Positions 1 through 64,000 of a stretch of DNA of 64,000 nt are shown piece by piece (the first letter of the stretch is position 1; the number at the start of each line of letters is the position of its first letter). Source of the stretch: Paramecium tetraurelia (Eukaryota); NCBI GenBank assembly GCA_000165425.1, contig CT868041.1, forward strand, positions 248,001 to 312,000, in the 5' to 3' direction. The notes under the pieces are model-generated. The model worked only from the letters and a program-made list of their open reading frames with translations. It had not been told where the DNA came from and ran no database searches. The position numbers and the translations under genes are program-made.

Positions 1-200
1 CTTCCAATAACAATCTGTTTTAATAAAATAATGCTTACTTTGCTCAGCCATTTTTGAAACATAGTCTCGATATCTTTTTCCCTCGGAGGCACTTTTGGAA
101 AGTTTTGCTTTCCCTTTAACCCTTTAAAAGGAAGAAGTATTTCTTAGCCTTGGATGGTGGAGTAGCACAAAGTCTGATTAATCTCTATAGAATTTCCCAT
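1..200 (-). CDS. 5' part of a gene running off the window edge; unknown protein with possible N-myristoylation start
   Basis: ATG at 200 reads MGNSIEINQTLCYSTIQGQEILLPFKGLKGKQNFPKVPPREKDIETMFQKWLSK in code 6, followed by a GTAAGC..CAG micro-intron. Confidence 0.6.
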
Positions 201-372
201 AATTTATTAATTGATTTTAATTAGAGTGGGATAATGAAATTATTTAAATCTTTATTGCTGATTCTGATATTCTATTAAAAGTTGAGAGTATCTGAAATGC
301 TTGATATACTGATTGTTTATATGATAACTTAATTTTTATAGATAAAGTTAATTAATCAATTTACAATTTTGC

Positions 373-3300
373 TCACATTCCTAACCTGTTTAAATAATGT
401 TAAAATTCAACATCTATTAAATACAAAATCAAACTTACTTGTTTCGCAACTTATAACAACTTTATATAAGGATCCATCCATCAAACTAGCTAGTAGAACA
501 AAAGATTCATTCTCCATATCTAATCGATATTCAAGAGAAATTACATTAAGTGAATGTCTTAATTCCGACATTGGATGTATTTTGATACAAGTGGAAAAAT
601 ATAGGGGGTTGATCCGGTAGACTAGCTATATCCTAAATTATAAGTATCTCTCCCTTAAGAGTGGACACCAATAGGTGAGACTATTAGTATATGCTGATTT
701 CAGTTATAGTGCCCATGTTGTTGTAAGAATATCTCTAAATATTCAAACCATTAACTCTAAAAATGATATTGCTCAGATAATACCTGGTTGCTATAATTTA
801 ATTTTTGCTTGTATATAATACAATTAACCCATTCCCATTGGTGACAATATTCTGTACTTTTTCTCCATCCATTAAATCAAGTTTAATATCATTCAGGAAT
901 AATCCAGAAATGATAGAGTGAATTTATAGTTTCCCAATTTTATCCAAACTTATGACAACTTACAAAGTATCATCAATATGAACGCATTTGATGGTTCTAT
1001 CATGTCCATAGAGTATTAAAGATGGGGTGGAGAAGAACGAAATTAACTTATCATTTGAATGAATGGCCTTCCATATAGTCACTCTATTGTCTTTTGCTCC
1101 TAAACATAATATTTTCAATTTAGGGGAATATGATAAACAAGTGACTCTCTTTTTATGTAATTTGATTTTATGACTAATCTAAGCTGATTAAGATTTGTCT
1201 GCAATTAAGTTATATATGTAAACTGCGCCACTTAAATACCCACAAACAAATAGAACATGGTCATCGAACTGAAATTATAATTCTTTTGAATGCAGTTTCT
1301 CATTTCCTCTAATAGAAAATGATGAGGCATTTGCCAATTTGTCATCACTTTCTCTTCTCTCTTAATTACTATTAAATCTAAAATATTTAAAATAAATACT
1401 TTAATTTGTACACTTATTTGTCATTCAATAAAACATATAAATTTTCACTCTCCTTGTAGATTTTTATAGCTACTTTTTTATCAAACTTCATAATTTTCTT
1501 AGAATTGAGAGACTTTCTTTCACTTAGGAGTTTGATTAAGTTTATTGGTGTAAACTAAAAGGACTCCTATTTTTGTTTAGGCCAATGAGGCTTTGTAAAT
1601 AGTTGAAATGGCACCTAACCAAACTACTATATTTAAGCTAAATATCCCAATCTTTCTTAACTTGGTAATTTCTCTATGTATGTTATACACGAATCATAGG
1701 TTAACCAATGATATAGGTTATCCTTTTTCTTTGCCTCTTCACCATAGGCATAAGGCCCAAAAATTAAATTAATCCAATTATGCAATTTCTCACTTACATA
1801 ACTAGACTCAAGAGCCTACCTATTAATTTCAATAAACTCCTCGCAACTTGATGCCCATGGAGGTAATACTACATCATCTACTTAATCTTGATTCTATCTC
1901 TGACCAAATTATATCTTATTAATATTCTTCAGAAATTCTGGCAAATAAAAATACTCAGGAATGAGTTCTCTATAATCTTAATTATCATTTTAGCAAGATT
2001 CCCAAATGTTTGAGATTGAGAAAAATATTCTATCAGGTTAATCTAATTTACCATCTTGTAATTCGCAAGACAATGTTGTAAATGGCTCTATTCTCACTAG
2101 AGTATTAATTATTTAAGCAGCAACGCTATAATGAGATCCAAATAAAAAGAATTCATTCTAAGTTTATTTCAAGGATTCAGACCTAATTTTACAGTTTTTC
2201 AGTCTCTCCTCATTTTAGGAACTAATCATCTTCTCTAAATCCCTGTATATCTCTCTTTTTGTCTATAATAATATTAATTAATTTAAATTACTAAATCAAT
2301 AGTCTTGCTTTTATAGTCACTAATAACCCAGGGGAATATTGGATACTAATTCAAATCATTAAAAGATCTTCCAGAATATTTGTTGATTAACATTAGATAC
2401 TCAAAATTGGACAACTTGCCTTTCACCCATTTCTTAGTATATTCCTTTGCTTGAAATTCTAAAATTAATCTAACATTTACCTCCTCTTTTGTCTATCACA
2501 ATTGTGAAAAAATTGTTCTACTTGATTTAATTCAAAAATTGCGTTCTTCTCTCTTAATCATATAAAACGAAAAAGTAAGATTTAGTGTTTTTGCAGAATA
2601 TCTCAATAGCAATTTCTTTATGTGAGTATCTCCTAGTTTGAATTTCCAAAATTTAAGAGGTGTTTATAATTTTCTTCTTCTTCAATTTTTTTAAATTATA
2701 AGGCTATTAATATTATTATATTATGTAATACTATTGTTCCATATATATAGAATTCCTTATCTGGACGTTCTTAGCCATCACTTTGGAATTGAATGACTTT
2801 GCCCTTTTCTAATAATTTTAATTCACCATATACTTGCATCTTTACCCTAATCCATTCACAATGATATAAATTAGAATCCAATAGCATTGATTCACTCTAT
2901 TATTGATGCCACTCGATATTTTTATCACTCTATATTTCAGCCATATTTTATAAATTCTTGGTAATTTATATTGCATGTTTAGCTGATATATTACAAGTTT
3001 AGTTTCTTGTATTTCTTCTTCCAATAAATTAACTTTTATCTTTTCTGTATATGCTACTCTATTCTAATGCTAACTTCTCATTCTAAGAGACATAATTTTG
3101 GATTTCAATCTATGGTGCCTCACCTGGAGAATTCCTTCTGAACTCAGAACCATTTGATTTCATAATAAAAGGAGATTACAATTCCTAGGAGAATGTGTTT
3201 TGCACCTACATAATAGGTATGTTGAATAATGAAGTCTAATCCAGGTATTCTACATTTTATTATGTAGCAATTTGATTTTGAGGAGCTAATTTTATTGAAT

Positions 3301-6300
3301 TAGTGTTTGAATTTGAACCCTCTGATTCCAACTAGATAAAATTTTATCTTTATTATTCTGGAGATTCCCCTTGGGATATCATAGAACTGTTTTATTTCAT
3401 GAGATTCAGTTGAAATTGTTGGCAATTTATGTAGTCATCTCTGCATTTTCTTAAGTCCTTCACAAAAAACAATGATCTTGATAAGGAATCGAAGTAATTT
3501 GTTCTCTTATACACTCCTTTGCTCGAAGTAGAACCATTTTATAATACAACCTTAACACTTCTTAACTTACAAGATCTCCTTTCTTATGGTTCTATATCGA
3601 AATAAGTTTAGGTTGTGATGGATATGATGAATAGGATAATTTCAATATTCTCTAAACTTAAGAAAACTTCAGCCAAACTTGTATCCTCAATAATATTGGC
3701 CCCTTAATAGATTACTTTAGCCTCTTAATTTAATTCATAAGTTATCTTATGTTATATCTACTTCTTTATCATGTTCATTATGAAATTTGAATCTTGTATG
3801 TTCTAAGCTCTAATAACCTTCAAGACATCTTTGATTTCAGCAATTTAATAACTGGACTTAAATTTCTCAAAATCTAGGTACTGCATTTCTCTACCTATAG
3901 AATAATAATCAATAATACTTTAAATTTCATCCACTCCAAAGTTCATAATTTCCTTTTCAACAGTTTCTACCAAGTTTTTTTAATTCCTTGAAAATATTGA
4001 TTTTATTTAATTATCTAGTAATCTGTTCTCTATAAGGATGAAATTATTGATGACTCCTTAGAATGTTTTCTAGAATTATTAGTTTGAATAGTAGGATCCT
4101 ATATTCACACTGAGAGGATGTTTTTCAGAATGCTTTTTGATGTATTCTAATAAGAATGGTTTCACTTGGAAAGGCTTCTCAACCTAATTCTAAATATTTA
4201 TTATAAATTTTCCTTTATGTCTATCATCGAACATAAACATAAGTAAAATAGTCTCATCCTTTGATTTTTATGTGTAAGAGATGCTGATTTCTTACATTTA
4301 TTATTCAGAATTGAGTATTGCAACTTTTATGAGATTATTAAGAGGATCTTCTGGATATAAGAATTAATTAATCAATGACACCGTGATTAAATCAACTTAA
4401 ACAATATTTTATTTTTAATTTGTTGTTTGATGCCCACCTTTTTCTTGTCTCTCTATATGTCCAGTATATGCAAATAGGACTTATTCTTTTTTATATATTT
4501 CATCCAGTGATTTTGCATTTGAATTGATGAAATGGAAACCTTCCCTTTTGAATTCCATTAAAATTGTAAAGTACTTCCATGATTTATTTACGCAGATATC
4601 TTTGTAATTTTTAATGATGATTCCACTATCCTTTCCCAATAACTGGAATTATTTTTAAAATTTCGTTTCAGAACCACTATTTGATAGATTTTCCAAGGTA
4701 GCTCCTACATATTGTGAGAATGCAGACTATCTAAACACTTTGTTTTTTTACGATTCCTTAGGTGCATTCTAGATTAACTTCTAAATTTAATCATTTCGAA
4801 TGAATGACAAAGATCTCTTTAAGACTTCCTCCATTGATTTTTATAAATTCTTATTCTTCTGGTTCCTCATACACACTAAAAAGTTCTAAGGATATTTTAA
4901 GATTTCATACTGACAATCGAATGGCTTCTCTAAATATCATCTTATTATAATCATTCATTGAAATTAGTATACCCAAGAAGTGGAGACATTTAAGTCTTAA
5001 TTATTCTGAGGGAGTTGTATTAAATAGGAAGGATTCAACGAGAACCTATAGATAGATGGCTATTTGCATACCTTTAAACAAAATTCATTTTAGATGATAA
5101 TCTCTCCATATTACTCAGCTGTATTAGTCGCATTCTTGAGTCTTATAAATCTACTTATCATAGAAACAGAACAATCGAAAAGTAATTCTATTAGTTCTCT
5201 TATTTAGTCATCTGTAAATAAGTATAAATTTTATTCTAAGTATGATATAAATTCATCAGCAAAATCAATCTAACATAATTTCAATCCTTCAGTTAATAAC
5301 CACAATAATTTAATGAACTCTTTTAATTGGTACACTAAATTAGTAGTATTATTAATGCCAGAAATCAGATTGATTATCAAACTGTAATAATTGTTCACTT
5401 GAAAAAAATCTTAGAAACTTCTGTTTACTTTAAACTACTTGAAATACAGACAGTTAGCATATGGATCATTCTAGGAAAATATTTATTCCACATTTATTGA
5501 AGCATTCTCAAGACACAAGTACTAACAAATTTAAAGAAGGGCATGGAATTTTTGTGGATGAATAATCTTTTTTTGGCTTTCCATTTCTAAAATTGATATA
5601 AAAAAACTGTTTCTAGTTCCTAATGAGTGATCTTTATTCTCTAAATACAGAGTTACCACCATTTAAAATACCAGTAAGTAAAATCGATCTTCAGGATTCA
5701 ATTTAGTCCAAATATATTGAAAAATCTTCTATTTCAGATTTGGACTAATAAATTGAACTTACATCAAGACTTTCTCTATTGTGGCCATTATCCCTTCATT
5801 TGATGATAGGGATGGATCCACTATAAATTCGATGGATAATCTAATCAAATTTTAGATAAGCAGGTTCTATTTAATTAGACTCTAATCCAATGGGTAGAGT
5901 TAGTCAATAAAATGTAATAAAATGGTTGAAGATGATGACACATACTTTTAAATATTATGGTGATAACGTAAGATAACCAATAGACCAGCACAACTTTTTA
6001 TGTCGTTTGATTGTTTCGAAACTGGCGTTAAGGAGAAAAGGAGTTTATCTAAGCCATGGATGTAACTTAACCAAAAGTCACGCTTTTGATCATTAAGTTG
6101 ATTGCAAGTTTGAAATTCGAGTGCTAACCAAACAACATCAAAGATATATATGACCTCTTCTAACAATTATTCATTGTAATTTGTGCCATTTATAAATGCT
6201 TAAGATTTAATATTGTCTAATATATAGGAAAAATGGTTTACTTAATATTTCAAATGATAAATCGATACATTATTAATCATATTCAAATTAAAAATTAGAA

Positions 6301-7226
6301 TTCTCAAATGTATTCTCTAAAAACTATCTAATTTATTAAAAGACGGTTAGGCTTTTGGAAATCAACCAAATTTTTAAGGCCTAGAGACTTAAATGAGTTT
6401 GATTATTCAATTTTTATAGATTAGAAAATATCTGATATGATGTTTTACCCTGGCTTTCTTCATTATATTGGAATGTCTACTTTAATAGTATTCTAGTGAC
6501 GTGAATTAGCTTATCTGAGCAATCGCAATATTCTTGCATCAAATCAATTATAAACTTGGTGTCATGATAGCGAATTTTCATTGCCCATTCCTTTGGGATC
6601 TTTGAACATAGTTCTTCGCTCTGGAGTAATTATCTGATGAATATTTAGAGCAAGATTTGTCCTTCATTGTAGCATTTAAGCAAAACATCTTTCATTTAAT
6701 TCACTAAATGGATGTATGCCAATTTGTAAAACAATTTGCTTTCAGGTATGGCATTGTAATCATCTTGCACCTCCTCTATTTGGTTTTATGCGTTGATCTC
6801 CAACAGTGAACTCGATTGATGAAGCAGCATTATGATGCATTCAAGCAGAATTGATTTGCAAATGGGGTCTTGGGGTTCAATGATCTGTTATAAATATTCC
6901 AGAGTTTTAATTTCTATTTTGTCGATTGATTACATAAACTTTTTGAAGAAATTATAACGAAATTGCTATTTTTCGATGTAAGTGATGTGGTATCCATAAA
7001 TGAAGAATGTGATAATCACGATTTTCTAATTAGAGGATTAGAACATTGCTAATTGTTCTTAGTCAATTAATATTCTTTCTTTGTTCTGTTCAAGACATTA
7101 TACAAAATCACTCGGGCATTAAATAGATTGAGCTTGACTTAAATAATTAATCTTAATCCATTAACTATCCAAAAATGATTTAAAATCATCAAATTAAATG
7201 AGTGGTTGTCTTTATTAAATTAGCAT
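373..7226 (-). CDS. Large BEACH-domain protein (PH-BEACH-WD40 C-terminus), several micro-introns
   Basis: PH segment EIQTRRYSHKEIAIEIF..KSYFF. BEACH motifs [91 protein letters not shown]. WD-like repeats follow; the protein ends ..HYLNRLGM-TGA. The N-terminal frame was continuous where checked. Confidence 0.9.
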
Positions 7227-8066
7227 TAATATTTTATTCGATAATTTAATATACACTTAGGTAATCTTAATCTCATTAATTCATAAAAAAAGATTAAATA
7301 AAGTCACCAAACGAATTCGAACCAATCCAAAGATTGATTAATTTGAATGCATCGACCATTCAGATTGCTACCAAATATCCTCATTTATTAAGTTAATTTT
7401 GGGTGTTGAAAACCCTATGATATTACACTTAAAAGACATTCATTTTAGGTAAGTAAGTAAACGGTTCAATGGTAATCAAGCTTTTAAACATAAGAGTTAT
7501 ATAAAAATAAACTATTTTTAAAAACAGAACCTGTGCTAGAGCGCGCAAGAGTTTTGAGTATCGCAAATTTCTTCCTATCTTGAATCACAGTAGAAATCGG
7601 GACCTATTCTGACTCATGTCCAAGTAGGTTAGAAGTTTATGAAGTAACTCTTTAGATGAACACAATAACTTTTGGGAATAAACCTATATCATTGAGATTT
7701 GAATGATCATTTATTTTTACGGGGAATATTTATAATTTGAGTCATTCAGAATTATGAATATTTAATTTTTTTTTTTAATTAATAATGCATTATTCATATG
7801 AGTTCTAAAATACAATTCAATTTTATTTGATATTATTAAATGAGATGAAATTTCATTAGAGTGTAGAAATTGTTAAAATATTTATATACTTTAGGTTACA
7901 TATGTTTAATTACAAAAATGAATAAGTTAAACTAATGTAATTTAGATTTCATTGTTCTTCTAATTAGATATTCTAATTAGAATAATGATGTGAAATTTAA
8001 AAGTTATGATAATAATGATAAAATATGATGATATGATTTTAAATGTAAAGATTGATAATTTGTAAA

Positions 8067-11000
8067 TCAAAGCTACCTGCTAATTTTAGATTTTGAGAAT
8101 TCGCATTATTGTTTTTCGAAATTCCATCTGCATCTTTAGTTGGTGATAGTAAGACACGCTTTCATGTTTAATCCCGGCGTAGGTGGCAAACAAGCAATTG
8201 AATCAGTAGGTTAAACTTTGACACAAAAGTGCTGTTTAGAATCATAATAGACAGGTTCTGTGTTGACAAGAGCACAAGCATTAACATTGGCAAGCGCATG
8301 AGTTTGAGGTGTAACAATAGAATCAGATTCAGGTATGGAAATGCATAGCCCATTGAGCCATTTACAATTTTAATTCAGAGTGGTGATAGACAGACAGGAT
8401 AAATAACTGAGATTTTAATTGCAAAGAGTGATTTTATCATCGACAAAAGAAGCACAAGTGCCAAATTGAACAGGTATAGGTTAAGAAGTCTTGAGCTTTT
8501 TGATTTGAACAGTTTCAACTTTCCAATAGCACTTGGTAGTAGCCTAACTGACACAAGCTACTTTATTGATGTTATCTAGACATAGAGGGGAGTCATGGAA
8601 GTAAGAGGAACATTGGCCTTCCTTAAATTAACACATTTGTCCAGATCTTACAATATTGAGACATGCTCTCATGGATCCGAAGGCAGAAGTGATATCTGCA
8701 CATTATTCAAAGACAGTGGATTCATGATACTTGCACTGTTCATTGATCCAAATGCAGGGCAATGAGAGGACCATCTAACATTGTTCAGCAGATTGCAATT
8801 GATCACATGAAGTAGGTTCTGCTATTTAGACACAAGACTTAGTAGATAGATTGAACACACAGTTTTTGTCAGTAGATTTGATGCAAGTGAGTTTGGAAGT
8901 ATTCAGTAGAGTGCATGTAGTGATTGGATTGGTGTATTTGATACACTTGGTGCCATCCCATTGGCAATCCAGAAGATTTTACAATAGACAAGTATTCATA
9001 TCAGGAGCCTTGTTGCAACAATCAAATAAAGTGTTGTCGCACTCGAACATCGGTTAGGTTGGTCCATAACAAAAATCAGTGAATCTGCATCTTAGAGTAG
9101 GTTTGGTGTATTTGAGACAAGCGTACTCGTTTAAGCCTCTGATGCAATCCAGATTATCAGTGGGCAGAGACTCTACACATCTGTTTTGGAATTGATCATA
9201 TCGACAGGCAATGTCAGTTGGTTATTCACAGAAGTAAGGTGAATTGATATTGGTAATGTTCTCACATTCCTCATTTTTGAATTTGATTAGATCTTCTTAT
9301 TAACATTTTGATGATGAAAAACGACAATATTAGAGAGGAGTTGAAATCTATATGCATCCAAATTTATTCACTACTTTATCACAATTCAGAGTGGCTAATT
9401 CAGTTGCCAATACACAATTATTGCTATTGTCTAATTTGCATGGTTGTGCACTCACATTTGTACAATCTGCACTGCCTGAACAACTTTTTGCGGCTTCTAA
9501 ACAAAACTAATCAAATCTGCAAGAGGCCAAAGATTCACATGCTTATTTGTTTATTCCTCTTACACAAGAAGTAATAGGGTCTGAATCCAAATCGATTTAC
9601 TCGCATAATTTTGTAAATGAATTGAATTTGCAAGGCACATCATTGGCTTATTCACAATATTCTTATTGATTTACATAACCGATACTCTCACAGGATTTCA
9701 CTGTGATATCTTTTGGCAAAATAAATTAGCATTTATAATCCTTATAAATACAATATTGAGTTGGATTAGTGATTTAAGAACAGGTAAATTGATTTACTGG
9801 TTAATCACATGTCAGATTAGCTAAGTCTTCTACATCAACTTCAACACATCCCTCAGTTGTGTAGATAACTTATTTACCATCTGTTTGATATTTCATACAT
9901 GCTAATTTGTTAAATGATATCATATTAGATTATGGCTCATTCAAATCCATGGCTGCAAGTACTGAAACGCACTTTTAAGTAACTCTGTCATATTTACAAG
10001 CTACTGACTCTGCGGCTGTGCATGTGATTGGATTTGTTGGAGTCAAATTATAACAAGAGACTACTTGAAGTGGATCGATTGCTGTACATCCATTATCAAA
10101 TTTACAATACTGTTTAGCAGTCTTAACAAACAGACATTTGTTCTCATTTGTGAAGTGTTGACAGGTTAAATTGTTTTCGTAAGTGGAAATACAAGTACTT
10201 GTAATATCATTGAATCTACAGAATTCCAAGTCTGTCTTCATGATGCATCCATATTTATTCAGTCCATTCTGAGTACAAGACAAAGTAGTAGACGCAGATA
10301 TTATGCAAGTGTAAGTAACTGAATCGAAAATGCACGCTTTTTAATCAATTAATCTACTGGAGCATGTCAATGGAGATGCTTGAATATTGGCCAAAGATAC
10401 ACAAGTTTCAGAATCCTCTACTGGTTGACATTTGTTTTAGTAGAACTTACATTTTAATTTTAATTAGACACAGGCATTCCAATTAAATGTGGGATCACAG
10501 ATCTTCGATTCATTAATAGTCTTATTACTTAAGGTTGAACATTGACCATTCACAAATTGACAAGTAGGTTTTGTCTATTTTAAACATGTTAATTCATTTA
10601 AGCCTGGGGAATTGCAAGCATAAATGAATGGTTTAGGTTGATCACCATTTAGACAGCATCCTTTGACTGAATCATAAATCAATATCAACTGTTTTCCTTC
10701 CAACTCCTTATAATATTAACAAACAGAGGGTGAATATGGGAATGTTTCCAACTTAGTAATCTAAGCAATGGTTGTGAATGCACTCACATCATAATCCTGA
10801 CATTGATTATTTGTGGACTTACAAGTCAAATTAAGACTGAAACATGCTACTAAATTGATTGGAGAACTACAAGTAACTTTACTTAAGTCAGGAATTGCTT
10901 AGCATTGTCCATCAACAAATTAACAATAACCAGTTGAGTTTAGATAACAACCTAATTTACTTAATCCTGTTGTTCCACATGTTATTTTATCTTTAATTCC

Positions 11001-14000
11001 AATCGAATTGCATTTTTGAGTTCTATCTCTAAAACAAGCAACATCTTTAATTTCTGAACATGACTTTGCATTAAATTTAATCATCTTCTTAGTTGAATCA
11101 AAGAAATTAGTACATGATGCCACTGGTTTTTTATATAGAATTGAATAACATTTTTAATCCTCTTCTGACCATCCACAAGACACTTTGGTTAAGTTTAAAC
11201 AACCAAATTTATTAGCCAAGGTGCAATCCAAACTATCTAATGAATAATCTTCACATGCATTGTCTAGCCATTGACATGATTACAAATTACTAATTATACA
11301 TGCCAACTTATTTCCATTCTATTACTTAATTAATTTGCAAGTTGAATATATATCTACCATCGAACAAAATTTAGTAGATGGAGATTTCCAACAAGAATTC
11401 GAAACTTTGGGACACCCATATGAATTTGTTAAAGAACAATCTATTAGTTTTGATACATCTGAATCACTTTATTCCACACATTATCCATTTTTCCAAGTAC
11501 AATTCTTACCAGTTGTCATACTTAAACAACCATCTTTGTTGGCATCCTAACATCCTGTTTACTGTGTCACTAATGAATTACAATAATTAGTGGTTGAATC
11601 ATAAGCATAGGATCCACCAATACAATAAATGCATGTTTGTTTAGTGACTGGCAATTAATTAAGAGATGAACAAGTAGCCTATGCTGATGCCACACATTAT
11701 TCATTTTAGAATGCACAAGGAAAATCCATTTATACGCAAGCTTGTCTTTTGACTAAACTAGACACACTCAACTTACTGATGTATTGACATTGATAAAGAT
11801 AAAAAGGAGATGTTTAATCGAAAGATGGTGATGTATACACTTGTTGGCAATATCCTAAAGTGAAATCACATCCATTAGATAGACAGGCAAGTTAACTGAA
11901 TGTTTCATTGCATTTTTTCTTTTTTGTATCTGAAGAACATTTAGCACCATCATAGTAACAATTATCACTTACTTTACTACAAACAATAGGACTCACTCTT
12001 CCTAGTCCTTCTGCATCTTTACATTTAGAAGGTGCTGTCTACTTGCACACCTATTCCTCACTATTAGGATATCCATCACAAAGATCAATCTTAGGAAATA
12101 TTATACTTGTTGAATCATCTATAATACATGGGGCATTAGGATTTCTGGACTTTAAACAATTATCACCAATGACATCTTCACATGATAAGATTTATTTTTC
12201 ATTTCCAGCAATTTCAAAACAACCTCCCATTTGAATATCAAATGCACACACAGATGATAATTATAAACATGCTCCTTTACTATATATGTTCGAGCAGTCA
12301 TCGTCGAAATCAATCACTTCCTCTTCACACCACCTTTTTATTCCCTTAGATGTATTTCCATCAGCATCTGTGATATCTACTTAGGCTTCCAACCAAGCTA
12401 AGTTTTTCAGAGACATAAGTTAACATGTAGTGGTCAATTGGTCCCATTTACAGTATTTCTCAACTCTGCATTATTGTAAGAATTCTTGATCGGGTTAACT
12501 ATCAGGATCTGGAGACTTAAAACATTGCAATGTTCCACCATACTCTGCAAATTCATAATTGATAGATGCACAGGCTATCTTATTAAATAAAAATTCATCT
12601 GATTAATCTCTTAAATCACTACATTTAGTTGAGTCTTCAACTTTAATGTATTTGCATTCATAAGTTGATTTAACAAAATAACATGCTTATGGTACTTCTG
12701 CACACATTTATAAACTGATTTAATAGGGTGAATCACAAGACGTTTGAATTCCAGTAAAAGCTTAACATCTTTTATCTGCACTCTAGGCTTTGTCAAAATA
12801 GCATTTCTACAGCATTGTACTGAATAAACAGGCATCAACATTGAGTAACATACTGCCATCACATAAGATGTTAGGTTCTAGGGGATCTTCAGGTTTTTTT
12901 TACTCCTTGTAAATATCAGCAGCTGTAATTGGACTGCACAAATAAGTAGTTGGATCATATCTGTATGGTGCTCCAAAGACTTACACACAAGCCTCAGCAT
13001 TGTACAAATTATCAGCTACTATCAATTAGGATTGATTGCTCTTCAATCTCAAGCATTTTAATTTCAGGATATCCCATTCACATGGTTAAGTAGTTATTTT
13101 TAGACATATTGCAATATTGACATTGTCCTCACACCCTAATTAAGTGAGTGGCTTATCATTTTCATAGCATAACATTTCCTTATCGTCCCATCTGCAATCT
13201 CCTTTAGTTTTAGCATAACAAGCTATTGAGTTTCCATCTGGCAAATCACAAGCATCTGATTCAGCATTCACATCTTTACACACATGCTTTTTATCATCAT
13301 ATCCACAGATTTAACCGTCTAATTTGATATTCATACATGCCAATCTACTGACAGTACCTGTAGTAGATCCAAAATACTTACACTCTACTAAGGTAGGTGC
13401 ATCTGTGCATTTATGTGTCTAATAAGAAAAGAAACAACTTGCTTTTTGGATGTTTACACAAGCAAATTCATTCAAATTTTAATCACAATATGATAGATTC
13501 TCAACATAATAGGAATCTACACTCTGGCATTTCAATTCTGATTTCGACCATCTGCAATATATTTCAGGATATTTCATTTAACAAGCATTACTATTTAACT
13601 CAGTCGATCCACAATCTGTTACATCTATGATATCTGGATCCTTCTTGCAATGTTTCCCTTCGTATCCAAAAAACAATGCAGAATTAACATCTGTTTTCAT
13701 GGCTTCAATTGCTAAACAGGCATACTTATTGAGGATGGCAGCAGCATCAGTGAATATGGCCAAATTTGGATATAAACTGTAGTTGATATTCACACATAGA
13801 TTTCCATTGAAATAACATCTTTATTGGGTTGACCACTCAATCATATGACAAGAATTCTTATTCATGTATGAACATTTTAATTGCAGTGTATTGTAATAGT
13901 CTTTTACTTATTTCTCAATCGTAATATCCACCATGTCTATTGTCAGTTCTGTGCATTTTAATTCATTACTAAAATAACAATATTGTCCTGTTGAATAACG

Positions 14001-16281
14001 GCCACAAACATGTGAATTAATACCTACAAATTCACTGCAACAAGGTGTTCCACAGATTCCTTTGAAAACTGTGCAATTACCTCCCTCATATATACAATAC
14101 CCTTTCATTTTATCTATCAATGGCCCCTTCAAAGCATCATAATCAGGTTGCTCCATCTCAATTGAAGCACACACATTAGCATTAATCAATATACTCTTCC
14201 CAGTATACGATGAATTATAATCCAAACAACTCTCATTAAATGTAACATATTAATTCGAACATCTATTCTCTCTAAACAGCCAAGAACACTTTGCACTTGC
14301 TTTGGTAATTGATCTACAAACATCAGGAGTAGGTGAACTAGTCACGCAATCAGAATTCAATAACAATTTATCAGTCTATTTTTTTACGATTGTATTGGCA
14401 GTAATAACTGTGATCTACTTGCATTACCATAAATCCTTATCGTAATAGCAACTTTTTAATTGAATTTGAGCACATGCATAAGCATTTAATCCAGGAAATG
14501 AGCATGACATGGTCTCAGTATTCAAACTATTAACACATCCCTTAGCATTTTTTTCATATCTACAGACTTCATTCCCAGCCTCTACTAAAGCACAAGTGGC
14601 TGGATTTACATATTGCATTTGTAAGCAATATATAGCCTATACGTCATTCTTATGTTTGATCTGCTAGCATTAATTGTTGTACCATCTACACAATTAGCCA
14701 GTGGTTAATACTAGTGCACAACCTATTCTATTCAATCCCATTCCTGTACATTTAATCTCATTTAACAATTAATCATTAACTAATCTACACTATTAAGAAT
14801 TAATATCATAATAGCAACCATCTTCATCAGATTTCAATATTTAAGAACAGGCTATTTGATTTGCAAATCCTAGGTCTAAGCAACTAGTCTGTTCTTATAT
14901 TATTGTAGCTGACTTGCACCCAGAACTGGTCCATTAACAAGCATTTTTTAAGATAGATACACATGCATTTAGATTTAAAAATGGAGTAGTACAAGTGTCA
15001 CTTTCAATAGTCTTTTCACATAAATGAGATCGAGGATTATACTTACATTTGACTCCTGGCTTAGATATGGCTTAGCATATATTGCCATTGAATTTGAATA
15101 AGCTATTTTCATTCTGGATTGGACAATCAATGTCTTAGTTAATAAACATCCCAACACATTCTTCCCCAGTCCATTTACAGAATTGGAATTACGTCTTTAC
15201 ATTAACACAAGCATCTTCATTCAATTCTTCACATGATATTTGACTCAATTGGACTTCATTCAACTATTCACATCTATTATTAATAAAGGTGCAATTATCA
15301 TCCTTTATTGATAAACAACTCAATCTGCTTAGTCCCAAATCATTGCATTTTTAATTGTGTATTGATGGCTTAATACAATTTCCTTCTTTAAATTAACAGT
15401 ATCCTTCTTGAGAGGCACATACACTCGGACTCACATTCACATAATCTTCGCAGGTTTTTAGATTGTCTAAAATTAGAACTTAGCACTTATTCTGTTTCCA
15501 AACACAAGTAATTTTAGAAGATACAATGGCTAAACATGAATCCTTATTGATATAGTCGTCACAACCATTATTCTTAGCACTTTCATTACATTAGTTGTTT
15601 TCAAATATACCTATATATTATGATTATAAATCTTACACTTCTATCCTTGAATTTACAGGCAAGTCTCTTTGTTCAATCCTTCAGTTTTACATCCAAGAGT
15701 GTTCACCTCCGTATCTGAGACATCTTCACATTCATAATCATTTTAGAATAAACCACTTTTGCATTTTACTCCCACAATCAAAGCACATGCACTAGGAGTT
15801 ACTGGTACGTTGTAGGCTGATTTACAATTCTACGCCTCTACGAATTAGCTTTTAATTTCTTGGCAATAAACCCCATCCCAATAACATGTCTTTCCCTTAA
15901 CATTTGCACAGGAGTTTCGATTGAATAATGATGAACATCCTAGGTTTTATAAGTAATGTTCTTTTGCCTCTATACATCTTGTTCCAAAATAACCTTAAAT
16001 ATATTTATTTGATTCTTACACTTCGCTTCGTTCCCATCTATGTTTCTGAGCTAACTCAAACAAGCCCTCTTATTCAGTTACGGACTACATCCTAAATTGG
16101 TGCTTTAGGTAGGCACACAGGCATTTTCAAATACACTAAATTGACCTACTGCTAAGACTAAATAATTACACATAATTCCATCGGTTTTACTAATGCATGA
16201 TAATGGATCCATCGGATAGTAATTGCAAAACATGCAAGCAGAACTGCAAATTAAACTGATTAAAACAATTGATTTTAGCAT
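8067..16281 (-). CDS. Giant (~2700 aa) secreted cysteine-rich repeat protein, surface/extracellular antigen-like
   Basis: Signal peptide MLKSIVLISLICSSAC. Many periodic units such as CSFPGLNAYACAQIQLKSCYYD, CGTTGLSKLGCYLNSTGYC and CxWxxxxC. Ends ..CRWNFEKQQCEFSKSKISRQL-TGA. Not every codon was checked. Confidence 0.8.
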
Positions 16282-16402
16282 TTTTTTTTTTATTAATGAA
16301 TTACTGTATCAAAATGGGAAGATTTAAGCTGAATTTTTACTTTATTTATCAATGAATTAGATAATAATACTTAAATAATAAAATTTCAAAAATTAATTTA
16401 AA

Positions 16403-18563
16403 TCAATACATAATACCTTAAAAATAGTATTAATATTTGTCATACCAATTAGCCCTCCAGTTTCCTCTACTCAAATCGATTAATCTTTCATATTTACTAT
16501 AAATATATACTTTTGACATTGCACATACAATTGTGAATCCGAAAGATCATTTGATAAGAATCTCCTCTCCAACTCAATTAGAGTGTTTCCCTTAAAACAG
16601 CTCAAATTTGAATTCTCCATCATTTTTACTAGCAACATTATTTTGTCCTTGTGCTTTCTGATTGCCTTGAATCCTTCAAAGAACATCTTCCTAAACCTCT
16701 TAAACAAATTGGAGTTGTATCCACCCAATATCTGCATATATTCCTCTGTCAACTTAAAGGGCACATCCTTTTCCAAGCTCCCCTTTGGAGCATGAGATAG
16801 AAAAAATCCAAAATCTACATGAACTATGTAACCATCTCTATGTAACAAAATATTGCCATTATGTCTATCTTTGATTTATAAAAAATAACAGACCAGACTA
16901 TATGCAACTAAACTGTTTAAAAAATTGGATATCATGGCTTGAGATGAGTTTAAGCTAATTATTATAATTAAATACTTAAAATACGAACTCAAACACTTAA
17001 TTTGTAGTATATCATTTAGTTTTTTTTTAATCGAATCTATGGATAGGGCATCCTTCACTACTTCTATTAAGCCATAGCCAGGTCCTAAAGATATCACTTC
17101 GTAAGTTGTCAATTATAATTTCAATTATTCAATTTTAAAAATCTAATCAAAAGTCGAGATTAATTGCATTGCGAATTACTCTTATCTCAAATCATCTCCA
17201 GATTTAACAATGAGGTGTACTAATTTCCAAGATTTGAAATTTCTAAAAGGAGAATTACTTCTAATTCTATCTGAATTATCACAACCAAAAATAGAATCAG
17301 CCAATTCTTTTTTTGACATCTTATTTAATTATTTGGATGAGTTAGCCTAGATTGATACTAAACTATTTAAATCCTCATAGTAAGAGTGTGAGACATCATT
17401 ATCCTTCAGGATATTACTGAATTGTGTCAAATCCTGCTAACTATCCTCAACTTCCTCTTCTTCTTCTACAATTTTACATAGATAGGTAGGTCTATTTCTT
17501 GTACAATCTTAGGTTTCATTGTTTTCAATGCTATTCTTACTTTCCATTTTCCCTACTGTTTTTGGAATAGACATGCGACTATTTCTTAGTGGATTAGGAA
17601 TTAATTCGGCTTCTTCTTCAGGCCTATAGATTTCGAGACATAAATAAAATGGCGATCTACATTTTGTAGCGAATACTTTGCATTCATCAACAACTATATT
17701 AAGTACAACATAACTTCTCACTCCCTAAAATGGTACATAAACAGCAGCAGGCAAGCCTCTATTTATTTTTTGGATATCTGCCTTGAGAGATATTATTTTG
17801 GGATCTGCCAAATGTAAACTAGAATCTATAAAGTATATTTACTTCTAGGAAATATATATGATATCATCCCAAAAATCTATATTAGAACAGAACCCTGAAG
17901 ATTTAGCTTCTCTAAATATAGATTCATAATTAGCCAAATGTAATGTATCATCAAACACATGAGTTGAATAAAATAATGTGCCATATGCTTGAATTCTGTC
18001 AGGTAATATATTTGTTTATTGTACAATAGGCATCCCTTTAGAAATCTGTTGTTCTATGCCTTAATTGAATTAATGGTTCTCTTAATAAGCAGCTATTAGG
18101 AGAGTCTTTTTGTAAACTCTATCTAATGTTGATAAAAATAGTCTCAAATAATTTTCAATTTCTGGAGAGTTATCATTCACAATGGATCTCCAAGCAAAGA
18201 AGAATGTATGAGCAAAGAAGAAATCTACCTCAGCAGCCTTAAGAATAAAATTAAGCACATATTCCAACTATTTATATAATATTTGGTTGATTAGTTGAGG
18301 AATAAAGTACTCTAAATCATCTCGAAATTACAGTAAGACTAAATTTGGGTTCAGTTTACAGCGAGACAAAGCGTAAAGTGCATTCTAGCCTCTGTAAATC
18401 ATTTCCAAGATTACTTATGCCGATACAATCTCATCATCTATCTCTATGTGTGAGAACATTGTCCTAAAATCAAATCCATATTTTACATAGTTTTTTAATA
18501 GGAACCCCCAAAGCAGCCGCACCCTATTTGAGAAGATGTTGGTTAATCTTTGAATTTGGACAT
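16403..18563 (-). CDS. PI4KB: Phosphatidylinositol 4-kinase, type III beta (Pik1-like)
   Basis: Motifs LEYFIPQL, INRGLPAAVYVPF, HLIVKSGDDLRQEQFAMQLI, QIKDRHNGNILL, VHVDFGF, VPFKLTEEY. C-terminus WYDKYQYYFQGIMY-TGA. Confidence 0.92.
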
Positions 18564-18583
18564 ATTTTATATTAATTATTAGA

Positions 18584-20763
18584 ATGAATAATTCATCAAC
18601 TTCTAATTCTAGATAATCTGCCCAGAACATCATTAACAAATATGAACAAAATAATAATAATGAAGATAGATTTACATTTTAAGTTAGGCCCAACTCACCT
18701 AGAGAGACTTTCGGAAAATAAGCATAACCCAGGAATGGCTAAGTTCAAATTCTAAGAGAAATTGATCAGGCCAATCTCTCAAAGATGCTTAGTGACTTTT
18801 CCATTGTTTCAGAATAGGAAGAATCCATGTGCCAAAATCAATTTAACAACCCTATTGGAATCGGTATAATCTATCTCCATTCTTAGTTTAACCTACATAG
18901 GTAATATAATAAAAACAATAAGAGCAAGCACAAGAGAATTAGAGTTATCGCGGAACCTTCGGCAAGAATCCATACTTTTAGCCTAAGGCTGAAGTTACTG
19001 AAATCATCGAAAAAAGCTACTTAGAAGAAGAACTCTATGATGACATGTCTGTTTTAAAAGATAAAGTGATGGGATTGCTACAAGCCTATGCAGATGATCT
19101 AAAGAAATCAAACCATGATCCTAACATTAAATCTAAAATCTAAGTTGATGCAAAACAGGTTTTGAAAGAGTATTCCTAAATTATTGAAAAGGTGAATCAA
19201 TCTGAAATATCCTAATTGAATGTGTCTCAAAATCAAGTTAAAAAAGTATTCTATATCCATTAACTTCATTAAGGAATCAGAATTAAACTTGATGGGCAAT
19301 TTGGTAGCTGAATTCTTGAATAAATTTGAGATGCAAAAACAGCCTGTTCTTAATGTCTCATAGGTTTTGGAACAAAAGTTAGCTAAATCAAGAGTTCAAA
19401 ATACTAATCAACAATTAGAACTTACAGTTATGCATTAAATTCCTTGTGATGAAACATTTTATCAACATGATTAGTATAATGATGATAAATTAGAAATCAA
19501 AATTCAAAAACTTAGGTAGATGCTCTAGGATGAACTTGATAAGCAATAACTAGTTTATTCTAAAAAAATATTATCAGATATGATATCAAATTTGAATTAA
19601 ATCTTAATCGCCAATGATGCCTAAACTGTTAAAACCATCATATATAAAATTGAGAATATGATTAAATAATTGCCATAAGAAGATTGCGGATCTATCTAAC
19701 TCTATGATTATATGGCCAAAGCCATGAAGGCAACCAAAAGAAGAATCAAATAGATGGATCCACAGAATTAGTAATAAGAAAAAACACTCAAAAGAAAGTT
19801 TTTTGATCTTGCCACCCAACTAAAGAATAAATTACCGTAAGATCATCCAGGGAGAAACGAAATGATATCGGTGCTTTACGATCTTTATTGTTAGGCAAAT
19901 AAACCAGAACAAATGGAGGAATTCATTACAAATCAATTGAATTTAGCAAAATGATATTTATTATTTATATGAACAACCAATTTTAATCTCACTAAGGCAA
20001 ATAATAGTTTAAGATCAAATCTTATTTACAAGGCAGAGTATTGAAAGCCAAAAAATTGAACAACAGCTTTCTCTTCCACAATCAAAGATCGATAGCGTTA
20101 CTCAAAACTGGAATGCTGGTTTATTATTCTAAGTGTGTCAAATCCCCCTAAGAAAATGCTGATCTTATGAAATCAAAACCTAAATATGGAGTGTATTTTA
20201 ACAATGCGCTTTATTCCTGTGTTAAAATATCAAACCAAGAAGTTGAATTAATTGTAAAGTTTAAAAAATCTTAACTATACAAATTCGATGATAATTTGAT
20301 CAATTATGTAGAAGAGCCTAGATCCTAGGATATAGTTCTTTGGATCTTTGTCATTCAAATGGATTAGTTACTTTCAAAAAATAATTGTGATATTAATAAA
20401 GGTCGTGACAGTTTGAATTCTTTATAAAACTTCCAGGGGTTTTGCTTTGATGAAAGAACACAAAAAAGTAATTACTACTAAGCAAAGACAGAGAAAACAT
20501 CAATTGAATAAAGAATTAATACAAATGATGTCAAAATTAAAAAAAGGGTTCAATGGCTTGATAATTTTACTTAATAATAAATTGTGGAATAAAATTCATA
20601 AAATTTTATCCTAGAATAGAATATTTAGAATACTTAATAAAAATAATAAGAAGATGAATGGGAAATAAATCAAGAGAATACGGATCTCTCTGTAAAGAGT
20701 ATTTAAATCAGAATGGGCTCTTTTTCATTAAATGGATCCAGTAAAAACAATAAGTTAGAGTGA
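18584..20763 (+). CDS. Hypothetical protein, partly coiled-coil
   Basis: Code-6 frame from ATG (MNNSSTSNSRQSAQ..) with micro-intron(s), ending ..SKNNKLE-TGA. No motif recognised. Confidence 0.7.
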
Positions 20764-21366
20764 ATATTTCTTCATATATTTAACAATCTAATCTTCTTTG
20801 TGATATTCTTTCATAATTACTATTCTATATTAAAATATAATTGTATCTTTGAATATTAGCATTATCTTTATAAAATAGAATGATTTATTTAGTTTCATAT
20901 GAGTAATTGAGTTTTTATAAATTAAATAAATGCCTTACTTGATTAAATTTTCCCAATTGATAACTATGCGACTATTTGGTTGTAACTTATAGAAGATATT
21001 CTCTCTAAAGGCATGTGGAGTTTAGTATTTTTTTGATAATATTTACAATTTAATTTAATTAAAATTAAAATTATTATAAAATCAGAAACTATACATTTCG
21101 TAATTGAAATAGATGAGTCTCAAGAATTAAGGCCTTCAAAATAAGGTTCTTGATTATTAAATATTTTTTGAATTGATTCGATTATTATTCAATTATTAGT
21201 ATAGTGTTTAGTTCATAGATATTATAATTTTTCGATAAAGATGATAACATAATTAAACACATTAAATTAAGTCAGATTCTATCCAATTCAATTCTAATTA
21301 CTACTTATTAATTCCTTGAAAATTCATGAATTATGTGATGAATTAAAATATCTATATTATAATTAA

Positions 21367-22113
21367 ATGGGTCAATAGCAGTCAATTTAAAAAAATTTCT
21401 TTTGGCCTAGCAAAGGTGAAATTGAAGTTTGGACTGTCCAATAGTTAAAAGTTTATTTAATTTTAATAATCAAGATCCTTTCAGAAGCAGATTCAAGATT
21501 ATCAGAATAACAGAATGAGTCTTAGGTCCAACATCCGGTTTAATACTCGTTAACTTGGATAACCAAATCTAATTAAATTTTATTTACAGTCACTAGAAAA
21601 TCTGATAATGGTAAAGTGAAATTTATTGTCGATTAAGGAACTGGGAAACTAATAAGTATATTTTAAGTTTAAAACTTAGAAACTGAATACATTCAACTTG
21701 AAAAGGATGAGATTTCAATTTTCGATGAATTGTCGCCTTAAACTATGTGGAAATGTTGGGTTGAGATCTGGCAAAGTTAACCAAAAAAGAATGATTATAT
21801 ACTCAACAAATTGGAGAGCTAAGAAAATGCCCAATCTGAATGTCTCAAAGGCTCTGTGTTCAACCCAATAGTGAAATTATATCGAGAACGAAAGGAATAA
21901 GTGCAATTCATAACCAGACAATTGTTTTATACCAATTAAAATGATAATGCTAAATCAAGCAAATACAAAATAAATATGTAATTCTGTAAATCATAAATTT
22001 GGATGTTTAATTGGGATCTTAAAGAGAAGGTAGTTCCTTAACCCTGCTTTTTGGAACTACAAGATAAATTATAATCAGACTCTTTATCATTTTATCAATA
22101 TACTTTAAATTGA
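21367..22113 (+). CDS. Hypothetical protein with N-myristoylation-like start (MGQQQS)
   Basis: Open code-6 frame with one or two candidate micro-introns, ending ..FYQYTLN-TGA. Confidence 0.72.
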
Positions 22114-22151
22114 GTATCAACTAGTAATTATAAAAACACAACTGATATTTT

Positions 22152-23247
22152 TCAATAAGCAAATATTCCTCCACTTAGATTATTTATTGTGAAGGGATTA
22201 ATAAGACATCTATTTGACCCGATAAAAGATTGCATTTCCCCCTTAAAATCAGGGGAAGAATAGAATTCTATCCTTGTGTGTCTTGGAATCTACATTTAAA
22301 TAATATTTACCTAGATTGATCTTACAGTCATTCTTGATAATTGAGGAGGAATTGTGGGAAATCTACCACAAAGTCTTATGGCTCTTCCTTAATAATTACA
22401 TTCTTCATAAGCATAGAAGCAAACATCATCAACATCTAAAAATATTATTTAAATCACTTTATTCTAAATTAGCTTTCTTAGGCTTTGTAGATTTTGTATC
22501 ATCTTCAAACAAGTATTCTCCCCTATATCCATCTCCTCTCAATAATTCTCTTACAACTTTTCCTAAATCTTCATCAGACAAATTTTCTATTATTTTTTCG
22601 CCTTATTCATCTTGATATTGTTCATCCTAATTTTAATTTCCTTCACCACCATCTTCGCCTCCCTCGTCCCAATTCACTTCTTCAAATTATTATTCATCTT
22701 CTCCACCTGCTCCTTCTTGATTATCATAAACTACATTGCTATCCTCTCCTTTATTTTCATCGTCATTATCCTCAGAATTGTTCTTATTAGAGTTTTTGTT
22801 TTTTTTGGATTCGTTTTCTGTTTCATTATCATCTTAAGACATATGATTGTTTTATTATTTGTTTTTATTTTCATTTTAAGATTTCTCCTCATCTTTAGTT
22901 CCTTTTGAATTATCATTCTAGTCACCATCATCGCTCTTTGAACTTTTACTTTTTTATTCATCTCGTTATTATTATTCTTCTTCATCACTTTTACCCTTTT
23001 AATCTGATTTTTCATTGGAATTTTAGTCTTCACCCTTATCCGACTTTGATTCTTATTCTTAATGGCCCTTACTTGATTATTGAGATTTTGTATTTAGTTT
23101 ATTTTCTGCAAAAATTTGAGGTTTATACTTTATATTTATGGCATCCTCTTCTTTCATGATTTCTAATCCTAGTAACAAATCGTCGTCTTCATTTGCATTA
23201 CAAAAAAACAAGCAGATGAACCCTATTAATATTATTACTCGTTTCAT
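22152..23247 (-). CDS. Secreted acidic protein with C-terminal beta/gamma-crystallin domain (dense-core granule/trichocyst-type)
   Basis: Signal peptide MKRVIILIGFICLFFCNA, long D/E/K/Q-rich middle, then Greek-key motifs CFYAYEECNYQGRAIRLC..SIQIPRHTRIEFYSSPDFKGEMQSF. Confidence 0.8.
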
Positions 23248-23746
23248 GCAATTTATAAATATTAATACTTATTAATTATTTTTAGTCTGAAGAAAAAATT
23301 TATTATTATTAGTTCTCTAAAATCCAAAAATCTAAAAGATGTTTCGACATAAAATTTTAAACTTTAACATTGATTTTAAACAATTCCAAATTTATGTATA
23401 ATTGCTTTATTTATTAATATTTCTAATAAAAGTATATAGTGCTTTAAATTATTTGACAATGCATTTATTCCAATCACAATCTTTGTTATTTATTATTTTC
23501 TTTTCAATTATTATAATCTCACTTTATACCAATTGAAAAATATCATTCTAATATATACAATGGACATATCAATATTTATATATCAAATAAACTATGAAAC
23601 AATATTATATATTAAAGGGAAAGTCTTTAAATTACCAATTCTAAAATATATTAATACTCATAAGTTTATTTATTGTATTTGAGAATGTTTACACAGAATA
23701 TTAAATAAATAAATAAATTAATATAGCTTAGTTTAAATCCGTTAAA

Positions 23747-24268
23747 ATGAATTCCCTCACTTAATTCTAACTCCTATTAACGAACAAAACTTCAAATACG
23801 AAAATGTTTTTGACGCGTTAACAAATTATTGATAAAGTAAAAAAAGAGAAGGAGCTATAACTAATTTAAAGTAACAGAATTCAAAACAAAAAAATTTCTA
23901 AACCTTAATCAGTTATGAAAGTGTCTGTAACGAAATCATCTACGCAAAAATTATCTTAACAAAAGAAAACATTTAGTTGCTCTAAGTTTTAGATTAATGA
24001 GTTAGTTCCTGATTATGAACTAATATGCAAAAACAGTAATAAATCATTATAAAATCCGTAATCAACATTAAATACAGATTATTTCAACTTTGTTAACACT
24101 AAAGCAAAAGCAGTAAAAGATTTATAAGAAAGAAGAGATGAATTTTAGTAGATTGAATTAAACTCTTCATAAATTTTATCAGGATTAGGTTAGTATTAAT
24201 AGATGAAAAATGAATTAATGAAATCTTTTTTAGATATAGAATAAATGCTATTAAGAAAGACACATTGA
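23747..24268 (+). CDS. Hypothetical protein (173 aa, intronless)
   Basis: ATG to TGA open in code 6 (MNSLTQFQLLLTNK..MLLRKTH). Confidence 0.65.
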
Positions 24269-24313
24269 TAAATAATAATTAATATTGTTTAATATTATAC
24301 TTCATTAACATTT

Positions 24314-25971
24314 TCATAGTTTTTACTTTTCTATGAAGCCTTATAAATAGTTGTCTACTTCTGGTTTAATAATTGAAATTACTTCTGTTGAAAAGCTCAT
24401 TACAAAATCATCCAAGTACTAATTGGAAATATTTTATGATATTGCTAACTCGTCGTGATTTTAAAATTTCACTTAACTATTTTAACTAGGTTAATGATGA
24501 CTTTGAAAGTTGGTTAGAAATGAAGATATATAATCTTTAACAATTTCTTCAATTATTTCTAATTCAACTTTATTATTAATAGATTATTTTTGTATATTTT
24601 CTTATTTGAGATGAGCATTATCATTTTTGATTATAATATTTTATTCTTGAAATGATGAGTTTTGGATTTATTATTTATGATCTACAACAAAATCTTAATT
24701 TTCAAGCTAATCCTTAGATTTTGTCTCTATTTTTTCATCTTTTATAATTAGTTCACACTAACATCCAAAATCATGTTTTTTTATTTCATTTTTGCAAATT
24801 ACCTATTCATTTTTAAGAGTAAAGATTTGCAATTCTTTTTTAGGCTTATCAATTCTAAATTATGAAAATTAATACTTTTATACTGCATCAACTTTTTTAG
24901 GAGGTTAGTGATAATCAAATATAGAGACTGACTTTATAATGGATAACATCTTAATATTTTGTTTATCTTTCTCATTTTTAGTTTTTAACTCCTATTCGAT
25001 TTGTTGTAAATTCTATTCAAGTGACTGCTTCTCTTATATCAGTTCATTAATATTTTCTTATTGTTCTTGTAATTGATCTTCTATGTATTTTGATTCCTCC
25101 TTTAATTTCTAATTTTCAGCTTCTATAAGTTTACTTGATTATTACTAAATAATACATAACATTTTATTTTGCTTATAATTGGGAATTCAATTATTCGATA
25201 TTTTAGAAATAAGAATTTAACTTAAGTTAGTTTTGTTATTGAACTTTAGTTAATTCTAATAATTTTTTATCTTTCTCTTATAGCTGTTAATTAAATTGTT
25301 GTTAGATTGTCTTAATGTCATCATTTTGATTTTCATTTTGATTTAACTATTTTCTATAAGACGATGGCTAGTTTCCTTTCATCAACTACTCTTATTATTT
25401 CTTTCCAATAATCTAAAGTTTTTCGAGCTCTCTCTGTAAGTTATCATTTAATAGCTTTAGTTTATTAATCTCTCCCTTCTACTCCTAGATTTTAGATAAA
25501 TAACTAATAATCTAATTTTTCTTCGGTTCAGATCCTCTTGGCAAAGCTTCTTCAAGAAATGATCTCAAACGATTAATTTCTTCTTCATATTGTTGAATTT
25601 GAAGTTGAAAATCTCTTGGTATATTTTCAGCCAATCTCTACTAGAGTTAAACTTGTTATTTGAGGATGTCAATTTCATTTTGCTATAATTTGATCTTGTG
25701 TTAAAAGGAAGTAAACAAAGTAAAATGGTCCGATTTTTTTCTGGTAAAGAGATCTGATCTTGTCATTTGATTATCATCACCGATATCATTGTTATTTGGT
25801 TAAACCTATTTAATATTGCATAGCATAAATTATCTATACCTTTAGTTTTATAGTTTTGGTTAAAGATTATTTTTAATCTGAAGGTCTATTAGGTGATAGT
25901 TTCTGTTCTAAAATTTCTTCTTTGTTCCTGGCAGACAGCTTTTAGGCTTATGCACTTTTTGGTCGTTTCAT
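24314..25971 (-). CDS. Coiled-coil hypothetical protein
   Basis: Starts MKRPKSAQAQKLSARNKEE, Q/E/K-rich heptads, ends ..NYLQGFIEKQKL-TGA. Confidence 0.7.
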
Positions 25972-26050
25972 AATGTATTAATATATATTAATATTTATAT
26001 TATTATTTCTGAAAAGTAAATATTAGTAACTATAACATATTATTCTCAAA

Positions 26051-27347
26051 TCACAAAAATAGATCTTAACTAAAGTTAATTGTTGAAGCATGATTGTAGT
26101 GAGAAAGTTAATACTTTTTAATAAGGGATGGAAATGGTTAACTAACTTCATCCAAAAACCAAATTTAAATTAACTCCTTTGTTAATTTGCTAATTTGATT
26201 AGAATCAACCTAATAGCTAAAAGTTATAATTTTACCTTTAAAATTGAAGAATCAATCTTTTTGTTCGAGATCTTTCCAACAATATTTAAAATAGTGCCTA
26301 CTATTAAGAATGGGTCTCCATTTGCAAATCCATAACTAAATGAAGCCAACTATATCAGATATCAACTAATTAAATTTATATAATCAACCTAATTTAATCA
26401 TCTACTTCGGCAATATGTTCAAATATTCTAAGTGGTGATATGAAAGATAGATTAAAATTGATATTTTACAGAATCTAGCCTTCTGCCTTCAAAATATCTT
26501 CTTTGCTATAAACTTCATCACACAACTTAGATAATTAGCCACTTTTAGGAACCCCATAAACTTCTTGATATTTTGATGCAATAAATAAGCAAGCAATTCC
26601 AAATAGTTGAAATCTATTTTTTTAAACTAAATGAGTTTCAATAAATCTTATTTATAAATTTCTACATACTTGTCAATGAGCCATACAGTGAGCAGGAGGG
26701 TTTCTAATTGTAACTTTAATTTATGATGAACCTCAAAAAGCCAATTAATTAGAACATTTCTCATTTTTAGAGTTATTTAACTTTATGAATAAAATGCATT
26801 ATATGAGATAGCATTTTACTATTGTTCTTATTACTTTTGATTAAGTTCTTCTAGATAATTAAATATATCTTATTTGTAAACCTTAACTAATTATGGATTA
26901 CCATAATTTTCTGTTGATGTAAATTTGTCTAATCCTTTTGTAACTAAATCTAGAAATAAAGAATACTCTTTTACATTTGTTGCTATTTGGCAATGATATA
27001 GAAGCATTAACATTACTATTATTCTGGGCTTAATTGATGATAGAAATTTAGATGTTGGTTAAACTTCTGTTTTTTAAAGTTCTCTAGATATGCTAATATT
27101 AGTCGGTTTTTTGTCTAGGCATTTCATAACTAATATGTCTTTGATCCTCTCTTTTCCCATTGTCTCTTGCAACTTGCGGTTTATTCCATTTTGAGACTCG
27201 AATAACTCTAGGTTTAACATTTTGTTGAGATAGCTCATCCTTTATATACAGAGTAGATTAAACTCTGGTTTATCTATTTTAAACAAATTAAAAGTTTCTA
27301 TTTTCTTTATTTGCTTCTAGCATTTTCAAAATATTCACAGATTTCAT
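26051..27347 (-). CDS. Cyclin (A/B-like cyclin box)
   Basis: Cyclin box ITLKMRNVLINWLFEVHHKLKLQLETLLLTVWLID..FQLFGIACLFIASKYQEVY..DILKAEGQIL. KEN near the N-terminus. Alternative start at 27323. Confidence 0.9.
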
Positions 27348-27602
27348 CGTTGTTATTTTAACGACTATATATATTATAATAAATAAAAATTGGCGAAATA
27401 TAAAATATGTAGGTGTAATGGAATTAAATGATGCATAAAATAAAATGGACAAAAATACAATAGATTTGGTTTATTTGATTAGAAAGAAAACAAAAAATAA
27501 ACTGTTCGGATTAATTTAAAAATTTATGAATAGAGGATACTAAAACATTTTTCATTGTATTAAAATCTACTATTAATATTAGAATTATAATTAGAAACGA
27601 TT

Positions 27603-27960
27603 TATAAATAATTAGATTATAAAAAATGGAAATAGTGTAAAACTAAATAGAACATTATAATTTTGTTCTCTTTTTTAATCCCATAATTGAGTAGAAGGAA
27701 TTAAGCAAAGTTATATGTAATTGGAGCAATAATGTGTTGAGGTCATGTTAGTGAGTTACTTCTAAGGATATTCATCTACATATGAAAATTTAGAGACTAG
27801 AGAGGAAAAGAATATTATAATGGAATAACAAATCTCTAGGAAAATATTTACAAAACAATAAAAATTACAACTAGTGCCAAAAACACTTAAGTAAATTATT
27901 ATAAAAATTTCACTTACGCCGCTCTACATCAAACATTTTTTACATTTCTTAAATTTTATT
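27603..27960. repeat. ~360 bp dispersed element, copy 1 (inverted copy at 44303-44660)
   Basis: Its reverse complement matches 44303-44660 with 3 substitutions by eye; the flanks are unrelated. Confidence 0.95.
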
Positions 27961-28391
27961 ATTATTATAATAAAATTGTGTAAATATACTAATTTTAAAG
28001 TTGATAAACTACTACTTAGATAAAGAACAAAGGAGTATTGATTCTAAACTATAATATAGTTATGAATAGATAATTTTTAGATATTTGTTTATCATTAATT
28101 TTAGGATCATCTTAACTTTGCGCTTTATAAATTTTGTTACAAATAGATTTCACACATAAATAAAACAATATTGATATGATCAACTTGAGTTCATACATTC
28201 TCTGTTATTCTAAATTATCTGCTTTATCATTAGTAAAAAAAATAATTAGTCTAAATTATTCGTAGATTAGTATGTAGGTCTGTATTCTCTTAACTAATAA
28301 TTTCTAAGACTTCTATCCTATTTTCCTATTTTCTTTTCCATAGTTCTAATGAAATATTCATGAATCACTAAAAGAGATTTCATTGTATTAA

Positions 28392-29541
28392 ATGAAAAAA
28401 TCACCATTATTTATTTATTCTACCAGAATTGGTGCATACTATCATTTAACCCCATTCAATCAATAAACACTAAACTTAGAAACGGCTTTAATAAGTGCAG
28501 GTGATTTTTTTCATATGGAAAACACACTGAAAAAACTTGAATCATAACCAAATATGAGTTTTCGTAAGTACATTAATTAGGAAAAGAAAACCTTGTATAT
28601 GAGTTCGATTGATAACTATAAAATGAAATGCGTTGAAAGATCATCAAATTATGATGGTGTCAAAATTACTTAATTAGGAGGAAACAAATTCATAAAAAAT
28701 TAACAATACAATAATTTGGCTAGATTAATTAATCCAGATATATTGGTCTCCTTAACTGAATAATCAGAGATTTAAACAGGGTATAATTCTATAAAGAGAT
28801 CTGCTTAAAAATCAGCTAAATTTTTAAAAGAAAGTTTAAATGAATTAAAAGATACTTAAATTTGCATCTTTGGTGCAATCTAAGGAGGTTTAGATATTGA
28901 TTAAAAAATTATTGCAGCAGAAACATAAAGGTTTGCGGCTGATTATCAAAATTTCAAAGGTTTGACTCTCTATGGATTCAATTAAGAAGATTCTTGGAGA
29001 GAAAAGGACATGGCTATTTCAGCAATATAAACAGTCTTTCATGAATATAATTTATAATATGTTTTGGCAGGACACGGAGAGATCTTATCCATACTTTGGG
29101 GTATAAGTTGGGGCATAAAAGGGTTTGAAATTGAAGAACCTTTTCGATTTGCTCAAAATCACAAAGCACTTTTATTGCCAAAATTGGAAGCAAAAAAAAC
29201 TGAACTCCAATGCCTTTCTGGAGATAGAATAAACTTTTATGAATTAGAGGGCAAGAAAATACGTTTTGTGAATTTTGCTGTAACTTCAGATAGTAAAGAA
29301 AATGTAATATTTTCGATAAGTTTAATAGGTTCCAATCGATCCTGAATGTTCCTGTGTTGTATGCCGGAAACATACAAAATTGTATATATCTCATCTTGTT
29401 GAATGCAAGGAAATGAATTCTTAAGTATTATTGACAATTCACAATATCCATTAATATGTGTAACTCCAGTAGAAATTAGAAGAGATGCACAATTAACAAT
29501 AATTAAATCAATGGATTAGATGGGTTTTATAATAATTATGA
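28392..29541 (+). CDS. QTRT2: Queuine tRNA-ribosyltransferase accessory subunit-like (TGT family)
   Basis: N-terminal SPLFIYSTRIGAYYHLTP, IFGAIQGG, and zinc site PIDPECSCVVCRKHTKLYISHLVECKEMNSQVLLTIHN. No catalytic DSGG motif seen. Confidence 0.82.
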
Positions 29542-29580
29542 TATGAATATATAACAAAAATAGCATTACAATTACATGAA

Positions 29581-31172
29581 TCAATAAAGTGATTTTCTTG
29601 CATAAAACAATATGTATGGACTGCTACTGCCATCGGTATCATATCTTTATTGTTTTATATCAATTTCTCTAACATCAGAATCATTATAGCGATACCATTT
29701 CTAATTGTAGGGATTCTTACTATCACTTTATGAATATATAAATAATAATTACGCAGTGTAGTGTCCTCCATACAAAGTTCCACTATGATTTACTATTCCA
29801 CATAAGGAGTATTAACAGTTTTTGGTGGACTAGTCGACTAAAATTAAGAATGTCTTACGTGAATCCTAGATGAATTTAGTCATATCTAATTCCAATGGAA
29901 ATTTGACTCTATGATTTAATTTGTCGCTGGAAAATCTTCGGTAATCAAATCTTTTGATATGAAACATTAAGATATGAGGCAATCTCCAAATTGTAAATTT
30001 GCGTTTTACTTTTTAATGCTTTTTGCTTCATCAAACAATAACGATAAATTAAATACCATTTTGAACAATAATAATCATCAATAGTTTCTTCGATTACATA
30101 TTTATCTAATAGCCTATCTAAATCCATGTCTTCCAATATCTTAAATGCTCTTGTAAATGCTAAGGATGTATCTTAGAAGGTGTCGAATGCAAATGAACTG
30201 TAGCTACAAACACTACATTTGATAGTATGCAATAACTGTCCTTGGAAATAGTCAAGGACTAAACTATTCTCTCTGCTTTTTGAGTAATCCCACCATTCTT
30301 TACTCTAAAATATGATAACTGTTTGAATTACTAAATCTTATAGTGTTCTTCCATTAACATTGTCATTCATTTCTTTATAGGTTGGTTTACTCTTCACTCT
30401 GTTTAAGCCAAGACTTAGACCGTCTAACAGTCCTACTAAAAATTCTTGGGCATCTTACTGAGCATATCCTCTGAAACAGGGCATCACAATTTCTAAAAAA
30501 AATAGTAACTACAAAGGAGTTACCAACTGCTGATTTGATTCCATAGGGAGCAATAGATTGAAAATTTGGAGTGTTTCTGATGGTGGATACTAATTTGCTG
30601 TACTCATTAGGAACAGAGCTGTTTTTAGAATTCAAGTCTTTTAAGTAGTCACCATTTAAAAAATGTTCATTAAAAGCAGGAACATTAAGTAAGCACTGCA
30701 AAACTGAGTTCCTGAATATAATTAAATACAATTACATGAAACAGGTATTGCCAATATTTCTTAAACCGCATATGCCTTTGCTGACATTAATCATTGATTT
30801 TTATTAATATTATTCTGGTTGAGATTAAGTCATAGATGAAATTGTTGAAGTGGTCTTTTGAGTGGTCTATAGGGAAGTTGTCATGACACTTAATTGTTGT
30901 TATTAATTAATTTAAGAGGGATATTGTTTTTGGATGTTGTATTCAATAGCGCTTGTCTACTCGAATAAATAATAACAACTTACTTATTGTGATTGAGTGT
31001 TTAGTGTGGATGAACCGTATGTCGAAAAAGGGGAATATGTTTTGATCTCTTGAGTGGGTGTTGATTAGGTTTTATTAAGTAGCAATGGGTAATTGGGCAA
31101 CGCTTGCTATTACATTTTATCTTTGGTTGTACTTGGTGGTCTTTGATTATTAGTGAATATATTTTGTCTCAT
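29581..31172 (-). CDS. Ubiquitin-specific protease (USP2/USP8-like catalytic domain)
   Basis: Cys box [30 protein letters not shown], His box GIVNHSGTLYGGHYT, WYRYNDS, PYILFYAR. Confidence 0.92.
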
Positions 31173-31189
31173 TATTTAATTAATATAAA

Positions 31190-32901
31190 ATGGACGATTT
31201 AGATTTTGAGCAATTCCAGCGATACATACAATAGGAGCATCATCAAAGTTATAAGCATGATTCCAAGTTGAATGACAAAGAAAAGGATCGCGGACATGAT
31301 AAAAATAAAGATAAGCATAATAGGGAGAGTCATAAGGAAAGAGAAAAGGAGAGGGAGAGGGAAAGGGATAAGAGTGCAGAAAAAAAGAAAAAGAAGAAGG
31401 AGGAGAAAAAGGATAAGAAAAAGTAATTAACTTATTTTTAATGAAGTAGAAGATCAAGATCAGCATCAAAATCATCGAAGAAAAAAAAGAGCAAGAAAGA
31501 CAAGGATAGAGAAAAAGAGAAAGAATAACATTAATAAGCAATTACCACTTAGATATTAATGACTAATGATATCTAAAAGAAGAGGGAAATAGCTAAATAG
31601 AGGAAAATTGAAATTATGGAAGCAGAAATAAGAGAGTTGGAAAGGAAAATTGTTGAAGTAGAAAGAGAACTAGAAGAGGCTCATAGATAGGATTTGACTG
31701 TTTTAATGTATTGTTTGCCATTGAAAGCAAAAGAAAAGCACATATATTAGTTTTTCCAAACCGTAAAAAAATATCATTTACTTTTTATAGTTCAATTGCG
31801 GCAAAATTAGAGATATCAGAATTATAAGAGATCAAAAATCAGGTAGATCTAGAGGAGTAGCATATGTTGAGTTTTATTAAGAGGAATCCATTCCCATGGC
31901 CCTAGCACTAAATGATAGATTGTTTATTATGGATGGTCAATAAGTAGGCACAATTCCAGTTAAAATATAATTGAGTTAAGCTGAAAAAAATAGAGCTGCC
32001 AGAGATTAGAAGAATATGCAAATTAAATAAAACAAACTATAATCCATCTAAGACTTACAAAATATGAATGGTCCTGCAAGAGTTCAAATTACAGGCATGG
32101 CTGAGCAACTCTAAAAAATTAATGAAGAAGACATAAGAGAAGCTTTTGTGCCCTTTGGTACTATTGACACTGTAGAAATCCCCAAAGATGAATAAGGAAG
32201 GATGACAGGAGTTCTTTATGTTACTTATGAAAAAGCAGAATCAGCGAGGAATATGATTGAAGTCATTAACAATTAGCAATTTTTATTGAATGGAAAACCC
32301 ATAAAAGTTTAGCTGGTTTCTGGGGCCAATAATTATATGGACTTATAATTAGATGATGATTTAGTTTAGAATCCTGTAATGAGAATTACCCTCATGAAAA
32401 AATTAATGGATGACAACTTAATTGATAATGTAAGGGAATTATATATTATTGATAGATCAATTTACCTCCTTTGATGTCATAATTAGGCTTAACTGTTCAA
32501 AGAATCCTAAATATTATACAATCTCCTAATCCCTCTTTAGGTTGTATATCAGGTTGGATGCCTCTTAAACACAATCCACCGGCTTGTCCATGCATCACCA
32601 AAGTCATTGTATTGACTAATATGTGGACTGATTTGGAAATTTCTAATTAAGCTGCCATTGTAGAACTAAAAGAAGAAGTTGAGAGTATTTTAGTTTTTAT
32701 ATCATAGATGAATGCAAAAAGTATGGTGAAATTGAGATGGTATGGGTTGATAAAAAGAATGAAGGAAATGTTATTGTTGTATTCAAATAATGGGAAGCTG
32801 CTAAATAAGTAAATGTATTAATGAACAACAGAAAATTCGGCAATAAAGTTGTTTAAAGTTATTTCATTACAGAAAGTCAATTCATGAGCATCATCAAATG
32901 A
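31190..32901 (+). CDS. RBM39: RBM39/CC1.3-like splicing factor (RS/RE region, 2 RRM and a UHM)
   Basis: RE/RS-rich N-terminus, RRM CGKIRDIRIIRDQKSGRSRGVAYVEFY, and C-terminal UHM IVLTNMW..ECKKYGEIEMVWVDKKNEGNV..NRKFGNK. Confidence 0.85.
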
Positions 32902-32940
32902 TATAGTAATATATAATAATAAACATACAAAGTAAAGAGT

Positions 32941-34149
32941 TCATTTTTATAGTTTGATTATGTCTAAGGTTGAATTTTTGTTGAACTTCTTTAAATTTTC
33001 TAGATTTGGAAATAGTTTATCAAAATTCTTGGCTAAATTTAATACTTTATTTGATAATTCTACTGTTTCATCCTTGTCAACATTAAGCACTTGTAAAGTT
33101 TAAGAGATCTAAGTAATAATAGAAATAAATTGTTACAATTTCATCACTAGATTCTTGACATAACAGATTGCATCCAATTATTATACATGCTGCTGACAAT
33201 GATGAATAATTATATTAACTAATTAGTTCATAATCGTATAAAACTATTTTAGCTAAGTAGATAACAAGTTAATGCAGTTTCTAATACTAATTTATCAGTT
33301 GTAAGGTCATAGTAATAATTTCTGAAATCGTTGTCCCAACAAAGTTAAAATCTAAAGCCTAAGCTATTTAGCATTCTTTGTCTTTAATTTCATCCTTCGA
33401 TAACTTTTTGTGTGCTATTTTTTCATGTACTATTTGTAATTTTACTGGGTAAATCTCTTCAAACTTACTGGCAATGAACATACAAGTCACACCAACAAGA
33501 TGTAAATCTTGAGGAACATGTTATTTGGTTGTTAAATGTAAGAATGTATCCATCAATCTTACAGCCATGAAAAAAGTCTAATCTTTACATTTGTATGATG
33601 TTAAGACTTCAACCATCCAATCAACCATCTTGGCTCTTAAATTATTGCTTATTGTATGCTTTTTTAAAAACTCACACTTCTAAATAGAGTCTTAGGCCTA
33701 GTAATTAATAAGAATATTGTCTCCATAAAGATAAACCAATTTATTTTAAGGATTCTTCTATTCTTTATTTAAATTGTCTTGATTGCATTAACTAATTGAG
33801 GTAGTCTATCTCACTGTAATTGGGGAAAACTACGATTGACAGAAATTCTTACAATTTATTCAGTTGTAGAAACAGTTGTTTTTTACTTCACTTCTGGTCT
33901 ATAATGTAGACTTGATACATTTGGATTTCTTTGTGTTAAATAGTTTTATTGCTAAGGTTGTTGTTTGATGTCTATGCTCTTGAATTCAATTTCTGTAAAA
34001 ATACATCAAAATATATTACTTGGTTATCTATTTAGCAATGTTAATGAGACCAATTGAGTGAATGATTTTTAATTAGCTCTTTTGTCAATATTATTAGAGA
34101 CTTCTGCTTGGTTCTCCTTTTCAAATATACGTCTGGTAGTATCTTTCAT
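32941..34149 (-). CDS. Cyclin (second, different subfamily)
   Basis: LRAKMVDWMVEVLTSYKCKDQTFFMAVRLMD..LHLVGVTCMFIASKFEEIYP. N-terminus MKDTTRRIFEKENQ. Confidence 0.92.
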
Positions 34150-34329
34150 TGTTGTATAATTATGTTTAACAGATAAATAATTAATGAAATTTATTAATAA
34201 ACTTATTTTGGTATTTATTATATGAATATGAAATAGTTCGAAAATTATGAGAATAAATTTTATTTTAAATATGTTAAATTTTTATGTTATTTACTTCTTA
34301 CATCATCAAATTTATAATAATCAATGGTG

Positions 34330-34680
34330 AATAGTAACTTCACCATGTTTGCCGGATATGATGATTACATAATTATATAATCCACATAAGGTCTACTTAT
34401 AATATTTTCTACAAATGAATGATTCCTAGAACAAGGAAAAAAAACATCGGTTTAACTGTTTTCCCAATTATTGTAGGCCATTTAACTTCAGATGAGACTC
34501 CAGAAGCCTATAGACATAGGTTATTATTTTTAGGCAGCACTGTTATTCTTGGATGAATTAGTAATATTGGATTGTGATTTGTTGATAAACAAATAGAAGT
34601 AAAATGGCCAAAACTAGTCTCAAAGAGAATAATTAAGTTTAAGATTCTAACACAAACTCTGAGCCTAAACTAGATTGTAA
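34330..34680 (+). pseudogene. Probable relic of the 3' end of an MFS (MFSD1-like) transporter gene
   Basis: One frame reads NIGLTVFPIIVGHLTSDETPEAYRHRLLFLGSTVILG*ISNIGL*FVDKQ with two in-frame TGA and no intact 5' part. Confidence 0.5.
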
Positions 34681-35253
34681 TATTTAATTATACACAATTC
34701 ATAAATTATAACTCAAAGATTTCTTTTAGATTAAGATTGCTGTAATTTATTTTACTTTAAGACTCAACTATTTCATTCTTGAAACCATTCTTCTAGCAAT
34801 ACTTACTAATTTCATTTATAAATTCTAAAATCTTTAAAATATTCTCTTACTCAGTATATTATTTTTGGTTATTATGGAATATTCATTGATTATTCAATTT
34901 CTTATTATGATTTAATAGGGTGAATAAGCAATCAAATTATCATAATTCTAGTATTTTTAAAAGATTTCAATAGTTTAAAAACAACAGTAACTATTCTATA
35001 AAACAATATGTCCATTAAATATAGGACATATTATTAATAATAGGTATATTCTTATGCCATGTGTTCATATTTTAAACGTTATTGTTAAAAAGATTTAGTT
35101 GAATAATGAGCATAGAAATGTTATAAAATTTCCATTTTTCTATTTTATTTTAATATGAGCATTAAGAGTTTTTAGCAATTTTCTAGAAAAATCTAAATAA
35201 TTTAAAAGGCATCTCAGAACATTAAAAAGTGTAGAAATATTTAATTAGTTTGA

Positions 35254-36592
35254 ATGTTTTCAGGAGGTTTCAAAGGATTTAGTGGTTTTCCATTTGGAGG
35301 AGCAGAAGAAGAAAGTTCTACATCATAACCTTAAAATGTTGATAATAAATCATTGTATGAATTATTGGGAGTTCAACCAGGTGCCACAACAGATGAAGTC
35401 AAGAAGGCTTTTAGAAAAAAGGCAGTCAGAGAACATCCAGATAAAGGAGGAGATCCAGAAAAGGTATTTGCACCAAATTTAATAATAAGTTTAAAAAATT
35501 AACAGAAGCCTATGAGATACTGTCGAATCCTGAGAAGAAAGACCTCTATGATAGGTTTGGGATGGAAGGAGTGAAAAATGGTGGAGGAGGAGGAGATATG
35601 TCAGATATATTTAGTCATTTCTTTGGAGGAGGTCGTAAAGAATCAGGTCCAAAAAAAATGAAGGCTAAATTAAGAGAATTAGAAGTGACCTTAGAAGATG
35701 TGTATGAAGGAAAGATCATTCATCTTAAACATCAGAGAAAGAGAGTTTGTGAGGGATGTGATGGAAAGGGAGGAGCTAACTCTAAATAATGTTCAACTTG
35801 TAAGGGCAAAGGAGTTGTTTAAAAATTAACAATGTTAGGTCCAGGAATGTATTCGCAATCAAGTGGACCTTGCTCAGATTGCAGAGGTGAGGGTACCATT
35901 TTCTCAGAGAAGGATAGATGCAAGAAATGTTAAGGAAATAAAGTGATTGATGTGGAGAAAGTTGTGGAGATCCCTTTAGAGAAAGGTGTGCCTGAAGAAC
36001 ATGACTATTAATTTTATGGAGAATCAGATGAATATCCTGGAGTGATGGCTGGGGATTTGTATGTAAGAATTAGAATAAAGAAACATCCAATGTATGAAAG
36101 GAGAGGAGCAGATCTATATACAACCAAAAAGATTACATTATTAGAGGCTTTAACTGGCTGTTAATTTACACTTAAATTCTTGGATGGATCTTATCTTAAT
36201 GTATCCACAAAACCAGGAGAAGTTATCTCTCCAAGTATTATATTTCTAATAATATTGTATAGATAGTTTTAGAACTATCAAACATAAGGGTATGCCATTC
36301 TACAAAGATGCTATGCAAGAAGGAGATCTCCATATCTAATTCGAAATTGAAATGCCCACTGAATTAAAATAAGAGCAAATCAATGTTCTCAAAAATGTAT
36401 TTATTATCAAATTAAACTAAGATTTTACCTAAACCAATTGAAAGTAAAGTAAAATTTGACCCCAATAAACGAATCTTTTTGGAAGAATATGATGTTAATA
36501 ATCTTAATTCTAATCCAGAAGGGGGGAAGAGAGAGGAGGATGAAGAGGACAGTCAACCAAGAGGTCAAAGGGTTTAGTGTGCTTAATAATGA
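35254..36592 (+). CDS. DNAJA: Type I DnaJ/Hsp40 co-chaperone (Ydj1/DNAJA-like)
   Basis: J domain with [13 protein letters not shown] region, CxxCxGxG repeats, and C-terminal CAQQ encoded TGT GCT TAA TAA TGA. Confidence 0.95.
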
Positions 36593-36647
36593 GTTTTTAT
36601 GTTTCTATTTTTATTATAATTATTTGCTTAATAAATTATATTGCAAT

Positions 36648-38094
36648 ATGAAACAGGCAAGAATTACTCGACTCCATCCTATTTTAAGTCCTCCTAAAAA
36701 TGAAGAAGTAAATCAAATTGTGATAAAGTCTAGGCTCCTTTCTTTGATCCATGTCCAAAGTTCTAAACTTCATATCATCCCAAATGCAGTTTAGATAGGA
36801 TTATTTCATACTTATTTTTAAAGCAAAATGATATCAATGGTAAAACCTTTAGCTAAAGACGTATTTGCAAATTAGATGCAACTCAAACTTTTGATGGCCC
36901 ATCGAAGTGCAGAGTTCTTAAAATTCACCCTCCTGATGCCAATAAAATTAGTGGATGGTAGAATGTAGGAGGAGAAGTCTCGTATGATTATGATAATGGA
37001 TGGAAAACTCGATTGACTGATATTTGTACAGATATTTAAGAAGATATTAACATTATGAGGAAGGTTCTGATGGATGAAGGGGAATAAAAACATAATTATA
37101 AAGCAAGGATTGAATATTTAAGAAGATACATTGAAGAAATCAATAAGATGTACCATATTGTCAATCTAAAGGAAGACTTAAAGAAATTACGTGGTATTTA
37201 TAGGAAAAGTAGGGAGGAAATTAAATCATATGTCAAGTTTAAAGGAACTCGATTCTTTGAAATCGTTCCTTAATTGAAATAAACTTCTAAAACACCCACT
37301 GTCTTAGATGAATTCAAAGTATTTAAGCCACTATCAGACGAAAAATTGATTGAGAAACAAAAATATCTCGATGATTTATTCAAACATCTGAATAAAAAGA
37401 ATCAGTAAAAGGAAGTTAAAGAATAATTGGAATAACTTGATCAATTAGACAAAATGCTCTAACAATCTGGAGTCAAGATCGATCCCATTCAATCAGATCC
37501 TTTTGCTTCAAAAGATATTACGGTTAACAAAGAAATTGAAAAGAAGTTTGTTTTCGAGGAATTCATTGAAGAATCCAAATAATACGAAGATGAATAAGAA
37601 GGTGAATAGCAAGATGAAATCAATGAAGAAACTGAAAATACAAAAGGAAATAATTAAAGGCCAAAGAGAGCTTTTAGCTAAATTATTTCAACCAAATAAT
37701 AAGATAAAAAAAGTGCTGCCCAAGAATTCAATTCCTAACACTACTTATTTGAAGTGAAAGATGTGAATTCCTTTGGCTAACAAATTAGATTGAACAGATT
37801 AAATAAGATCATGAATGAAATGTTCAAAGAACAAAGAAACTTTTCTTAAGATCTTTAACAATATTCATATAATCATATAAAGCCTTAAACTGTCTCAAAT
37901 ATCTCGTGCGAAAATCTTTAAAGTCTCAAACATGTAATTTATTACTCATAACATAGAAACTCGTATAAAGCAGAGAAAAAGAATTAAAAAGAATGAACAA
38001 ATCATCAGTTTAAGAAATTGGAAAGAGAAGCTCAGTTCACGTTTCTGCATTTTATTCTACTGCAACCTCTAAGCAACAGCTAAAATTTTATTGA
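36648..38094 (+). CDS. Hypothetical protein
   Basis: Starts MKQARITRLHPILSPPKNEE, then a micro-intron and a long open code-6 frame ending ..KQQLKFY-TGA. Confidence 0.72.
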
Positions 38095-38333
38095 TAATTC
38101 TAAATTAATTAATGAACTATCATATAATAATAAGATTTTTTAATCCTCATATATTTACTTGAGTATAATTAATTGTCTATATTTAACTTTTAGTTTTTAT
38201 TCGAATACAAAGCTCATCGTGAAAGAGAGGGAATCCTCCTACTTCTGGTTTTTAGGCTCCAAATACAATTCAATTGATATAAATCCCTGTATATATATAT
38301 ATAACAATTAAAATTTATTATTAATTTTCAAGT

Positions 38334-39111
38334 ATGTTAATTAACAATACTACAGTAAACTAAAAGTTTAAAGTCTCAAATAATGAGAATCGAAACACAT
38401 AGGAAAGCTATTTTAAACAAGACAAGGAAAATTATTATAACCAATGGGAATTAAAATTAAAACAGAGGGAAACTTAAGTATTTAAATCACTCATCTATAG
38501 TTTAGTTAGAATAAAAATATAAAGAGTTAAAAAATTTCTCTAGAAAATTGAAGATTAAGAGTGATGAACTTGTGTAATAAAAATTAGAATTAGGAGAAAA
38601 AATAGAAAAATATAATCGACTTTTAGAATAAATAATCTAAGCATAAATGTCAGAGAGATAAGTGAGTAGAAATGCCTCATTAACGCCAAATAATAATATT
38701 ATAAAAACAAATAAAATTGGAATTAATGAATGTCAGCAAAGAGTTGCAAATTTACTGTAAAAAATTAGACACACCAGCAAAACTAATTTAAAAACTCAAT
38801 AATATTCTTATTTGGGAAATAATTCTGATTATGAAGAAATCCTATTTAGTAAAAGACAAAACCATTCTACTTCCTTAACAGGGATTATGAATATAAGTGC
38901 ACAAGATTAAATAAATTATTAACAGTAATAATAATAATAAAAATAAAATGAAATTTAATAATAAGAAGGAATAAACTAAAAATCATGCTTGCTTTGTTGT
39001 GAAAATGAGTTAATGAATCATGAATAGTAATTGTAATAAATGGAGACAAGCTAAAGGCAGTTTTATTCGAAAGTATATGAAGAAATGAATAAACTCAGGT
39101 AACAACTTTGA
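38334..39111 (+). CDS. Coiled-coil hypothetical protein
   Basis: Starts MLINNTTVNQKF, one micro-intron, ends ..MNKLRQQL-TGA. Confidence 0.65.
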
Positions 39112-39372
39112 CATTGAAATAATATATATTTATATCATTATAAATAATACTCAGGTGTTTTCTTAATACAAGTCAAAAATGATGGACTATTATGAAGATT
39201 AATTTAAAGTTAATTATAATAAAATCATGCTTAATTTGTTTGATCATTAGATTTATATAGATTTTAATTAAACTAATGCAAATTTTATATTTTGATGATG
39301 GAAAATCGAATACCTACATGTAATGAAATTGAATAAATTTTAAATCATTTCCATAAATTAATTATTATATAT

Positions 39373-42300
39373 ATGCTGTAATAGTACTATGACAAGAAGG
39401 TCTTGTTTCTTACTGGATGCACAGGTAGAAATGCAGACTCATTTTATAGGGTTCGTTGGTAAAGTGCTTTTAGAAAAGACCTTGCGTTGTCTTCCAAACA
39501 TTGCTTGCATTTATGTGTTGATAAGATAGAAAAAGGGAAGCAATCTAATGGAGAGATTCAAAAGAGAGATTCTGGACTCTTAGGTAATGGAAATCTAATA
39601 AGTAGTGCTTTGATAGATTGAGAAAGACTTATGGAAGTGGATTTGAGAAATTTGTTAGTGAAAAGATATATCCTATAGAAGGTGATATGCTGAAAGATGG
39701 TTTAGGTTTGGCTTAACATGATAGGCAAATAATAATTAATAATGTGAATGTAAGCAAAAAATTACAATAGCTAGATAATAATTAATTGTGCAGCCAGTGT
39801 TGATTTCAACGCAAGATTAGATGATGCTATATAAATCAATGTAAGAGGACCTTAGAGATTTATAGCTTTGGCCTAGTAAATTAAAAACTTAGAAAACTTT
39901 ATTCATATTTCAACTGCTTATGTAAATTCAGATAAGGGAGGATATATTGAAGAAAAAATTTATGATCCAGGCTAAGAGAATTTAGAATAGTTAGTCACTT
40001 AATTGTTGAAAACACCTGTTAGTATCCTGGAGAAGAATGTCAAAGATATAATTGGAGATTTTCCAAATACATATACATTTACAAAGTGCATTGCAGAAAA
40101 ACTATTAGTTTAAACGAGATCTCCCAATTTTCCATTGACTTTAGTGAGACCCTCAATCGTAGGTGCCTCTTGGAAAGATCCAGTACCGGGATGGATTGAT
40201 AGTTTAGTGGCCAGTAGTGCAATATTTTTCTTTGTTGGTTTAGGATTAATTAAAACATTAAATGGAGATGAATGCCTAATTGGAGATTAAGTGCCTGTTG
40301 ACTATGTATCAGACTTTATTTTAACTGCTGGAGCATATTAAAATGGGAGAAAAGAGGTTTCTGTATATCATTGCTGTTCCTCAGCCAAAAACCCGATGAC
40401 ATGGGCTTTGGCTAAAGAAGTTAATGCTTAGTTTTGGACAAAATCTCCGAGTTCTCAATAATTCTCTAAACCTAATTTAACGTTCTATAAAAATGAAAGA
40501 TTATATAAACTTATGACCAAAATAAAAAATACTCCTGCTTTGATGTATTATTAGATTGCTAATCGGATAGGAAATAAGGAAATGAAGATTTAAGCAAAAA
40601 GATTAAAGAAAATAATTGAAAGAGCTGAATCCATTAACGAAACATTTAAACCATTTGTCATAAATGAATGGATATTTGAAAGTTCTAAAAGTAACTTGTT
40701 AGTGGAATTCTTGAGCGAATCCGAAAAGTAAAACTTTAATGTTGATATTGAAAAATTGAATTGGAGGAACTATTTGGAAAGATTCAATTGGGGAATCCAA
40801 AAATATATATTAAAAGATTAAGCAAGAGAACTAAGCGAGTAAAGCACTGATGTTTTATCTTAAAGAAATTAGTAATCTTATTTTAGTGATATTGAATGGT
40901 GTCTCAATAATGGTTAAGATTTTAAAACTAAAACTGCAAAAGAACAAATAAGTTTAGTAATGAATTCATAAAGAGTTCAATCTGTAATCAAATAATTGGT
41001 GGAAGAAAAGGCAAAGAAATATTAATCTGCTACTCTAAACCTAGAGAAATTCCATTAAAATATTGAAAAACAAGGGGTTGACATTTGTGAAGTTATGTTT
41101 GCGAATTATAACATGGGAGTAATCCGCATTTTTGCTTGGTTTATAACAAAGGTTTTTAGACAAATCTATGAGAAAGTTCAAATAAATGAGTAGGCAATGC
41201 TGGAATTGCAAAATTATAACTAAAAAGAAGGAGGACCATTAATATTCATGCCCACTCATAGATCTTACATCGATTTTATTATGGTAAACTAATATCAAAT
41301 TAAATTTAGTGTTCATATGTGTTCTTTTCATATAAAATTAAGTGTCCACATATTGCAGCTGCAGAAGATTTTTTATAAATGTCTATTATTCCAATAATTT
41401 TGAGGGCTTCAGGAGCATTTTTCTTGAAAAGAAAACAACTAGAAGACAGTATCCTTTATAAAGCCATATTTTATGAATATGTTCAGAGGATTTTAATAGA
41501 GGAGTGCTATTTAGAATTTTTTATTGAAGGGACAAGATCTAGGACTGGAAAAACCTTGAATCCGAAGTTTGGTTTACTCAGTATCGTAAGCGATGCTGTC
41601 TTTGATAAAAAGATACCAAATGCCACTATTTTGCCAATCACTATCAATTATGAAAAGGTGTTGGAAGCAGATACATACCCATATGAATTACTAGGGGAAG
41701 AGAAGGTTAAGGAATCATTAATAAGAGTCATTAAAGCATTAAAAATATTGTCATCTAATTTTGGGAAAATAAATGTTAGTTTTGGAAAAATGATATCACT
41801 TAAAGAATGGTCAAAATAATAAGGATTGGACTCTTTTGAAAATATGAGAGATAGAAAAAAGGCAGTAGAAACCTTGGGATATGAGGTAGCTTATAGATTA
41901 ATTGAAGAATTGGTAGTCATGCCTACTGGAATTGTATCCACCCTTTTATTGATGAATAGAAGAGGCATCACAGAAGACCAACTAATTAAACGATTTGAAT
42001 GGGTTTTGAAATAGATTACAATGAGAGGAGCTAAGACATCGATCACAAACAATGGTCAAAGTGATGTTACTGTAAGAAATTCTATCGGATTTTTATAAGA
42101 TTTGATTTATAAAAAGAAGAAGAATGTATTTGAATTGACTTTGATTCCAAAATAAGAGTACAAAAGCATATTGCTGTTGAGTTATTATAGAAATCAATTA
42201 GCTCATATTTTCTTTAGCGAAGGCATCGTATGCTGTGCCTTAAATGGATTTGGTCATTTATTATCTCATAAGGAAGGTGTAAGCATTGAAAGGTTGTGGG

Positions 42301-42916
42301 ACGAAAGTGATTTCTTATTAAAATTACTTAAGCGGGAATATGTGATTAGAAATAGAATAACCACCAAAGATTAAATGATTGATTTCATATAGTATATGAT
42401 TGATAAAAGTGTACTAGAAAGGGTATCAAACAAAATTAGAGTTAATTAATAATTTGGTGAATAGGCTTCTCAATTTACTTGTTCAATTATATGGCCCTTA
42501 GTGGAATGCTATTGGGCTACTATAGTTTATTTATATCAGTTAAAACGGGTTAGTGAAGCTAGTACAACCTTTGAATTGGCAGAGTTGATTGCATAGATCT
42601 AAGGATTTGCTGAACAAATGTTTGGAGAACATATCATGGAACATTATGAGAGTTGTTCAATTGAGACTATTAAGAATGCAATTAATACCTACTCAACAAT
42701 GAGATGTATTAATATCAATAAAAAGGATGATTCAGAATAAGTCAATATATTATTCACAGATCAAGAAGTATTTATACAACTTACCAATTTTTATAGTTAT
42801 TGGAAGTAGAGGCCTAAGTGAAAAAATACCTTAAGAATAATTATTCTAAATCCATACAAAACCCTATCGATATTGCAAGATCTTTGCTAGATTATACCAT
42901 TATACCAAAATTATGA
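39373..42916 (+). CDS. FARAT: Bifunctional fatty acyl-CoA reductase / DHAP acyltransferase fusion (FARAT), peroxisomal ether-lipid synthesis
   Basis: FAR motifs FLTGCTGFVGKVLLEK, INCAASVDFN, HISTAYV, PNTYTFTK, VRPSIV. Acyltransferase motifs PTHRSYIDF, GAFFLKR, FFIEGTRSRTGK, PITINYEK. The frame is continuous between domains, and the protein ends in PTS1-like PKL-TGA. Confidence 0.92.
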
Positions 42917-42974
42917 GTAGTGTTGTATATACTCATATATATATTAATGAATTATGATGATATTTGATTGATGC

Positions 42975-43352
42975 TCAATGATGATGTGATCCATGTCCCT
43001 TCTTAACATACTATAAGCCACAATATTTGCAAGTTTAAGGTGTTCCTTCAGTTCTTGTATCTAATTTGATATAAACCTAAGGATGTCCTGCATTGATATG
43101 GGTACCACCCTAAAATAAGTTATTGAATTACTAGGCATCTAACAACATCAGAATCTACTTCAATTACTGGAATTTTATGAATAAATTCTTCAGCTCTGCT
43201 TTTATGAGTTTGGAGTGAGTTCTTAATATTATTCATATTACTTTATGAGTTTCATCATAATCTAACCATTTATGTTAAGCTAAGTTAGTGTAAGATTTCA
43301 CAATCTGTGAAAACTAAGCTCTCTTTGCTAATTGCATACACTTTTGCAACAT
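42975..43352 (-). CDS. NDUFS6: NADH:ubiquinone oxidoreductase 13 kDa zinc-finger subunit
   Basis: AEEFIHKIPVIEVDSDVVRCLGG..GHPQVYIKLD..CKYCGLQY, two micro-introns, and a mitochondrial-presequence-like N-terminus. Confidence 0.93.
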
Positions 43353-43409
43353 TTATAATTATATATATATATAAATGCAATTAATTTTAGTTAGTTTCAA
43401 TTTATACTA

Positions 43410-44056
43410 TTAGTCATTTATTTTTTTATAATCACTAGATTTATTTATGATGATCTACTTATTTTTGAGATCATCCAAATCAGCTTGTAGATCCATCACT
43501 TCCTCCTTTTTTATGGAACTCCCTTTAATTGTATTAAATAGATATCTTGCTTATTTTATTCTATAAACTTACTTTTCCAAATACATACATCATCAATATT
43601 AAATATTTCTATTTATCTTCTACATTAGCAATCGAATCTTCCAATTATGCATAAAGTTCGGAAATATAATGATTAGAATCATCTATTTCTTTATCTTTTT
43701 CACTTAACTATATTTATCATACCCATCTATTTTATGCTATTTTGTTTTTATTTTCTCTTACAATTATTACATTTCCTCATACAAAACTTTTATTGTATTA
43801 ATTAACTGTTAAATCAAACTATATGCTAAAGATAATTCACTCTTTTCATCTTAACCCTATTTTTTCTACTGTTATGTTTATAAAATATTAATTCTATTTT
43901 GCAGCTCCTACACTTTCATTTTTAATAAGGTTGATGCACTATTGGTTGAATTTAAAATGGATTTTGAGAAACTACTTTAATTGTTGGCTATGAAATTTAT
44001 TAAAATTATGTTGAAAATCCTACTCCATACGAAGTTTAAGGAATTTATTATCTCAT
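43410..44056 (-). pseudogene. Coiled-coil coding-like stretch, possibly frameshifted or degenerate
   Basis: Segments read KMKVQELQNRINILQ.. and ..EEVMDLQADLDDLKNKQ, but I could not join the start, body and stop into one clean model. Confidence 0.35.
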
Positions 44057-44302
44057 AATATATAGTGTTCGAAAAGATTATCTAAATATAAAATGTATTT
44101 TATAAGGATTAAATTTAAATTGCTAAATAATTACTATTAACATTCTAAAACCAAGCATTATTGATGAAACTACAACTAATATAGCCATATTGATATATCA
44201 ATATTACATTAGAATTTTATATAGAATTTAGTCACCATATAAATTGATATTTTTAAAGTATTCTGTCTTACAAAAATCCTTAGACAAGAACAATGAAAAT
44301 AG

Positions 44303-44660
44303 AATAAAATTTAAGAAATGTAAAAAATGTTTGAGGTAGAGCGGCGTAAGTGAAATTTTTATAATAATTTACTTAAGTGTTTTTGGCACTAGTTGTAATT
44401 TTTATTGTTTTGTAAATATTTTCCTAGAGATTTGTTATTCCATTATAATATTCTTTTCCTCTCTAGTCTCTAAATTTTCATATGTAGATGAATATCCTTA
44501 GAAGTAACTCACTAACATGACCTCAACACATTATTGCTCCAATTACATATAACTTTGCTTAATTCCTTCTACTCAATTATGGGATTAAAAAAGAGAACAA
44601 AATTATAATGTTTTATTTATTTTTACACTATTTCCATTTTTTATAATCTAATTATTTATA
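44303..44660. repeat. ~360 bp dispersed element, copy 2 (inverted relative to 27603-27960)
   Basis: Near-identical reverse complement of 27603-27960. Confidence 0.95.
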
Positions 44661-44781
44661 TTGGTTTCTAATTAAAAGTGAAGTTGTAAATATGAGTAAT
44701 CTATTTCCAAACAGTACTTTATTGTAATAAGTTGCTAAATATTATTTTCGAATATTTTTTATTAATTAATTAATATTTCTT

Positions 44782-45666
44782 ATGGAAGAATCGCTGTTTC
44801 ATTGTTATCATGAAATGATTCCTGTTGCCTCTTTTTCAGAATCTCCACTTCTATAAAAAGAGGAGCAAGCAATGACAGATGAAACTAATATAGAAAATCT
44901 AGTAGTTGAGAGTTAAATGATCAAATCAAATAGAATATAGCGTATATTTGATATTCAACATAAGTTAAACAAACCAAAATAAAGTTACAAAGTTGAATTG
45001 GAATTATCAATAATTTTATTGAGAGAAATGAAAATTAATAGATAATTAGAATTTGTTATGTTGATTTCAATTTTAGTTGATAGTTTGATTAGACTAAATT
45101 CTTACATATATTTATTTCTTCTATTAGTTGATAAAGAAAGTGATGGTAAAATAATGTTATATTATCTATTACTGATACCAAGATTTTACTTTTTTTTGAG
45201 TTTAATAAGAATGTTGTTCAGGAAATTGCATTTGTATAGAAACCAACCAATTTTGATGATAATAGTTTTATTTAGATAAAATTTTACGAATTTAAATATG
45301 ATTGAGGAAGCATCAAAAGAATGGTATGATTGGCGAAATGAATCATCTCAATTTAATCTCAAACAACTTTTAATTTATTTACTAACTCCTAATGAATTAT
45401 CATATTTTTTATTGAAATCATTAAAAAATGGAGTTAAAACTTATATCGTAACGAATTTTATTTTGAAAACTATAGAGATAGTCATGTTTACTCCAATTAT
45501 GCTAATACTATTAAACTTTAATGAAAAAATAATAAGCAAATAATTTTTAATTTCTAATGGCTATGAGTAATTTACTCTCGTTTTAATATATATTGATGGA
45601 ATTAAATACATATTCTTTAGTATTTTTTACTTAACAAAAAGAAACTATTAGATAAATAAAATTTGA
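44782..45666 (+). CDS. Intronless multi-pass membrane hypothetical protein (294 aa)
   Basis: A single 295-codon code-6 frame joins track ORFs 45058 and 45298 and contains several hydrophobic segments. Confidence 0.72.
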
Positions 45667-46010
45667 TGTATATAAAATTCTAATATCAAATTTAAGAGGT
45701 ACTTATAATGATGTAAAATTTGTTATTTTAAACATCTTCTATCAATCAAATCATTTTAAAATAATATCAATATATATAATTCTCAGAGAACCTACCGAAT
45801 TATTAATTAAGTTGAATTCTACTTCCCATGATATTAATATCTTTGGTTTAACAAATAATTATCGTTCTTGAAATGCTTGTCCCAAGAAAGAAAACTTGTT
45901 GAAATCTTTATCATATTTAATCAAAAATCCTTTTCAAATTATAATACATAAAATGAATATAAAGTAAATGAATTAATTATTATTTATTTTTTATTATTTT
46001 ATTCAAATCG

Positions 46011-46372
46011 ATGAGCTTTTAAGTATAAACATGAATATCAATTAGACAACTGATTCAAAAAAAGAAGAATTTAGAAAGTATTTAGAAAAAGCAGGAGTAA
46101 TTGATCAATTGACAAGAGTCTTAGTTGGATTATATGAAGAACCAGAAAAACCTAATAATGCTATTGAGTAAACTTTAGAATTTAATTTAGTTATGTCAAA
46201 AAGTATCTCGGATCTCCAGTTGATATTGATGTTGACAAATTGAAATTAGAATATGAGAAATTAAAAGATGAAAACATCAGATTAAAGAGAGAAGTTGCTG
46301 AATTAAAAAAAGAAGTAATGAAGAAAATATCCAATAATTTAGTTATAAGCAGCCTAGTAAGAATAAAATTGA
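46011..46372 (+). CDS. MYCBP: c-Myc-binding protein / AMY-1 / FAP174 homolog
   Basis: DSKKEEFRKYLEKAGVIDQLTRVLVGLYEEPEKPNNAIDYVKKYLG; three micro-introns. Confidence 0.92.
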
Positions 46373-46677
46373 TGAATTATAAAAAATATTTAATGATATC
46401 GCTAAGCAGTTTCTAATATTTTATTCTAATAAATCCAATATTATAATATATTGACAAAAACCATGAGTTTTATTTTGATCGGTTTACTCTTACAATCATT
46501 TTAAAAGTAGAACAACAAGAGGTTAGTAGTCATACAATAATTTTATTTCTAGATTCTTATTTCTTCTTTGATTTTTTTGACATTTTAGAATTTTCTTTTA
46601 AGTGGCATTTGCTAATTGAATAATGAATAATATTAAAGAAATAAATAAGTAATTAAAAAATTATAAAAGCTTATAGA

Positions 46678-48847
46678 TCAACCAGAATACAATATTTCTT
46701 CTCCATCATCCTCTAACATTTTAGGTTTTATATATTGATGAATTTAAATCTTTGAATCTACTCTTTAATTATTATTATGATGATTATTATTATTATTATT
46801 ATTATTATTATGATCATTATTACCTACAGACTATTCTGAAATTTTGGATTGCATATCTAACTATGTTTTGTTTAGATCCTCTTTTATTTGGGCTGCAATT
46901 TATATTTCATGATACTTTTAGAAAATCAATTCTAAAGTAGGACCAAGCATTTAGGTTAACCTGTAATTAATCTGATTGTTATTTTCTTTCAATTTAAGAT
47001 AAGAATTATAAATTTTAAAGAATTTTTTAGTTGTGTTAAATCTTATTCTTTTGTTGATTACTCTTGCTCTTTTCTATTTGTTAGTTTAAGTTATTAAATG
47101 ATTTGGTCTAGACTAATCTTCAGTGATAATCTGATAATGTTTGTCTATAAAAATGACAGGTCTCGGGGTGTAATTGAATACTGATACTTAATTTTCATCC
47201 AGTAATGTTTTTTTTAATTTATCAATTTATTGAATTTTACTTAGTATTGTAATTATATCTAAATCCCTTTTTATCATTTAATCACATTGAATTATGAGCT
47301 GCCTTGTCATCCAGATTTTCTTAAAGCAGGAGCACCCCAAAAGAATATAAACATAAAAGTTTAAATCTAATCTCAATTAATTTCTAGTATCTAGAATCTT
47401 TTGAACTAAATTGTCCATAAAACTTTCTTTATATTCCATTAACTTTTTAGTAAATTAATTAATATCAAATTAAGTGATTTTTTGTTCTGTTACTTCTGCT
47501 TGTTCTTATGATTACTCTTATCTCTATAACTTCTGACTCTATGAAACACTACTCCACATCCTAGTGATGTGACTTAATTTAACCACTTAAAAAGTATAGT
47601 TTTTAAGTTTCACTAGTAATTCGTCAACTCTATTTATTTTATATTATATAAAATTCAGTAGTCTATCATATGAGAATTGTAGCCTACCTTAATTTTAATA
47701 AGGAATATTAAAATCGTATAAAATATTTGCCAAAGAAATTCTCATTGAAACTAAATTGTATTTAATAGCAAAGACTCCAAATATTGCAGTAAAGAACTTC
47801 AACATTCCTCCTAGATATGAAATAAATTAGTCTAATCTATATGCTGTCTTTGACGTAATCTGATTTTATTGATTTATTCTTAAGTTTATTTCAAATAAGT
47901 TAGTAAGATTAGAATCCTGTCTCTATCATATTAATAAATTTACATACATTAAATTATCTATTATCATTGAGAGTGTAGGACCAATAATCCAATTCCTTGG
48001 TTGTGGTCATTAAACTTAATAAATTGTCATCTATTTAAACTTTATTATGTTAAAAAAATAGATCTGTGTATATCGATTATTATAGGTTTGACTAGAGATA
48101 AAAGTCAGAATTAATGTACTAATGTAAATCGTCATCTGTGCTATTTGAAGAAAATAAAGTCGATTTAATAAGAGTTGAAAGAGTGATAGCTGTATTTTTA
48201 TCTAGTTAAGCTTTTTCTATCTCTTCTTAAGAATAACAGTTGTCGTCATCCTTACACAATTAAATAAGTAATTTAGGATATAATAATGTTTCTGTATTAT
48301 AACCTCCTTGTAACTAAAGTTCATACGTTAAAGGCAGACATAAATAATATTGGAGCTATTTTTCTATGTATGCATTATTTTGAAAGTCAATGTTTTGGAA
48401 GTGTTCAACAGTGCATTATTCTAATTTGAATTCCCTTAATTACTCTCTGTTCTTTGAGCCATCTGCTGAGATTTATTGAATATACTGATGCAGCGATATT
48501 GAAAAGAAACTTTTCGATGAATTTTTATAATATTCTTTAAGAGGATCCTCAAGCTTTATTGCAAGCATAAAATTGTCTAAATTCATAGCACTATAATTTG
48601 GGTTTGCACTCTATATTGTTTGCACTTTAACCTATATTTCAATATATTTGTAACATACTGTATATTCAGATTTTGTGATAATGCTAATAAGTCTGTTAAT
48701 AAAAATGAAGCTCAAAAGGAATATCATAATAACAGATGATAATCCCCCACATGCTGTTGTATATTTGTCTTTTTATTTCATATTTAAATTTAATTCGACC
48801 CCAAAGAGATCGAATTATTTAATTCCTTTCTTTATTTTCTAATACAT
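46678..48847 (-). CDS. Ciliate two-TM family protein with large Cys-containing luminal/extracellular loop
   Basis: N-terminus KQFDLFGVELNL..YTTACGGLSS then TM1. Loop contains CTVEHF, YLCLP, LQGGY. TM2 region AYRLDQFISYLGGMLKFF. Cytosolic tail LDIITILSKIQQIDKLK and a poly-Asn tract. Confidence 0.8.
46769..46820. repeat. (TTA)n/(TGA) trinucleotide tract encoding poly-Asn/His in the minus-strand gene
   Basis: The run ttattattatgatgattattattattattattattattattatgatcattat is directly visible. Confidence 0.8.
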
Positions 48848-49159
48848 TTCTTTAGAATTCAGTTCCAGTGGTAAAATTTAATAATTAATATTAATTCATT
48901 GTGGGCCAAAAGTTATATTTTAAGCTTCTTGGAATTGCTAAATATTTTTAAGATTACTTATAAATAAAAATGCTCATTCAATATCAAATTAATCGAAAAT
49001 ATAAAAGCGTGACATAACATACGAGAAGGAAGATTAGCTTAAACTTTTATTTTATTATCAATCATACAATCAAAGAATCATATTAAAATATAAAATTTCT
49101 TAAAATTAACCTTGAATTGCACATGTTAATTTAATTTATATATATAATATTAAAAGAAA

Positions 49160-51452
49160 ATGAAAAAAAGAAATTAGAAATAATGTAATAAATTAAACCA
49201 TCAAATAAGGTGATTTTATTGTTTCCTCCAAAATTTAGTGTGCTAAATTTGGGACAAATTCAAAGAAAATTATTGCTAGTGGCGATGACAAAAATTGTGT
49301 TCAAATTTGGCAAATAGGAGAATCAAAACCAATTGCTGTATTAAAATGATAGAATCTTAGACTTTAAGTTCTTAAAATAATTCAAATGCTTAAGTTGAAG
49401 TTGCCAGAATTTGTTTTAGTTTTTGTGAAGCAGAAATTTTCTCAGGGTCAAATAGGGGAATTATAAATGTTTGGGATGTAGAAAACAAAAGATGTATTTA
49501 TTCAAATTAAATAAGTACTTCAAACACTCAAAGGACATTCTGCTTGTGTGAATGCTCTATGTATATATCCATCGGATGAAAATAAAAATTTATTATTCAG
49601 TGGCGCATATGATACCTCAATTAAATTATGGGATTTGAGATCAAAAACTTCTGTTAATTAATTCAAAGGTCACACTATGTAAATCAATACATTGGCTGTT
49701 TCTCCCAATTCCAAGTTATTAGCATCTGGATCCAATGATGGGTCAGTCAAACTTTGGGACATTGCATAAGGAAAATTGATAACATCTTTTACGCAACATG
49801 ACAGTCAGATTACATGTTTAGCTTTTAATCCCTTAGATAAACTATTAGCATCTGGAGGTGCAGATCGTTGCATAAGAATTTGGAATTTACAAGACCTTAA
49901 TCAAGTAAGCAAATAAAATTATAAAGATATCTATGACTAGAACAGATTCCACTCCTATTCAAAGTATACTTATAAATGATAATGGAAAAGTAATTTATTC
50001 AGCAACACATGAATCTCTAAAAGTATGGGACATTGAACATGACTGTCAATTAATAGACAATGTAGAGAGTATGTGGAAGGGAGTTCAAGACATGATAATT
50101 ACACAAGATTAAGAATAATTGTTGGGTTTAGCATCGAATCCTCAATCTGGTTTTAGTTTGCATGGTGTTTCTTTGAAATCAATTGGTTAAGATAATAGAC
50201 TTAATGAATAAAAACAGACGGGTAATGCAAATTCTAAGTAAAGGGGGAGAACACCTGATAGAAGATAAGAAATGGTAACCAAAGCCTAAGAACCAGAAAA
50301 TAAGCAAAAAGGTAAACCAACTTAATAAATACAAGAATAAAATTACATAAATCAAGATAATCAACTTGAAAAATAAAAATCAAATGAGGTTCCCAAAGAT
50401 TATTAATCACTATAACCATAACCAATGTTCCCACCTATTCAACCTCAAAATTATAATTCACCATATATTAATAATCCACATAATAACAATAATTAAAATG
50501 GGTTACTATAATACTAATTGCAATAATAATAATCATAGTAATAGTAGTAGTAATTACTTTATCAATATTAAATTTAATAAACAATTTAAATAAATTAGTA
50601 AAATTAATAATAAAATTTATCTTCTCAACAATAGAAGAATTAAATTGTTTAACCACTTAATAATTAACCACAATATCATAGTAATTAATAAGCTTAACTA
50701 AAATAATAAATGCCATAAAATAATTAATAGGAGGATGATGAATACAATGACAATTTTGAAGAAGATCCAGATATGACTACAACCAGTGAACTTACATTAT
50801 CTTAATTCATGTTGGGAGATCATAATAAGGAGAAATTTAAATAAGTGGATCTCATTCACGAAATAAATAAAGACCATAATAGAATAAATTAAATATTATC
50901 TCAAAGAATGAAATACATTAAACCAATCCTAAGCTGGTGGATTAATAATAATATTAAATCAGCTATTAATGCCATAAATCAGTAAATTTATTTATAAACT
51001 TAGAGTAATAGATCCTTCAATTTTGTAGGACGCACTCTCTCTTTATTCCTAATAGCCTAAGTTTAGTTCAATCCCTATAGAGAATTTTCCACTTTTATTG
51101 GAAAAAGCTAGAATATTAATAGAATCAAGATTTGCATTTCATATCAAAACAGGACTAGATTTTACTTATAAATCTCTTTGTTTGTTTAGAGATGTATAAT
51201 TTCATAAAATGAATTTAGGAAATTTTGAATATAAAGCTCTTTAATCAATTATCCAAAGCTGACTTAGCAAGAGAAGAAAGAATCTAGAAATACGATAAAG
51301 TTATTGAACAATTAAAAATAATAGCGCAAATGCCTAAAATGTAAAAATTAATCGAAAGAAATAAAGATGAGCTAACAGAGTTGGCAAAAAAATTGTAATT
51401 AGAAACAGCAGGTTTGCTAAAGAAAATTAATCCAAACAATTCATAGAATTGA
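49160..51452 (+). CDS. KATNB1: Katanin p80 WD40 regulatory subunit
   Basis: WD repeats (IASGDDKNCVQIW, LKGHSACVN, SGAYDTSIKLWDLR, SGSNDGSVKLWD), Q-rich linker, and con80-like HEINKDHNRINQILSQRMKYIKPILSWW. Confidence 0.88.
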
Positions 51453-51501
51453 AGATTATTTTTTGTCTATTATATTTATATATATAATATTTTAGTCGTT
51501 A

Positions 51502-53017
51502 ATGAATAATTTAAAATCCAAAAATTCTGCTCCCTTAGACAAACCATAAAAATATCCTAATTCAGACATTTTAACTATTCCTATGCATAAAATGAGAATG
51601 GATATCAATAACAATAATAACAACAGGTTAAATTCACAATAATCATCTAAAAATTTAGAAATACTAAGATAGAGTCATTAAAGCAGCACTAGCAATTTAA
51701 GACTTGATAATTCCCACAACAAATCAAGCGAAAATTTAATAACCAAAACTCCTACTAGAACTAAGGTTTGCACTTTCATTGATAAAATACCTTAGTAATT
51801 ATAAAATAATTTCTCATTAAGTCCTCACAGTGTTTTGTAGAAGCCATTAATGAAATAAGAAGATGATTAACAAAATATTATAAGTTTTTGTCATTAGAAA
51901 TCAAATCTAGTCATAGATCATAGGAAAGAATAATTAATTTTGCAATTACAATAAGCTTAACAATTATTAATATAAAAGGATTAAGAAAACTAAAAACTTT
52001 AAGAAATTAATAATAGATTATACGATGAAAATTAAAAGTTATTTAATTAAGGTGAAGATATGCTCAAGGATATAGAAACTATGAGATAGAATTTCGATTA
52101 GTAAAATAATGAATATATGATGCTGAAATAATAAAATTAATAATTAATAGAGGATGTAAGATTGATATAAAATGAAAGAAATTAAACTTAATCTCACAGT
52201 GATTAGATTTTGAATCATAAAAATTATGAAATATAATAACTTTAAAGAGAGTTAAAAGAATATTAGCAATTACTATAAAATAAGGATCAAACAATTTCTA
52301 ATTTAAAATAATAACTTGATAATCTAAAATAATAGGAAATTGCAAGATAACATGTAAATTAATATTAAAAAAACTCTGAAAAATCCTATCTTAATAACAT
52401 TAATTAATAAATAGAAACTGCATAGAAATTTCAATAGTAAGACTTAAATTATAAAGGAGCTTAAATGGAATCAGAAATTTAATAATACCAGGCATAGTTA
52501 GAATTCATAACATCTGAGAAAGAAATTTGTGAATAAAAATTGGTAGACTTGTAAACAATAATTAATTAATTTGCGTTAAATGAAAAATAATAAAATATGA
52601 CTTCCAATTCAAATGGAAATGTAATTTATTAAAAATAATCAAACAAATTGAAATAAATAGTTCAAATTTAAAAAAAACAAATTGAATCTTAATAAAAGAC
52701 AATCATGAATCAGCATTATGAGATTTAAAATCTTTAAAATTTACTTTATTCTATTGAATAGGATAGCTAATCTTAAAAAAATAGTAACATTTTCTATGAA
52801 AAAATTTCCATTTAATAACTAAATATGTATATATAATAAATGATTAAATAGTTCTGATACTGGTGAGAAGGAAACAAATTTGAGAGAACCCATAGTTACA
52901 AAAGGGTTTTAGGGCATTTTGCTTAAATAACAACAAGGGCCAAATATTGTTATGGAGGATACTTTTAGAAATATGTAAAAACAATAAGACCTATTCAATT
53001 CTACTAATGATTAATGA
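51502..53017 (+). CDS. Q-rich coiled-coil hypothetical protein
   Basis: Starts MNNLKSKNSAPLDKP, long code-6 frame with one late micro-intron, ends ..NSTNDQ-TGA. Confidence 0.68.
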
Positions 53018-53093
53018 TATAAATTCAAAAGATATTCTGATAACTTTAAAATAATAGTATTGTAAAAAAGGTGTTAAAACAAAAATAAATTAA

Positions 53094-55753
53094 TCAAAGC
53101 ATTTTCCAACTATTTTTGCCTTAAAAAGTTGTTGATACATTTTATAATGAATTAGAGGAATCTTAATCTTTTGTTATTCCAGGAGATGAATTCCTAAATT
53201 TTTATCTTACATTTGTATTTGTGGGATTACTTGGTTTATTTTTTGTTTCATCTATATAAATTAGTAAGAGTTTTACTTTTAATTGCAGGGGAAAAAGTTC
53301 TAGTATTTACAGTAGATGGTTTCTAGACCAAAGTAAAACTTGTAGAAGAAACATTGTCTTTAGCTTTCCTAATAATTAAATTATAAACATACACTTATTT
53401 TTACGATTATGTTTTCTCAGTCAATTCTTATAAAACTCTTATTGGTTAATTTTTAACAAACTAAGCTTGACTTTTTGTTAAATTTTAAGGGGATATGAGT
53501 TTTTTAAATTGATTTAAGTCTGTAACTACTCCTTTGGTTGATTATTTTTAATCAGCTTCAATTGCTGAATTACTATTGTTATTAAAACTACTATTATTTT
53601 AAACTTAATTGGCACTTTAATTTAAGTATTTATCCTAAAATGAATTATTGGGCTTTTATTAATTTCTTAAAGTTGATGCAGCCTATCTCCTACATTAAAC
53701 ATTTCTTAAATAAATCTAAGAACTTGATTAAGGCAAAGGAGGGCCTTATTAAGTAACCTTTTTGACAGCTTCTTTTTAAAATGGTGACAAACTTTCCTTT
53801 TTTAGTTAATTAACTCCTCTGGACCCATCGTTAACTTCAGCACTATTAGGCCTATTTTTAAAGTCTAAATTATCTTATTTTTTTGTTAAGGAAGTACTCC
53901 TTTCCTAAACTTTAACTAAATTCAAACCAGTAGGATTAGCAACAACTGAAACTTCATTAACTTATGCATTTTATTTTTAAATACATGACTGGGATTATGA
54001 TTATTTTATTTAATTCTTTTATTGTAATTATTAAAACTTCTAATAACTAGATTATAATTAGGATATCGATTAGGTGAGTGTTTTTTATATTTCAGAATGT
54101 TTTGTAGAATTCATTTACTAAATCAATGTAGGACTAATTAGTTACTCTAATTTATTTTTTTGTTGAGCAGTATTATTTTATGCTATCAATAGTTATTATT
54201 GTTATTATTATTACGTTACATTAGATTAAGTTGTTAACTATGTTGTTTATGATTATAATGATTATTTATCCATATTTGATATTGTTTCCTATTATTTATT
54301 AAAATAGTTAAGTGATTGTTATACTTAATTTTTGAATTCTTAAAAGTTTGTTAAGATAGAAGGTTGATTGTCCTTCTATTTAACTGAGCTTGGACGATTA
54401 TTTTTATTGGCCTCTGTTTAGTTTCTTTTATCTTCAGTCTGTTATAATGAATTACTTCTAATTCCACTAGAAGGATTTGCTTAGACTTATAATTGTAGTA
54501 AGTTAGTTGCAATTTAAGGAATGGATTAAATGTTTTGATTTTCAGTTTACGGTTTAATTAAGTTATTTATTAAAGTATTTTTCTTAACAGCTTATTCTTA
54601 TTATTATTATTATTATTATGGGGTTCTAGTTTTCATTGCGCAATGCATTAATAAATTTTAGAAGGAAGGATTATTTGTTAGATTTGCTGAAGTTATATTT
54701 GAATTCAATTAAAGATCACTTTGATCTTATTATTAAGATTTACTGCTAGCTGATCTTACTTGAGGTGCATTTTGAGAACTCTTAGGGAAGTTTGACTAAA
54801 TTTAAGGTTGTTTTGGAGGTTATACCAGAGATTAACTCTTTTAAGCTCCCTAATTAAAGATTAAAGTTTACTTTTAAAATTGAAGGCGTTGTTGGATCTG
54901 CTTTTAAATTAATTTCAGAAACAGGAACAAAATCAGGGGAGCCAGAGTATACAATTGTAGCTAAGGAAATATTTTCTTTGTTTGCTTAATCTTTCCATTT
55001 GAGTTTCTGGTTTGTAACTTTTCCTAATACTCCCTTACAAAATTGAAATGAATTCTTACTTATTTCGCTTACAAATTTGTATATATTTCATCTACAGGTC
55101 CGTTGTGCGAATTTAAGAATGTGTTTCTTATGATTAATTCATCCTGCACTTGGGAAGGGTTCTGTTCATCAGAAGTTAACTCATTCCATGAGGCTGTTCT
55201 TTTTGGTCCTTATTTGGTCATTCTATTTTCTAATGCATTCAACTAATAAAAGAATGATGCCCTGATTTCAAGATCTGGCCTCCTTGAATTTAAATATTCA
55301 AGAGTTTTATACAGCGTCCATGAATATCTATTAAATTTAAATATTTTAACGAACTTTTTCATAAAATATGCAGCGAGCACACAACAAGCTCTACTCTGCC
55401 CTCTAACCGAATGGACTAAACAACTCTCTCCCTGTTGAAAGCATTCTTCTATGAATGTAAATATTTTATTAACATTTTCATTTCTTTCATCAAATAACAC
55501 CTAGATATATCACATTTAATGATTACTTCATTATCTTACTCCAACCAATTAAATGTTAAATACTTAGCACCCATTAAGGTCCATTTATTTTGTACTTCTG
55601 TTCCTGCACAATTTATTATATGAGTGACTTTATTTGTCATAATGAATTCTCGATCCTTTATTGAATCAAATACCAAACCTAAGATGCATATTCATCTCCA
55701 ATAAACAATCCATCCTTTATTTTAATAGCTCCAACTATTTGGTTCTAAGTCAT
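53094..55753 (-). CDS. Dual-specificity phosphatase-family protein with Cys->Ser active site and long low-complexity tail
   Basis: IKIKDGLFIGD, VTHIINCAG, CLVHSVRGQSRACCVLAAYFMK, EYLNSRRP. The C-terminal region is S/Q/N/P-rich. Confidence 0.88.
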
Positions 55754-56069
55754 ATTAAATAATTTAAGTGAATATTATTAAAGTTAACTCTTCTTTGGAG
55801 ATCAATAAAATTTATTTTAACATTTCATTTTATTCAATTTCTAAAAATTTAAAAGAAGTGAAGATATTTATTGTCTTATTTTCATAATTCTCCTTCTCAG
55901 AAATACCCTCAATAATAGAGAATTAACAACTCATGAAGAAATAATAATGAGTTCTATTTTTTATATAGAATTTAGCACATAATTCAACACCACAAGAAAA
56001 TTCACAAATATAAAAAGATGTTCTCATACTATTATATATTTTTAATTACAATTTTATAAATATTTAAGA

Positions 56070-56969
56070 ATGCTTAACAAAACTAGCTCATTTGATTAGT
56101 TATCATTTAATTTTGGAGTAACTCAAGAAAATAAAACTTATGTTGTAGGAATTAAGATGAAGGATAATGAATCTGAATGGTTATAAGGAAATGAATGTAT
56201 AGTATGCGATTTAAATTTTTCTAAGAGTGGAAAACCACATCATTGGTATTTTATTGTGAAATTTTTAAAGTAGAGTCTGCGGCAACTCAGTTTGCAAAAA
56301 CTGCTCTTACAAAATGGTCAATGATAAGAGATCGTGTGATCTGTGTTTTAAGAGAATTTAGTTGGTTGATTAAGAAAAACTTAAGAAATAGTAAATTAAA
56401 TCAAAGAAAGAATCAATTAAAGAATTAAAGAACTAAATCTAAAAACAATAAGAAAAGAATGACTAAATGAAAAATTAGTTAATTGAACTATAAAAGTAAT
56501 TTGAAAGACAAGAACGTGAACATGCACAACAAGAAAAGCCTCTGGAGGATTAATTTGATTAGAAAATCAATATGATCAGATAACAGATAGAGAATAACAA
56601 TAGATTAGATGAAAATATTAAAGGGGAGAGAATTCAATTAGAAGAAATCGAAAGAGAGATTATTGATTTACATAATAATATATAAAAGAAAGGATTTGAT
56701 ATAAAATTTGCAAATGAAAGAAAAAAAGAATTTCATGAAAATCTTCAAAAACATGAGAAGCACTTAAAGGATTTATAATAAAGTGTAAGTATCAATTAAT
56801 ATATAATTAGTTAGAACAAAAGTAGTAAGAATATACTGAAATAGAAAACAGAAGAACTGCATAGAAGTAAATAATATCTGAGGAGAATGAGAAGAATGAG
56901 AAGAATGAGAAGAAGAGTAGCGATTTAAATAAGGAATAAAAACATAAAGAAAATTGTATTATATATTGA
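56070..56969 (+). CDS. FYVE-type zinc-finger coiled-coil protein with C-terminal CaaX-like motif
   Basis: WLQGNECIVCDLNFSKSGKPHHCRVCGNSVCKNCS..RSCDLCF, then a coiled coil, ending KENCIIY-TGA. Confidence 0.82.
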
Positions 56970-57290
56970 TTAAAATACAAATTAATAAAATTACGATTGT
57001 CTATAAATTCACAAAAAGACATATAAAATTAAAGAATAAACCCAATTTTGCTAATTCTTTTTTATTACAATCAGCTATTTTAAAAGAATTGTAAAATCTA
57101 AAAGGAATTTTTATATCAAAATTATATCAACTGAAAATAAATTATAAAAACGATGTACAATATATGAGCTTTTGATTATTAAATATGAGTAGAAAATTAT
57201 GAATTGGAATTAGAGACCAAGTATGTGATTTGTGGATTATCAATTGAGTTTGTTAAATAATTAAATTTTTAAAATCAGTTATAATTAATA

Positions 57291-58478
57291 ATGAATTCAA
57301 ACTAAACAGAAATACAAGAATAATAGGTTGTTGAAAATACAGAAAACATTGATACTACCAATACAGAATAACTACTTGATTTCACCAATATGTTTAAAAC
57401 TCAAAAAGTAGCAAAACCTAAATTGCTAAATAGATAATAATCATAATAATAATAACAATAATAATAATAACAATAGCAATAATAATAATAATAATAATAG
57501 TCAACTTAAACTGCAGAAGAGCAAAATAATAAATCCATAAAAAATACAGTGCCAAGGAATCTTACTATTACTTAAGAAAAAATGAGTTAACGAAGATGTT
57601 TAGATGTGCGTAGATGGTATAGTTTGAGCAGACCATAATACTAAAGAAGTTGTGGAATTTCTTCAGTTGTGACTTGCTGGAATTATTTATTTTCTACATT
57701 AGGTGTAGGAAATTTAAATCCACTTTCCTAAGAAGAAGTAATTGTTTCATTGGGGTAATAATATAACTATTTTAGTTTAACTGCAGAAGTAGGACCTCAT
57801 TTTAATGATGTAGAATTCGGATCTTTTAGTGGAAACATGTCCTTAATATCTTGGTTTAAGAATTTATGCAGGTTGCACAAAGTGCAAGGAAGAGCCTATT
57901 TTTTATGGAAGAATGAAGGAGATTTTGCTACTCCTGGTGTTGATAGAGATGTTGCACTCTAAAAGTTAACAGCTGGATTGAAAACTGATAAAATTTCCTT
58001 TATTTATCACGCTTATGATCATTATTTCTGTCCTATTGGATTTGAATGCACTCCAAATAAATAAGTAGAGGCTTTTGTCGATGAAATTGATTATGATGAT
58101 TGTCAATATTGGATTATTATTGCAGAACCAGCAAAACCTTATCCTATGTTTACCGTTAGAAAGTGGGTTGATATTGCTTAAGATTTAGAATTAAAATATC
58201 CTCAATATATGAATATTCGAAAAATGGATGAGGGAATAAAAAACTACAAATATGACAAGGGAGTTAGTTAACATTGCATCATGGCATTTGAGAGGATAGA
58301 TCCTAAACCAAAAAAAGTGATGGAAAAAAAAGAGAAACCCGTAACAAATGAGGAGGTTTAAATTGATAAATCAAATTTACCTGATTAGAAAGTTGAGATT
58401 CCTGAATTAACACATGTAAAAGCAGAAATTCCAGAATAACCTATTGACGATCAATTGAAATAAAATGATCAATCATGA
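57291..58478 (+). CDS. BIVM: BIVM (basic immunoglobulin-like variable motif) homolog
   Basis: [59 protein letters not shown] and [19 protein letters not shown] match the BIVM core as I recall it. Confidence 0.88.
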
Positions 58479-58704
58479 AAAGGAGAAATTCTTTGATAAT
58501 TCATATTTTATGTAACAATTAAATTACAATATCTTTTGGTTCAATTTATTAATGAATATTATACAATTTGAAATCTTTATTATCAATATTTCTTTCAAAA
58601 TTAATATTTAAGATTTAAATCAATTATCAATAATAATCTAAATAAATTCTGATAGAAAATACTATATAAATTAGTTAATTGTTTAAACATGTAATACTAA
58701 TTAA

Positions 58705-60182
58705 TCAATCAGAAAATGAACTGCTATCAGATTCTTCAAATCTTGTTTATTTTTTTTATTAATTTGAATCTTAGATTCTTACTTTCAAACAGTTTTATTT
58801 TTTCATTTAAACTAATTGATTGATTCTCGCATCTAAATCATCATGTTATTAAACAAGAATCTTATTTTTGCCTTTTAAATCTCTAATTTATTTCTACAGT
58901 TAATCAATCATATCAAGATATTATCCTTATTCCTTTTTATGATTCTATAATTATGATTTTAATAAGGTGTTCTCGTCTCTTAATTTAATCAACTCTTTGC
59001 TAATTTTCTCAATTTTAGTCTCTAAATTATCCATATCCTTATGTTAAGCATCTGTTAATTATTATTACTATTTTGTTAGTTTATCTAATTGGGATTTATA
59101 TTTCTCTGATTCTTCTTTTAAAAATGTATTTGATCTTTATTCTGCATGAAATAGTCTAATTTATTCGTTTAATTCTTCTTGCAAATTTTCAATTTATAAG
59201 TTCTTATTTTTCAATTCTTCATTAATTGAAGATTACTATTATTGTTCATTAACGCATTAACTATTAAGTTCCCTAATTTGTTTACTCATTTTCTCGAATT
59301 ACAATTCATAGTCAACGATTTCTTATTCTAATCTTTTACTAGAGATTAATATGATTTATTACTTTGAATCTTCTAACTATGGTAATAATCGATTTGATTT
59401 TTCAGATAATATTCTTAATGAATCATTTTCTTAGAGTAATTATCTATTATCTTTTTTGATTCTTTCACTTTCTAAACTTAAATTTTTTAGTTTCAACTCT
59501 AATTCGCCTATTCTCTCTTTAATATCTGCACTCCTCTTTTACTATTTATCTACATCAACCATTTTCTCTTCTAACTATTATTGTAATTGTTAATCTAACT
59601 TCTTTTTTAATTTTTAAATTCGCTTTTATTATTTTGATATAGTTTCTTCTTTTGAAATTAATTTATTTTCCAGTAAACTGATTTATGTTTTCAAAGTCGC
59701 AGCCTCCTTTTATAAATAATCAATTTCTTCATTTAATTAACCACTTACTTTTTCTAATGCACTACATTCATTATATTAGAGTTTGCTTTTAGATTGCTAA
59801 TTTAGCATAGATGTTAACTTATCTATTTGTATTTGCAGTTTCTGATTATTCTATCTTTCAACATGTCTAAAACTAATGAATATTTATACGCATTTTCTTT
59901 ATAAAATTCGCACTTTCTTTCAAGTTCACTCTTCTCATTCAACCATTCTTTTTTATCTTCCTACCAATTAACCTATAAATCAATTATTTCTTCCTTCATC
60001 TAAGTTAATTGTTCATTTTTTTTCAGAATTTTGAATTACAATTTATTTGTAACATCTTTTAATATGTCCTCTTATTTGTAATTTTATGCAGCCTCCTCCT
60101 AAATTGTCTTTCTTTTATCATTTGCAGACTCTCTAGTTTTGTTTTAAGGGGTAAAATTATTTGTAGTTTATTGTTATTACAT
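58705..60182 (-). CDS. Long coiled-coil hypothetical protein
   Basis: Starts MQQQQTTNNFTPQ, E/K/Q heptads, ends ..ESDSSSFSD-TGA. Confidence 0.72.
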
Positions 60183-60289
60183 ATAAAATTGAATGTTAAC
60201 AAATAAATGAATGTATTGTTTTTACAATAAATATTTTTATGTAAAAAAACGTTACTAAAATAGTGTCTTTAAATTTCAAAAATATTCTG

Positions 60290-60478
60290 ATGAATGGCTT
60301 TGTCAACTAAAAGGCCTAAAAGCAAAAAACAGAAGAGCTATTTTTCTCAGAGTATGACAAGACATTTTTGATGTCTGATTATATTAAAAACTGTATTATA
60401 TAGAAACAACTAATTATACCAGTTGATTTTTCAAATGAATGCAGATTTGATGATTTTGCTGAAGACCACTTTGATTGA
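60290..60478 (+). CDS. Putative 62 aa small protein
   Basis: MNGFVNQKAQKQKTEELFFSEYDKTFLMSDYIKNCIIQKQLIIPVDFSNECRFDDFAEDHFD-TGA; it fills the gap between two genes. Confidence 0.45.
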
Positions 60479-60564
60479 AGAATTAAGAATGAATGATTAT
60501 TTAGAAGACTTAAACAATTATAAAATATTTTCAATATTTTTTATTATATGTTGATAATACTGTA

Positions 60565-61445
60565 TCATTAACTTGTCTTCTTAAGTTCTTCAATTTCAAA
60601 AGCCTTCTTTATTGCCTCTTATTAATGCCTTGATTTGATTCCTACTTATCCACCACCAATGGTTCTCAACAATTCATGGTTTTCGTTGTAGTGTTATCTT
60701 AAATCACGAGCCTTTAATTAATTTTATTTTATACTAAGTTATCAAATTCAGCTTGATCTTCTTTTCTTACGTCTGTCAAAGCAACACAAGTAGCTGTTTT
60801 TTAGTGAACCAAAGCTCCTAATCTAGCCTTGTCTAAACATATAGAATCCTTTATTTACTTTTAACAAAGGCGAATGGGACTTCTTGACGTCTGCACAATT
60901 GTGGGAGCCAGACTACTAATTCAATTGGATCAACATCATAAGCAATCAAAACCAATTTAGCTTTCTTAGTTTCAACCAATGTAGTAACATGATTCAATCC
61001 GAATTTGAGGACTGTCACTTTCTTGCTATCTGTCTTTTAGTTTTGGGCCTTAGATTCAGCAGCCTTGACTAATCTTTATTTCTTTTCGGTTTTAGTTTCA
61101 GGGGCATATTTCTTCAACAAAGCATAGACCTTTGAGCCTTAAATTAAAATTTACAATTTACTTTGATTCTTGTCGAGTGTTTTGCTGAATTAATGAATAG
61201 CTGCTGGCACTTTGATTCTTTGCAATAAAATCTTTTTCTATCTATGTAAAAGAATATAACGAGGCCATCTGACATATCTTGATAAATCTCTCTTTGGTTG
61301 GACATCATTTCCAATTCTGAAGTTTTTAGCATCTCTAACAAAGAGTGGATTCTTCTTTCTATCTGCTACTTTCTTTTAAACTTTCTTAGCTTTGGATGTC
61401 TTAGGAGCTTTTGGCTAAAGGAATAGTCATAATCAAATTTACCAT
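60565..61445 (-). CDS. RPL7A: 60S ribosomal protein L7a (eL8)
   Basis: [66 protein letters not shown]; an intron follows directly after the ATG. Confidence 0.96.
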
Positions 61446-62114
61446 AGTTAATGAAAATCTTTTAATATATTTTTTGAAAATAAAAGAAAAAAATAAGTAT
61501 TAAACATCAACCAATATTATTTATTCAAATTTTGAGCTCATCCAGAAACCACCAGACATAGTTATTTAAATCTATTCGTTGTAATAAACATTATAGTAAT
61601 TTGAAGAATTAAGAATATATATGAATGATACCAAATTTATAAGTAAAATTATACTCATTCATATTTACTTAAAATGTGATTTTATTTTCAACATCTTTGA
61701 CATTGTTGAATTTATATTCACTTATTTTCCTGTTTATTTAGAATCTTTAATAAATTATACTGATTATTCTTTAGAATTAATTTATTTGTCCTTGAGTAGA
61801 AAAGTCAAATAATATAATTTTCAATAATCATCAATTCATTTTTGATTTCTTTTTGAAAATCATTTAAATTTGGTTGAAGCTTCTGCTCAACTTAAATCAC
61901 AAATGAATCTAAATTTTAAATTTATTACTTTTGTTTTGTTTTATATTCTAAATTAAAGCTAGTATTTGTGTACTTGTTTAATCTAAATTTCTTATTGCAA
62001 AAGCACAGTATTTTATAATGTTACCCAAATAAAGATATTTAGATATAGTAATATTACCTGATTTTGGACTATCAAAAATTACTATTTTTCATAAATAATA
62101 TTATTAGATAATAC

Positions 62115-63195
62115 TCAATCAAATAGCTTTCTCGAACAAGGCTCAAAACATTTTTCAACCTCTTCCACATTCACTTCTTCAATAGTCCTAGGATTAAATT
62201 TAGGCACATAGGACCTATCAACAAATAAGCTCTTTAAGCCTTCAACAAGATCAGGTCTTACAACAACTTTATCCAAAATCGATTATTCCATTTTTAGATT
62301 ATCTTTAAGAGACAAGTTTAAATTTTTATTTCTCAAAAATGATTCATAGAAACCATAAACACTAAAAGCACTATTTTTTCTAATTAGAGCTGCTTATTGT
62401 GGGAATTGTGCATCCATAGCAGACATAATGGAAGGCAAAGATGACAAACTCAATACATTTCCAAATTATTTAGGAACATTGAATTCAGTCTTATGTTTCT
62501 TACAATACTTTTTAAGCAAGAACTCATTAATAGATTCTTTATCTCTCAATAAATGTGCATGTTCAAATTCCTTTTCAATTTCAGGTATGCATGAACTTTC
62601 AATAAGATAGTCTGCAATACCTAAATGAGCCATTTTTATGCCATCAATTTATTCTCCACTCATACCTAAATATAAACCAAAGTTTTCTGGCATTTTACTA
62701 AAATACAAACCACAACCTCCATCAGGTACTATACCAACTTTGCACTCTGGCATAGAAAAAATAGTATTCTCTGTTGCAATTCTGAAATGAGAATGAATCC
62801 CAAAGCCAGCACCTATCCCCATAGCAAATCCATTCATAATTGTTACCAAAATACTCTTAGTAGAACTCATAGCATAAACTGCTTTTTTAGCTTCATCTCC
62901 TAAATGACCAACTTTAGAAGTGCTAGGTTCATCATTTTTTCGTTGCGATATATTAAAGACATGTCTAATAATGTTTACTATAATACTTTAGATCTCCCCC
63001 AACAGAAAATGCTCTCCCATTCCCTTATAAAATAGTTACCACAGCATGTTCATTCCAAAGCTTGGTACTTTCAAGAATATCTTCACACATTTCAAGATGC
63101 ACAGCATTAAGCTTCTCGGGTCTATTAAAATGAGCAATTGCCAATCCATCTTTAATTTTACTTATTAGACCATTATTTTTGGCTATATGTCTCAT
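62115..63195 (-). CDS. HIBCH: 3-hydroxyisobutyryl-CoA hydrolase-like (crotonase superfamily)
   Basis: FNRPEKLNA, GNGRAFSVGGDL, IMNGFAMGIGAGFGIHSHFRIATENTIFSMPECKVGIVPDGG, DLVEGLKSLFVDR. Confidence 0.88.
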
Positions 63196-64000
63196 TTATA
63201 TAATAATAATTCTTTAGTCTGAAAATAAATAATATTAAATTATGAACTTGAATATATAACTCTCTATCAAGAGACAAAGGATATTGAAATGAATATATTA
63301 AGTTTGTTTCAAAGATAAAATTGTCTCGTATAAATTTATTACTATATTGATGCTTTTATTAGATCAATCAGAGGTCATATAATTTCAATTATGACAAAAT
63401 TATAAAATACATCTTTGAGATGAGATTGCTATAAAATAAGGAAAAATATAGTATGTTTTTGAGAATTGTGAAGTAAATTGATTAATTGCAAATGATTTAA
63501 TTTTCGTAATAGAAATATGAATCTCGCTAGATCTGAAAATAAAAGTTATAGTATTCTTTATAAAGAATTAGCTTTCAAGCACGATATGCCCAAACGTATT
63601 CAACGACTATTTGAACATAAACTGAAAAGTTTAATAAAAAATTTCTTTCCAGTTTATGTTCAAATTCAAACTTTAAGTCTTTATATTAATCTATTAATTA
63701 CTCTAGATCTGCTTAAAATAGAAAAAACTCATAAAAAATTTGAAAATACCTCTGAACAAAAGTAAAAAAATTTTAAGGAATTCATGAATATAATTATTTA
63801 AAACTCCTAATGAAAAAACCTTTAATGCTTGATATTCTTTATATGCTTATTTATATTCAAATTAAATTGGAAGCCTCCGTTGATTGCTAATCCAAATCAT
63901 CTACGAATATCACTTTTTTGCTATTTTTCTATTATTTTTCAACCTTCACTCCCGATACTTTTATAATCTAAGCATTTTTTATTGTGTTTTCATAAGTTTA

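What the first reader, a model, noticed from the sequence alone, without database searches (positions are those of the whole stretch)
27603..27960. ~360 bp near-identical non-genic element present twice, inverted, 16 kb apart: candidate mobile element (MITE-like or mobile promoter) retained in the somatic genome
Seen: the reverse complement of 27603-27960 matches 44303-44660 with only 3 substitutions, and the central ~270 bp are identical. The flanks are unrelated and homology ends abruptly. Copy 1 lies between the divergent cyclin and QTRT2 genes; copy 2 lies between a decayed minus-strand gene and a plus-strand membrane-protein gene. Each end has TAAAAAATG 17-18 nt inside the boundary (a loose terminal inverted repeat), and an imperfect hairpin (TCTAA..TTCAT-loop-ATGAA..TTAGA) lies near the centre. 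Established: Paramecium macronuclear DNA is largely purged of repeats and its intergenic DNA diverges quickly. Inference: a recently mobile non-autonomous element, a conserved multicopy ncRNA or regulatory module, or an IES-related element that escapes excision.
Basis: partly seen in the sequence, partly recalled or inferred. Interest (0 to 1): 0.8.

Follow-up and report, generated by a model that had tools for sequence, protein, structure and literature searches.

The report
Vault-RNA-like gene family in Paramecium
The duplicated stretch is not a jumping element but two copies of a small structured RNA gene that resembles the vault RNAs of animals and trypanosomes, and it may supply the RNA partner of the ciliate vault and p80 proteins.

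Summary
The inverted 358-bp duplicate is real (3 substitutions), but it is not a MITE. Both sites are also occupied on the genome-duplication sister contig, so neither is a new insertion. Each copy is a small RNA gene: a ciliate snRNA promoter element (USE) at -60, conserved 5' and 3' blocks pairing into a panhandle around a variable loop, then a T-run. I found 14 such genes on five contigs. Six of 14 panhandle pairs show two-sided compensatory change. Two short paralogues give Rfam Vault (RF00006) as best, full-length match (26.3 and 20 bits, below the 34-bit cut-off); four other members scanned, the two window copies among them, do not. The genome encodes 4 MVP-domain and 3 p80/TEP1-like TROVE genes. 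Best reading: a vault-RNA-like Pol III family with an external U6-type promoter and no box B, whose inverted copies are kept alike by gene conversion. Transcription and protein binding are not shown. My literature searches returned no ciliate vault RNA, but the two papers most likely to list one could not be read.

The parts
27603..27960 (+). Copy 1: homogenised tract covering promoter, RNA gene and terminator
27677..27686 (+). USE/PSE promoter element AATCCCATAA; its CCCATA core lies 60 nt upstream of the 5' block
   Evidence: U6 genes of this genome have CCCATA at -61, -61, -65; consensus AAACCCATAA in PMC3273799
27739..27762 (+). 5' strand of the panhandle (terminal stem, GYU, bulged A, upper helix, invariant GUUACUUC); inferred transcript start near 27739
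   Evidence: start inferred from USE spacing, not mapped
27763..27911 (+). Variable A-rich central loop (51% A), 147-149 nt here, about 20-30 nt in short paralogues
27912..27930 (+). 3' strand of the panhandle; the copy-1 substitution at 27928 breaks one terminal G-C pair
27936..27941 (+). T6 run, Pol III terminator-like; no T4 or longer run between it and the start
44303..44660 (-). Copy 2: homogenised tract
44577..44586 (-). USE of copy 2
44322..44524 (-). RNA gene of copy 2 (5' block 44524-44501, 3' block 44351-44333, T6 44327-44322), terminal stem intact
   Evidence: 18 bits, E 0.031 with model R1, which was built without the window copies but with their sister-contig homologue
7520..7663 (-). 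Third family member in the window, about 140 nt, middle helix altered; variant USE (CCCGTA at -59, about 7717-7726)
   Evidence: 30.4 bits, E 1.1e-5 with R1; flank matches that of the C169:238450-238567 member

Best explanation
Each copy is a gene for a small RNA polymerase III transcript of about 200 nt that works like a vault RNA. An upstream USE, as in this genome's U6 genes, sets the start about 60 nt downstream; the T-run ends the transcript. The 5' and 3' ends pair into a bulged panhandle (5-bp terminal stem, internal loop with 3' CUCU, short GCU/GGC helix, bulged A, 6-bp upper helix, unpaired ACUUC) that closes a loop free to vary in length and sequence. By analogy with animal and trypanosome vault RNAs the RNA is bound by the p80/TEP1-type TROVE protein and is partly loaded into MVP vaults. 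The two window copies are old paralogues, present before the last genome duplication, and are 99% alike because the inverted pair undergoes gene conversion. Shown: copies, synteny, USE spacing, T-run, covarying panhandle, sub-threshold Vault matches of two paralogues, presence of MVP and TROVE genes. Inferred: transcription, polymerase, RNA ends, protein binding, conversion as the cause.
For: Synteny: homologues at both sites on C169. Family: USE + GRGTTACTTC pattern gives 13 hits, 0 in the reversed control, 12 with panhandle and near T-run; a USE-free two-block pattern gives 9 hits, 0 control; with C236 and window 7520-7663 the total is 14. USE core at -73 to -76 from the motif in 12 of 12. 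Structure: RNAalifold finds the same 14 pairs unaided; 95.8% of 168 cells paired, 6 pairs with two-sided change, slid controls 31-51% (also 78). Vault: best of 4227 families and full length (model 1-99) for the C695 member, 26.3 bits, E 2.5e-4, and sole match for a C225 member, 20 bits, E 0.018; C225 members were first found by USE and synteny alone. Human vtRNA1-1 as printed in PMC10087102 (passages) has the same helix, bulged-A, GUUACUUC and GGCGCUCU layout. Partners: 4 MVP-shoulder matches, 3 TROVE matches; for the one searched, the best named animal hits are TEP1/p80-like (E 1e-59 to 3e-44), Ro60-named hits E 8e-22 or weaker. Conversion: the 140 nt upstream are 135/140 and 130/140 identical within C58 and within C169, but 57-61% between contigs; inverted triplets on C225 are 93.8% alike over 1260 bp.
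Against: Vault matched only 2 of 6 members scanned, both below the gathering score of 34; copy 1, copy 2, C169 site 1 and C169:238450 gave no Vault match at E<=10. The E-values are for about 100-base searches; rescaled by hand to one family over the genome, 2.5e-4 becomes about 0.05, and the C695 member was found with a pattern holding GTTACTTC. No internal box B in the window copies. The window copies are the least typical members: longer than the 80-140 nt quoted for vault RNAs, a U-C mismatch in the middle helix in both, a broken terminal pair in copy 1 whose duplex energy is not above background (324 of 3935 random partners as good); whole-sequence folding z is -0.79. Related sequences inflate covariation scores; on the 13-row alignment 24 of 500 shuffles reached 6 two-sided pairs. 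The 5' strand is also much like human Y4 RNA as printed in bioRxiv 10.1101/2025.03.12.642847.
Confidence: 0.78

Rival explanations
1. A Pol III panhandle RNA family that is ciliate-specific or closer to Y/stem-bulge RNAs, with the vault likeness coming from a shared ancestor or from convergence on a degenerate box A.
For: 5' strand aligns by eye with RNY4 (GGUC..AUG.UAGUG.GUUA); four of six members scanned give no Vault match; no box B.
Against: The 3' strand carries vault-type GGCRCUCU, not the UUGAC strand of the Y RNA lower stem seen in RNY4; no Y RNA or sbRNA family matched in any of 8 Rfam scans; the TROVE protein searched is TEP1/p80-like.
Confidence: 0.14
2. The family is real and vault-like, but the two window copies (copy 1 above all) are decaying or silent members preserved in likeness only by recent conversion.
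For: Broken pairs in both copies, weak duplex in copy 1, long loop, no Vault match.
Against: USE, spacing, 5' block (21-22 of 23 identical to the C169 copies while flanks are 57-61%), upper helix and T-run are intact; a G-C to G-U change keeps a pair; C169 site 2 is equally long with a perfect stem. This rival is compatible with the best explanation at family level.
Confidence: 0.2
3. Recently mobile MITE, mobile promoter or unexcised IES.
For: 99% identity, non-genic, a 9-mer in inverted position near both ends.
Against: Both sites filled on C169; family members sit in collinear blocks of C225 and C236; 9-mer not conserved; conservation is confined to promoter and pairing blocks; only two DNA-level copies.
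Confidence: 0.03
4. A short protein-coding exon or pseudogene fragment.
For: Open frames of 60-180 codons cross the element under code 6.
Against: The two conserved blocks are 20 to 160 nt apart in different members and do not keep a common frame; changes are compensatory for pairing.
Confidence: 0.02

Closest known systems
Vault RNA (Rfam RF00006; human vtRNA1-1/1-2/1-3)
   Same: Panhandle of 5' and 3' ends with internal loop, GCU/GGC helix, bulged A, upper helix, GUUACUUC and G(G)CGCUCU motifs, variable central loop, 3' U-run, clustered paralogues; host has MVP and TEP1/p80-type TROVE genes.
   Different: No internal box B; an external U6-type USE at fixed distance instead; 2-nt shorter 5' internal loop; length about 60-200 nt; 14 genes; best score 26.3 bits against a cut-off of 34.
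Trypanosomatid vault RNA (TBsRNA-10)
   Same: Recognised, per the review PMC9326685 (passages), by short 5' and 3' stretches forming a bulged terminal helix; the L. braziliensis RNA is about 190 nt, like the window copies.
   Different: There Pol III transcription and TEP1 and MVP co-precipitation were shown; here they are not. Sequences were not compared, the primary paper was not held.
Y RNA / stem-bulge RNA (Ro60 ligands)
   Same: Pol III panhandle; similar 5' strand (RNY4).
   Different: 3' strand and lower stem differ; no Rfam match; the TROVE protein searched is nearer TEP1/p80 than Ro60.
Arisong / PM01 ciliate RNAs (PMC3177221, passages)
   Same: Ciliate small RNA genes behind the same PSE/USE, multicopy in Paramecium.
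   Different: Arisong has a coaxial dumbbell, a 3' GUUC tail, a variable 5' end and a Pol II 3' box; this family has a conserved 5' end, one panhandle and a T-run.

Membership tests
Vault RNA (RF00006) | 5'/3' bulged panhandle closing a variable loop | tested here: met
Vault RNA (RF00006) | Conserved end motifs (GUUACUUC; GGCGCUSU) in register with the helices | tested here: met
   GUUACUUC invariant in 13 of 13 aligned rows; alignment to the Rfam consensus; window copies read GCCGCUCU, one change
Vault RNA (RF00006) | Score at or above the Rfam gathering threshold (34 bits) | tested here: not met
   26.3 and 20 bits for 2 of 6 members scanned; no match for the other 4
Vault RNA (RF00006) | Internal box A + box B promoter (as stated in PMC7916137 section 2.2) | tested here: not met
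   No G[AT]TCNA in 3 of 4 copies scanned, one in mid-loop of C169 site 2; the 5' block is at most a shortened box A; an external USE is present instead
Vault RNA (RF00006) | Pol III transcript ending at a T-run | tested here: inconclusive
   T-run of 5 or more follows the 3' block in all 14; USE spacing as in U6; polymerase and ends not measured
Vault RNA (RF00006) | Binding to TEP1/p80 and association with MVP vaults | not testable with these tools
   Partner genes exist; binding needs an experiment
Y RNA / sbRNA | Ro-binding lower stem with bulged C opposite UUGAC | tested here: not met
   3' strand reads CUCU(A/U)CC/CUG type in all members, unlike RNY4; the motif's role in Ro binding is recalled
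Arisong / PM01 | Coaxial dumbbell, 3' GUUC tail, Pol II 3' box | tested here: not met
MITE / mobile IES | Empty orthologous or paralogous site | tested here: not met
   both sister sites filled
MITE / mobile IES | Conserved terminal inverted repeats and target duplication | tested here: not met
   9-mer lies 17-18 nt inside, absent from C169 copies, common in the window; no matching direct repeat at the edges
MITE / mobile IES | Many copies in the germline genome | not testable with these tools
   only the somatic assembly is held

The most novel reading that the evidence does not exclude
This is the ciliate vault RNA: an unannotated family of at least 14 genes that has swapped the internal box B for the U6-type upstream promoter, spans 60-200 nt, resembles both vault and Y RNA in its 5' strand, and is the natural RNA ligand of p80, the TEP1 homologue first purified with Tetrahymena telomerase.
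Probability: 0.5. Interest if true: 0.82.

Novelty: new variant of a known kind. Interest (0 to 1): 0.7.

Why it matters
The papers I could read place vault RNAs in animals and trypanosomatids, and Daly et al. 2013 (PMC3762200, passages) call structural search the way to find them elsewhere. A family in a ciliate adds a third major lineage, supports a vault RNA as old as MVP and TEP1, and shows which features are really conserved (the panhandle and GUUACUUC, not box B). It gives a concrete candidate ligand for ciliate p80 in an organism with RNAi, tagging and natural loop variants from 20 to 150 nt, so the long-open question of what vault RNPs do becomes testable there. It is also a clean case of concerted evolution of inverted RNA genes across genome duplications.

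Tried and rejected
Expression: no RNA holder listed on record. Three runs guessed to be RNA (X17, X18, X20; two studies) show depth-4 contigs over the element, but they run 90-200 nt past the predicted start and DNA carry-over doubles at a two-copy repeat, so this was set aside as uninformative. Whole-genome search with RF00006 found 0 matches but scored only 49 of 3846 candidates, so it says nothing on absence. One search scanned the wrong stretch of L121 (upstream flank) and was redone. Metagenome scans: exact 22-mer 0 hits; USE + 13-mer 79 hits, 0 of 79 with the 3' block and none scoring with R1 at E<=0.1 (80 loci incl. L117). C114 hit (L117) dropped from the 13 pattern hits as chance: wrong USE distance, no panhandle. 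Older paralogous blocks on C679 and C693 (three 10-kb stretches) and 10 kb more of C236 held no further member. A whole-genome search with my own model was not possible, so 14 is a lower bound. Tetrahymena TtnuUkn1-7 sequences hold none of four family motifs searched (one supplement file could not be searched). Early idea that copy 2 was ancestral and copy 1 a new insertion: rejected. Selenoprotein or intron readings of the conserved blocks: rejected, no common frame. Earlier scan findings: three look-ups, nothing. Papers not held: Kolev et al. 2019 (JBC), Chen et al. 2009 (RNA), Poderycki et al. 2005.

Full report
Observation. The duplicate is as described: 27603-27960 and the reverse complement of 44303-44660 differ at 3 of 358 positions (27643, 27650, 27928). 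A DNA search of the own genome (72.1 Mb, 697 contigs; window = C58:248001-312000) returns these two places only. Public contigs support two real copies: the repeat forms one unitig at about twice flank depth in X7 (108.6 against 57, 67.7, 52.9; X7 may be the assembly's source), and X7 and X17 both hold the two different left flanks.

Not a recent insertion. Contig C169 is collinear with the window at 79-85% in genes; I take it as the sister from the latest genome duplication (inference; the duplication history is recalled). Both sites carry a diverged homologue there, in the same places and orientations. Over the 140 nt upstream of the conserved block the two C58 copies are 135/140 identical and the two C169 copies 130/140, while all four cross comparisons give 57-61%. 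So the pair is older than the duplication and has been homogenised within each contig since. The interval between the copies has the same orientation on both contigs, which fits conversion without net inversion. The proposed terminal repeat TAAAAAATG occurs 8 times in the window and in neither C169 copy.

Anatomy. What the four copies share is AATCCCATAA, a 23-nt 5' block, a 3' block and a T-run. AAACCCATAA is the ciliate snRNA/snoRNA upstream element (PMC3273799, passages and section 23). Its CCCATA core lies at -60, -60, -61, -61 from the 5' block, against -65, -61, -61 in the three U6 genes found. Three of four copies have no T4 run before the final T-run (1941 of 12762 window segments of that length are T4-free, so this alone is weak). 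The 5' and 3' blocks pair in 61 of 68 cells; duplex energies beat random partners for three copies (23, 10, 0 of 3935) but not for copy 1 (324 of 3935).

Family. A scan for the USE alone in older paralogous blocks showed more copies on C225. The pattern USE + GRGTTACTTC then gave 13 hits genome-wide with 0 in the reversed control; 12 have the panhandle and T-run, and one (C114) was dropped as chance. A USE-free pattern gave 9 hits, 0 control, adding C236. A model built from 8 members found a third member in the window at 7520-7663, 30.4 bits. Total 14: C58 x3, C169 x3, C225 x6, C236 x1, C695 x1; a lower bound. C225 holds two inverted triplets 93.8% alike over 1260 bp, a second case of homogenised inverted copies. 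RNAalifold on 8 members predicts 14 pairs, 6 with two-sided changes. On 13 rows (12 distinct; the third window member not included) 95.8% of 168 cells pair, 24 cells are two-sided changes (0 of 500 shuffles), and sliding the partners drops pairing to 31-51%; the count of two-sided pairs was reached by 24 of 500 shuffles. The terminal stem reads GAGGU/ACCUC, GCAGA/UCUGC, GUGUU/AACAC and GCGGA/UCCGU in four subfamilies.

What it resembles. The vault likeness began as a recalled lead and was then tested. Rfam Vault is the best of 4227 families, over model positions 1-99, for the C695 member (26.3 bits, E 2.5e-4) and the only match for a C225 member (20 bits, E 0.018). Both are under the 34-bit cut-off, the E-values are for about 100 bases, and four other members gave no Vault match, plausibly because long loops and the missing box B cost score (inference). 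Human vtRNA1-1 and its probing-guided structure as printed in PMC10087102 (passages) show the same order of terminal stem, internal loop, GCU/GGC helix, bulged A, upper helix and GUUACUUC, with GGCGCUCU on the 3' side. The 5' strand also resembles RNY4 (bioRxiv 10.1101/2025.03.12.642847, one passage), but the 3' strand does not. The genome has 4 MVP-shoulder matches (three P. tetraurelia MVPs in PMC3762200, passages) and 3 TROVE matches. I searched one TROVE protein: its best named animal hits are TEP1 or p80-like, Ro60-named hits are far weaker and cover half the query. TEP1 was identified through homology to Tetrahymena p80 and binds vault RNA (PMC7916137, section 2.2). Trypanosome vault RNA was recognised by the bulged terminal helix and confirmed by TEP1 and MVP pull-down (PMC9326685 and PMC12547018, passages).

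Mechanism. Most likely the USE recruits the snRNA-type factor and Pol III, the RNA starts near 27739 and ends in the T6 run, folds into the panhandle, and is bound and stabilised by the p80-like protein, with a fraction in vaults. All of that is inference from anatomy and analogy. I put a structured Pol III RNA gene family at about 0.93, vault RNA homology at about 0.78, and p80 binding at about 0.65. I do not file it as a member of RF00006, since box B and the score threshold were tested and not met; it works like a vault RNA. The window copies are the least canonical members and copy 1 may be decaying.

Novelty. Searches (vault RNA + Paramecium, 3 papers) listed no paper describing a ciliate vault RNA (listings and, for the papers named above, passages only; 85 and 94 were loose and showed only the top 25 of 1424 and 15 of 5409). 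Arisong/PM01 differs in structure (PMC3177221, passages). Kolev et al. 2019 and Chen et al. 2009 were not held; the first, as I recall, aligns predicted vault RNAs from other eukaryotes, and the second lists conserved structured motifs in Paramecium, so either, or its supplement, may already contain these loci. Verdict: new variant of a known kind, interest 0.7.

Noticed in passing
window 7520-7663 (-): Third member of the same RNA family, with a variant USE and an altered middle helix; syntenic with the C169:238450-238567 member.
   Followed up: yes
L016 4210-5520 and L141 about 830-2100 (C225:153.7-155.0 kb and 159.8-161.1 kb): Two tandem triplets of the gene, 460-bp period, in inverted orientation and 93.8% alike over 1260 bp.
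   Followed up: partly
L014 3246-4106 (-); remnant at window 28135-28220: A RimK-like ATP-grasp gene (PF08443) lies between the element and QTRT2 on C169 and has been deleted from the window's contig, leaving its 3' end.
   Followed up: partly
window 44782-45663 (+): 294-aa hydrophobic ORF with no Pfam match, absent from the syntenic site on C169; its start lies about 200 nt from the USE of copy 2.
   Followed up: partly
window 43233-44030 (-): Coiled-coil gene with deletions relative to its C169 sister; looks like a decaying duplicate.
   Followed up: partly
window 26550 (+), 32295 (+), 49635 (-), 54625 (-): Other USE-like 10-mers; 32295 is a perfect AAACCCATAA. They may mark further small RNA genes or be chance.
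   Followed up: no
window 7322-16373: The two flanks of the C169 member (L118) match the window 9 kb apart, so this block differs between the sister contigs right beside the third member.
   Followed up: no
G000:C695 74648-75001 and 107783-107896: An MVP gene and the most vault-like family member lie 33 kb apart on one contig; may be chance.
   Followed up: no
L017 3465-3549 (C236): Family member with a variant USE (CCCGTA) and a broken upper-helix pair; possibly degenerate.
   Followed up: partly
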